Source: Folioceros fuciformis (taxonomy: Eukaryota). From it: a DNA stretch of 62,532 nucleotides. The first letter of the stretch is position 1. Each line of letters starts with the position of its first letter. The DNA lies in the NCBI GenBank assembly GCA_049999805.1, contig JBNGIO010006279.1:1-62532 (forward strand), read 5' to 3'. Below, in pieces: positions 1 through 62,532 of the stretch. The notes beneath the pieces were generated by a model. That model was not told where the DNA came from, searched no databases, and worked only from the letters and a program-made list of their open reading frames with translations. A program made the translations under genes and the position numbers.

Positions 1-104
1 CTCCTTCGTGGGAACGAAACCCAATGTCTCAACGACAGTGGGATAAGTGTGGCCACTAAAGGTGGAACCCGTTGGCAATCAGTGCCCGGGGTTTTGCCTC
101 CACA

Positions 105-488
105 CAAGCATCATTAGCGCTTTTAAGTAATGAAGCTGAGTATAAAGCTTTAACAGATGCTTGTAAGGAAGCAAAGTGGGAAAGACAGTTTCTGGATGGT
201 GTTTACTTATCTCAAATAGATCCAACCCAGCTTTTCTGTGACAATATGAGTGCCATTGCCCTAGTCTCAAATCCGAGATTCCATGCACGCACGAAACATA
301 TAGAGTTGTATCATCATTTTATACGTGATGCAACAAAAAGAGGGGTTGTGAAGGTCGAGTATACACATACTGATAGCAACAATGCCGACATTTTGACTAA
401 GGGGCTTGTTAAGGTAGAGCACTACATACATGTGGCAGCTCTTGGACTGAAGGAGTTTGTTATGCCTACTCCTTCCTCTACAACTTGA
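105..488 (+). mobile_element. Ty1/Copia LTR retrotransposon, RNase H C-terminus (fragment)
   Basis: QASLALLSNEAEY...LFCDNMSAIAL...FHARTKHIELYHHFIRD...NNADILTKGL matches Copia RNase H motifs. A PPT-like AGTGGGAG lies at 804-811, with a probable 3' LTR starting at 812. Confidence 0.93.
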
Positions 489-811
489 GGCCATCACTTG
501 CCCTACAGGAAGGATGAAGAAACCCGAGGATTGAAGCCTAAGTCGGTCGTCGTTGTGTCTCTGGGAGCGAGGGTTCTTCAGTGTCTTCACCCTAAACCCT
601 AAACCTAGCCTGAGCTTGGATGACCTACTCCAGGGTGATGCACAAAAGGATGCTCTTGGCGGGATAAGATGCAATTACTGGTCCACACCATCTTGCTGAT
701 CAGCGTTGCTTCAACTCTGCATGTGGAACGGCTCCATCGTTCATAGCCTTAAATTCGCACGAGCTTGGAATAGCAATCAGTAGAGTAGGTGCAACTCGTG
801 AACAGTGGGAG

Positions 812-1016
812 TAATCACTAGCTAATCCATTCAGTCGTGGAGTAACCCGTGTAGCCTAGACATAATGAGCTTTAGTGTTTGCCAATTATTAATTTATGTC
901 TACGGCTAAGTAGGAATGTTAAGGGTTATTGTAGTTATCCTAACATAGGTTAACCTATGATAACCTAATGCTAGTTAGGTTAAGTGAACAGTCACTTATG
1001 CAAGTATTTAAACACA
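812..1016 (+). mobile_element. Probable 3' LTR of the Copia fragment (right end uncertain)
   Basis: Directly follows AGTGGGAG, the same PPT that precedes the verified LTR at 47416. It begins with TA rather than TG. Confidence 0.4.
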
Positions 1017-3200
1017 TAAAATTTTGTATTTTATTCATTCTATTTTTACAACAAGCTTCCGCTTATTATCAGCTTTTTTTCTCTTAAATGTTGAGATATT
1101 TTCTCCTCTTTCCATGAGGTTTGCAAGTGTGTGTTCTTCTTTGCTTAGGGTACTATTAGGACTATTTTCTACAAGATGATTACTACAAATGACGCCTTTT
1201 GCCTTTTCCTCTATCATTTGCAAACCTTTGTTCTATTCTCCACCATTTAGCCGCTCTAGGTGATGCTTTTTCCTTTCTCTATCATTTTGCAAGCCCTTAA
1301 ATGTTTGTTTTACTTCCAATACTTTGAAAGCACAAGTAGGTTCTTTTGGGTTAGGAGCTTAGATGCTCTTTTTTTATGTTGATTCCCATGGGTCCTCTTG
1401 GGTTGTTCTTAACTAGCTGGACTTCTTTGCATTATTTTTATTATAAATGCACTATATTTTATGTTAGTTCATTATTATTTTGAATATTTTTTTCTCAAAT
1501 TTATGTTTTCATATTATATTTTATATTAGGTACATTCTATTATTAATCTAATTTTTTTATTTAGAATATTTATTAAGTGCATGGAATTTCTTATGGCATG
1601 TGTGTCATAGCTTTTGCATCTTTGTTCCTTAAAGCTGGATGGCCGCATTAGTTAACTTGAATCCTTGTCAAGATTACATAATAAGAAAAGAATGAGGGAC
1701 ATAAAGCTTAGTTAAGAGCAGAAGCGTTACTCAAGGAGGCCTAGAAAATATGTATATAGATGTTGGTGAACATCAAATTTAGTCTGGAGTTTAGTTTGTG
1801 CATTTCAGGTCTAAAATTTATTAGAAGGGAAGTGATATAAATTAAACTTGATGATGCATGGATTTAGTGATAAAAAGAAAAGTCTTGGTCCGACGAATCT
1901 TAACAATTGTGGGAGGCGGCGGAACGGGAAGATTCAACATGGAGTTACATCATGACGTAGGACCTAGAAAGGGCCACTTGACCCTAACAAATAACAAAGC
2001 GCGACCGAGGCTGGAGCACGCAGGAAAGGCGTGTCCCAAAGTCCTAGGATATAAGTAGGCTCAGCGAGCGTATCGGGAATAGAAAGGCTAGTGCGCACAT
2101 TTGAATTGAATTGGTACAACAAATAAAAGCAAACCGAAATTCACCTGGATGACTGGGAGCGTATTTTTGGTGCATGCAGGCCCAGGCACTGGTTCCAGGC
2201 GCAGGCCAGCCTGCAGCTCATCAGCCCAGTCCAGTCCAGTCCACACGGGGCGCCAAGCTTTGTCTGCGGCCTCGGGCCGTGCCGTGACCCAGCGGCCTGG
2301 AGCTATTTGGATCATCACCTTCCTCATCAGGCCGGCTGCTGGAGCTTGCTTGGTTGTGTAGACAGGTCTGGATTTGTGTCGGTGTAACATATCCCGTGCT
2401 ACTCTTTGTACGGGTCCAACCCAGCAGTGAGCTTAGCTTAGCTGCCTCACCCGCTTACGGCTTTGGAGCGGCTGCTGAGGGAATTCTGCTGGCTCGGGAG
2501 AGTTGGCGCTCTTGATTCTCACCTTGGTCACGGGCCTGGCCGGTGCACGGGCTGCAGAGGTTGTGTTAGCCGTTGGGTTGTTGTCTCGATGCTTGGGGTT
2601 TGTTGCGGAATGTCAGTTGCGACGCGGCGATGGTGGTGTTTGTGTGACGCGGGCGCGGCTTCTGCCCGCCTTCCTGCCGTGAAGGCTGAATGTTGAGCGT
2701 CAGTCAGTCCTAGGAGTGGGAAGGCCGAATTTTTCGTGTTTCCTTCCGGTGCGGTGCAGGTTTTGAATGCATGACCGTCGTCGGCTTGACTTCCTTCCCC
2801 TTGTTTGTGCTGCGGTTCAGTGTTCTCCGGGGGTGTGGAGAAGGGGCCGGATGATGATGGATGTGAGGCCTAGTCCTGACTGCGCCACTGAGGCGCTTAA
2901 GAATTCTCCTTTGAAGACGAAGTCACGTAGGAAATGTGAAGGAGCGAGGAGTTCATAGCTTATTGTTTACGCCTTCGCTGAGCGAGCGGTGGAGGATGTG
3001 TTCTTGAGGATAAATTTGTTCAGGGACGGTGTTGGCCCCGGTCGGGAGCTCGTCTGTGAGCCTTGGGATGGCGTTGGAGGTTCGCTTGGCTGCATTTTCG
3101 TGTACGAGCTGCGGCTTTCTTTGTGCTTGCGGGGGATATCTATGGAGTGCAGATCGGGAGTAGGGATGCTTCACGCTTCTGCGCATTGACAGAAACTGAA

Positions 3201-6200
3201 ATGAAGGGGTCTGCTCCGCTTCTTCTTCAACCTGCGGGGGCAGGTGAGGAGAGTTATAAGTCTGTCGGGCTAGGCGAGTCGCAGGTGGAGTCGTCTTTCC
3301 AGGACGGCGAGTCCAAGGTTCAGCCGTTGCTGTTTCCTACTTTGGTGGATTTGGACCCCCCTTCCCCTGATCCGCTTCGACCTAGCTCTCCTCTCAGGTG
3401 GCGTGCGCTAGCCCCTCTGTCTCCACAAATATTACATGAGACGCCAGTCCGTGGACTTTTGACGAGGGATCCGACGTTCTCGGAGCACAGAGACACCGAC
3501 ACCGGGGCTTCCTTTGCAGATGAAGCAACTCTACTTGCTGAGAAGAATATCTCATCGTCTTCAGATGCTGGCCGGCGGGTATTGGAGAAACGATTATTAG
3601 ATCTGGATAGTTTCGGAGAGCAGTCGATCAACGAGTTTCTTGATGCCATCTCACCTGCCTGCGTTGCATCTAACCAAGAGAAGTTGGACTACTCTATCGC
3701 CTTGGAATACTGTGGGCCTCCCATCACCCATAGTGTACCCAAGGTTGAGCCTCTCGTCTGCCCCCGCAGTTCGGGGTCGGATGAGAAAGATAGCACGTCG
3801 AAGGTGATACCGGTGGCGCCTCCCGTGGACCCCAAATGTTTCGGGAATGAGTTGACTGAGCAGTCTGTGGTGGAATCAGAGCCTATGGTCCTCAGTGAGG
3901 AGGCAGGCCCGATGTTGTCAGCAAAAGTATCTAGTGGAGATCTGACTGGCTTCCTCTCACCTTACCATAGCATTTCTGCTGGCAGGCAGACTGGCGAGAA
4001 GGCTGTATCCGCGCACGAAGTCAAGGGCAGTGCATTTTCTCGGAGCCTATCAGGAAAAGATGAGAGCAAGGAAAGAGGAGATGTCAAGCTTGGGGCACCT
4101 CCATCGGACGGAGCAACAAAGCCAGCTGTCCCAGTCACTGCAACGGCTGCACATCCAGTGATTTTCGTCAACTCTCCGAGAGTGTTCCCCGCTCCAGTGG
4201 AAGTGTCCGCTTCAAAGTCACCTGCTTCCGTCTCTCGAGATTCCTCTGTTGTGGATCGTGAAGGTTTGGAATCAGCATCAGCGCGAGCCTCTACTTCTGC
4301 TTCAGCCTCTGTGTCAGCATGTGTATCGGCATCAGAGTATCGTTCTCCTGCATGGAAGCTACCTGCAGAGTTGACAAATGTAGATCATTATGCTCCGGCA
4401 ATATCAACCGATGGTGCGTTGAGTGTCGGGTCTGTGAGACTGTCATCCTACAGAGGTAGATCCATGTCTTTGCCATCAGTTACAGCTTCATCTCATCATT
4501 CTAAAACAAATTCGATGGCTTCCATGGCTTCAGAGTTTTCCCAGCAACTTTATTTTATCCCAGGTGAAGAGGATTGCTCCTTTGTCAGAGGTCACAGAAG
4601 GAGAGGGGTATGTCACAGATGCTCGAAACGTCATCTCTGGTCAGACAGGGAAGCCTGCCTTGTTTGCGGTGCAAAGTACTGTAGCAACTGTGTTCTGGTT
4701 GCCATGGGCTCCATGCCAGAAGGTCGTAAATGTACTCATTGCATTGGTAAACCTATCCATGAGACCAGGAGGCACCACCTCGGAAAATGTTCGCGGCTTT
4801 TGAAGTCGTTGCTTAGTTCTTTAGAGATTCAGCAGATTCTCAAGGCTGAGAGAGAGTGCGCATCCAATCAACTACAGCCGCAACAGCTCGTGGTTAACAC
4901 AAAACCCTTGACCGCTGAAGAAATGTCTGATCTTCTTTCGTGTTGTAAGCCCCCTTCCAAGCTGAAACCAGGAAGATTTTGGTATGACTCGCAATCTGGT
5001 CTGTGGGGAAAGGTTGGTGACAAGAACGCTATCTCCCCTGAGGTTGACAAGCTTTGTTCTTGTGCAATTCAACCGCCGTCTTATCCTACTAAACTTTTGC
5101 TTGGCATGCCGACATAGGAAGGAGAGCATCCTCATCAAATCATTTCATCTGGCTTGAAAGTGGGGGGGCGACTTCAGCGGAATGCCAGTAATGGTAATAC
5201 TGGAGTAACTATGAATGAGCGCGAACTTGGAAAGATGGAATTAAGGCTATACAGAGTGAGTGCGTGACAATGAGCATTTCACTTTCTTTCCCTTGATGCC
5301 ATAGGAAATATGAAATCTGATCAGATTTGTGGTCAACAGTTAGCTGGAGTGCACTGTCCGTCAGGCACCAATCTTTGGGTTGATGATGACGGGTCTTACA
5401 GCGAGGTTGGTCAAAAGGGGTCCAAGGGCAGTATATGGGAAACGGTATTTCTCGCACTTCAGTCCTCTCTGTCTTCCCTAGTCTTCTAAGCTACTGTTTG
5501 ATGGCTTCCTATACCTTCTCTGCTGTTAATAGCATGCTTTCCTGTTGCAGACCTCAGCCAAATGGTTGTACCCCTTCTTTTCTTTACCAATACCCCGTGT
5601 GAAGTCAACAAGGAGCACAAAAGTGGACACAGAAGATTTTTTGAACAAATACTTGACAGAGTATCTGGAGCCCAAGAGAGTACAAAAGCTTTTGCTACTG
5701 GGGCATGAAGGCTCTGGTAGAAGTACAGTTTTCAAACAGGTTAGCGTTGGATGGACCTGGAACTGGTAATGTACGACTGGCAGAGCTGGGTTTGGAGTGT
5801 CTGGTGCAGATTTGTTAAGGCACATGTATTTTTGCAAGTATTGGTCTTGAGCGGCTGTTGCGTGAACTTCGTACTGTTACCCTGCGGACATTCGATTTCC
5901 GTGGTCTCACTTTCTGTTTGTTTTCATCGTATCTTGTTCCTTGACAGGCCAAGTACCTTTTCAAAGATGGTTTCTCTCCAGAGGAACTACAAGCTTATAA
6001 GTCCTTGATACAGAGTAATGCGTACAAGTATATTAGTATCCTTCTTGAAGGGCGGGAACGTTTTGAAGATGCTGACAGAAGTGAGGATGCTTCGCCGGAT
6101 GCAGTGGAAACTGGCTCATCTATGAGAGGTACTATCAAGGTTGAGGGTCTTTGTGAGTAATCTAGAACTACGTTTCGTTGCACGTAGTATAGAAATTTGG

Positions 6201-7534
6201 TGGGATTTGAGTTTTAAAGATTCCTTGGTGCTAGTGAATTTGCTACCAAGGCGTCTACTTTGCTTATTTGCAGCAGGCGAGGGTTCCCAAAGCCCATACG
6301 CACTAGATCTACGGCTAAAGCCTCGAGCAGATTGGTTTCTGGAGATCATGGCAACTGGTTGTCTGCAGACGTTTTTCCCCGCTGCCACTCGAGAATATGC
6401 TCCAGTAGTGGAGGCTCTGTGGCATGATCCAGCAATCCAAGCAACCTTTAAAAGGAAAGACGAGCTGCACATGTTGCCAGATGTTGCAGGCTATTTTTTG
6501 GAGAAGGTGGGACTTTTTGGTTCATTATCTAGATGACATGTGAGGAATTTGGTTTTATTTTTGCCTGGGAGTGTTTCCTTCCCCCATGGAAGTCTCATTT
6601 TGGAGTGAAATATTGTCTAGGTGGCGGAGGTATCAAGTAACGAGTATGAACCCTCTGAGGACGACATTTTGGCTGTAGAGGGCCTCACTCAAGGTTCAGG
6701 TCTCGCCGAGATAGAGTTTATCATGGAAGATAAAGCTCCCCTCTCGGGGCCTTACACTGATCCCGGAGACTCATCAACCCCTGTTGGCAGGTTTTTCGTT
6801 TTCTCTTTTTTTTGTATTGTGAATGTCCTTAATTTTGGGATGATGCAAGAGAATTAAAGGTTCATCTGGTCTCTTGCAGGTATCAGCTCATTCGGGTTGG
6901 GGGTGTGGGGATCACCGATGGCAGGAAATGGTTGGAAATGTTTGAAGATGTCTGTGCAGTGATCTTTTGTGTCGCTCTCAGTGACTATGACCAGATGTGG
7001 GCTGACAGCAATGGTGCCCTGAGGAACAAAATGATTCAGAGCAAGGAGCTTTTTGAATGTATTTTACAGCATCCAAGCTTCAGGGACACTCCATTTGTGC
7101 TGCTCCTCAACAAACGCGACGTGTTTGAGGAAAAAATCTGCAAGGGTATCCCACTGTCTTCTTGTGACTGGCTGTCTGATTTCCAACCTGTGAAATCATC
7201 GAACCCCTCACCTCAGAGTGTGGCTGAACAAGCATACCACTATGTTGTGCGCAAGTTCAAGGACATCTACACGACCATGAGTAATGCAAGGGGGATTACG
7301 GGTCGGAAGATGATGACATTTGAGCTCAATGCCCTGGACCGCTCGAAGGTGAATAACGCCTTTATGTACATAAGGGAGATACTAAAATGGGAGGCGGATA
7401 CAAAAGCAGGCTGGAATGCAGATTATTCTTACTGCACGGACACCAGCTCGTTCTCGCCATCTCTATCTGCGAATCATCCAGCAGTTTACAACCTCGCGAA
7501 CGGGGGTGTCTACCATGGGGTTGCGAACTGGTAA
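3201..7534 (+). CDS. XLG: Extra-large GTP-binding protein (XLG), multi-exon
   Basis: Long disordered N-terminus, then a Cys-rich region (CHRC...[27 protein letters not shown]), [15 protein letters not shown] and NASNGNT. The G-alpha domain has [36 protein letters not shown] and LLLNKRD. GT-AG introns, e.g. 5013-5117. First ATG at 3201, stop at 7532-7534. Confidence 0.96.
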
Positions 7535-8158
7535 TAGTTATTTGCTCTGTCATCTTACTTCTTTCATTCCGGATTTATGGTGCTTACCAGCTGATGTCTT
7601 CGCTGCAGGACCGGTAGGACTGTGTAGGTTACTTAGTGCCAAGTCTGCGTATCTGCGCTGTCCTGGCCCGTCACACGAGAAAAAGCATCATAGCTTTTGA
7701 CTCAGTCGCAAGCCGGCCAACTTATCTCCGCTTGTACTATAGTACTTCCTGACCACTGGCTTTTGTCGTGGGCCAGCATTCATATCCTCATTAGGTACGA
7801 TGTGGACTTCAAATTAGAGCGTTTTGCGTTTTCCTTCCACACAATTTGCTAGCCCAGTGAGTCGAAGGCAAAGTAGCATTCCTCTCGAATGCTCGGGTTG
7901 CGCATTGAATTGTCAGTCAGTTTTATTCATCTAGGAATAAATTGCCTGTTTCAAAACTGCTCAAAGTTCCAGCGTTCGCTCCACAGACACTTCGTACATG
8001 TTACAGTAATTACAAGAAAGGCTAGAAACAAGGCCGCGTCCTACGTGTCTGCCACAGGCGATCGTATTTCACCCTAAGTAGGGATGAGGGCAACCTCACA
8101 TGGCCTAAGTCACTCAAGTCCCGAAGCCCCAGCACAGCACTAAAAATGGCATGAGGTA

Positions 8159-8833
8159 TCACATCCTACGCAAATTATCCAGACGAGCTTGAAGATCACT
8201 GTCAATCCCTTCATCCGAGGGAGCATCTGTTGCCTCAGCTACTTTCGCAGGAGCAGCCTGAGCTGGAGTAGGCACTGCATTAGCCGGAGCACGCACCAGC
8301 TGAGAATCAAGATCCACACCGATCTCGTCCAAGACTTGGTTTACTAGGTCCTCCGTCTCCTCCTCTTCCTCATCTCCCTCCAACACGTCGTCAATAGCAT
8401 CTCCCATCACCTCTGTAGTCATCTCCATCCTCTCGTTCTGCCTCTCAAACTCCATCATGATCTTCTGCAAAGCTGGCAAGTTCATCTGCCTATTCATCTG
8501 CCCCATCGCTTTTGTCACACCTTTCATAGCCTCCGCCATGGCTTGCGTAGACTTCAAAGTCTGGATCCGTAGAGAAATTCCCTGCAGCTGAGACTTGAGC
8601 CCGTAGAACTTGGTAATTTGGTGCCTTGTCCTTATCAAATCCTTGGCCATTACCCTGACTGCTCCCATCTGCCCCTGCTTTGCTGTCTTCTTGATCTCCG
8701 CAATCAGCTTCTTCTCCTGCGTCTGCAAACTCTGCCGTTCCCTCTCGATCTCCCTAATGGACTTGTCCAGCATACGCTTGTTCTCTCTGAGAAGCTCCGC
8801 CGGCGTCTTCTTCTTCCCGAAAAGGAAGGCCAT
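8159..8833 (-). CDS. VPS2: ESCRT-III subunit VPS2/CHMP2A homolog, intronless
   Basis: MAFLFGKKKTPAELLRENKRMLDKSIREIERERQ...MAKDLIRTRHQITKFY...DSDLQARLDNLRRM, with the C-terminal MIM1 motif. Single exon. Confidence 0.97.
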   Translation of the reverse strand: MAFLFGKKKTPAELLRENKRMLDKSIREIERERQSLQTQEKKLIAEIKKTAKQGQMGAVRVMAKDLIRTRHQITKFYGLKSQLQGISLRIQTLKSTQAMAEAMKGVTKAMGQMNRQMNLPALQKIMMEFERQNERMEMTTEVMGDAIDDVLEGDEEEEETEDLVNQVLDEIGVDLDSQLVRAPANAVPTPAQAAPAKVAEATDAPSDEGIDSDLQARLDNLRRM

Positions 8834-9378
8834 AGTTGCAGGCGTGGATCTTTCTTCGTCAGCCAAGCTCGCTCCTTCACCACCGAGGACAGACCAAGGC
8901 CTCGTGTACCGGACGGAACTTCGACTAGACCAAACCCCCGCAGCCCTTCGGCTCCTACGCGCACGTCAGAGGCCCCAACAACAGCTCCAGATCTCCAAAA
9001 GAAGTGGCCAAAACAACCTCACATCGATCTGGCATATAGCCACATATATAGCAAATCAGAATCGAGAAGACCGAGGAAGCGGATGATCCTCCACGCCACG
9101 AGCACGCGCAAGAAGATGGCGCAAATTAAGCTGAGGCAGTAGATGCATGGCGCCTCTAAGAAGCAACAAAATTGTCCTCTTTCTGGCCACCTTCTCTAGT
9201 GCCTTCACTCAACACTAACCTAAGAATCAACCGATATCACGTTGTTCCAACCAGTCAAAGCGAGCCGGGTTCGAACTGCCCTGGAGGCAAGTGAATCATT
9301 TCCTGGCGCGTGTCCATCTCGGGGCGACAGCTTCTCCAGCTCGATGCGCTGGTTCAGCGAGGCCGGAACTCAGAGATC

Positions 9379-10895
9379 ATGGGTCCAGGATTCCGTGGTC
9401 TGCTACGGCGCGCAAGAATCGGGCCTTGGCGATCATCGTCATGCCTATCTCCTTGGACAAGATCATGGCCATGGCCAGCTTCAGCGTCCAGTTCCGGCTC
9501 ACGAATGTCCACTCTTGCATGTGATGAAGTCCTGGTGACTAAGGAGGACGCCGATGATGAAAAGCTCATGACTGCCGTGTTCGTGCACGGACTCCTGGGC
9601 TCTGGAAGGAACTGGAGGACGTTTGGCAAGCAGTTGGCTCAAGCTGTGGCTGAGGGGAGCTCCTCGGATTCCCTCGGTGAGGCTGCTGAATTTCGATCCG
9701 GCACGAAGATTGGGAGCAGCTTCTGAGGGTTTGTCTTGCAGGCTGGAGGCTTGTTTTCGTGGACCTGAGAAATCACGGCCAATCTGCCAGTTTGCCAGGC
9801 TTTGATCCTCCTCATGACATTCCTTCTGCGGCCAAGGATTTGTCTGAATTCGTGAAAGTACAGCCGTGGGGTTGGCCAGACGTTGTTGTCGGGCATTCTC
9901 TTGGAGGTAAAGTTGTCCTTGAGTTTGCACACATGTGTGTTGCCGGCAGCTATGGCGGAGAGGCTGTTGCTCCAAAGCAGGTGCATGTCTCAACTCACTG
10001 TCCTTCCATGGCTCAGACTGCGTCTGATGATGATCTGGAGTTTGTGAGCTTGAATCTGCAAGACCTAGTGGCTGCTTTGTTCGACTGGACCTTTTGTTCA
10101 CGCCTGTTGTGCATTACGTGCTCCAGGCAGAGAGCTGTTTTGGTGGGGGAATGGTGTGTTGATTTGGTGAACGCCGTGATGCGGAACAGCTCTGGGTTTT
10201 GGATTCCGTGCCCGGTGCCATTCCGATTGATGATGAAGGTGGTGAGGTGGAGCGTGTTTTGGCTACACTGAATTCCCTTCCAGAACCAATCCCTTCACGC
10301 AGGTGCGTCGTACTTTTGCCGTCAACGTTTTTGTGACGTCCTCCTCTCAGTGTACTGGAGAATGGATGGCTCAATTTGCTTGTTTGTGGTGTCGAACAGA
10401 TGGCTTCAGGATCACATGACTGAGCTTGGATTTTCTCCTGGTCTTTCTGCTTGGATGGGAAGCAACTTGAAGAGGGTAGACAAGTCCAAGGAGGAAATGA
10501 AATGGATATTTAATTTACCCGGCGCGTACGACATGTTTAAATCATACAGGTGGGTGTTGTCTACCTTCAAATTCGAAGGCTTCCAGGATCGGAGCACTGA
10601 TGGCGGGGAAGGTAATCTGGTGCGCAGGAAGGAGGACTACTGGGCGGTCTTGGAACACCCTCCGACAGGAATGAAAATTGGGGTGGTGCGGGCTATTAGA
10701 AGCGACAGATGGAGTCCTGAAATTCTCCAAAGGTTGGAGAAGCTTGCTGCGAAGAATAGCCAGGCTAGTGAGCGCTCGGGGCTTTTGTCCTACCACGTCT
10801 TGGCAAACGCAGGCCACTGGCTGCACAGTGACAACCCAGCAGGCTTGGCGCAAATCCTTGCACCTTCTTTGACAGAGTTGTCTGCACTCACCTAG
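9379..10895 (+). CDS. Alpha/beta-hydrolase, ABHD11-like, probably organelle-targeted, multi-exon
   Basis: VFVHGLLGSGRNW, VDLRNHGQS, nucleophile elbow GHSLGGKV, WVLDSVPG and C-terminal NAGHWLHSDNP. Arg/Ser-rich N-terminus. Start codon inferred. Confidence 0.9.
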
Positions 10896-11155
10896 ATGTC
10901 GCCTAAGGCGCCCTCTCCTTCAAGAAGGAATTTTCCCAGAACACGTGCTCATAAAACCAACAAACATGAAAACATGGCAAAATTACGAAACAAAGAATTC
11001 TCTCGACGCGGATGGGGAAGCACGAGTCAATGTGTAGTCCCTAAATGCTGTGACTCAGGCTTACAATGGCTAGACAGAATTCCAGCCACAACCTGCCGCC
11101 ATTGCTCATGGATATGAACAAGCTCAGCAAATGTGCGATCTTGTTGAGCCTCAAA

Positions 11156-11525
11156 TCAGCCACTAGCTTCCCTCTCTTCTAGCTCTCGAAGAAGACGGCG
11201 CCTCAGTCGATTAGCTTCAAGTGTGAGCTTGTGTTCCTCATACTGCATCACGATATTAGAACCTGGACGCAATTTTTTCCTCACAAACAGAAACCTACAC
11301 ACAGAACCCTACACCCAGAAATTCACTCTCCCTACAAGACACAATCTAGCTATCGGTGAGCCGAAATATTGCAGTCTCACAACATGCATCATCGGCAAAG
11401 TGGAACTACGAAAAACATACCCGCCGAGTCTGCCGTTCTGCTGCTTGTTTGACAATGTCCTCACGGAACTTGAGCACAGCCGCGGTGGCCGCCACCATGG
11501 CAACAAACGTGAATATGCGGACCAT
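11156..11525 (-). CDS. 63-aa single-pass membrane microprotein (2 coding exons), not in ORF track
   Basis: Exon 11525-11421 encodes MVRIFTFVAMVAATAAVLKFREDIVKQAAERQTRR. Phase-0 intron GTATGT...TGCAG at 11420-11243. Exon 11242-11156 encodes YEEHKLTLEANRLRRRLLRELEEREASG*. Hydrophobic N-terminus plus charged helical tail. Confidence 0.7.
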
Positions 11526-12211
11526 CTCCTTATCTAACGTGAAGCTCCTCCGCTAGCTTAGACCTAATTCACAGAATAGCCTGTCTGTCGAAGACTCTGA
11601 TCTACAGAATCCGATGCGAAGCAGTATGGCTCTCCAACGCTCAAAGATCAACGCGTTTTCCAGCAGCATCGACCGTATCTCTAAGGCGCGACTCTCTAAC
11701 ATGAACCACACACAAACGGAACGGGACGGAATAAACGAAACGGGCCTCGGAGTCCATAACAGAAACGTTCACTGGGCCTCGGATTTGCTCTTCCGAACCG
11801 GAGGCAATTAGGTCCGTAACCGAACCTGCCCCGAACGGGCATCACGTTCTGCACGCAGCTGCATTGTCGCTTGTGCGTGAAAGATTGCACCATGAGAAAG
11901 TGCACAGCATGAGCGGACTCATCAGATTCTTAAGAATGCTACAAGGAGACCTTCTCTTTGTGGGTGATAGTGAAAGCACACTCTTGCTGCCCTTAGAGCC
12001 CTGGTTGTTCTGTTGCTTCGTCTCCCCGCGGACCGTGAATTCTCGGGACTAGCCTCCCAGGTATGCTGGGTTGTGGCTTGTGGCTTGTGTGATCTGAGTG
12101 TGCACGTGAGCACATTGGGGCTATTTGTGGCCCTGGAATGTGTAGAGTCCGAGGTCTCTCTTGTTCCGCTTTAACATCCTCAACTTTTTTTTTTTGACAT
12201 TGCCAGCAAGC

Positions 12212-15200
12212 ATGGGGGAGCTCTCCACAGCAGATGGCTCTGAAGTAAGAATATCTCCAGCTGAGCCAGCTCGATCACCTAACAACACTTGTGTTCGTGG
12301 CTGCTGCCAGAACGATAACATTTCATTATGCGTCTCTAAACCCGGGCTGCAGCTGGGCCAGGAGATAGCAAGAGGTAACGGCCTGAATGGTCTTTGCATA
12401 TAGGCCTTGCTTAAACATGCAGCATACCTTGAACTGACGTGTTCCAATCGAAGGTGCGGAGAGCGTGGTCTACGCAGCAAGTCTGTCTGGAAGACCAGTA
12501 GCAGCGAAGAAGCCAAGGTTGGCAACTGTTAATGACATTGATCGGTTTCACCAGGAACTTCAGCTTTTGAGGTTAGTCTCACAGTCAGAATGTGGTTCTT
12601 GCAATGCCCCCCTTCCCTTAAGAGGTATGTGTGATTCAACATTGTGCAACTACTCACCTGTTGGCTGCTTGTTTCTTGTTTATTCTGCAGTGGACTGGAG
12701 CACCCCAATATTGCCTTGCTTGTGGCTGCCCGAGCTCATCCGCCTGATTACATGTTTCTGTTCGACCTTTTTGAGAATGGCAATCTCTCCCGAGCTCTAC
12801 ATGTCCTGGAGTGGCAACCTTCCTTGCAGCAAGTGTTAACGATTGCCAAGCAGCTAGGTTTTGTCGCCTAAACCCTGCTCCTGCTTGTTCTGGTTTCTTG
12901 AATCCCTCCCTGTTAGCTGGTGTGCCTCAATCTGAAGTCACTGACGACGAAGGACTCGCACGTGCAGCAAGTGCTCTAGGCTACTTGCACAAGAAGGGTG
13001 TTGTACACAGGGACGTGAAGCCATCCAACATTCTGGTACACCTGCCTTCTCTAGCAGCATTTCAGTGCAACTGTATGTATGAGCTGCAACTTCTTGAGGC
13101 AAATGGTTGCCCTTGCATGTGCTCGCAGCTTGATAGCAGTTGGGGAGCCCATCTATCTGATTTTGGTCTGGCAACTTATGTCAGCAATCTAGAACAGCCC
13201 AGTGTCCTTAACTGGAAGCCGACTGGCAAGCCAACCGGCGGGTTTCATAAGAAAAACATGGTCGGGACTCTGCTGTACATGGCCCCTGAAGTTCTGAAGA
13301 AAGAGGTGCAAAGTGAAAAGTCTGATGTCTATGCCTTTGGAATTACCATCAAGTGAGTTCAAGAAATGTAGAAACTGTTCAGGTCATGGATTGTTTGAGG
13401 CTTTCAGGTCTCTCTGTGAGCTGATAGGCGGACTGCACAATCTGGTAGGTGGCTTTTAACAGCTTCTGCTGTATGTGGCAGTGAGCTCATAACTGGTGTT
13501 GTTCCTTATACAGACCTGAGAACTGAAGCTCAGGTTTGTCCGACAGCTTATTGGTCATGACAAGAGTTTCCAATGAGGCTTGGGTTTGATCTTAACACCA
13601 TTTATCCTTACAGGCTCACACAGTTCTGGAGATGAACTATACAGAGCAACAACTGTCTGCTGCAGTCTCATCAGGAGAATTGCGGCCTAGTCTTGCCACC
13701 CTGGAGATGGGTGCGCCAGCCAGCCTCAGCTCGCTGATAGAGCAGTGCTGGCACAATGATCCATCACAGAGGCCGTCCTTTGATGATATTATCAACAGCC
13801 TTGCAAGCATCAGTGCGGACCCCGTTGTAGTTGCGGAGCACAACGGGCAAACCCGGATGCCCTCGAGAGGATCTACAACCCAGCCAAAATACGTTGATAT
13901 GGATCTCACTGATGTCGATTGGTCAGCTCGTGCTGCGGAAAATGGTCCAGGGGCAGGCGCTGAGCTGAAGGAAACTCGTGCAGAGTGGCCATGTGCATCC
14001 ACGAGTGACTCATATGTTCCGAAGTTGACGTGTGGCTTCTTTGCTACTCAAGGCGCCAGGGAAACGATGGAAGATACAAACTTCGCTCTGTCTCCGTTTA
14101 TGGATCAACCGTACATGCACTTGTTTGGAGTTTTTGATGGACACAGAGGTATTTCCTGCCGGCCTGTGCGATGATGGACGTCTAAATTCACATCTTGCAA
14201 AGTGGATGACGGACTATTTTGGCTTTCATCATTCTCATCTCTGGGAGTGTGACTGCAAGGTTCTGAGGCAGCGGAGTTTTCGGCCTCTGCCATCCACCGT
14301 CACCTGTCCAAATACTTGACCTTGACAAGGTGTTCGAATGACCTCCTATTGCCCACGTTCAGGTTTGAGATGCCCACAGGTCTTGAAATTCTCACAGTTG
14401 GCTGGTGTTCATTGGCAGCCCAGCAGAGGCCTTACAGTCTGCCTTTGTTCAGACAGATGCTTCATTCCGTCGTGAGCTTGATTCGCTACGGGATCAGAAG
14501 AAAGGTGGTGGAAGAGAGTGGCACCCTGGGTGCACCGCTGCCGTGGTTCTGGTGTTGAATGACAAACTCTTTGTTGCCAATGCCGGAGACTGTAGAACTA
14601 TTCTGTGCAGAAAAGGTGCAGCTGTGGAACTTAGCCAGGTATGTGGCTTCTGCAATCCCCTGGCTTGGAATTGCCTCCAGCACATGCTCGTTCCACTTTT
14701 GTGTGAAAGATGGTCGCTCTGCGTCGGGGATTGTTGACACTTGCACATGCTTTGCCAGGACCACACCGCTGATTGTGTTGCAGAACGGGATCGGGTAGTT
14801 AAGGCAGGAGGCTATGTGGAGTGGCGTGTTGGTGCTTGGCGTGTGGGTGCTGCGGCACTAGAGGTACTTACGTTTTTGTCTTGAGCACTGTGTGCCTTCC
14901 TTTCCTTCGCAACCAGCTGCATGTCTGTCTGCTAAACCCCTCCTATGTTTTCAGGTCACTAGATCCATAGGTGACGATGACCTTAAACCGGCCGTGACGG
15001 CAGAGCCAGAGATTCAGGAAGTCACGCTGTCAGCCGATGACGAGTTCTTGGTAAGAAGGAAGAAAGTGTGTGTGATGCTTGTATCTGAATGTGTCAATGT
15101 CTCTCCCATCTCAACTGTGTTGAACAGGTGATGGCAAGCGACGGGCTGTGGGAAATCCTTGATAACGCGGAAGTGGTCTCCTTGATCAAGAACACGGTCA

Positions 15201-15322
15201 AGGAGCCTTTTATGTGTGCCAAGAGGCTGGCCTCTGAAGCGATTGAGAAGGGCAGCAAAGATAATATCACTGTCATCGTAGCCTTTCTCCGCCCCGTCTC
15301 CACGGTTGAGCGTATCTATTAA
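12212..15322 (+). CDS. Protein kinase and PP2C-like domain-containing protein (At2g40860-type), multi-exon
   Basis: N-terminal PNNTCVRGCC. Kinase motifs VAAKK, HRDVKPSN, LSDFGLA, MVGTLLYMAPE, SDVYAFG. PP2C motifs RETMED, FGVFDGHRG, VANAGDCR, VTRSIGDDDLK, ASDGLW, GSKDNITV. Confidence 0.95.
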
Positions 15323-15755
15323 CCAATTGAAATTTTGCAACACTTCTTCCTCTTTCCAAAAGCAAGGAAGTACATACGTACACGAGGGCGGCTTGAGGTA
15401 CTTCGGCCGAAAAGCAAGGCACCCATCCATTGAAGTATCCACGCGTGCATGTATAACAGGGGGCTTGCCAGAAAGCTACATAGGAGATCGAGAAGTTTAT
15501 TCCAGATGACGTCACGAGTAAATAGACAAGCAATCCATTCCAGTCAGAACCTTGTGGACTGAGCTGGGTTTTATTGTACACTCTCACCACGCGCTCACGT
15601 AAGGTTACCAAGACTGAAATTAATTTCATACCTTCCCTCATTACCTTTTGAGCAGTGGATCAGTGAGGGCGCCCTTGTCCAGGGACCTCACTTCCAGATG
15701 GGGCCATGTCTTGGCGCTTCCAACCACATTCTTCACCAAGATGGTCGACCCGCCA

Positions 15756-16835
15756 TCACCCATATCCCAACTTCACAGTGTCGAGCTTGAGCGTATCCAG
15801 CAGGGAACGTGCATCAGATTGAGGGCCATCATCATTGGGAACGGGAGCTGGTGCGCTGATTGTCTCATCTACCAGTACTAATATGGTGGGGCGTGGGGGA
15901 GAGGACAGTGGTTGTCGGGTGTAAAGCTCCAGGCTGGTCTGCTCTGCGTTTCTGGCCTCTAATTTCAGGGTGTTCATTGCAGCAATGTAGAAAGCCACTC
16001 CTAAAGAACTCGAAGCGAGGGCAAACACACCAGCAGCCGCAAATAGTCCTTGCCTGACCACTAAGCACTGTGAATGTGGTTGCCCGTCATCCTGAAGATG
16101 ATCAGCTTCAACTGTGATGCCAATAAGCAATAATACTGCTGTAACAGCGAAGCTTATCCTGCAAACCAACACAAGCGCTCTGCTCAACACTTACTAAACT
16201 GAGCCAGATCCACCATAAAAATAAGTAGGAAGCAAAGAGGAAGTGATATGAGCCTTGTGAAAGGCCGGGGTGGGGTGCGCTCACCAGGACATCACAAAAA
16301 AGGCAGCAGCTTGCCAGCGGAGGGACGCAGCCGATATCGAGCTTCTGGTTAAGGGCGTGGAGGATCGAAACGTGTTCCGAGTAGGTGGGTGGCATAAGGC
16401 AATACCCATAAATGTTTGTCCAGCAGCAAGTGCTACAATAACGGCCACAAGGGCACCTGCTGCACAGCTCACTGGAGAGGTGCCATTGTTGGTGTACATA
16501 CACATGATAACCACTTTCGGATTTTCGCCAGGAGGGATGACAAGATCCCATTCAACCTGCAGTTGCAAGTTCAGACAACAAATAAGCATCTGTGCTCGAC
16601 ATACAAAAGTCTAGACTGCAGCACGTTCTACATTGATAGCTAGGCAACCAGTGAAAGGCAAAAATAGAGAAAGGAGAGCATGATGTACCTGCGATCTTGT
16701 TGTTTCGGCCACCAAGCAGAGGACGAAAGCGACCAGCCCCAGAACTGTACATAGAACCATCACAATCGTTCCCTTCCTACTTCCAAGCATACCCTTGCTG
16801 GGATCGACCTCGAGGTCTGCGTGCGTGACGGCCAT
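15756..16835 (-). CDS. DUF1218 family multi-pass membrane protein (3 coding exons)
   Basis: MAVTHADLE...LGLVAFVLCLVAETTRSQ | CMYTNNGTSPVSCAAGA...FFVMSW | ISFAVTAVLLLIG...CLVVRQGLFAAAGVFAL are typical DUF1218 motifs. Confidence 0.9.
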
Positions 16836-17473
16836 TGCCTCGACCTGCTCCTGCTACTTCCAGTCAAACTACAATTCCCAGCTTTGTGACGCCCTTAAAT
16901 CACGGTCGGCCCAACCACTGAACAAGCCCTAACAGAAGCTAGACTGAGAGTCTCAGCTTCCAACGCGCATGCCTGAATTCACAATCATGCGACAGTTAGA
17001 CGCCCACTCCAATGCATCGCCGGGTCCTCAGATAACCTAACGGCAGAAAGATGAGCACGCATTCCCCTCCCTTCCCCCCTAGGCCAACCCGATCCGAGAT
17101 CCCGCTTCTCGTCTACAAGAACTCCACGTGTTGTTCCTGTTCACAACTCACCTCGAAGGCCTCCGACACTTCATGTCTTCCTACCCCCGAGCTCAGATCA
17201 ACCCGCTTCCCTCCGCTACAGTGCCAGATCCCGGGACCGAAGACAAACAATCCCCGAAATTCCAGCGGCACCGGATTGGCCGCAATCTAAACGGAAGCCG
17301 AACCCGAGGTCGCAACAACGATCCGAAACCAAACAGCCGCCTTCCCGATGCCAATGCGCAGATTAGTCCGCCACCAAGCGCAACCAGAATTCCGCATTAG
17401 CTACAGCTCCGCGTCCATCTCCTCCCTGGGATCCGAATTCCCGATCATCCTTCCACCAGAATTGCGCGCCCTG

Positions 17474-17546
17474 TCAAGAAGAGCTGCCGTGTGCTGTCCA
17501 GGTACCCCGGAGCCGGGATCCCGCCATGGCATCCGAGCTCCCTCCA
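17474..17546 (-). promoter_or_regulatory. Candidate 5'-leader stem-loop with embedded 17-codon uORF (MAGSRLRGTWTAHGSSS*) upstream of the DUF1218 gene
   Basis: uORF ATG at 17527, TGA at 17476-17474. By-eye pairing: GGGAGCU/AGCUCUU, GCCAUG/CACGGC, CGGG-AUCCCG/CGGGGU-CCUG with a GCUC loop. Confidence 0.5.
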
Positions 17547-18221
17547 ATGCCGCAGCGACGGCCGCACGCCTGGCCCCCGCTCCTGTCACGCCCCGATTAT
17601 AGATCGCTCCACCGCCCTTGCTCCCGCTCTTTCCTCCGCGCGCACTGACGGAGATCGGCAGAATGCTGCGACACGCGAGTGGCGAATCGCGAATCTCGAA
17701 TCGCGGGACGCGAGTCGGAGGAAAGCAGCGCAGCCACAATGGATCACAAGGCGGCACATCCAGCCAGAATGCCACGCCAGAGGGAGCAGGCTGGGGCGAA
17801 GCACGGCCAGGTCAGGCAGGCAGGTGCCAGCCTCGGTCCCCCGGAAGATGTGGTAACTGGCTCGCTCGCCTCCAGCTCCAGCCTCCAGGTCGGGGACCGG
17901 GTCGGGTCGGGTCGTTATCACGCCTATCTCGACCCGGCCAGCCGATTTAACGATACCAAAATAAAAAAACAAGCCATTGGGAATCGAGACGCGTGTCCGG
18001 GGGGTGAGGCGTAACATGGCAGGACGCAACGCGGCAGGCGTCCAGGCGGTCAACCTGAGGCGCATTTTCCGTGGTACAAAGAGGATGTGCCTGAGAACAG
18101 AGCCGGCGCACCTACTGCACCTTGGCGCTGGGCTCCACCTGACCTCACCATCGCTGTATTTCGATCGTTTCTCCCGCAGTGTGCGTCTCAAACTGTGGAT
18201 CATCTACAAATCTAGCTCTAA

Positions 18222-18290
18222 CCAGCCTGCAATCTGTTGCAGCCATTCTCTCCAGCCTGCAATCTGTTGCAGCCATTCTCTCCAGCCTGC
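18222..18290. repeat. 30-bp tandem repeat, about 2.3 copies
   Basis: CCAGCCTGCAATCTGTTGCAGCCATTCTCT at 18222 and 18252, with a partial copy at 18282. Confidence 0.85.
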
Positions 18291-18858
18291 ACTGTGTCAC
18301 TGTATATTGCAGCCTGTCCATCTCCGTCCACCTGTACTTTTCAAAGATTAGGATATACGACGCTTAGCATGCTGGAAAACAGTATATCCTTGCACAAGAG
18401 TAGACCACCTACCATCCACACCATGACCCACGTCGTGAAAAACAAAGTTCAATTTCTGAATGAAAGACACAAGCCAAATTCCTACCCGTCATGACTAAGA
18501 GAACCTGGGAGTAGAGAACCCAAGGCAACACAGAGGTTTGGGCAGGAGCTCTGGCCTGGAGGCTGGGGCGTCTTGTCGAGTTGCAACAGACTGGCTACCG
18601 GACATCCCAGTCAGTGGGTGAGGCTTTTCAGCCCTCGGTGGCAGATGATAGTGAAGTTCTGATCGGTCGAAGATGTTAAGTAAATGCTGAAGGAAATGAG
18701 TGCTCGCATGGAAGAGACATTGTTCGTCTACCTACAAAAATCCAACGGAAGATGAATATCATCCCCGGGTACACGTGGTTAGGGACGAGAGGTGAAGAAG
18801 TGAGGAGCACTTTTTTCGGGGCGGGAACAGGCCCATCTTGTGGTTGGTTATTAGGCTA

Positions 18859-19878
18859 CTAGGATTCTGGTTCAGCTTCGTCCATGACTTTGATGTCGTC
18901 TCGCGAGGTGATCCTTTGCACAAAACCTGGCGAGGGGTGTGGAACAATTAGTAGGCTGCAGTGCACCGTGAGAAGTAGTAGGGCAGTGCTCTAAGGAGAC
19001 GGTGGGAGGGAGGGTGACGATGCGTACCGAGCCCAAGACAGGCTATGCAGCTGCTGTTCACCTCTCGCCCCCTTTTCCGGTGGAAGCTCACCGTGCCTGT
19101 GCCTTGACAGCTCTTGCACTTGCCTGTCCATTGGTAGACCACGTTCTTGCACTCCTGCAAAATAGAAGGCAACTGTTCAGACGACATGCAGCTGAACCCC
19201 GTGTTGCGCAACACCTAAACCCTACCAAAACCTTGGATCTTCGAGGAGGATGGTGAGCACACCTGTACTTCTGCATTGCAGTTCACAAGTTTATCGACTT
19301 CCTCCTTGGAGAGGGGCTTGGGCGAGGGGTAAGCCAGGGGCAAGGGTAGGGCCGAGTCCTTCTTCAGCCGGCTCTCTTCTTTCTTCTCCCACCACTTCCT
19401 AGCATAGATTGTAAGACTAGGACCTGCGCCAAACAAACCAGCGCTATACGAAGATGGTCAGATTGCGAAATCTCCAACCGGAGCTCCTGACAGCAAATCC
19501 GATGGACATTGAGCAGCAGAAACGAGAGATCCTTACCAGCATAGCTGCGAGCTCAAAATGTCAGGACAAGGCGAAATGCAAACTCCCCACCGCACGCTCT
19601 TCCCTTGGCGCCTCCCCATCCCCAGTCCACTGCACTGCTCCTGCCATCTGGTGCCGCCCAGCTGAGACACAGCGACAGGGCCGGGCCACGGCAAGGATAC
19701 TGATGGAGCAATGCTGCATTCTAAGGGGACGGAAAGCCAGTGAGCAGCAGGAGAAGGCGTCATGGGCTTGGCCTGTAGAGACTCCAATGCTGCACAAGCC
19801 TCAGCGCTGCGCCTGACAAAGAGCCTCCAGGGTACAAAGCAGAGGCACAATCACTACCGACCTGGCAACCACTGCCAT
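18859..19878 (-). CDS. SCO2: Chloroplast DnaJ-like zinc-finger protein disulfide isomerase SCO2/CYO1 homolog; 5' exon structure uncertain
   Basis: KWWEKKEESRLKKDSALPLPLAYP...EEVDKLVNCNAEVQ | ECKNVVYQWTGKCKSCQGTG...CIACLGLG | FVQRITSRDDIKVMDEAEPES* matches the SCO2 layout (CxxCxGxG twice). Alternative start at 19763. Confidence 0.85.
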
Positions 19879-20318
19879 GAAGTGATCACGAGGTACTGTG
19901 ATCGCTCCACGCACCTGCTCTGGCCGCCATGACTGACTCCCACATTTATAATAAAATAAGGAGCAGACAGGTTGAAGGATGAAACGTGCCTTGCCTCTCA
20001 AGCTCCCGCATATTCTCCCTTCATCGAGCTTGAGAAGTCCTGCAGCGTGCCTGTCGCACGGAGATGATACCTGGCCGGAAATTGTCCAGGCGGCCACTCC
20101 TTACATTCACATAGCTTGCCACTGGACAAGTGGCTTTTTCTTGCTGGTGAGCCTTCCGAATCCAGCACCAGCCCTATTCTGAGAGGCTGGGCTTACATTA
20201 CGATGTGCTTTTGCAAGCCTGGCAGGAATCCTTAACAGCGACCACCGAGGGAGTGATGGTGTCGTCTCCCGGATCTGGAATCTGAAGCGGAGATAGGGCA
20301 CATCACGGGCGCTGTGAG

Positions 20319-21543
20319 ATGGGACTTGAGCCGGCTGATACAGAATTGCTCACCCTGGACGAGGAGAATATTGTGGGATCGACGCTAGACAGCGAGGTGA
20401 TCCGGTGCCTGGATGCTGTGACGTCTTTGCTGGACCTGCAGCGGTCTACGAGCAACCTTTTGAGGGAGGTGAGTCAATCTGTTGCTCAAATCTTGCTGCC
20501 AGACATATCTGTCCTCCCCGGTTGTAGATGTGATAGTGAAGCGAAGGATTGTGTTGTGCATAGGGATGGTTGGAGATAGCGAAAGCACGGTACACCTTAG
20601 GGCCAACCCGCATAAGCTATCCTCTCTTCAGCCTTCGTCCTTGCGCGGCCTCTACTCTTGTTGGTCTGAGTAGTGTTCCTGCCGACTGCGGAGGTTGGGA
20701 TTTTTCTAGATCCTGTGTTGCAGTTGTGTTCAGTGTGATGTGGGCCTTGGAGCTCGGGTGCTGTTTGACACTTTGCTTCTTTGAGAGCGATTGGGACAAA
20801 CATCCGTAGCTAATCGGTTGTCTGTCTGCAGCAGATCAAGACAAAGGAGCTGATTCTGATGAGGGATTGTCGTCAGCTGATTCCATTGAATTCAACTTCA
20901 AACTGCTGATGGGAGGCTTTGAAGAACAAGAACGTGTTGCCTTCGAAGATGAAGTCAAACCTGCGGTTGCTCCTGCCAAACTGAGGCGTCGCGTCACTTT
21001 GCAAGGTTTACGAGGTAGAGAATTCTTTGTTTCCTGACTTGTGGCACTTGTCTGTCTGACGGTTGAGGTTGTATCAGGCCATGCAACTACGGAGAAACTG
21101 GTGGACGCCTTGGTGCTGTCAGATGATTCAGAATCAGATGCTGAGACTGATCCCTTGTCTTCGAAGGTTTGCCGTTTTCTCCATGCAGTCCTATCAGTTC
21201 CCATCATTTATGATGGAATGCAACATCTTAATTCAGTCTTTGCAGGCAAATAGACATAAGCAGGACCCTCTGCTTATGTTTGGCACCTTGATTCCACCAC
21301 ACCTTAGGGCAGCACAGAGCTTGTTTACAAAAGGTAATGCGTCTTACCAGTATTTTTCTCAACAAGAAGCTTTTCAAGCTCATATGTATGTCTGGACTGT
21401 CGTGTGCAATTTTCTTGACAGCTCTGGAGCTAGTGATCAAGATAGCTGAGACAAAATGCGTGATACAACTCTCCTGTGACAAGGTCATGGCCCTCAAACA
21501 TAGGGATCCGTTGCATACACACGAAGATATCGGAACATCATGA
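20319..21543 (+). CDS. CCDC115: V-ATPase assembly factor CCDC115/Vma22 homolog, multi-exon
   Basis: LDAVTSLLDLQRSTSNLLRE | GWLEIAKARYTLGPTRI ... DPLLMFGTLIPPHLRAAQSLFTK | ALELVIKIAE. Confidence 0.88.
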
Positions 21544-22129
21544 GCTGTGTACGAATACAAATGGGACTGAGCAACATCCTGCCATTATGCTTGAAATGTG
21601 CACGTTTAAACAGAGTTGAGCACCAAAACTCTTGCAAGGAAATGTGTATGAGAATTGGATTACACTTGGAGCGAGAGATTGACGTTGTCACCGACAGAAA
21701 AAACCTTGTACAAGATGTGGCCCACTGTTGCACATAAAAAGTGCTAACAAGTGACTTGTCCCTCCATGACAAAAGGATGGAAGTCATCTGTACTGAAAGT
21801 GAACTAACAATCACTCAGGCGGAGAATCCGCTGTCAGGCCCTCAGTTCGCTAGCTGTGTGAACTGACAGAGACGAGTTGTCCCGCTGTAAGGTGATGCGA
21901 GCTGTCTCCATGATGGCAGAACATCTTCAGAAGGCAATTCCGCATCATGTCAAGCTTTCAAGCGACCGGATCAACAGGCAAAAGCATGCAAATTCCGTGT
22001 CCACATCGTTGCTGAGTTCGCCATCTCAAACAATGTCAAACAATGCGCTATAAGCATGAAGGAGAAAGGCGAAGCTAACAACAAACGACAAAGCCTGAAG
22101 GCACTGCGAGTAATGTGTTACATTTCACC

Positions 22130-22535
22130 CGGTCCCCACGCTTCCCATGGAAGAACATCTGGCCAGGCTACTATACGCTGTTGGAGCCATCTTGTGTAAG
22201 TAAAGAGGATTGTAGATTTGTAGTATTTGATCCCTATCATAAATATGTCGTGTTCTTCTTGTCATGTGAACCTGCGGTCCCAAGGAAGGATGCCTAGAGC
22301 CGCTGACATCGAGCATCCCGTCATTCAAATGTCCCCAGCTACAGTTGTCCACCACTCTCCATCATGCCGGTGCACGCTGAAAATGTGGCCAGACCCATAT
22401 CAACTTATAACAAGACGTTTGATCTGTCTGCCGAAGACCTTCTCCAGGCGGAGTACAGTGTTACATACATCGCTCCCAGTCTTTCCCGGTCCCTATCCAG
22501 GAGAATCGAGACCGGGCAGGGAAACGATAGGCAAA
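22130..22535 (-). pseudogene. F-box paralog relic (5' leader and N-terminal part only)
   Basis: DNA homologous to 23760-24265 and 38340-38800 but frameshifted. Fused at ~22533 to the 3' flank of the next copy. Confidence 0.8.
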
Positions 22536-22617
22536 TGTACATGATTTTGGAGCTGCATAATTGGTAGTAAGCAAACTTCATGATCTGGATATCAAAACTT
22601 CACGGATTGAAAGAGCT

Positions 22618-24093
22618 CTAGGGTTGGGCATCTTTGTTTGGCTTGAAAGTGATGAGCCCGACACATGGCAATCTAGGCGTGTTCGTCCTTGGCATCCCTT
22701 CCAACAATTCCCAAAACCGGTGGATATAGTCAAACATCACTATGTTAACGGAACGGGTGGCCACATTCCCGGTAAAGTAGATAGCGCGTTCATCGGCATC
22801 CAGAATGGTCCAATCTTTGGAGAACCGAGAGAAGAAGGGCCTTGCTGTGCGCACGCTGCGTAAGAGGTCATCTGGCATTTCCGATACGTGTTCCCATCTC
22901 GGTTCCTGGTGCTGGGTGAGCGAGTCATGGCCTACCAACTCCCAAACGCGCACAAAACTGACCATCGGTCTACCATGAAAGTCCGTCCTATACACTCTTT
23001 CGCCGCGTCTGAGGGTCCACGGTCTCCCAAATAAGTCCGTTATCTGTTCTACTTGGCTGCCTGTGACGATCGCGATCCCCAGTTTACCAAATACGTTCGC
23101 TATCCCTATTCTTTCGCTGCCTGTGCTGGCCGTCGGTGTAGCAATCAAGTCCTTCAAAAGTTTTCTTTCACTGCCTGTGACAACTACGAAGATCCTATCG
23201 CCACATCCAGCCAGCGTCATGCTTATAAACGGGCCTTCTATGTCCAGACTTTCAGAGGAAGCCTCGTGAATGAAGGTCCACTCCTGAGCTTCAAGATCGA
23301 ATCTCCAGATCTCCATGCTGTCGTAAACAGCACTTGTCGAGGACCTGGCTTTGAAGAGGCAGTATAATCTTCCTCCCGAGCAACACTTCCTGATGCTTAC
23401 AAGATCGTCCTCCCTCGGATTTACCAATGGAGGCCAAGAATTGCACGTCCTCCATCGTCCCCACCTCGAACGAAAAATAGCCAACCTCGGAGTCTCGATC
23501 CCGATGAAGAGCAAAACGCTGTATTCTTGGGCCGTGTTTGGGTCGTCCTCCGACTGAACCATCTTCAATAGTTTCAGTTGTGAATCATTTTCTTCCCAAA
23601 CAGGCAGACTTTTTCTTGTTTGTGGCGACAGCGGGTTAAGCACCTGGATGCGATGCCGGTACCTGTGAAACCTGTTTGACCCTGAAACCAGCTCACCTCG
23701 CCACAAAACCAAAAGCCCGTTATTCCCTGCCTCCAAAAGTTCGTACACGTCCCATGGACCAACGGCGGGCCACGCTGGTACACGCTTTGGCAACCATCTT
23801 GTGTGTAGCGGATTGTGGATTTGTAGTATTTCATCCCTGTCATAAATATGTCCTAGTCTTCTTGTGATCGGAGACCCCGTAGACAAGATATTGGTACACA
23901 TGACCAAGCAGGTACCAGTCTTCCGCACTTTGCACGAGCTACATGCCTCTCTCCAACGCTTACACACCAGCTCTGCGGATAGGAGGTGAGGATAGCGCAA
24001 ACACGGTAGAATGTGGGCGGAGAAAGCATCGAACATCCCGTAATTCAAATCTTGCAAGCAATTGTTCTCCACCAACTCGCCCTCACCATCCAT
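22618..24093 (-). CDS. F-box protein, copy 1 (491 aa from MDGEG), intronless CDS
   Basis: F-box LQDLNYGMFDAFSAHILPCLRYPHLLSAELVCKRWREAC, followed by a beta-rich plant F-box-associated-like C-terminus ending FKP. Paralog of the two copies below. Confidence 0.88.
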   Translation of the reverse strand: MDGEGELVENNCLQDLNYGMFDAFSAHILPCLRYPHLLSAELVCKRWREACSSCKVRKTGTCLVMCTNILSTGSPITRRLGHIYDRDEILQIHNPLHTRWLPKRVPAWPAVGPWDVYELLEAGNNGLLVLWRGELVSGSNRFHRYRHRIQVLNPLSPQTRKSLPVWEENDSQLKLLKMVQSEDDPNTAQEYSVLLFIGIETPRLAIFRSRWGRWRTCNSWPPLVNPREDDLVSIRKCCSGGRLYCLFKARSSTSAVYDSMEIWRFDLEAQEWTFIHEASSESLDIEGPFISMTLAGCGDRIFVVVTGSERKLLKDLIATPTASTGSERIGIANVFGKLGIAIVTGSQVEQITDLFGRPWTLRRGERVYRTDFHGRPMVSFVRVWELVGHDSLTQHQEPRWEHVSEMPDDLLRSVRTARPFFSRFSKDWTILDADERAIYFTGNVATRSVNIVMFDYIHRFWELLEGMPRTNTPRLPCVGLITFKPNKDAQP

Positions 24094-25835
24094 CGTGCCG
24101 ATGCACGCTGAAAATGTCGCCAGACCGTATCGAATTGTAACAAACCCTTTTCTCTGTCTGCCGAAGACCTTGTGTAGGCGGAGTACAGTGTTACATACAC
24201 CGTTCCCAGTCTCGCCCGGTCCCTCTCCAGGAGAATAGAGATCAGGTAGGAGAAACCACAGGCAAAGTATCCGTTCCAGCCATGGCTGCTTTGGCGTTCC
24301 ACCTTCTTCAACGTGAGATTCAACGATCAGGTGACACTGCAGGCAGTCAGCATGTATCTTGCAATTGTATGTGAGAAATATCAGCAGCACGCTGAATCAG
24401 GCCACCCACTTCTCGTTCCAGGACAATGGAGATCGAGGAGTGGAAACGACAGCAAAATGTCTTTCCCAGCCCTGGTTTCTTGGGCTTTCTACCTTCTTCG
24501 CATTCGGGGTGAGGGGAGGTTACTAGTACGACAAATTCGTGGAATTCTATCTACGAAGGAGAAATTGAAGCTAGGCACACACCACATAATAAGTCCTACA
24601 CATGATACAACTTCACGGGCCCCGTCAGAAGTCCGGCACAATAAATTAATTCAAAAGCTGGGCACCTCAAAACTCATTAAAATTCATACTGGGTTTCAAG
24701 AGATAAAATTCATATATGCCACTCACAGAAATCATTGCATATGGTGTGAAAACTAAGGATTAATGGAGACTAGCATATATGAAGCTTCCAATGCATGTTA
24801 TATTTTTTATCAAATAGCATTAGGTTTTATGAAATTTAGGGTAGCTTTTATTGTGTTAGTTGCTCTTTGTTGAACTAGTGAATTGCATCANNNNNNNNNN
24901 NNNNNNNNNNNNNNNNNNNNNNNNNNNNNNNNNNNNNNNNNNNNNNNNNNNNNNNNNNNNNNNNNNNNNNNNNNNNNNNNNNNNNNNNNNCCACACAGTA
25001 GTGCAAAGTAGTCTACACTGATCTTCTATGACATTGCTCAAAAGAATTGCTCAAAAGCCTATTGTTGCATGTTTTTTCCACAAAATATTCTCTTTTCATG
25101 TTCTAGAAATAATTTTGTCACAACGCACAAATAATGAAAAGGATAGTAGTGACCTAATGTTGAGGTTATTTTGAAAACCATGGGTTAATCTAACTTGATT
25201 AATATATATATCTTTAGGATTTAATTAACTCAATATTATATAAAAAACATAATTTTGTACACATTATTAATTAAAGTTCTTTTGTTGCATTGCATTATGC
25301 GCTCCTGGCTTAAGAAAGTCTAGAATATTTGTATAACTTGACAAGGTATTATAACTATTAATGCTTTGTGTGTTCTACTGCCAAAGTCATTGACATCTAG
25401 TCTACCTTTATGCTAGCAAATGCACAGCTAGTAATTTAGTGAGTTTAGCATCGCACACCATCCACCTTAGGTGAACGGAGTTCCTTTAAATTACTGACCT
25501 GCATAACATATGTCAATAATCTGCAATTTGGCTGGCTACTACTAGTTCAAAATTACTACAAGGTCTGTGCCTAACGGTTGGATTCTGCCAAATCAAGTAT
25601 TGAAAGATTTTTTTTGGCTTTTTTTCATGGCATATATCCATGATTCATGTTGTTTCATGTGGACGATACCGAAATAAATTGAACATTCAAGATGCACTTC
25701 GTATTCATCATGTTCACCAAGAAACCATGCGAAATTGCAGGTTGGGAACAAGAAGCTTCCTTGATACTATCCAGTTCCATGGTTGGACTGCTGTTCCTGG
25801 CTACAGCCACATGCTATAATAAATTCCAAAATCGG

Positions 25836-26700
25836 CACTACTAGAAGTTGGTAAATGTGAGGGGCTTTTTGGGTTTCAATCAATTATGCATGATTGCGCT
25901 GGTATGCCGCCGCATAGCCGTAGTGCGTGTGCCGGTCTACCAATGCACACACCCATTCAGTGCGCCGGCCAGCTGGTGGACACCCACACAGAGTTCGGGG
26001 GAAGTCTGGCACATGCGTTCGTGGGGGTGCACGGGTAGGTCGGCGCATCCCTAGTCGGAGTGCACCGGTCTACCAATGCACCCCCATAGGATCTGCGACA
26101 ATTGGCTGGAGCACTATTAGAAAAGGCATTCATACTCAGCACTGGCAAACCAAGGGATGCACTTACGGATCACCAACCAAAGCTCTCTACAAACAATGTT
26201 CGAACATGGACATATGACAAGGGTGTGGGGTATACATCAAAGTACTTGGCCAATATGATCTCAATATCTACCAGTTGGTCATCGATTCCATGTAGAGGAT
26301 TTTCTTGATCTCATTTAAGCACATACAAGCTCTGTCTTATAAGGTTTCGAGTGCGAGCATGAAGTTATTTTTGACAGTTCAAATCCATATGCTAAAATAA
26401 AAGTGTCCTTAATAGATAGTGTGTCAATATGCTTCCGAAGTCTTCTGCTTGGCCATCGTATCCGTCCTCGCCTAGAACCCTTGCAAGGATCTTCATTTGG
26501 CAATATCATCTCCTCTTTGTATTGACCTTCAAATGCATTTGAACATTTGGTGACCCACCAATGGACTTTGACAATTGGGATGTCACTATCCTTATCTACA
26601 TCCAACACTTAAGCAGTCCAAAAAGGTCTATTGTCTTCGTCTGTCTCGCATGTGACAACAATCATGTGTCCTACTTCTATCTATAATACATCTCCATTCA
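25836..26700. mobile_element. Degenerate CACTA/EnSpm-like DNA transposon fragment
   Basis: Terminus CACTACTAGAA at 25836 and a second CACTATTAGAA at 26112. Subterminal direct repeat CCGGTCTACCAATGCAC at ~25932 and ~26066. Decayed minus-strand ORF (RPFWTA*VLDVD...KVHWW). No matching far end found. Confidence 0.45.
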
Positions 26701-27699
26701 AGGTGTTGTGGTCGTCGCGTACATGAGCCTCTCTTCCATGCGCGAACACATACATGTCTTTTCTTGGAGCTTCACATGTCCGTGGTGTTGTGCCACACAA
26801 AATCTAGTCTTTCAGCATCTAAATCTTTGGACCTTAAGACTATTTAGTCATGCTATACTTTATATGTATATACTTAGCATAAATTTATATGGGGTGGCTA
26901 GCCCCTACATTGATATACGCATATATTCTACAATAGTGCACATTAGATGCCTCCCCTTGTGTGCTTTCTCTTCTTTGTGCACACCAAGGCTACTGGTGAT
27001 TATTCCACTCTTTGGTGGCTCACTTCACATAAGATTGATGAAAGGAGCAACTTCTCTATTCCCTTTACTTTGATGTAAGTGGGTGATCACAACTAATAAT
27101 ATATAGATGCCTCGCCTTGTGTGCTTCCTCTTTGTTCGTGCACACGAAGGCTATTGGTCATTTTTCCACTCATTTCACTTGATAAGTTTCTTGATGTCAA
27201 TCCGACGATCTTTTGTATCACAACATTGCAACTTTCTTACCCATAAAGAGACATTGAAGTGCACGGTCGCAACACTCAAAGCTTGATTCAATTGTTCAGT
27301 TCACTGTGCACTTTGTGATCACAGTTCTTTTATCAAGAATGCTTTGATTATTCCTTGATCTCAAGATTATTAGCGAACTATCAAAAGAATGCTTGTCCAT
27401 TCTTTCCAAACCCTTATATCCTAGCAACTTCCGTTGCCAACTGCTTCGCAAAACACCCTCAACTACCAAAAATTGCATGCAAAGTTAACTACTAGAGTAA
27501 CTATGTCTACCCGCTACCCTTTTGCGATAACTTTTCATGTATTGATCATCTTGCTAGTCAAAATGCTTCGTCATTATCCTCTCGGTGTGCTTGTTTTCTT
27601 GAGTTTGTTAACCAACTAGATATTGTCCTGCACAACAAGTTCACAGGGACGTGCTGCTCTACTAGACTTTCTAAGTCTTGACAAGGGCCACAGTCCACA

Positions 27700-29283
27700 T
27701 TTGTAGGACCAACATATTCTTGTGAGTTCAAAGAGAAAGATAAATTTGACACAAAACCAATTCATTTCGAGAGCTGGAAGCACGTATGAGAGCTAACCTG
27801 GATGCTCGTGATGTTCTCGAGTATGTAGAAGGCACCATTGCCAATCCATTTCTTTTACCAGCTATGACTGCAATACAACCCTATGCCGATGACAAGGCAA
27901 AATGGAAGAAAGGTAACAAGGTTGCATGTGCCATCCTGCGGTCAGGCTTGGATAAGACCACAGTCACTGAGGTTGACTCTCTTCAGTCAATAGAATCTGT
28001 ATGGAAACACCTACATGACACGTATCAAGTTAAGAACGTCTGTACCATGATGAATGTAGGCAATGATTTTCACAATTCAAGATTGAAGGAGGGGGAACCA
28101 GTTGGTGCTCATGTCACTAAGTTGAGGTACCTACGGGCACATCTTGCCACGTTAGGTACCAAAAATAACTGAAGTGGAGATGATAGCAAAGCTATTGTCC
28201 AACCTACCTTCATCCTACCAAACATTCATATCCACCCAAAATGCCACCTTGCGTGATGCTTACGCAGCAACAGGAAGCGGTCAACCTTCTACTTTAAATC
28301 TAAATGAGATAATTAAGGCACTCCTGCAAGAGGAGTGAAGCTGTCACCGTTCTCATTTTAGTTCACGGCTGCATGGTGAGAAAATTTTAATAGCTGCAAA
28401 AGATAAGAATCAATGGAAAGGGAAGGATAAAAGTATGAAGACTAACTCGAATTCTTCTAGTATCTATTCCTCACAACTAAGCGTACAGGCAATTGCAATT
28501 GGTGCCAAATCCCTAGGCACTGGGAACGTGATTGTAGAAAGAAGAAGGCTGGAGAGCCAAAAAATGATGCAAGATCAGAGGCTCATGTTTCATCAAAGGA
28601 AACAAAATCTAAGAATGGACAACAACAACCTCATAGCAACAGTTCTGTACTTACAATTTGCTTGAACTCGACCACAGAGAACAATCAACACTGGTTCATT
28701 GATTCGGGAGCTACTGCTCATGTATGCAACAACTGATCGATGTTTTCCTCCTTCCACAAACAGCAGACTCCTCAATCAATATTTGTGGGTGATTCGCGAG
28801 GCATTGAGGTAAAAGGGACAAGTGTAGTTGACATACCTCTCCTTGATGGGTCAACCTTGCATCTTCAGGATGTCTCGTTTGTCCCAACCATGAGTAGAAA
28901 TTTGTTGTCCATTAGAGCCATTGCTTAGAGTAACCTATATGGTTTTCATTTTGAAGATAGGAAATGCTACTTGTATCTTCTTACATGTCCAGAGAGCCCC
29001 TTGCCAAGGCTGTCTTAGTACATGATTTGTATCAGCTGGTCACAGTGTCTAAGTCACGTACTAGAGCTGTACTTGCTGCTTACAACTTGAAGGCTAATCT
29101 TTGGCATGCTAGGTTGGCCCATAATAACAAGTCAAAGTTGGATCTTATGTCTAACTCCACTTTCTATAGATACTAGAGCTCTACTTGCTGCTTACAACTT
29201 GAAGGCTAATCTTTGGCATGCTAGGTTGGCCCATGATAATAAGTCAAAGTTGGATCTTATGTCTTAACTTCACTTTCTATAGA
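27700..29283 (+). mobile_element. Truncated, decayed Ty1/Copia element (gag, zinc knuckle, protease, GAG-pre-integrase)
   Basis: FESWKARMRANLDARDVLEYVEG (gag), CNWCQIPRHWERDC (knuckle), WFIDSGATAHVCNN (protease), LWHARLAHNN. Stops and frameshifts throughout. Ends in a ~113-bp tandem duplication. Confidence 0.9.
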
Positions 29284-29678
29284 GTAATTTTAAGACTACC
29301 GATTAAAAGAGTTTTTTCCTCACTAGAATTTTCAGTATTTTTTATGAAAATTCTTAATATTTCTATTCTAACTAGATCTACAATTGACCTCGGTGCATGG
29401 AAACCCTTGCTTAAATAAGTAAAATTTAAAATAAATATTTCAGCAAAATTTAAAATAAATTATATGCATATTTATGTAGAAAAAACCTAAACTCTATAAA
29501 ATGGTTGTTTTCTTTTGAATTATTCGACATAGAAACAATACCTCTAAGCACAAAACGGTATGAGGAGAAACTCTTTATTTCACACACTTTTAAATGTATA
29601 TGCTTTCTTGGAGCCGCATAATTGGTAGTAAACAAACTTCATGATCTGGATATCAAAGCTTGACGGATTCCGAGAGCT

Positions 29679-31157
29679 CTATGGTTGGACATCTTTGTTT
29701 GGCTTGAAAGTGAGGAGCCCAAGATATGACCATGGAGACATGTCCCTCGTCGGGGTCTCTTCCAACAATTCCCAAACCTGGTGGATATAGTCAAACATCA
29801 CTATGTTTTGAGAAGGGATGGACTCATCTCCGCTGAAATAGATCGCGAGTTCATCAGCATCCAGAATGGTCAGGTCTTTGTAGAATCGAGCGTGGAAGGA
29901 TCTTGAAGCGCGCAGGCTGCCTAGAAGCTCTTGTGGCATATCCGACATCCGTTCCCATCTCGGCTGCTGGTGCTGGGTGGGCGAGTTATGCCCTACCAAC
30001 TCCAAAACTCGCATAAGAGTGATTATCGGTCTACCAACTGAGTCCGTCTTATACACTTTTTCGGTGCGTCCGAGGGCCCACGGACTCCCATGTGTGTCCA
30101 TTATCTGCACTCTTTGGCTGCGTGTGATGATCGCGAACCCCCTTCTACGAAATATGTCCGATATCCACATTGTTTCGCTGCCTGTGCTGGCCGTCGATGG
30201 AGCAACGAAGTCCGTCACAAGTTTTCTTTCGCTGGCTGTCACAACTAGGAAGATCCTGTCGCTACATCCAGCCAGCGTCATGCTTAAGAACTGGCCTTCT
30301 ATGTCCAGACTTTCACAGGAAACTTCGTCAATGAAGGTCCACTCCTGAGCTTCAAGGTCGAATCTCCAGATCTCCATGCTGGGGCCACCAACAGATATCG
30401 CGTCTTTGCCTCTGAAGAGGCAATATAATCTTCCTCCGGAGCAACACTTCCTGATGCTTTCAATACCGTTCCACCTCCGATTTGCCAATGGGGGCCAAGA
30501 ATCGCACGTCCTCCATTCTCCCCACCTAGAACGAAAAATGACCAGCCTCGGAGTCAAGGTCCCGATGAAGAGCAGAATGCTGTATTCTCGGGCTACGTGG
30601 CGGTTGTCCTCCGACTGAACCATCTTGAATAGGGTCAGTTGTGAATCATTGTCTTCCCAAACAGGCAGACTTCTTCTTGTTGATGGCGACAGCGGGTTAA
30701 GCACCTCCATGTGGTGCCGGTACCGGTGGAACCTGTTTTGCTCTAAAACCAGCTGGCCTCTCCACAAAACCACAAGCCCGTTATTCCCTGCTTCCAACAG
30801 GTTGTAGGTGTCCGATTGACTAACAGGTGGCCACGCTGGTACACGCTGTCGCAACCATCTTGTGTGTAGAGGATTGTGGATTTGTAGTACTTCATCCCTG
30901 CCATAAATATGTCCTGCTCTTACTGTCCTCAAAAGTATCGCAGACAACAAACTGGAATACTTGACCAAGCAGGTACCAGTCGTCCGCACTTTACACGAGC
31001 TACATGCCTCTCGCCAACGCTTACACACCAGTTCTGCGGATAGGAGGTGGGAATAGCGCAAACACGGTAGAACGTGTTCGGAGAAAGCATCGAACATCCC
31101 GTAATTCAAATCTTGCAAGCAATTATCCTCCACCAACTCGCCCCCACCATCCATCAT
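29679..31157 (-). CDS. F-box protein, copy 2 (492 aa)
   Basis: Intact ORF with F-box LQDLNYGMFDAFSEHVLPCLRYSHLLSAELVCKRWREAC. Collinear with copies 1 and 3. Confidence 0.9.
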   Translation of the reverse strand: MMDGGGELVEDNCLQDLNYGMFDAFSEHVLPCLRYSHLLSAELVCKRWREACSSCKVRTTGTCLVKYSSLLSAILLRTVRAGHIYGRDEVLQIHNPLHTRWLRQRVPAWPPVSQSDTYNLLEAGNNGLVVLWRGQLVLEQNRFHRYRHHMEVLNPLSPSTRRSLPVWEDNDSQLTLFKMVQSEDNRHVAREYSILLFIGTLTPRLVIFRSRWGEWRTCDSWPPLANRRWNGIESIRKCCSGGRLYCLFRGKDAISVGGPSMEIWRFDLEAQEWTFIDEVSCESLDIEGQFLSMTLAGCSDRIFLVVTASERKLVTDFVAPSTASTGSETMWISDIFRRRGFAIITRSQRVQIMDTHGSPWALGRTEKVYKTDSVGRPIITLMRVLELVGHNSPTQHQQPRWERMSDMPQELLGSLRASRSFHARFYKDLTILDADELAIYFSGDESIPSQNIVMFDYIHQVWELLEETPTRDMSPWSYLGLLTFKPNKDVQP

Positions 31158-32116
31158 GCCGGTGCACGCTGAAAATGTCGGCAGACCGTATCAAGTTGTA
31201 ACAAACCCTTTTCTCTGTCTGCCGAAGACCTTTTGCAGGCGGAATACAGTGTTACATACATCGTTCCCAGTCTCGCCCGGTCCCTCTCCAGGAGAATAGG
31301 GATCAGGCAGGAGAAACGACAGGCGAAGTATCCGTTCCAGCGGTGGTTGCTTTGGCGTTCCACCTTCTTCAGGGTGAGATTCCGATCAGGTGACACTGAA
31401 GGCAGTCAGCATGTATCTTGCACTTGTATGCGAGAAATATCAGCAGCACGCTTCAGGCCACCCGACTTCTCGTTCCAGGACAATGGAGATCGAGGAGTGG
31501 AAACGACACGCAAAATGTCTTTCCCAGCCTTGGTTTCTTCGGCGTTCCACCTTCTTCGAATTCGGGGTGAGTGGAGGTAGTCAGCATGTAGCTTGCACTC
31601 ATCTGATAAATATCAAAAGCACGTCTTACGCCACACGACCTCTGGTACCCTTTCTCACATTAGGGCACAAACACACGAGCTGAGTGAGAATCCTGAGAAG
31701 GGATATCTCCGTATCCCGGCTTGTCCCACTGTCTCTGAGGACGGGGCGAGGCGGGGCGGATCATGAAGATCGATGTCGCAACAAGAACTGTGCTGATTAG
31801 AGGCAAGGCCATAGCATCTGTTATCTGCTCTACATGTTGCGTTCCAGTCACCTTTGAAATGCGGAGGGCAATCTGCTGTAAAAGCTCCCCTATTATCCAT
31901 CGTGAGGTGGCATTGATAACTGATCACTGCCCGACGTCGTCTGTGATCACTGAAGCCACCCAAGCCTGCATCAGATGCTGATTTCCTTTCCGGCACGGCT
32001 ATGATTCAGCACACTGTCAGTCGCTTGTTCATGAGTTCTTGAAATGACTCACTACCAACCTGGATTTGATGGCGTTTTAAGGCTGTAGACACTGTTTCAA
32101 GAAAAGCTAGCACAGT

Positions 32117-32390
32117 TGGGAAGCAATTGTTCTGGCGGAGGAAACTCTGTGACAAGAAAAAGCTCTGGACATCATCTCCAGAACAAAAGGCCTGTGCTTC
32201 AGGGCATAGTTGGGAAGCATTTGTTCGGGCGGAGGGAACTGGGAGACAAGAAAAAGCTCTGGACATCGTCTCCAGAACAAGAGGCTTGTACTTCAGGGCA
32301 TAGTTGGGAAGTATTTGTTCTGGCGGAGGAAACTGGGAGACGAGAAAAAGCTCTGGACATCGTAAACAGAACAACAGGTCTGTGCTTCAG
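32117..32390. repeat. 94-bp tandem repeat (3 copies) upstream of F-box copy 2
   Basis: GAC(A/G)AGAAAAAGCTCTGGACATC recurs at 32151, 32245 and 32339. Confidence 0.9.
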
Positions 32391-32701
32391 GGGACCTCAA
32401 CTGATACCCCAGCAGAGTAACTGTGTCTGTCCCTGCCATCGCGCTCATCCATGTCAACACTGAAACGCATCCAGAAATCCGCGTCATTTCCTAGTCGCAT
32501 AGCGGGGAGTATGCAAACCTTATGGTCAGACTGCAAGCGACGAAGCTGAAAGCTGAGGCCAACAACAAAGCCAGAGCGCAAGACGAAGTCTGAAGGTCCT
32601 GTGAGTCATCTGGTGTATTTCATACGCCCGTACATTGTCACGGAATGAACGTCCATCGTTCAGGTTCAGATTTGCGAGTGTTTAAGTGTTATCATTGGTT
32701 A

Positions 32702-33467
32702 TGTGGGATACTGGTTACGTTGTTAGCCGGGGTACGCCTCTGAAGATACCTATACCTGTAAAAGGGCGGACATCTACCAGGCATATTCCATTCCACAGGT
32801 CCGTGATGGGCTATGCCCCCTACACAGACTAGCAATCAGTGCTCCTAAATGCATAAGGTTCCAGATCAGTGATATGTTACTTGATTGCCTTCCTGCACTT
32901 GTGATGTTGTGGCTAGGAACTTGTGGTGGGATTGGTATGGTAGGACGCCTTCAGTTGTTGACGTTGCATCACTCCCTCGATCTTTCAAGTCCCGTATCCA
33001 TAATGCAGTATCACGTGGTGCGCAGGAAGCAGAACGCACACCTCGTTGAGTCAACGAAACACAAGNNNNNNNNNNTGCGCAGGAAGCAGAACGCACACCT
33101 CGTTGAGTCAACGAAACACAAGGCTACTAGACTGACTCCAAAGCACAATCCATAGATGGAGATTACAGCTGATGGTACGACAAGATCTAGCAGCAGAGAC
33201 AGGCGTATAGGCCCTCTGCTTGACTATGGCTACGAAGGCCAAGGCTTTATACCACATTCTTGCTAGTCTAGATATTCCACTGTTAGTCTAGATATTCCAC
33301 TGTAAAGCTCCAGAAACCCCTTTCTTCCTCTCAATACAAAATATCTTATTGTCTACTCTTTGTGGCTCCTAAGGTCTTCCCTCCTAATTCGTCTTACATC
33401 ACTGGATGGGCATCCTTCGTCCTTCCCTTGATGGCTTTTCCCCTCAGTCACCTGCTCAGCTGTCACA
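32702..33467 (-). mobile_element. Possible solo LTR
   Basis: Begins exactly where homology to the copy-3 flank breaks. TGTG...CACA termini and a TATAAA on the minus strand. No TSD visible. Confidence 0.35.
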
Positions 33468-34499
33468 TCAGGAGCCTCTACACTTAAGAGTTACATACGC
33501 CTTGTCTGCTAGGGTCCCAATGTCGCAATATATGCCACACTTTGGCCTGGCTGCTTCCATTCTCTTATAGATGATGTTCGAGCCACATAAATGCTTTGCA
33601 AACTTCATTAAAGCAGCAAGCCCACGGAAGTGTATGGATTGGATTTTGCATCAACTGATGAATGAGATAGGATGCGAATTACTAGTACCTTGATTTCACC
33701 AAAGCTGGGGATACAATCTAAATTCAAAGCTAGAGAACGTATATGAACATGTTTTGTCTAAAGTGAGAACCATCCAAGATGCAACTATCAAATTCCTGAT
33801 AGACCTCGGGTCGACTATTGCATATTGCATGTCCTCTGAAGATAGCAAGAGGATATATGTTATTGAGGCACCACACTCACTGTAGGAATTTTGTAGTTGT
33901 GGGATGAGGCAAAAAGGTTTCTTTGCAAACATGTTGTGAAGGTGCAACAGTTTTGTGGTATATTTGAACATACATATTTATACATATTGCACCCTTGCAT
34001 GGTGTACTAATGGATATCATACAGGAGCGGAGAAAGGAGACAACGCATTATCTAACCTCCATGTTGTTGTGCAAATGATGTGTAAAAAATGCATAATTTG
34101 CAAGATTTGATGTGGCAAAGCACGAATTGTACTATGACACCTAGTTTGAGGTACCTAAGAAACTTGGAGGAGTTCAAGTTGAAAAGACGTCTAGACCTGG
34201 ATGTATGATTATTTCAAGCATTGTGGAAGCCAACCCTGCTATTTTATTTGATGTCTATGCAATAATGGATTATTCTTCCATTTTTGCACAAACGTATTAT
34301 CCCTAAACTCTAATACGATGTTATGCTCACGGCCAAGGAAGAAGAAAGGCACTTGACAGTTGTAGAAGGAACTACTATGTCATGACACTTGTAGTGGTTT
34401 TGTTTAAATTGCTAGTTAGGGGAGGAGGGTGTTCAACCCTCTTTGTTGTTTTAGATTTTGGTTGCTAGGAGTAAGTGAATGGTTTGCTTTTTGTTGTTG

Positions 34500-34830
34500 A
34501 GTGTAAGTGAGTGGTTGTGTTTTTTGGTGTTCCATCAAGCTATCTTTGGTGTTTAGTCAAGTTGTCTTTTTTAGTGTTGAGCCAGGCTATCTTTTTGATG
34601 TTGAGGTGGGGTGTGTTTTTGGTGTTGAGTCGAGCTCTCTTTTTGGTGTTGAGTAGGGCTCTCTTTTTGGTGTTGAGCTAGGCTATCTTCGGCATTGAGG
34701 AAGGTTATCTTCGGTGTTGAGGAAGGCTATCTTCGATGTTGAGCTAGGCTATCTTCGGTGTGGAGCCAGGTTCTGTTTGGTGTTTGGCCAGGCTCTGTTT
34801 GGTGTTCGGCCAAGATCTGTTTCGTGTTCA
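34500..34830. repeat. Degenerate ~21-22-bp tandem repeat
   Basis: Many variants of GGTGTTGAGCCAGGCTATCTT(T/C). Confidence 0.8.
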
Positions 34831-35114
34831 GGGTTGTTTTTTGTTTTTTTGTCTTGCTTAAGCCTAAGTTCGGCCAAAGCTTCGAAAGTTGCACACGCTG
34901 CTAACAATAATCGTACAATGGACAAAGAGTAAAACTTAGACTATGCTTCATGCTAGAAGAATACACTACTAAATAATGGAAGGTAGAAGAATGGCAACTA
35001 CTGCTTGTAGCCAACCCAATCCTCAAAATAATGCAATGCAGAAGAATGACAACTCTTGCTCTCTAGCCAACCCAATCCCCAATCCCGTAATGCTCGCTCC
35101 CCTGCCAAAGCCCT

Positions 35115-35200
35115 TGTCATCCCCCAACCTCCCTGTAAATGCCATCCCCCAACCTCCCTGTAATGTCATCCCTCAACCTCCCTGTAAATGTCATCCCCCA
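35115..35200. repeat. ~23-24-bp tandem repeat running into an assembly gap
   Basis: TGTCATCCCCCAACCTCCCTGTAAA, about 3.5 copies. Confidence 0.8.
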
Positions 35201-35627
35201 NNNNNNNNNNNNNNNNNNNNNNNNNNNNNNNNNNNNNNNNNNNNNNNNNNNNNNNNNNNNNNNNNNNNNNNNNNNNNNNNNNNNNNNNNNNNNNNNNNNN
35301 ACTAATCTGTGATGATATTGCTGAAAAGCTTACTATTGTATATTTTTTACACAAATATTTTCTTTTTATGTTCTGGAAACAATTTCTTCACAAGCGCACG
35401 AGTAATATGAAGGATGTTAGTGACCTTCGATGCGTCTACAAATGGTTGTTTAAAGGGCGAATCATTCCAAGTTTAGTCTTTTTTTTTTTCTTTCTTCTTT
35501 CAATGTTCCTAGTACTTTGAATTTAAATTCAAAGTATTAGGAACTTCATTAGCATGCTGAAACCAGCCGGTGCACACAAGTATGCAACAAGAACCAGTTG
35601 GCCCTTGCGTACAACAAGAGCTCGCTG

Positions 35628-35823
35628 GCATGAACAATTGCTAGCTAAAAAGTGCCACCAATAGCTCACTAGGACGAACAACTGCTAGCTAAAAAGTGCC
35701 ATGAATAGCACATTAGTATGAATAACTCCTAGCTAAAAAATGCCACTAATAGCTCACTAGCATGAACAACTCCTAACTTAAAAGTGCTACTAATAGCTCA
35801 TGAGCATGAACAACTCCTAGCTA
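35628..35823. repeat. ~44-bp tandem repeat, about 4.5 copies
   Basis: GCATGAACAACTCCTAGCTAAAAAGTGCCACTAATAGCTCACTA variants. Confidence 0.85.
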
Positions 35824-35835
35824 GGAGCTGGCTAC

Positions 35836-36101
35836 CCTATGCAATGGCACCCCAAGGATTGGTTAGTGTGTGCCCTATTCAATGCCACTCTAAGAATTGG
35901 TAGGTGTGTGCCCTATGCAATGGCAACCCAAGAATTGATTGGTGTGTGCCCAATGCAATGGCACCCCAAGGATTGGTTAGTGTGTGCTCTATTCAATGCC
36001 ACCCTAAAGAATTGGTTGGTGTGTGCCCTATGCAATGGCACCCTAGGAATTGGCTGGTGTGTGCCTAATGCAATGGCACCCCAAGCATTGGTTGGTGTGT
36101 A
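35836..36101. repeat. 38-bp tandem repeat, 7 copies
   Basis: CCCTATGCAATGGCACCCCAAGGATTGGTTAGTGTGTG variants. Confidence 0.9.
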
Positions 36102-37159
36102 TCAACCAACTCCAAATATACACATGCTTACCAACACAAAAGACCCACATGGTTACCAACTCTAAATACACATACATGCTTAGCTAAAAAAAAATCTTGT
36201 TTCTAAGAGGTTGGCACGTGTAAGGGCAGGCCACTCCCTCTATAACTTTCTAATATTTTTCTAATATTTTACTATAATTTGAGGATTTGTTAATTTCAAA
36301 GATTGTTTTATCATGTTCTATCCTTGTTGTGCACCTTTGTAGTTTGAATATGAGCCAATGTTTACTAGTCCTCATCTTTCTCCTCATGATCTTGAAGAAG
36401 GGAAAGGTTTTATTTATTTTATAAAGACGAGAGGGGAAAAAGAGGGAGATAGATCATGATCGGAACACTAGGTCTAACCCCCTTCAAGCCTAGTGACTAC
36501 CAATAGCACTTAAAATATCATGGTCTGGAAGTAGAAAGGGTTAACTTACCACTAGAATTGTTAACAGCTTGCACTTAAAAAGCAGTAGAAACCTTTGTCG
36601 TATCTTGCTTCTTGAGATGTTTGGCTTAGACTCAACTCCAAGTGCTGATGATGTGTATCTCTTTCTAGCATACCATATGGATCGAGAGCATGAGAGCTTG
36701 AACAAATTTTTGTTTGAAATTATGAGAAAAAAAATAATAAAAATCCAAGAGCAAGAGTAATTTTAAGACAAACGGTTGAAAAAGCTTTTTCCTCATTAGA
36801 ATGTTTAGTATCTTTTATGAAATTCTTAGCAGTTCTATTCACTAGAATTTTGAGGTTTATGAGGTTTAGTATGCTGGATAGATCTACGATTGACCTTGGT
36901 ACATGAAAACCCTTGAATCAAGAAACATTTAAAATCGAGTATATTTATATTTATTTAAAAGAAGCTCTTAAACTCTGTGAAATGGTCATTTTCTTTTAAA
37001 TTATTCAGCATAGAAAAAAAACTCTCTAAGCAGAAGACGGTACGAGGAGAAACCCTTTATTACACAGCTGTTAAATGTACATGATTTTTGGAAGCCGCAT
37101 AATTGGTAGTAAACAAACTTCAGGATCTGGATATCAAAGCTTCGCGGATTCGGAGAGCT

Positions 37160-38638
37160 CTATGGTTGGGCATCTTTGTTTGGCTTGAAAGTGATAAGCC
37201 CAACCAATGGCGCTCTAGGCATGTCGCTGGTTGGGATCTCTCCCAACCATTCCCAAAACCCATGGATATAGTCGAACATCACTATGTTTGGAGAAGAGGT
37301 GATCTCACCTTGGGTGAAGTAGATAGCGCGTTCATCAGCATCCAGAACGCTGGAGTCTTTGCAGAACCGAGCGTAGAAGGATCTGGATGTGCGCAGGTTA
37401 CGTAAGAGCTCATCTGGCATATCCGACATCCGTTCCCATCTCGGCTGCTGGTGCTGGGTGTCCAAATTATGCCCTACCAACTCCAAAACTCGCAAGAAAC
37501 TGATGTTCGGTTTACCAGCTGAGTCCGTCTTATACACTCTTTTGCTGCGTCCGAGGGCCAGCGGTCTCCCATGTAAGTCCGTTATCTGTACAATTTGGCT
37601 GCCTGTGACCGTCACGATCCCCCTTTCACCAAGTATGTCCGATATCCATATTCTTTCGCTGCGTGTTCTGGCCGTCGGCGTAGCAACTAAGTCCGTCACC
37701 AGTTTTCTTTCGCTGCCTTTGACAACTACGAAGATCCTATCGCCACACCCAGCCAGCGTCATGCTTAAAAACTGGCCTTCAATGTCCAGATTTTCAGAGG
37801 AAATTTCATGAATGAAGGTCCACTCCTGAGCCTCAACATCGAATCTCCAGATGTACATGCTGGCGTTACCAACAATTGTCGTGGTTCTGCCTCTGAAGAG
37901 GCAGTATAATTTTCCTCCCGAGCAACACTTCCTGATGCTTAGAATACAGTTCCGCCTCGGGTTTACCAGTGTAGGCCAAGAATTGCACGTCCTCCATTCT
38001 CCCCACCTAGAACGAAAAATGACCATCCTCGGAGTCACGATCCCGATGAAGAGCAGAATGCTGTATTCTTGGGCTGCGTTGCGGTCGTCCTCCGACTGAA
38101 CCATCTTCAGTAGTTTCAGTTGTGAATCATTCTCTTCCCAAAAGGGCAATCTTCGTTTTGTATGTGGCGACAGCGGGTTAACCACCTCCACGTAATGCCG
38201 GTACCGTTGGAACCTGTTTCTCCCTAAAACCCGCACACATCTCCACAAAACCAAAAGCCCGTTATTCCCTGCTTCCAACAGGTCGTACCCGTCCCATGGA
38301 CCAACAGCAGGCCACGTTGGTACACGCTGTCGCAACCATCTTGTGTAGAGAGGATTGTGGATTTGTAGAATGTCATTACTACCATAAACATGTCCTGCTC
38401 TTACTGTCCTCAAAACTATCGCAGGCAAGAAACTGGAATACTTAACCAAGCAGGTACCAGTCGTCCGCACTTTACACGAGCTACATGCCTCTCGCCAACG
38501 CTTACACACCAGTTCTGCGGATAGGAGGTGGGAATAGCGCAAACACGGTAGAATGTGTTCCGAGAAAACATCGAATATCCCGTTATTCAAATCTTGCAAG
38601 CAATTCTTCTCCACCAACTCGCCCCCACCATCCATCAT
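37160..38638 (-). CDS. F-box protein, copy 3 (492 aa)
   Basis: Intact ORF with F-box LQDLNNGIFDVFSEHILPCLRYSHLLSAELVCKRWREAC. Confidence 0.9.
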   Translation of the reverse strand: MMDGGGELVEKNCLQDLNNGIFDVFSEHILPCLRYSHLLSAELVCKRWREACSSCKVRTTGTCLVKYSSFLPAIVLRTVRAGHVYGSNDILQIHNPLYTRWLRQRVPTWPAVGPWDGYDLLEAGNNGLLVLWRCVRVLGRNRFQRYRHYVEVVNPLSPHTKRRLPFWEENDSQLKLLKMVQSEDDRNAAQEYSILLFIGIVTPRMVIFRSRWGEWRTCNSWPTLVNPRRNCILSIRKCCSGGKLYCLFRGRTTTIVGNASMYIWRFDVEAQEWTFIHEISSENLDIEGQFLSMTLAGCGDRIFVVVKGSERKLVTDLVATPTARTRSERIWISDILGERGIVTVTGSQIVQITDLHGRPLALGRSKRVYKTDSAGKPNISFLRVLELVGHNLDTQHQQPRWERMSDMPDELLRNLRTSRSFYARFCKDSSVLDADERAIYFTQGEITSSPNIVMFDYIHGFWEWLGEIPTSDMPRAPLVGLITFKPNKDAQP

Positions 38639-41600
38639 GCCGGTGCACGCTGAAAATGTCGGCAGACCGTATCAAGTTGTAACAAACCCTTTTCTCTGTC
38701 TGCCGAGGACCTTCTGCAGGCAGAGCACAGTGTTACATACATCTCTCGATCTCGATTCTCCTGGAGAATCGAGATCGGGCAGGGGAATGGACAGGCAAAG
38801 TATCCGTTCCAGCCGTGGTTGCTTTGGCGTTCCACCTCCTTCAGGGTGAGATTCCCATCAGGTGACACTGAAGGCAGTCAGCATGTATTTTGCACGTGTG
38901 TGTGAGAAATATCAGCAGCACGCTTCAGGCCACCCGACTTGTCGTTCCAGGATAATAGTGATCGAGGAGTGGAAACGACACGCAAAATGTCTTTCCCAGC
39001 CTCGGTTTCTTCGGCGTTCCACCTTCCGGAATATTTCCGTATCCCGGCTTATCCCACCGCCTCTGAGGACGGGGCGAGGCGGGGCGGATCATGAAGATCG
39101 ATGTCGCACCAAGAACTGTGCTGATTAGACGCAAGGCCATAGCATCTGTTATCTGCTCTACATGTTGCGTTCCAGTCACCTTTAAAAGGGGAAGGCAATA
39201 GGCAGTAAAAGCTCCCTTATTATCCATCTTGAGGTGGCATTGATAACTGATCATTGCCCGACGTCGTCTGTGATCACTGAAGCCACCCAAGCCTGCATTA
39301 GATGCTGATTTCCTTTCCTGCTCGGCTCTGATTCAGCACACTGTCAGTCGCTTGTTCATGAGTTCTTGAAATGACTCACTACCAATCTGGATTTGGCTGT
39401 AGACTCTAAGGCGTTCTAAGGCTGTAGACACTGTTTTCAAGAAAAGCTAGCATAGTTGGGAGGCAGTTGTTCTGGCGGAGGGAACTCTGTGACAAGAAAA
39501 CGCTCTGGACATCGTCTCCAGAACAAAAAGCCTGTGCTTCATGGCATAGTTGGCAAGCATTTGTTTTGGTGAAGGGAACTGGGAGACAAGAAAACGTTGT
39601 GGACATCGTCTCCAGAACAAAAGGCCTGTGCTTCAGGGGACCTCAACTGACACCCCAGCAGAGTAACTGTGTCTGTCTCTGCCATCGCGTTCATCCATGT
39701 CAACACTGAAACGCATTCCAGTCGCACAGTCGTGTCATTTTCCAGTCGCGTAGCGGGTAGTATGAACACCTTATGGTCAAACTGCAAGCGAAAGCCGGGG
39801 CCAACAACAAAGCCAGAGCGCAAGACAAAGTCTGAAGGTCCTGTGAGTTAGATGGTGCATTTGATACGCCCGTATTTTGTCACGGAACAAACGATGGATG
39901 TCCAGGTTCAGATTTGCGAGTGTTTTTGTGTCGTCATTAGTTACTTACTCAGTTATCAAATTCCAAGGAGGTTTTTTTTTTCTTGGATATGATTGTTTTT
40001 GTCATGCACTTTTTTCTTTTGCGCTGCACCTTTTTTGGGGTTTGTCTAATATAATTTATGACTATTTTTGAGATTTTTTTTTTATGAGGATGTTTCAAGG
40101 CTTTATACACTAGCGGCTGCTATGGCAAGGGGCAAAGTTCTCTATCAAATCTCTTAATCCCTAACCCTTAAAGCCTACCTCAATAATGCACCTTATTGCT
40201 ATTGGGAAGGTATTTCCATACCTATCAGCCGAAGTATTGCAATTCAACTTCGGGAGCACTTCTAAGCATATCTTATACCTCACCAATTTAGGATTGCTAC
40301 CCTAGGTGGTGTGAATTTGCCGCCCTAAACATCTAGGTGGCCCTCGAGTTCCATCCTCATTGGATAGCTTTGCAAGTTGATATTGAGAATGCTTTCAACA
40401 TCCTCTCTAGGGTCGCCATCTTCTTAGAGCTTAAGAGTATAGGAGGTCAATTGGCAAGTCTTATCCCTTTCGTTCGCTCCTTCTATGGCTCGTCATCCAA
40501 GCTCTACTACCAACACAGCTCGATTATTGAGATCTCAGTTTTTAATTCAGCAACACGCACAAAGTAAGGGGATTCGCTGGGGAGTGCTCTTTTTGCAATG
40601 AGACATTTTCTAGCGTTGTCTTCTTTTGCCTTGGCATTTCAAGAATGTCTTTTCCCATATGTGGCTGATGACATGCATATTCTTAGGCAAGGAGTTACGG
40701 TCAAAGCAGCATTTTATTTCTTCTGGTTAGAGCTCTCCAAGATGGGGTTGAGGGTTAAGCTGTCCAAATGCAGGGTTTGGTCCTCTTCAGGCATTACTTC
40801 CTCCCTTCAATATTCAAGGATGGGGAGGGGGGGAGTATCACCACCTCATAGGGACTTCGAGTCTTAGGTGTTCCTGTGGGACCTCTTAAATTTGTTCATA
40901 GGTTTGTGGATGCAGCATTGGATGAAGACTTGGCTCATATCATGGACCTCTCATAAATCAGTGACCCTTAAATTGTAATTGGTATTCTATCTTCCTGTTT
41001 TGCACGGCGACCAAGTTATCTCATTAAAACTATTGCGCCTTCTCAAGTTTTCTTATCAAGTCTCAGGAAGTTTGACAATCAAGTTATGCATGCTCTTGCA
41101 GACATTATAGGTCCCGGCACCTTCGACTGTGTCATTGGTGATTTAGCTCAGAAGCAGCCTTCCTTGCCGGTCAGCGTTGGAGTGGTTGGCCTTTTGGCCA
41201 TGGAGGCATCTGCCCTAGCTGCCTTTCTCAATAATTGGGCCCTCTCGACTTCAATTTTGGCCCCTCGTTTTTTGCTACAAGATTCCCCTTAAGCGTTGAG
41301 GAGGGCATTATCCCTTTATAGGTATCTCTTAGGCAAGCGAGGGATTCTTTACCTTTGGAGGCTCGTGAGGTTGTACCTCCTTTTCTAAAGAAGGGTTGAG
41401 GGGTCTCCATGCTTCCCTCCTAGAAAAGCAATATGGTCAAGCACTAAGAGCCTTTCTTTCAGATTCATCATCCTTAGGTCTTCTCGGGCTCGTATTTGCT
41501 CTTGTTCAAGTAAAGGAGCGAAATCTTGGCCTTTGGCTTGGCCTTGGATCCAAGTGTTTCGAATCGCACCAGCAACTTTTGCCACGACGATGAGATTTTG

Positions 41601-42106
41601 CTTAGGTTTGGCCCACCACTTGGCCTTTTCTCTCTCTACAAGCAGTTGTGGGGTTGCCATTGTTGATACAAGGTCTCATTTGGCACGTTGTCCCATTTAG
41701 GGGCTCCGCATTGCCACCCATGATGCACTTCGAGATGTCATGTTCTCAATGGCTAGGGAGTGTGGGTTTCTTCCATACATGGAGCGTCCACATACTTTGC
41801 GCAATGGGATTTCACTTAGAGCCGTGTTTTTTTCACTAGGGGACAATAGGTTTGTGTCACTGATGTGGTTGTTACAAATCCCACTTGGGATTCAATCTAC
41901 GAACACGTTATCATCAACCCCTCTAGATGGGCGGCGGAGGGTTGTGCAAGCACCAAAATCCATAAATATTCTCTCCTGCAAGATGAGCATACTTTCATCT
42001 CCTTGCTCTTGAGACTCATGGAGATATGAGCAAGGGCTTTTCAAGGTTCAACAAGGAGTGTGTCAAGGTTTATCAGACTCATAGAAATGGTGTTCTCCCT
42101 CTTTCT

Positions 42107-45100
42107 TATAGGAATTCTGATAAACATCACCTGTTAGGCATTCTGTTAGACTGAAAGGAATGAACGCACCTTGCTGAAGAGTTGTGTCCCTTGAACTCCT
42201 ACAAGCACAAGCCTTCACACGAACGGCCTAAGTGTTGAGATATAGATGTGACACACTACTGAATACTATTATTTGTTCCGATCACTCCAATGATCGTGCA
42301 TGCGCTCATCCGCTTTTTATATGGTATTAGAGCAGTACCATCGATCCCATAGCCGGGCGTAGAATGCAATGCTACTTGAGACAACTATGGACAAAGGATG
42401 AGTTGCTCAACAAAACGGCAGATGACAATTTTCAATCCGTTGCATCCAAGAGGCTAAATCCTAGGACCCATACCTGCTTTCACCTGTACGTTTGCTTCCC
42501 TTAATCAGGTAGACTTCTGTACGATGGGGTCCTCCTATTCCATCAACAAACTTTTGAATTTCTTTGATGGGTCAAATTACCCCTCTTAGAGCAGGAAGAT
42601 AGAGGTGTTTCTCTTGCGAGAAGACCTCTTTAGTGTCGTTGACGGCATCGAAAAGCGCCCTGCCACTGCAACTGCAACCCCAGGCGGAACAATAAACCAC
42701 ACACCTATGTTAGAACCCTACAACAAGTTAGACAAGGACCTTAAGGACAGAAAAGCTCGTGCAAATCTGATGCTTTACATGAGAGATGCACAGAACGTTG
42801 TGAGGCACCTACCGACTTCCAAGGAGGTCTGGGATTGCCTAAAGAGCAAGTACGTGTTTGACAACGCTGTCAGCAAGGGCTACTTAACAAGAAAGTTCTA
42901 TAATCTTCAAGTGGAGGAGTCAGAACCTGTTGAGCACTTCATAAACACCTTTATGAACCTCAAGGATGCGGTGGAACTCACAGGCACCACAGTGTGTGAC
43001 CATGATGCCTCGGTGCAGATGCTCCAATCTATGCCACCCTCGTGGTCTGCTTTGGTCATAACACAAACTGTCAACCCCAGGCCCCTGGATGAGACAATTG
43101 CGCTGTTTAAGCAAGAAGAGCCGCGCCGCACAGGAGGCGATCCCTCCGTGTCTAAGGGCATAGCCCTTTACAGTACAGGTGCTAGAAGATTTGGCCCCTT
43201 TAGAGGACGTCCTTTGCAAGGCTCCCCTAGTAGAGGGACACCCCTCCTGCAAAACCCTAATGAAAAGCGAAAGCAATGGACTTGCTTCTACTGTAAGTTG
43301 CCTAGTCACCACATATGTGACTGTCACAAGAGGCTTGCGTACATGAAGAATCAATCTTCCAGCAGCGCCACCCATGGTGCCCGCCTCTTCATTGTTTGCG
43401 TGAACATCACCTTGGATTCTTGCACCTGGTTCATCGATTATGGAGCGACCAAGCACATGACTGGGCACAGAGAGTGGTTTGTCTCTTTTCACCCTAACAC
43501 TGTCAGGAGTTATGTGTATCTCGGTGACGATTCCCGGTGTGCAATCTAAGGCTCAGGTACTGTGGCTATCACCTTACCCGATGCACAGGTGAGAGAGCTC
43601 CACAATGTATTATTTGTTCCTCATTTGAGCAAGAATCTCGTCTTTGTTGGGTAAGCACTTGAGGCCGGCTTTACCTTTGTGTTTGCCCCTAACAAGTGTG
43701 CTCTTTTTTATCAATCTCACCAACTTGTGGCTCCATACCACAGGTTTGGCAGAGTGTTTGTCTTAGGCACAAGTCCCATTTTTAATGAGCGACATGTCCT
43801 CCAACAGCTAGAGGTGGGTAGTTTGACTCATCCCAATACCTCATTTAGCTCTTCTTTGTCCTCACAATCTAGCGACTTGTGGCATTTCAGGTTAGGGCAT
43901 GTAGGTGCACAGAGGATGAGAGCTTGCTGCAACATGACTACGTGATAGGTTTCCCATTGAAGTCTGTTGTAGACCTTACTTTCTGCCCAAGCTGCGCCTT
44001 GGGAAACAACAGAGGAAGAAATTCCCTATTGGTTCCCATAGAAGTCCTGAACCCCTTGTTCCCAAGGCCCTTCGTAGGAAATTGGATTCTAAGTCTCAAG
44101 AAGGCATCTTACTCGGATATTGTGAGACTGTGAAGGCATACCGTATTTATTTGACGGACTCTCAACGTCTCGTCTTTCCTTGTGACATTATTTTTAATGA
44201 GCAGCCGCTCTTAACCTCTCCTGTCATTGCGAAAGTATCTTCCTCGAGTGATGTATTTTCTCCAGATTCCCCTCATGGGGAGGACTTGAGCTCTAGTGCT
44301 TGGGGGGAGGATGAGTGGGAGCTTTATCACCTAGTCAAGCCCCAGAGCCAACAGTTGTTGCCCAACTGCCAACTCCTCCAGTTGTGCCTGCACTACCTGC
44401 GCCAATTCTTCCAGCTGCAGCTATGCTGCCTCTTGCCCCCTTGCCCATCATGGCTGCTCCTACCACTCCACCAATTGCTCAACCTCCTGACCCCGTTTTT
44501 CTATTCAGCAGTAACACTACTAGTGATCAAGATGAACCTATTTTTCCTTTTCCAGCTAAAGACATTACTTATGCCCCGAACTTGTCTTTACTGGTAGAAG
44601 AGCCTCCTGCGCTTTGGCGTTCCACAAGGCTAAGACAACCAAGCTGGAAAGTCCGAGACCATCTTGAGCAAGCTTCACTTACTTCTAACGTTATCCATTC
44701 TCCTCAGGAGGTACAGATTACATATTCACTTGAGCGCCTCCCCAACGAAGCTCGCGATTCTTACTTATGCTGAAGCACTCATGGCTTCACCGGATATCCA
44801 AGAGCCATCAAGTTATAAGGAGGCTATGTCTAGGCCGCAAGCATCCGAAAGGAAAAAGGCAATTGATGACAAGTTCCAGTCACTCAAAGACAATAAGACA
44901 TGGCGTCTTTGTGAATTGCCTGAAGGACGTTCGGCCGTGGGGAGTAAGTGGACATTTAAAATTAAGTATACAGCTGATGGCACAATCGAGCGCTATAAGG
45001 CTCGTCTTGTCGCACAAGGGTACACTCAAAGGGCCGGTGCTGATTACGATGCAAACCACCTCTTCTCTCCGGTTGTACAAAGAAGTTCCCTTCGCACTAT

Positions 45101-47630
45101 CTTGGCCCTAGCTACCATACATGATTGGGATGTTGTCCAATTAGCTGTCAAGACGACATTTTTGTACGGCCGTGTCAAGGAAGAAATTTACATGCGTCAA
45201 CCCTATGCATACGAAGAGAAGGGAAAGGAGTATCTTGTAAGCTTACTCTTAGGCAATATTTATGGTCTCAAGCAGTCCACCATCAATTGGAATGAGTTGA
45301 TCAATGAGGTCCTCATTGAGTTTGGATTTGTTAAATGCCCATCCGACGGTAATGTCTACGTTCTTAGGTGTGGGACTAGGCTTGTCATCCTACATCCGAC
45401 GGTAATGTCTACGTTCTTAGGTCTGAGACTGCTTAGGTCTGAGACTGCGCTTATCATCCAGCTCTCTATGTTGATGACTGCATTTTAGCTAGCAAAGACC
45501 ATTACCATGCTTAAGTCTAGATTTCGTATGGCCAATCTCAGAGATATACATTATTGTATAGGCATGAAAGTTACTCGAAATCGACATGATAGGTGGTTAC
45601 ATTTAAATCAAACTCAATATATTAAAAATACACTAACCAAGTTTAACATGATTGAGTGTAAGCCTGCTTCTACTCCTCTCGCGGTAGGAGCGTTTTTGAG
45701 TGCAGAACAAGCACCTAAGGATGATGAAGAGCATATGTACAGTCAAACCCCTCTAATTGGGACCCCTATAAATAGGAACCCCCTTTAAATGGAATGCCTG
45801 GGTTTACTCCCTTGAATGTGCTACATGCTACATGGGAAACCCTCTAATTTGTAAATGGGAACATGTCTCACAAAAATGCAATGCAAATACATCTCTGTAT
45901 AAGGGAAAATATATATTTAAAAAAAATAAAAAAAATGAGAAAATTATCTTATCGAGATTAAATAATGAGTTATTGAGATTATGTCAAGTTAAAGGCTATC
46001 TAGATTATATCATAAACCATAGATAGTCATCGAGATTGGACCTACATATGTAGTAGTTTTGTACACTATGCTTTGTGATCAGAACCATTGTTCTTACTAC
46101 ATAAGTTGTTTCATTGTACAAGTTGTCTTATGTTGTTGTAAATTGTGTTATGGTGTTGTAAGTTGTTGTCTTGCTGTGAGATATTTTGTATGTGTTCCTT
46201 ACCCATTCTCTTTGACGTGTAGGAACAATGCCGTCCAATTCGCCGCACAAGCATGCTACCCTAACAAAGCAATAAAAGAAAGAGGTTTGCACCAAGACCG
46301 CATACGACAAAGAATGCTGTAGATAATGCTATGAGGATAGCGAAGATGTTTTTGGAAGAGATGCCACATAACACTCTTGATGCTTTGAAGTTGCATTCTC
46401 AGTAGCAAAAACATATTGCTAGTCATTGGATGAAAGCAACTCAACATCAATCAAGAACTGATGATTATTTTAACCTGGCAAACTAGAATTAGGTTGGCAC
46501 CTATGTAGTATGAGGGAGCATTTTGGATTTTTTGGAAGCTTTTAAGCTCTTTCGAATTTTTGATTTAAAGGATTTTTAAATATCTTTTAAATATTTTTAT
46601 TTTCAAAAAAGTTGAAAATGCCTAAACGGGAATCCTTCTAAATGGGACGATTTTTGTTACTCCCAATTGTTCCCAATTAGAGAGGTTTGACTGTATATGG
46701 AGTCAATCCCTTATCAAGAGGCGGTTGGTCGTATCAATTGGATACACACCACTTCAAGGCCCGACCTTAGTCATGCCGTCCATGTTTTGGCCCAGCAAAT
46801 GGCCTACCTAGGACCGGCTCATTGGTCGGCACTCAAACGCACCCTGCGTTATCTTAAAGGTACCATGACTCATAGGCACCTGCACAGTGAGCCAGCGAAC
46901 AAAGTTCCTCACTACCCTCAATTATTCGCTTACACGGATGCCGATTGGGGGGAGATGTGGACTCGAAGAAATCGACCTCCGGATTCGCGCTGATGTTGTG
47001 CAATGCTGCCATCGATTGGGGCTCTAAGAGGCAAACCACCATAGCCCTTTCTTCTACGGAATCCGAATACATGGCAGCTACTCAGGCCACCAAGCTTGTG
47101 TTTGATTGAGTTCGTTTGCTAGAGGAGCTTGGTATGACACAAGTGAAGCCCGTGATAATTAAGATCGACAATCAATCCGCTTTGGCTGGGAACCCAAAGT
47201 TTAGCTCACGATCATAGCACGTCGATTTGCAATATCATTTTGTTCGTGAGAAATGTACAACAGGAGAGATCAAGCTCGAATATTGCCCAACTAAACATAT
47301 GGCAGCCGATATCCTTACCAAGAGTTTACCAATGGATAAGCACTTAGCCTGCAGCCTACTTGGTGTTCATTCGATAGTTTTCCCCTCAGCCTAACATGTT
47401 ATGTCTGAGTGGGAGTATAGGAATTCTATCACACATCACCTGTTAGATATTCCGTTAGACTGAAACAAATGAATGCACTTTGCTGAAGAGTCATGTCGCT
47501 TGAACTCCAACAGGCACAAGCCTTCACATGAACGACCTAAGTGCTAAGATATAGATGTGATACACTACTGAATACTATTATCTATTCCGATCACTCCAGT
47601 GACCTTGCATACGCTCATCTGCTTTTTATA
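42107..47630 (+). mobile_element. Two-LTR but defective Ty1/Copia element with 215-bp TA...TA LTRs
   Basis: 5' LTR 42107-42321 and 3' LTR 47416-47630. TSD TTTCT at 42102-42106 and 47631-47635. PBS TGGTATTAGAGC (tRNA-iMet type) at 42322, PPT GAGTGGGAG. Encodes gag, knuckle CFYCKLPSHHICDC, protease WFIDYGATKHMT, RT YKARLVAQGY and RNase H. Confidence 0.96.
45740..46693. mobile_element. Non-autonomous Tc1/mariner (pogo-like) TIR element inside the Copia RT
   Basis: TIRs CAGTCAAACCCCTCTAATTGGGA and TCCCAATTAGAGAGGTTTGACTG. TA TSD at 45738-45739 and 46694-46695. Removing it restores the RT frame DDEEHMYMESIPYQEAVG. Confidence 0.93.
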
Positions 47631-48255
47631 TTTCTTCCATGGTGGCCTTCTTTCAAGAATGAGTATCCATTACTTTGCAAAGAGCATTGGCTATGCAATT
47701 TTTAGACAATGAATATCCATTCGACAATGAGTATCCATTACTTTCGACAATGAGTATTCATTACTTTGCAAAGCGTATTGGCTATACAGTTTTTTTAGAC
47801 AATGAATATCCATTACTTTGCAAAGAGCATTGGCTATGCGGGTTTTAGAAAAGGAACAAGCACAAGTCAAACAACTTCTTCTTGACTTCTTTAGCACTAG
47901 TGGTAAGTAGGTCTTTTTGGTTATTCCACATGATATTTTGAGAACAGTAAATAATTTTTGAGAAAGAGGTTTGAAGAGGCTAGTACCTTTTTTACCCTCC
48001 TCAAATTATTCCTCCAATCTTTGGAATAGAATTTTTTTCAATAATAAAAAAAATTCCTTAAACTATCACATCACAAGCCTCTACACTTAAGAAGAGTTAC
48101 AGGCATGTTGACTAGGGGATCCGAATCTCGCAATATATGCACACTTTGGCCTGGCTGCTTCCGTTCTCCATACATGATTTTCGAGTAACTGAGTCGCATA
48201 ACTGCATTGTAAACTTCATGGTCTCCACATCAAAGCTTCACGGATACAGAGAGCT

Positions 48256-48628
48256 CTATGGTTGGGCATCTTTGTTTGGCTTGAAAGTGAGGAGCCCCCA
48301 CATATGTCAATGTAAGCGTAACCGTTGTTAGATCTCTTCCAACGATTGTCAGGACAGGTGCATATTGACTAACTTCACTATGTCCTGAGACTGGATCTCC
48401 TCATCCTTGGAAAATTAGATAACGCATTCATCAGTATCCAGAATGCTACGTTCTTTTAGGATCTGAACGTATAAGGGCCTTTATGTGCGCAGCCTGCTTC
48501 AGAGGTCATCCGGCATTTCCCAGAAGCGTTCCCATCCCACCTGCTGGGTGGACAAGTTTTGTCTACCAACTTCCAAATTTGCACGAAACTGATGATCGGT
48601 GTACCAGATAGGTGCCTCTCATAAACTC
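48256..48628 (-). pseudogene. F-box paralog relic (C-terminal part only; F-box and middle deleted)
   Basis: Homologous to the 3' end of the intact copies (TFKPNKDAQP*). Jumps at ~48629 to sequence matching 31566 onward. The upstream unit continues to ~49460. Confidence 0.85.
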
Positions 48629-49486
48629 AGAGTGAGTGGAGGCAGTGAGCATGTAACCCTCACTCATCTGAGAAATACCAGCAGCACGCCTTACGCCACT
48701 CGAATTCTGCTAGCCATAGTGACATCAGGGCACAAAGACACCTGCTGATTGGGAACCGTGAGTCGGAAAATATTCCGTATCACACATTGTCCAACCATCT
48801 GTAGAAGTTGCCCGAGGCGGGAAGGCAATCTGCTGCAACATCTGTCTTATTATATGGGAGTGCCATTGATAACTGATTACTGCCCGGCGTCGTCTGCGAT
48901 CACTGATGCCACCAACCAAAGACCGCATCAGATTCTGATTGCCTTTCCTGCACGGCTATGATTCAGCATACTGTCAGCTGCTTGTTTATCTTCATATGGC
49001 TCACTACGAATGTGGATTTGATCCCTTTCTAAGGCTGTGGACACCGTTTTGGGGAAAAGCTAGCGTAGTTTGGATGCAATTATTGTGGCCGAGGGATCTC
49101 TGTGACAAGAAAAAGCTCTGGACATCATCCCCAGAAGAAAGGGCCTATGCTTCAGGGGACCTCAACTGATACCAAGCAGAAAAACTGTCGGTCCATGCCT
49201 TGTCAAGCGAAACGTCTCCAGAAATCATGAAACCCTAAACTGGCGAGTGTAGTCCGCATGATTTCCCAGTCGTATAACTGATAGTAGGCAAACTTCAGGG
49301 TCAGACGGCAAGTTACGAAGCTGAAAGCCGGAGTAACCATCCCAGCCAGATTCCAAGACAAAGCCTGGAGGGCAGTGGAGGCCCTGTGAGTCCTGTACTG
49401 CATTTCATACGCCCGTGACTTGTGACGGAACGTCCATCGTTAAGATTTGGCCGTGTTTTTCATTGCTTCCCTGACCAGACATGAAA

Positions 49487-51721
49487 TTAGGAGGGCGTAG
49501 ATTTTGAGTTCGATATGTATGTCTTGTTTGCGAGGGTCACCAATTTCGCGACATATGCCACACTCTGTTTTTTCTTAATTTCGGAAAACAGCTCATTCAG
49601 CCTTACATAAATGCTTTCCGCTTCGGAATGCTTTTTATCTCCAACCAAGAAAGCATGCACCAGCCCCTCCATGTCTGCCCACCTGCTTTCGCCTGGCTGC
49701 TTCCATGCCCCGATTGCCAGTCTTCTCGACTGCATCTCCTGCGCCTGCTCCCACATCTCAGCTCCCATGTATATGTTCAGCATCAACACATACGAGGCGG
49801 CATCTTTGCTGTCCAGCTTCACAGCATGATCGAAAGCACAGCGTCCTACCTGCAAGTTGCCCCATTTCCTACAAGCAGCCAGCAGTGTTTTCCAGACTGC
49901 TGCGTTAGGTTTTACAGGCATTGCTCGTACCAGAGCTAGTGACTCATCCAGTCGGCCTGCCCGGCCCAGAACATCCGCCATGCATGTGTAATGCTCCACT
50001 GTGGGAGTGATGCCGTAGTGTCTGGTCATGGCTTCGAAGTATTCTTGTCCCTTGCTCACTAGACCTGTATGGCTGCATACTGTTAGAACACTGAGGAACG
50101 TGATGCTGTCCGGCAGTGTACCTTCCTCGCCCATTCTGCCAAGCAGGTGGAAGACCTGGTCACTGTTTCCTTGACGGGTGTATCCTGCAATCAGAGCACC
50201 CCAGGTGACTGTATCTCTTCTTGGTAACGTATCAAACACCTGCTGTGCATCCACCATGCTCCCTGACTTGGCGTACATGTTTATCAAACTGTTGCACACT
50301 GTCACGTCAGCTTGCAGTCCTTGATCAACAATCTGTGCATGAAGCTGCCGTCCCACATGCAAAGCCGACACACTTGCACATGCCTGCAAAAGGCATACAA
50401 ATGTGATAGTATCAGGTGGAGCAATGCCTTCCTCTCCCATAGCAATGTACAGACGAAGGGCTTCCTCGCCCATGCCCTGTTGGGAGTATCCTGCTATTAG
50501 AGCAGTCCAGGTGACCACGTTCTTCCGCCCAAGTCCATCAAACAGTCTCCGCGCATCCTCCAAGCTGCCACACTTTGCATACATGTTCACCAAGCTGCCG
50601 GCAACAAGCACATCCCCTTCAAGTCCTTCTCCTCTGATACGTGCATGAATCTCCTTCCCCGTCTCCAAAGCCAGGGTGCCCACACCAGCACACGCCTGCA
50701 CGAGGCACACAAACGTCACAGCATTGGGTGCAACCGCGCCTTCTTCTTCCATAGCCCTGTAGAGTCCAAGAGCTTTCAGACCCATGCCCTGGTGAGCATA
50801 TCCTGCAATCAAGGCACTCCATGTCACAACATCCTTTTCACTCAGTCCATCAAACACTCTCTGGGCTTCCTCCATCCTGCCACATCTGCCATACATGTCC
50901 ACCAAGCAGTTCCAAACAAACATGTTATGCTGAACGCCACTTGCCAAGACCTGAGCATGCAGCTGCTGGCCCGACTTCAAGTCTCCTCCCCTTGCACAAG
51001 CCTGAAGGGCTGCCACCAACACATGCCCATCCGGCTCCACACTTGTGCCCCGCATCCGATGATACAGCTCTATGGCCACCTTGTCCTCCCCGTGCTTGAC
51101 ATGCGCAGAGATCATGGCAGACCAGGTGAAGGCATCAGGCTCTGCAACCCTTGCAAAGACACCCATGGCATCTTGTAGCTTGGCATGAGAGGCATACATT
51201 CGTATGATGTGGTTACACAAGAATGTCTCCGCCTCGTACCCTGCCCGGACAATGAGAGCATGAACGCGACGACCCAACACCAGATGCTCATTAACCACAC
51301 ACAGCTTGAGAACCGCATAAAAAAGCGACGTCGATACACAACCATGTGTCTCCACCAAAACTGCCAGAGCCTCAACAGCCTCAACCAGCTGCCCCTGTTG
51401 ACATAGTCTACTCACGCTTTCAGCCGTGACGCCACGTTTACATCCTGCTGACCTGCCGTGGTCAGCATCATCCTGCACTCCAGTCAGCTGCACGCTCAGG
51501 GCAACGGTGACCAAGGCAGTGCTACTCCTAGGGCACCTGTGATCCCACACATTCCAATGAGTGGGCTCCACAGAAGCTGTTGCCGCAAGACGAGGCACAG
51601 GCGATGGCGGCCTGTGCGAGTATGAGGTGCACTGTGCCAGGACATCTGGGGAGTCATACGGCCTGAACCCGCAACCCACCTCCTCTGCGCTAGCTGCAAC
51701 TGTACACCTGGAGCACACCAT
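49487..51721 (-). CDS. PLS-class pentatricopeptide repeat protein with E1/E2/E+ domains, no DYW; intronless
   Basis: Repeated P-L-S motifs (VVTWSALIAGYA; TFVCLVQACA; NSLINMYAKSG). EHYTCMADVLGRAG, VWKTLLAACRKWGN, PG box KQPGESRW, VHAFLVGDKKH. First ATG at 51721. Confidence 0.95.
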   Translation of the reverse strand: MVCSRCTVAASAEEVGCGFRPYDSPDVLAQCTSYSHRPPSPVPRLAATASVEPTHWNVWDHRCPRSSTALVTVALSVQLTGVQDDADHGRSAGCKRGVTAESVSRLCQQGQLVEAVEALAVLVETHGCVSTSLFYAVLKLCVVNEHLVLGRRVHALIVRAGYEAETFLCNHIIRMYASHAKLQDAMGVFARVAEPDAFTWSAMISAHVKHGEDKVAIELYHRMRGTSVEPDGHVLVAALQACARGGDLKSGQQLHAQVLASGVQHNMFVWNCLVDMYGRCGRMEEAQRVFDGLSEKDVVTWSALIAGYAHQGMGLKALGLYRAMEEEGAVAPNAVTFVCLVQACAGVGTLALETGKEIHARIRGEGLEGDVLVAGSLVNMYAKCGSLEDARRLFDGLGRKNVVTWTALIAGYSQQGMGEEALRLYIAMGEEGIAPPDTITFVCLLQACASVSALHVGRQLHAQIVDQGLQADVTVCNSLINMYAKSGSMVDAQQVFDTLPRRDTVTWGALIAGYTRQGNSDQVFHLLGRMGEEGTLPDSITFLSVLTVCSHTGLVSKGQEYFEAMTRHYGITPTVEHYTCMADVLGRAGRLDESLALVRAMPVKPNAAVWKTLLAACRKWGNLQVGRCAFDHAVKLDSKDAASYVLMLNIYMGAEMWEQAQEMQSRRLAIGAWKQPGESRWADMEGLVHAFLVGDKKHSEAESIYVRLNELFSEIKKKQSVAYVAKLVTLANKTYISNSKSTPS

Positions 51722-54659
51722 CGTCCATGGCTTTCTACCTCCGCTTGTGCTGGACTGGAGGAGCACAAGCTTAGTCACGGTCTCTCTTTGTTCTTAAATG
51801 AACAAAGAGAGACCGTGAATGACCGTGATTTATCCTTCACTGCCATGAATGGCGTTGTCGTTCTCGTTAGACAACAGTTGGATACAGTGGTCACTATAAG
51901 CAAGTTGGTGCTTCTTTGAATTTCTATAACCATGTTGCTTCTTCGTGCTTTGCATGTAAGGGCAACTCCTGCCTGGAAACCATCGTGATTCATGCAGTTG
52001 ATCAGCTTTTGCTCTCATAGGAGGATGAAGAACTCTATGTATTTCTAACTCATGCTTGAACTCCCTTTGAGCTTCATCAGAATTTGTGGAACTTCATGGA
52101 GAATTGTGGGAGAAGGCTGACCAACCTTGACAAGGCTTCGTGCATTGGATTCTGCAGCCTTGTAGCGGTTGCTTCTGAAGGTTCTGCATAGTGAGGTAAG
52201 GAGTGGAGCCCAAGCATGCATTATTCGTGGTGGCATATTACAGTGAATGAGAGGAAGCAGCGCCTGGGAGTCTTGCTTACAAGTCAGGCCGGCTTATACA
52301 TTGCCGCAAGCTATACCGATTCCGATTCGAGAATCATGCGGTGGGCGCTGGAGGCGTCTGGTCAGTTGACGCACGGCAACATAGATACAGGGCGGGGCCG
52401 CTCTGATTTCACGTGAATATCATAATTCGTAGCCTCAAAGTCCTCCGATGCGGCACAGGCATCTTCATGTCTTAGCCTGGCAAGCGTGTACGAGAAATTT
52501 TGGTCGGTGGGCAGAAGTATGTAGACCGGGTAGAGAACCTGCGTGCGAAAACCCAATACCTGTCAAGACCCTGCAAGGGCCGGCCTGGTCTGAATTCACA
52601 CCATCATTCCTTCACAATCCAGTGAAGGACTGGTGACGCTGTCCTCCAAGCTCTTGATCGTGCTCGGCTGCATTCCTATCTGACAGGGAGAGTGAAGACG
52701 CCCTGAGAATGTTGCATGGGTACTTCTGGGCTCATCCTCACCTATCCTACCTGCATGGAACACCTGTGCACCAACCCTGCTGCAGTGGCTGGCACTCCCC
52801 GCGCATGCCCAGAGAGGCAGACCAGCTCGAAGCACATCCAGACAGACGCGCACAATGTAATGGGCGCTTTGAACCACCATCATGTAGCAGAGGGAAGAGG
52901 GAGACTGGTCCTGAGGGAGAAACATCGAGGCATCAATCAAGTCGCTGTCCTGCTGGCCCTGGCGCAGGCTGCCTCCATATGTATTGTATAGCTGTTACCC
53001 CGTCCAGAATTGTGTATGTACATACATCCACACACAGCGAGCAGCACCCAGTACTCTTTTGGCACACTCGAAAAAGATATTTCAAAAGCCGCTCTCCTCA
53101 CACAAGCGCCATTATTATTTGTCCACTACGAAAGAGGGTGACATAACAAAGACAAGCACAATTGGAGACGCAATCATGCAAATCAGGCCGACATACATAA
53201 GCGTTAAAAAACTGCGGCTGCCTACTCGAGAATCCGGATCTAGAGCTGGAGCTGGAGCTAGGGTCCCATGTTCCTTCCAGGTTGTGTAAAAAGGCAAGCA
53301 CCGAAAGCACAGAAATGGAGGGTTTATTAGCAAGAAGCAGTTGGAGAGGAATAAAGCAAGGGAAGGCGTAACATACAACCCATATTGGCAGGAAGGGAAG
53401 TGCGTAAAAATACAAACCAAATGGAGGTTAAATTGCAACAGCGACAGTGCAAGTAGGCCTGGAGAGGGAGACTCGGCGAGATGGAGGGAGACTCAGGGAG
53501 AGAAAGAGGAAGAGAAGGCGAGGCAGAGAGGGATTATCACCTTGTGTACTCACTTTCTTTCTCTCGGTCTTCCATCTCTTGACCAGCCTTCCCTTTCCAG
53601 CAGCGCGTAGGGAAAAGTACACGTCAACCAACCCTGTGAGGGGAGTCCCATTCGAACATGTGCCGGGGGAAGCCGAAACAAAGGGTTGATGGGGCAGGTG
53701 ACTCGTGCCCGAGGGCAGCGCACGTGGCTGGCCGTGGGCTCTCCCGCCACTGTTTTAGATGGGTGGGAGACGCACAGCGATCCATTTGCAGGGCGTGGAG
53801 CCAGTGAGACAGGGACAAGTGCTTCCCACGGCTCGCGGCCCGCGCCCTTCGCTCCCCTCCCTCCACGTCCGCTGGCTTGCGCTCTTGTGTGGCCCTAAAG
53901 ACGTGTCCTGGCCGTCGCACGGCCCCGCCGCTCCGCCCTCGTTCCTGTACGGCATCCCGCGCCCACCCTGGGCTTACAAATTGTTGCTCCCAGATTTCCC
54001 GCACTCCCACCCAGTTTCACCCACCGCAGCCCACCGGCCCCGCCTTCCACGCCCAGTCGGCTGGCTACCCAGTGGCAAAGCAAAGTGTGTCTTGTGTGTG
54101 TGCCATTCCCCGCCCTGCTGCTGTGTTCTCTGAAAGGTGCTCTTCGTTTGCTGCCTCCTCCGCCAACCATTTTTTTAAGTCCCGGGATCTGTCCTGTTCC
54201 GTTGCTGGATCCGCTCCTACTCCTGAGTCTGCTGGGTGGGTTCTGCTGCCAAGTAGAACGGGCTGCTCCTGCTTCTCCGCCACTGGTCTCTGCTCTGTTC
54301 ATCCCTCCTGTGCCTGCGTTGATGTGCCGTCTGGGTCAACTGGAAGGCCCGTGCTGGCCTTGCATTCCACCCAAATCCCAGCTAGACTTGTAGTACACTG
54401 CACGACAACAGCGGAGAGGAGAAGCCGCAGCCCTCTTGAGTGAGGCAGCGCGTGAAGTGAAAGTGAAGCCTCCTGGTGATATAGCATCCATGCACAATAA
54501 ATAGTGGGAATGTGATTTTCTGTGAGCAGGCATTGCAGGCAGCAGACAATCGAGGGAGAGCAGCAGCGGAGGAAGGGAGGAAGTGAGGAAGGAAGTGGAC
54601 GGGCAAAGGACGGGAAGAAGAGCAGAAGGGAGGAGGGAGAGACGATTTCGTTGGTTACC

Positions 54660-57254
54660 ATGTCCTTCATCGCCGACTTGTTGGGTGTCATGTGGAGGCA
54701 CCCTGTGTTGTCGTGCCTGTCGCTGCTGCTCTTCACACCGCCCTTCTACCCGGTGGTCAGATTCTTCTCGCCGCTGCTTATCTCCACAGCCGTGTTCGTG
54801 GTGGTGGTTGTGAGCATCGGGCCGGCTCTGGAGCACAGGGCTGCGGCGCACGCGGAGGGGCAGGGCAGGAGGAGGCGGGTTGCTGCGGCAGCCGACAATT
54901 CCACGGGCTTCTGGAACGAGCATCGGAAGCCTCCGCAGGGGGAGGAGACGAGCTGGGTGTGGGGCTTGCTGCAGAGCATGAAGAACAGTGCGCAGGCTTG
55001 GATCGAAAATAAGTTTAGGAATGAGGAAATGCTGCAGAGGCTGGGGAACGAGGGAGAGGTGAGGCTGGTGGCGGAGGAGTCCGGGACCACATCCAGCAGG
55101 GGCGGGAGCTCCCGGAAGAGCTCCCTCAAGAGCAAGAGCAGCTCAGACATGGACTCCAGCAGCCGGCGGGCCCGGGAAGTGGGAGCAGCAGGAGGGAATG
55201 TGCTGGAGGCCCGGGCCGTGGGGAAAGATGATTCTGACGAGGAAGAGGAGTCGATGAGAAGAAGCAGGAGCACCAGATTGAGGAACCAGCGTAGCTCCAA
55301 TTCCCGCTCCAACTCCCGAAACTCCTTCAAGTACGAGGCGGACTCGGACATGGATTCGGAGGAGGACACTAGGCTCCAAGCCGAGGCAGCAGCAGCAGCG
55401 AGGCGCGCCAGGTCCAAATCCCTGTCCAAGCCCCTCCCCAAATCTTCCCGCTCCAATTCTCGGCAGAATTCGCGGCCCAATTCCCGCTCCAATTCCAGAA
55501 AGGGGTTCAGGTACGACGGCGATGCCGATCTGGACACCGACGCCAGGCTGCAGGGGGAGGGATCCGCCAAGCACGGGACTTCGCGCTCTAGTTCCGGCAA
55601 GAGCTTCAAACCTGACAAGGATTCGTCTTCGGAACAGGAAGACGGACCCGTGAGCCTCCAGGTGGAAGCAGCAGCCAGGAGCGCCCGCTCCATGTCGGCC
55701 TCCAGGTCTTTGCGCTCCAATTCCGCCAAGGGTTTCACGTACGACTCGGAGTTGGATTTGGACACGGAGGAAGACTCTAGGTTGCAGGCAGAGGCTTTGG
55801 CAAGTCACTCCAGGTCCTCCTCTCGCTCCCGCCCTCGCAAGGGCCATAAGGTGCAAGACGTGGAAGATATCTCGGACGGCGATGGCGAACCGAAGCTGGT
55901 GGCTAGGCGTCCAAGCTCCCGCTCCCATTCCAGCAGGGGCTTGAAGGTTAGCAGCAGCAGCTCGGAGGAGGAGCCGAAGCTGGTGGCAAGGCGGCCCAGC
56001 TCCCGGTCCCTGTCCCGTCCCAGGGTCGTCCCTGCTGGTGCTGCCGACGGCGAGGAGGATGATGATGCTGGCGTCACTGTTTCAAGGCAACTGAGCTCAT
56101 CCAGGGGGCCGGTTTCCCGCTCTGATTCAGGCAATGGCATACAGCAAGCACACTCTGAGGCTGACGGGAGCAAACAGGATTCGATGACTGACGGAGATCA
56201 AAAACATGCGAGACGACCGGCCCCCAAATCAGGCGCAGGTAGCGCGTCGAGAAAGTCCGTATCCCGCCACCTATCCTCGACCAGATCCAAGTCGGCCAGA
56301 TCCAGGTCGGAGTCGGAGCCATCGGTTAGCAGCGAAGGAGATGCACCGGACGCCGATGCCGACATGAGAGCTCCTGGATCCTATTCAGCGAAAAATGAAT
56401 TTTCCTATGCTAGAAAGTTGTCAGCCGATGCCGACACGATGGAGGATGACAAGCGGTCGGGAAGGCATCGTTCCAGCTCGGAATCGGATCCTGAGAGCAG
56501 CAGGAAGCCGAGCTTCAGATCTGTATCTGGCAAGAGGGCATCTGCAGCAGCAACAGCAATAGTAGCACCAGCAGGGCCAACATCAGAGGAAATATACAAA
56601 TCTCTTTTGAGCAGGGGAGCATCATCAGCAACATTTGGAACTGTAGCAGCAGCATCCGAGGAGAAAGCAAGGGATAGCAGCGAGGACGAGGGCTTACGAT
56701 CGGATTTCTCCAGTTCCGAATCAGAAGTCTTCAACTTCGTCCCTCCCCCACCGGTAAAGGGAGCGGGAGCAGGAGCAGCGCTGCCCGGCAGGCTGGTGCG
56801 GAAGCTGTCTCGGGAGCTGAAAGGCTACATCGACGAGAAGCTGGTGCCTGGCAGCGATGCACCGGAGGCTAAGGTGGAGAAGCTGCATACTCTACATACC
56901 GAGATCAGCGGCATTCTCAATAACTTCAGCATCCACGAGGAGGAGGAGAAGCTGGCGTCGGTTCTCGGAGGCCTGAGCGCGTTTCTGCATACGGAGCCAG
57001 ACCAGCCGCACGCCGAGCTCATCCCTAAGCGCTGGACCTCCAAAAACTACGAGCAAGTAGACATTCTGCCTCAGACACCGTCGGTGAAGCGCCTCGCGGA
57101 CCGCGGCGCCCGGGACTCGCAGAAGCTGGAGATGCTCAAGCTCTACGGCCATTTGCTAGCGGAGAAGGAGGAGCAACTCACCCGGCAGGATCAAGTTGGA
57201 AGTTCGCGTGAGCCTGCGTCCTCGTCCGCCATCGCCAGACCTCGCGCCGACTGA
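54660..57254 (+). CDS. 864-aa protein: N-terminal hydrophobic hairpin plus long Ser/Arg/acidic disordered region with internal repeats
   Basis: Long intronless GC-rich ORF. N-terminus RHPVLSCLSLLLFTPPFYPVVRFFSPLLISTAVFVVVVVSIGP resembles plant HP...SP-L-T membrane-anchored disordered proteins. Function unknown. Confidence 0.8.
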   Translation: MSFIADLLGVMWRHPVLSCLSLLLFTPPFYPVVRFFSPLLISTAVFVVVVVSIGPALEHRAAAHAEGQGRRRRVAAAADNSTGFWNEHRKPPQGEETSWVWGLLQSMKNSAQAWIENKFRNEEMLQRLGNEGEVRLVAEESGTTSSRGGSSRKSSLKSKSSSDMDSSSRRAREVGAAGGNVLEARAVGKDDSDEEEESMRRSRSTRLRNQRSSNSRSNSRNSFKYEADSDMDSEEDTRLQAEAAAAARRARSKSLSKPLPKSSRSNSRQNSRPNSRSNSRKGFRYDGDADLDTDARLQGEGSAKHGTSRSSSGKSFKPDKDSSSEQEDGPVSLQVEAAARSARSMSASRSLRSNSAKGFTYDSELDLDTEEDSRLQAEALASHSRSSSRSRPRKGHKVQDVEDISDGDGEPKLVARRPSSRSHSSRGLKVSSSSSEEEPKLVARRPSSRSLSRPRVVPAGAADGEEDDDAGVTVSRQLSSSRGPVSRSDSGNGIQQAHSEADGSKQDSMTDGDQKHARRPAPKSGAGSASRKSVSRHLSSTRSKSARSRSESEPSVSSEGDAPDADADMRAPGSYSAKNEFSYARKLSADADTMEDDKRSGRHRSSSESDPESSRKPSFRSVSGKRASAAATAIVAPAGPTSEEIYKSLLSRGASSATFGTVAAASEEKARDSSEDEGLRSDFSSSESEVFNFVPPPPVKGAGAGAALPGRLVRKLSRELKGYIDEKLVPGSDAPEAKVEKLHTLHTEISGILNNFSIHEEEEKLASVLGGLSAFLHTEPDQPHAELIPKRWTSKNYEQVDILPQTPSVKRLADRGARDSQKLEMLKLYGHLLAEKEEQLTRQDQVGSSREPASSSAIARPRAD

Positions 57255-57594
57255 GTCGCGTTCAGTACGCGGCCTGTACCGGGCCCCGGCCCCGGCCCCG
57301 GCCCGGCCTGCTACTGCGGCTCTGCCATCGCGCGCCTCGCACTGCAGGCTCCCCCGCTTGCGCCAAGAACTCAACGTGCAGCTCGTGTGCCGCTCGCTCG
57401 CTTCCGGCTCTCTTACTTCCGCGTTGGGCTGGTAGGGAGGCCATTAGGTTTGGTATTTGGGTAGCGAGAGCTTGTGCTGCTGCTGCCCCCTGCCGCTGCG
57501 CGAGGAGGGAGCTGCCGCCGGGCGGTGTGCGTGTGTGCTTGCGGCGCCGGCTTTGAAGTGAAGCTTCTGCGTTGCTGTTGCGGCGACGGCGGCC

Positions 57595-59382
57595 ATGGCG
57601 GCGTGCGTTAGGCGGGCGATGGCGGTGGCCGGGGCGATGCTGGTGGTGGTGGTGCTACAGCTGCACATGCATGCGGGCGGGGTGCAGGGTAGCGAGGCGG
57701 ATCACCGCTACGGCAAGGGGGAAGCGGTGCCGCTATACGCCAACAAGGTCGGGCCGTACCACAACCCAAGCGAGACTTACCGCTACTTCGATCTGCCCTT
57801 CTGCCCCCCAAAGACGGTGCAGGAGAAGCGGGAGTATCTCGGCGAGCTCCTGAACGGGGACCGCATGGTGGTGGCGGCCTACTCGCTGCCGTTTCTCCAG
57901 GACAAGACCAAGGAGCTGCTGTGCAGGAAGGAGCTGAGCAAGGAAGATGTGGAGCAGTTCAGGCAGGCTGTGAAGAACGACTACTACTTTCAGATGTACT
58001 ACGACGACCTTCCCATCTGGGGTTTCGTCGGCAAACGGGACGACCAGAATGGCACCCTGGAGCTCTTCACGCATGTGCACTTCACCATCGCCTACAATGA
58101 TGACCGTGTGCTGGAGATCGGGGTGGCCACAGATCTGGCGTACTCCGAGGATATCACGGAGGTGAAGGAGCTGGAGGTGGAGTTCTCCTACTCCGTGGAG
58201 TGGAAACTGAAACCGGATTTGTCCTTCGAGCGCCGGCTGGAGAAGTATTCCAGGAACTCGTTCCTGCCTCAGCACCTGGAGATCCACTGGTTCTCTATTA
58301 TCAACTCGTGCGTCACCGTGCTGCTGCTCACCGGCTTTCTCGCCACAATTCTTATGCGGGTGCTGAAGAATGACTTCATCAAGTATTCGCGGGACGAGGA
58401 GCCAGTGGACGATCAGGAAGAGACAGGGTGGAAGTATATCCATGGCGATGTCTTCAGGGTTCCAGCCAGCAAGTCCCTCTTTGCGGCTGTTATCGGGAGT
58501 GGCACTCAGCTGTTGGCGTTGGCTATATTTATCTTCATCCTGGCCCTGATCGGAGTGTTCTATCCTTACAACCGAGGAGCCTTGTACACTGCGCTCGTGG
58601 TCATCTATGCTCTCACGTCTGGCATTGCTGGTTACACCGCTTCTTCCTTCTACAAGCAGTTAGAGGGCACCATCTGGCTGCGGAACGTGCTGCTCACGGG
58701 CTGCCTTTTCTGCGGGCCTCTCTTCTTGACCTTCTGTTTCTTGAACACGGTTGCCATCTTCTACAACGCCACGGCTGCGCTACCCGTCGGTACTATCTTT
58801 GCCATTCTGCTTCTTTGGACTCTGGTTACTGCGCCTCTGCTCGTCTTGGGAGGGCTTGCTGGTAAGAATAGCAAGAGTAGTTTTGAAGCTCCATGCCGCA
58901 CCACCAAGTATCCTAGGGAAATCCCTCTGCTGCCTTGGTACAGGCGGACCGTTCCTCAGATGGCCATGGCTGGGTTCCTGCCCTTCAGTGCTATCTACAT
59001 TGAGCTGTACTACATCTTCGCCAGTGTGTGGGGCCACAAGGTGTACACCATTTACAGCATATTGTTTATCGTGTTCATCATCCTGATCATCGTAACGGCT
59101 TTTATCACTATTGCCTTGACCTACTTTCAACTGGCTGTGGAGGATCACCAGTGGTGGTGGAGGTCAGTTCTATGTGGAGGGTCCACTGGTGTGTTCATTT
59201 TTGGATATTGCTTCTACTACTACTTCGCCCGGTCAGACATGCGTGGATTTATGCAGACCTCCTTCTTCTTCGGCTACATGGCCTGCGTCTGCTACGGCTT
59301 TTTCCTCATGCTTGGAACAGTAGGATTCAGGGCATCATTGTTGTTTGTCCGCCACATCTACCGATCCATCAAGTGTGAGTGA
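57595..59382 (+). CDS. Transmembrane 9 superfamily / EMP70 (TMN) protein, intronless
   Basis: Signal peptide, VPLYANKVGPYHNPSETYRYFDLPFC, YYDDLPIWG, HWFSIINS, GWKYIHGDVFR, EDHQWWWRS and C-terminal FVRHIYRSIKCE (KxE Golgi retention). Confidence 0.98.
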   Translation: MAACVRRAMAVAGAMLVVVVLQLHMHAGGVQGSEADHRYGKGEAVPLYANKVGPYHNPSETYRYFDLPFCPPKTVQEKREYLGELLNGDRMVVAAYSLPFLQDKTKELLCRKELSKEDVEQFRQAVKNDYYFQMYYDDLPIWGFVGKRDDQNGTLELFTHVHFTIAYNDDRVLEIGVATDLAYSEDITEVKELEVEFSYSVEWKLKPDLSFERRLEKYSRNSFLPQHLEIHWFSIINSCVTVLLLTGFLATILMRVLKNDFIKYSRDEEPVDDQEETGWKYIHGDVFRVPASKSLFAAVIGSGTQLLALAIFIFILALIGVFYPYNRGALYTALVVIYALTSGIAGYTASSFYKQLEGTIWLRNVLLTGCLFCGPLFLTFCFLNTVAIFYNATAALPVGTIFAILLLWTLVTAPLLVLGGLAGKNSKSSFEAPCRTTKYPREIPLLPWYRRTVPQMAMAGFLPFSAIYIELYYIFASVWGHKVYTIYSILFIVFIILIIVTAFITIALTYFQLAVEDHQWWWRSVLCGGSTGVFIFGYCFYYYFARSDMRGFMQTSFFFGYMACVCYGFFLMLGTVGFRASLLFVRHIYRSIKCE

Positions 59383-60977
59383 GCATAGTTGTGTAGAGGC
59401 ACCGTATGAGGGGGTTAGAGGTGACATACATGGCAGCAGCTAGCTAGCTATCCACTCTGGTGTCTGTCTGTGGAGGTTGGTCCACCAGTGTTAGCAAGGA
59501 ATGCATGGTCGTGCACGAATGCCGCAGGTGGACAAAGAAGTTCTGTGGCGCAACGGCTGATGGAAGGTCCCTGACACCACACCAGGCATGTGATGGAGGA
59601 ACAGTTCCTCGAAAGCCTGCCGGAGACTGAAGCTGGGTGTAGGAAACCGTAGGTGAGGTGATTGATGTAATGCACATCCGATTAGCCCTAGCTGCATCTG
59701 GTAGCAGATGTGGGTGGTGTTGCGTAGAGCTTTTCGACGATGTAGTCCGTAAGATTTAGTCTTGGCAGTACTAGCAAGGCGCAGCTGATTGGGCGGGCTA
59801 TTGGGCTGCTTTGTTAGAGCTAACCTTGCTCCGTTGATGACTCTAATTTGGAGTGCTGGAAAACGCAGTCCAGCCGCTGTGGGGGAAGGATGCCTTGGAT
59901 GTGTACAGTATGCCTGAAAATAAAGGTCGTTTTATTGATGTTGCTTGTCTGTGCACTGATATTGTGCAGGATGGTGTTGTCCAGGGTCGATTGTGTCACG
60001 AACAACGAGGTGAGGCGCAGCCCAGTTTCCCGGTGCGGCAAGTAGTACATCTCCTGGATCCACCACTTCCCCTTGGTTGTGTTTTGTTTGTGGCTCAGAA
60101 TGTGCTGTGCCCTTCCTTGTCTGCTTGACGCGAGTGACCTTGGACGGAAAGTCAACGCCTGTAATGCGAGTTTTGTGTGATCTTGGGAGTAATCTATGAT
60201 GCACCTCCTCCTGCTGTACCCTCGGCCTTTTTCATTAGCGTCGCCATCCTGATTTCTTGGGAGGAAGCAGGTATGACGCCGCTGTTGCCAAGATAGGGAC
60301 GGGACCCTGCCATGTTCGTGTCCAGTCCGGTCCAGTCCTGTCCTGTCCTGTCCATTCAACACCAATCTGTCGAGATAGGCCCGGCCCGGCGCTACCCTCC
60401 ACAACGGCTCACATCAATCATTTTCACCTGCTTTTCCCAATTCCGTACTTACCATCACCTTGAATACTTTGAATGCCATTCTCACAAGAGAATGACCCAC
60501 AGACAAGTCATGAGCACTATGAAGTGAAGCTTTTCCTAATCCTTGTTTCAATACTAAGAAAAAGTTCAAATTTTAGCTCATAGGAGATCATCAAGGAAGG
60601 GGTGACAATCCTTGCACAACTTTTTCTTCCTTTGTTTAAATATTCTTTTATCCCTTACAACATCACCATTACAAGAGAATGGAGCACACCCACAATGTCT
60701 TTCTTTTCTTTTTTTAAATGAACTAAATAATATAACCTAAAGATCCTCAAAGCAAAGCAGGGGACAAGTATGAAGTGGTCTTAGTGGTAGCCAAAGCAAA
60801 GAAACAACAAAATTACTTCTACAAACTCTAGTCATGTTATGGGCACAAGTAAGCTTCCACCCTTAGTTCTTCTTAAATAGCTCTAGAGGTGTTACTCTGC
60901 CTGCCTGCCTGCTTAGCTTAGCTTTCATCTGAAACTGAGAGATTTGTTTCACAAGGTATAAATAAGCTGTAATCGAA

Positions 60978-62517
60978 CTAGAATTGCTTCATCCAATCAA
61001 TTGAGAAGAACTTACTAGATTTACGTGATTGGAGCCTATCTTGTTCTTTCTTAAGAGTACTTTCAGCATCTCTGATTTGTTTTTGTCGTTTTTGCTCAGA
61101 CTCTTGGGCGGCAAGTTTTACACTCGTAGCAAATCTGAACACTGATTTTGCTGCCTTCGTCCTAAGTACATTCAACCATTAACATACATCCATACCATAT
61201 GTTAACAAAACCATTCATCTAGTCTAAACTGGGATGACAGTAAGCATAACAAACCTGGATTCCGCACTCCCTTCTTGGTTAGCTGGATTGTTTGTAAATT
61301 CTATCAATTTTGAAACGCTTTCCCTTATAACCAATTCCATTTCTTGCCATTCACTTCCATAAGTCTATAAAAGGGTGTCACTGTGAGACCATTCTCATTT
61401 TTTATTGCATACAATATGAACAAATAAATAATCTAAAGCCTTACAAAATTAAAAGGTCTATTTGTACTTGAATGCTTGGATGAATTCATTCCACATTGAT
61501 CCATTAATTGATTTAAAAAAGATTACCTCAGAAATGTTCAATGTGGCGTAATAAANNNNNNNNNNNNNNNNNNNNNNNNNNNNNNNNNNNNNNNNNNNNN
61601 NNNNNNNNNNNNNNNNNNNNNNNNNNNNNNNNNNNNNNNNNNNNNNNNNNNNNNNATCATGAACAAGAGTGTCTCTGTCGAAGTGATCCTTAGCTTGTCT
61701 AGTTTTATTTAAAAAATCTTGCATGCTTTGTGAAAATTTTCCTTTCTCATAGTCCCCATGTTTTAAGCATTCTTCACATAGCACATTAGAAGTGACAATC
61801 ACCGCATCCAAGGGAACACTACAACGCTCATTTTCCGTCTGCTCTAAATTTTCAATTTCATAATTATTAAATGAGTCAATTAACACAACACAAACCACCC
61901 ACCCACATGTTCAAAGCGAATACAAAACTTTTACAGCACAAAAAAAAAAAATGATCAAGGTTGGTAAGAGACCTCTCACAATGCATAACATAATGCCACA
62001 TCCAGTGCTTATAAGTTTTTTGATTTGATCACTCTATAATGCTGATGCCGATTTAGCAACGAGAGTTATATGTTGTGCAAAATTCATCATTTCTTCATAA
62101 CCACGTACCAATCTTCGTGCTGTTTGTTGTGCTGCAGCTGCTAATTCATGTTTATAACCAGCCATATATAAATAATAAATTCGCTTCAAAGCTGTACCAA
62201 CATGATTGATCAAAAGCAACCAAGATTAACATCGAGATACGAACTTCAACAATTTAGCCATGCCCATCCTCATCTTTTCAATCTACAAGCTACAACAAAA
62301 GGTCCAAAGTTGCAGTACCCCAGAAAAGATTATCGGCGGGTGTTCCCTTGTGTTGAAGTTCCTTAAGTGTATCGGCTTCATGTTTGTTTGCATATTGTTG
62401 TCGTGCCTTCTGGACACCCGAAGAGACAACACTGATTGTGTTCTTTGTTGCTTGGAAAAGCAAACCCACACCTTTTTTTGCCACAGTTGCTGCTGATGAA
62501 GTAGCTTGAGCAGACAT
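60978..62517 (-). pseudogene. AT-rich decayed ORF tract of unknown family
   Basis: Consecutive minus-strand protein-like segments separated by isolated TAA/TAG stops and frameshifts. No clear splice signals. Composition unlike the neighbouring host genes. Confidence 0.4.
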
Positions 62518-62532
62518 GATGGAATCCTTGTT

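Follow-up and report, generated by a model that had tools for sequence, protein, structure and literature searches.

The window analyzed here is a stretch of 62,532 nucleotides from Folioceros fuciformis (contig JBNGIO010006279.1), which carries on its minus strand a gene containing a DUF1218 domain; all positions given below are those of the window, and features lie on the minus strand unless indicated. The spliced ORF of this gene codes for 273 aa. It consists of a first coding segment of 49 aa starting with MAVTHADL (16689 to 16835, recognized by homology and with its exon end set by a transcript joint), followed between 15756 and 16556 by two other coding exons (16556-16285 and 16158-15756, the latter including the stop codon), which are separated by a coding intron at 16284-16159, these borders being likewise set by transcript joints. 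Pfam assigns the last coding exon to DUF1218 (PF06749; E-value 1.9e-9, score 38.3 bits, cutoff 25.3). According to the opening part of the abstract of PMC4773003, this family is specific to land plants.

A search for homologues, carried out with single-exon queries in the 'longer' class only, returned a partial list of three proteins, all of which carry PF06749. The best of these three relatives is a protein of 261 aa (P0001), named at NCBI as a hypothetical protein of the lycophyte Diphasiastrum complanatum. Its N-terminus likewise reads MAVTHADL, and it shares 65% identity with the Folioceros protein over residues 1 to 49, i.e. over the whole first coding segment. Because this ortholog-like protein starts at the same MAVTHADL, the alignment validates the main AUG at 16835 and shows the region upstream of it to be a true leader. 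No paralog of the DUF1218 gene was found within the window, and the leader, its intron and the upstream region have no other match there, the only hits being chance ones of at most 23 nt (E at least 0.94).

The transcript evidence comes from run X1, which contains 0.73 of the words sampled from 16600-17760. A single X1 contig of 4315 nt covers 15300-16157, 16284-16554, 16687-16971 and 17151-17875 with no other letters and no gaps. It makes three joints, and the skipped parts all have the ends CT..AC, that is, GT..AG on the minus strand: two correspond to the coding introns, and the third takes 179 nt out of the 5' UTR (16973-17151). The run is labelled 'RNA? (a guess)', and we treated this contig as cDNA-derived because its three GT..AG joints fall at coding exon borders. 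The gene model is thereby extended by a non-coding first exon that spans at least 17152 to 17875 (0 mismatches in the X1 contig, joined to 16971), a leader intron of 179 nt (16973 to 17151, GT..AG, placed by the joint 16971/17151 with the cut shifted by +1 according to the splice-site letters), and the 5'-UTR portion of exon 2 up to the main AUG (16836 to 16972, from the X1 contig and the uORF census). The upstream end at 17875 is the end of the contig and as such a minimum rather than a mapped transcription start; read depth, 59.3 for the contig of the gene and 6.8-12.6 for those lying over 17853-18500, cannot fix the start either. Runs X2 and X3, from other organisms of the same study, contain no contigs at 80% likeness or more and are evidence neither way.

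Within the first exon, an initial annotation had singled out positions 17474 to 17566 as a leader element formed by a long hairpin with an embedded uORF. The spliced joints connect this interval with the DUF1218 coding exons, and it therefore lies in the mature mRNA, inside the 5' leader, as had been proposed. The letters quoted for it agree exactly with the minus strand from 17545 to 17474, and the GGG run at 17520-17522, for which a check against reads had been advised, is confirmed in the RNA-derived assembly, where the X1 contig has no other letters. An AUG in GCCAUGG context does open at 17527 a frame reading MAGSRLRGTWTAHGSSS, which stops at UGA 17476-17474. The adjacent frame also reads as described, VRPSLRHWRELGCHGG, although it starts at 17567, one base beyond the 17474-17566 interval; it lacks its own AUG and comes after the stop of an upstream uORF of 57 aa. 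The distance of about 640 nt to the DUF1218 start holds as a genomic distance, from the 3' end of the element to the main ATG at 16835, whereas in the spliced mRNA 512 nt separate the AUG at 17527, at position 349 of 861 of the leader, from the main AUG downstream.

The spliced leader is at least 861 nt long and contains eight uAUGs. The first uORF of the leader starts at 17759 in a weak context and codes for 57 aa (17586 to 17759). The second was absent from the initial annotation: it starts at 17532, only 5 nt upstream of the AUG at 17527, codes for 43 aa (17401 to 17532), and overlaps, in a different frame, the uORF described above, which codes for 17 aa (17474 to 17527). The context of the 43-aa uORF is weak (C at -3, C at +4) and that of the 17-aa uORF strong (G at -3, G at +4), so that the third uAUG of the leader is the first strong one, the two before it (17759 and 17532) being weak. 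The census further gave two nested uAUGs in frame with the 43-aa uORF (17448 and 17418), a uORF of 36 aa starting at 17397 (17287 to 17397), one of 18 aa starting at 17174 and spanning the exon junction, and one of 5 aa starting at 16970. Eight ATGs are fewer than the 14.3 +/- 2.7 expected, a number as low being reached by 30 of 2000 dinucleotide shuffles, which is consistent with selection against uAUGs in this leader. ATGs in strong context are unremarkable in number, two against 2.7 in shuffles. Nowhere else in the first, non-coding exon is the GC content as high as in the flagged stretch, where it is about 0.70-0.74.

The hairpin had been drawn by eye as a multi-stem structure of about 70 nt. 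It can indeed be drawn, with an MFE of -29.7 kcal/mol for the 72 nt quoted (17474-17545), but it does not exceed what is expected by chance: against dinucleotide-preserving shuffles, used as control in all foldings, it has a z-score of -1.01, and 315 of 2000 shuffles fold as well. The full 93-nt interval (17474-17566) folds at -44.4 kcal/mol (z -1.99, 64/2000 shuffles as good), and the 121 nt of 17460-17580 at -54.5 kcal/mol (z -0.57, 49/200). The 161 nt of 17440-17600, whose folding had been suggested as a check, reach -65.3 kcal/mol with a z-score of -0.16, equalled or bettered by 82 of 200 shuffles. The opposite, plus strand of the 93-nt interval folds at -39.7 kcal/mol with a z-score of -2.61 (13/1000 shuffles as good), and its self-complementarity is therefore not strand-specific. 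This symmetry and the pairing seen by eye are both accounted for by a local cluster of 6-bp palindromes, five of which (GGTACC, GGATCC, CCATGG, GAGCTC and CGGCCG) fall in 17474-17566 against 1.84 expected, a number reached by 57 of 2000 shuffles. We conclude that the element is not thermodynamically exceptional, since shuffles of matched composition reach its stability and both strands have the same property.

When the region from 18100 to 16703 was scanned in 88 overlapping windows of 93 nt, six had a z-score of -2 or lower. The scan window at 17590..17498, which overlaps the flagged interval, has the second-lowest z-score (-2.59; -1.92 and -2.10 in repeats, with 7/200 and 60/2000 shuffles as good) and the lowest absolute MFE of all 88 (-49.4 kcal/mol), at a GC content of 0.74. 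It is not significant once the scan is allowed for, and its low MFE tracks GC. In 17100-18500, no inverted repeat is as long as 12 nt (9-nt seed). This absence, together with a longest predicted helix of 10 bp against the nearly uninterrupted stem of approximately 20 bp or more needed, led us to reject a hairpin of the miRNA-precursor type.

The same scan revealed only one strongly non-random structure, at 17200..17108 on the minus strand, well outside the flagged interval. Its z-scores are -4.5, -4.7 and -4.3 (0/200 and 2/2000 shuffles as good), and it is strand-specific, the plus strand giving -0.12. It is predicted to comprise two hairpins, one on either side of the leader intron's 5' splice site. 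The one in the exon (17191-17152; -17.3 kcal/mol, z -3.1, 0/200 shuffles as good) ends at the last base of the exon and encloses the uAUG at 17174. On these folding predictions, the 17200..17108 structure would deserve attention more than the original element.

Although unexceptional in stability, the fold predicted in context for 17498-17590 is well defined, the MFE and centroid structures being identical and the MFE structure having a frequency of 0.54. It comprises three short hairpins and no single long one. A first predicted hairpin, H1 (17552 to 17583), lies upstream of a second, H2 (17528 to 17551), whose 3' arm contains the weak AUG at 17532. H2 is followed by a predicted linker of four nucleotides, AUGG (17527-17524), that bears the strong AUG, and then by H3 (17499 to 17523), a predicted 10-bp hairpin, interrupted by one bulge and closed by the loop GCUC, that starts 1 nt past this AUG. 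H3 folds at -14.6 kcal/mol over 33 nt, and 29 of 200 shuffles are as good. The predicted probability of being unpaired is 0.001 for the AUG at 17532 and 0.448 for that at 17527, with a median of 0.076 over the leader. The weak AUG would thus be buried and the strong one exposed just before a GC-rich hairpin, a tidy arrangement, albeit one predicted from a single sequence.

Such a disposition may be read as a lineage-specific translational gate, in which H2 would sequester the weak uAUG while the AUGG linker would present the strong one ahead of the GC-rich H3. We regard this as very unlikely. Its 'off' conformer would be either a pairing of GGGAUCC with 17432-17426, as seen in the 101-nt fold, or the long-range pairing put forward in the initial annotation, where the codons for GCHG and AHGS were noted to be near reverse complements. 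The latter idea stands weakly, since UGCCAUG (17531-17525) and CACGGCA (17491-17485) are complementary at six of seven positions, but in the MFE structure the helix between these codons is only 3 bp long and pairs the Cys codon UGC with the Ala codon GCA.

We then considered whether the element has relatives, as RNA, as peptide or as DNA. The proposal that it is a conserved RNA structure acting as a cis-regulatory switch finds no support: the stability is in the range of shuffles and not strand-specific, the predicted fold is one of three short hairpins, and no Rfam family matches the element in a cmscan of 15000-20000 at E <= 1. The sole Rfam match in that region is to WT1-AS_5 at 17137-17225, with an E-value of 0.94 and 17.3 bits against a gathering score of 80. 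A reading as a riboswitch or other Rfam cis-regulatory family was accordingly set aside, nothing in 15000-20000 matching at the gathering score. Among metagenome contigs, the exact 26-nt core of the element has no matches, and with the translated second coding exon as query 598 pattern matches came up, of which none was confirmed.

Nor is there support for a conserved peptide. None of the seven ORFs that lie within the leader exon or overlap it, on either strand, has a Pfam match at E <= 0.1, and this includes the two overlapping uORFs. A search of 5.8 billion proteins returned no relative of the 43-aa uORF at candidate lengths of 23-76 aa, and none, at 22-70 aa, of the 40-aa frame between two stops in which the 17-aa uORF lies; not one candidate had three 5-residue words in common with them. 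Both negatives are weak, since a search that requires three such words is insensitive for very short peptides. The leader peptide of the form GCHGG...WxAHGS that the initial annotation mentioned from plants could not be traced; as it had observed, GCHGG and AHGS are here in different frames, and they therefore cannot belong to one peptide. A link between DUF1218 and uORFs is absent from the open-access full texts searched, and the sole co-mention is in a review on leaf mutants that is unrelated by its title and abstract. The same full texts gave nothing on CPuORF together with Selaginella.

These results bear directly on whether the element could be a CPuORF, in which the nascent peptide of 17 aa (or 43 aa) would stall the ribosome on a metabolite and so control the main ORF. 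CPuORFs are exemplified by the leaders of SAMDC and bZIP11, and their gene lists are usually given in supplementary tables. What the element shares with them is a small uORF whose AUG is in a favourable context, within a long plant mRNA leader, here a verified one; the initial annotation also mentioned a similar, unverified peptide from plant leaders. The difference is that the defining conservation of the peptide is not seen, with no relatives among collection proteins of 22-76 aa, in which those Arabidopsis CPuORFs that are annotated as proteins would be expected. Given also the separate frames of GCHGG and AHGS, the lack of Pfam matches and the silence of the open-access full texts searched on DUF1218 and uORFs, we consider a CPuORF highly improbable. 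A comparably remote candidate is an RNA G-quadruplex of the two-quartet type, which would form from the G-runs at 17551-17498 and repress translation. The leader is indeed rich in G on its mRNA strand (314 G against 214 C) and mildly enriched in starts of G2-type motifs (32 against 19.4 +/- 6.6, with 86/2000 shuffles reaching 32), and one merged G2 run spans 17551-17498. However, it has no canonical three-quartet motif, its eight G2 runs make the one at 17551-17498 nothing special, and the competing Watson-Crick hairpins are very stable; on balance, there is scarcely any likelihood in this reading. Slightly less remote, though still decidedly improbable, is a signal at the DNA level, whereby the palindromes at 17380-17600 would be a cluster of sites for dimeric transcription factors in the transcribed, promoter-proximal region and RNA pairing a side effect. 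This 221-nt interval holds 10 six-bp palindromes against 3.96 expected (11/2000 shuffles reach 10), a density attained by only 20 of the 3116 bins of the window and making it the second densest locus therein, and folding that is equally good on both strands favours such a view. Against it, the interval was picked after being seen, and over the entire leader exon there is no enrichment (17 palindromes against 13.7; 422/2000 shuffles reach 17). The palindromes are moreover all different words except GGATCC and GAATTC, present twice each, and the minimum 5' end of the transcript is 350-400 nt upstream of them.

The rival with the closest precedent is start-codon selection by uAUG-ds. As described by Xiang et al. 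(Nature 2023, PMC10499604), these are hairpins that mostly begin no more than 25 nt downstream of a uAUG and promote initiation at the uORF; their energies over the 101 nt downstream, -19.9 to -34.1 kcal/mol, are more negative than at non-initiating AUGs, their stems are GC-rich and of 12-20 bp, UCU/UUC is enriched in their loops, and they are opened by helicases of the RH37/Ded1 type. By analogy, H3 would slow scanning and drive initiation at the uORF, and a helicase of the Ded1/DDX3 type, unwinding H3 in some condition, would release DUF1218 translation. The likeness to the published system is real in several respects: a predicted GC-rich stem in a uORF-containing plant leader, its first paired nucleotide lying at +2/+3 after the AUG at 17527 and at +7 after that at 17532, hence within the reported 25 nt; a 101-nt MFE downstream of 17527 of -33.1 kcal/mol, inside the reported range; and the predicted exposure of the strong AUG and burial of the weak one. 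The energy criterion, however, does not discriminate. The 101-nt MFEs downstream of the eight uAUGs and the main AUG run from -26.2 to -35.3 kcal/mol, with seven of the nine in the reported range and two slightly beyond it (-35.0 and -35.3), a consequence of GC content. The fold downstream of 17527 is no better than that of shuffles (z +0.53, 132/200 equal or better). The predicted stem of H3, 10 bp with one bulge at -14.6 kcal/mol, falls short of the 12-20 bp reported, and its GCUC loop differs from the UCU/UUC enriched there. With a shorter stem, another loop and an energetic property common to every AUG of the leader, the element would be a weak uAUG-ds at best, its membership in the class is not established, and we hold this reading to be unlikely, if less so than the other rivals.

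What these comparisons leave as the probable explanation is an ordinary, structured leader with several uORFs that generically dampens DUF1218 translation, in which the hairpin would not be a selected switch nor the peptide conserved. The expected order of AUG usage and the repressive effect follow from the rules of scanning, leaky scanning and reinitiation (Kozak). Scanning 43S complexes would leak past the weak uAUGs at 17759 and 17532 and then initiate at 17527; ribosomes would translate 17 codons and stop at 17474, after which reinitiation would be needed past up to five further uAUGs before the main AUG at 16835 is reached. The leader as a whole would in this way dampen DUF1218 translation, and the local hairpins, stable at about -49 kcal/mol over 93 nt, would act as a generic, non-specific barrier to scanning. 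The hairpin itself is probably a by-product of GC content and of the local cluster of 6-bp palindromes.

In its kind, such a leader does not differ from the generic class of long, multi-uORF, intron-containing 5' leaders, which is the best-fitting one. Leaders of this class lower translation and can sensitise the mRNA to nonsense-mediated decay (NMD); in plants, the rules for the latter involve uORFs above about 35 aa and introns downstream of the stop. The uORFs of 57, 43 and 36 aa all stop upstream of the exon-exon junction 17152|16972, and we infer that they could sensitise the DUF1218 mRNA to NMD. Known genes of the family, such as MWL-1/2 of Arabidopsis (PMC4773003) and those of a preprint on Marchantia and AtTVA (10.64898/2026.08.17.745377), share the DUF1218 domain with the gene downstream of this leader; regulation through the leader is not mentioned for them in the opening parts of the two abstracts.

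If the leader is only a generic damper, the element matters little, long GC-rich leaders with multiple uORFs being common in plant genes. It then carries a caution, namely that hairpins drawn by eye in a palindrome-rich sequence of 70% GC are to be expected by chance. The useful product is the corrected gene model, with a non-coding first exon, a leader intron of 179 nt and a main AUG that the lycophyte relative validates. Should the arrangement of H2, the AUGG linker and H3 nevertheless prove to be a translational gate, it would be the first case outside angiosperms of start-codon selection by a downstream hairpin, extending the uAUG-ds principle, and it would offer a way into the regulation of a plant membrane-protein family that is still poorly understood.

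The uORF-bearing stretch of the DUF1218 leader flagged in the initial annotation (17474-17566, minus strand) lies within a cluster of 6-bp palindromes. Between 17380 and 17600 we counted ten of these (GAATTC and GGATCC twice each, and GGTACC, CCATGG, GAGCTC, CGGCCG, GCGCGC and TAGCTA once each) against 3.96 expected, a number reached or exceeded in 11 of 2000 shuffles, and it is this density that makes the flagged region fold strand-symmetrically. By the same measure the locus ranks second in the window. The densest stretch, 25021-25400, with up to 18 palindromes per 221 nt, lies close to where the N positions of the window start (310 in all, the first at 24891); it is likely to be a simple repeat that borders a gap in the assembly.

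The spliced leader as a whole (16836-17875, intron removed) is G-rich on the mRNA strand, with 314 G for 214 C, and poor in ATG triplets, of which it holds eight where shuffles give 14.3 +/- 2.7 (eight or fewer in 30/2000).

Upstream of the gene, a 30-nt unit is repeated three times in tandem at 18217-18306 (identities 100%, 93% and 63%), where short contigs of X1, a sequencing run taken as cDNA-derived, break and overlap, one of them matching two places. Contigs of lower depth at 18262-18500 may mark the 3' end of the nearer upstream gene. Two open frames lie further upstream, both on the strand of DUF1218: an 88-aa ORF stretch (18951-19214, minus) with a weak match to the DnaJ CXXCXGXG zinc finger (E 0.013; 16.2 bits, below the cutoff of 32.7), and a 592-aa stop-to-stop frame (22621-24396, minus) with weak matches, below cutoff, to an F-box-like domain (E 5.7e-5) and to the KIB1-4 beta-propeller (E 5.6e-4). 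At the other end of the gene, whose stop codon is at 15756, the X1 contig carrying the DUF1218 mRNA runs on for 2176 nt past 15300 (record positions 1-2176); either the 3' UTR is very long, or the contig has been merged with a neighbouring, possibly convergent, transcript.

Among the 88 windows of the leader scan, the top non-random fold lies at 17108-17200 on the minus strand (z -4.5). Refolding gave z -4.67, with none of 200 shuffles as stable, and a larger shuffle set z -4.29 (2/2000), while the plus strand scored only -0.12. The predicted structure consists of two hairpins, with the 5' splice site of the leader intron (179 nt) between them. The exonic one (17152-17191, minus; z -3.1, 0/200 shuffles) terminates on the final base of the exon and encloses the upstream AUG at 17174. 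This exonic hairpin might affect how the leader intron is spliced or how the AUG at 17174 is used.
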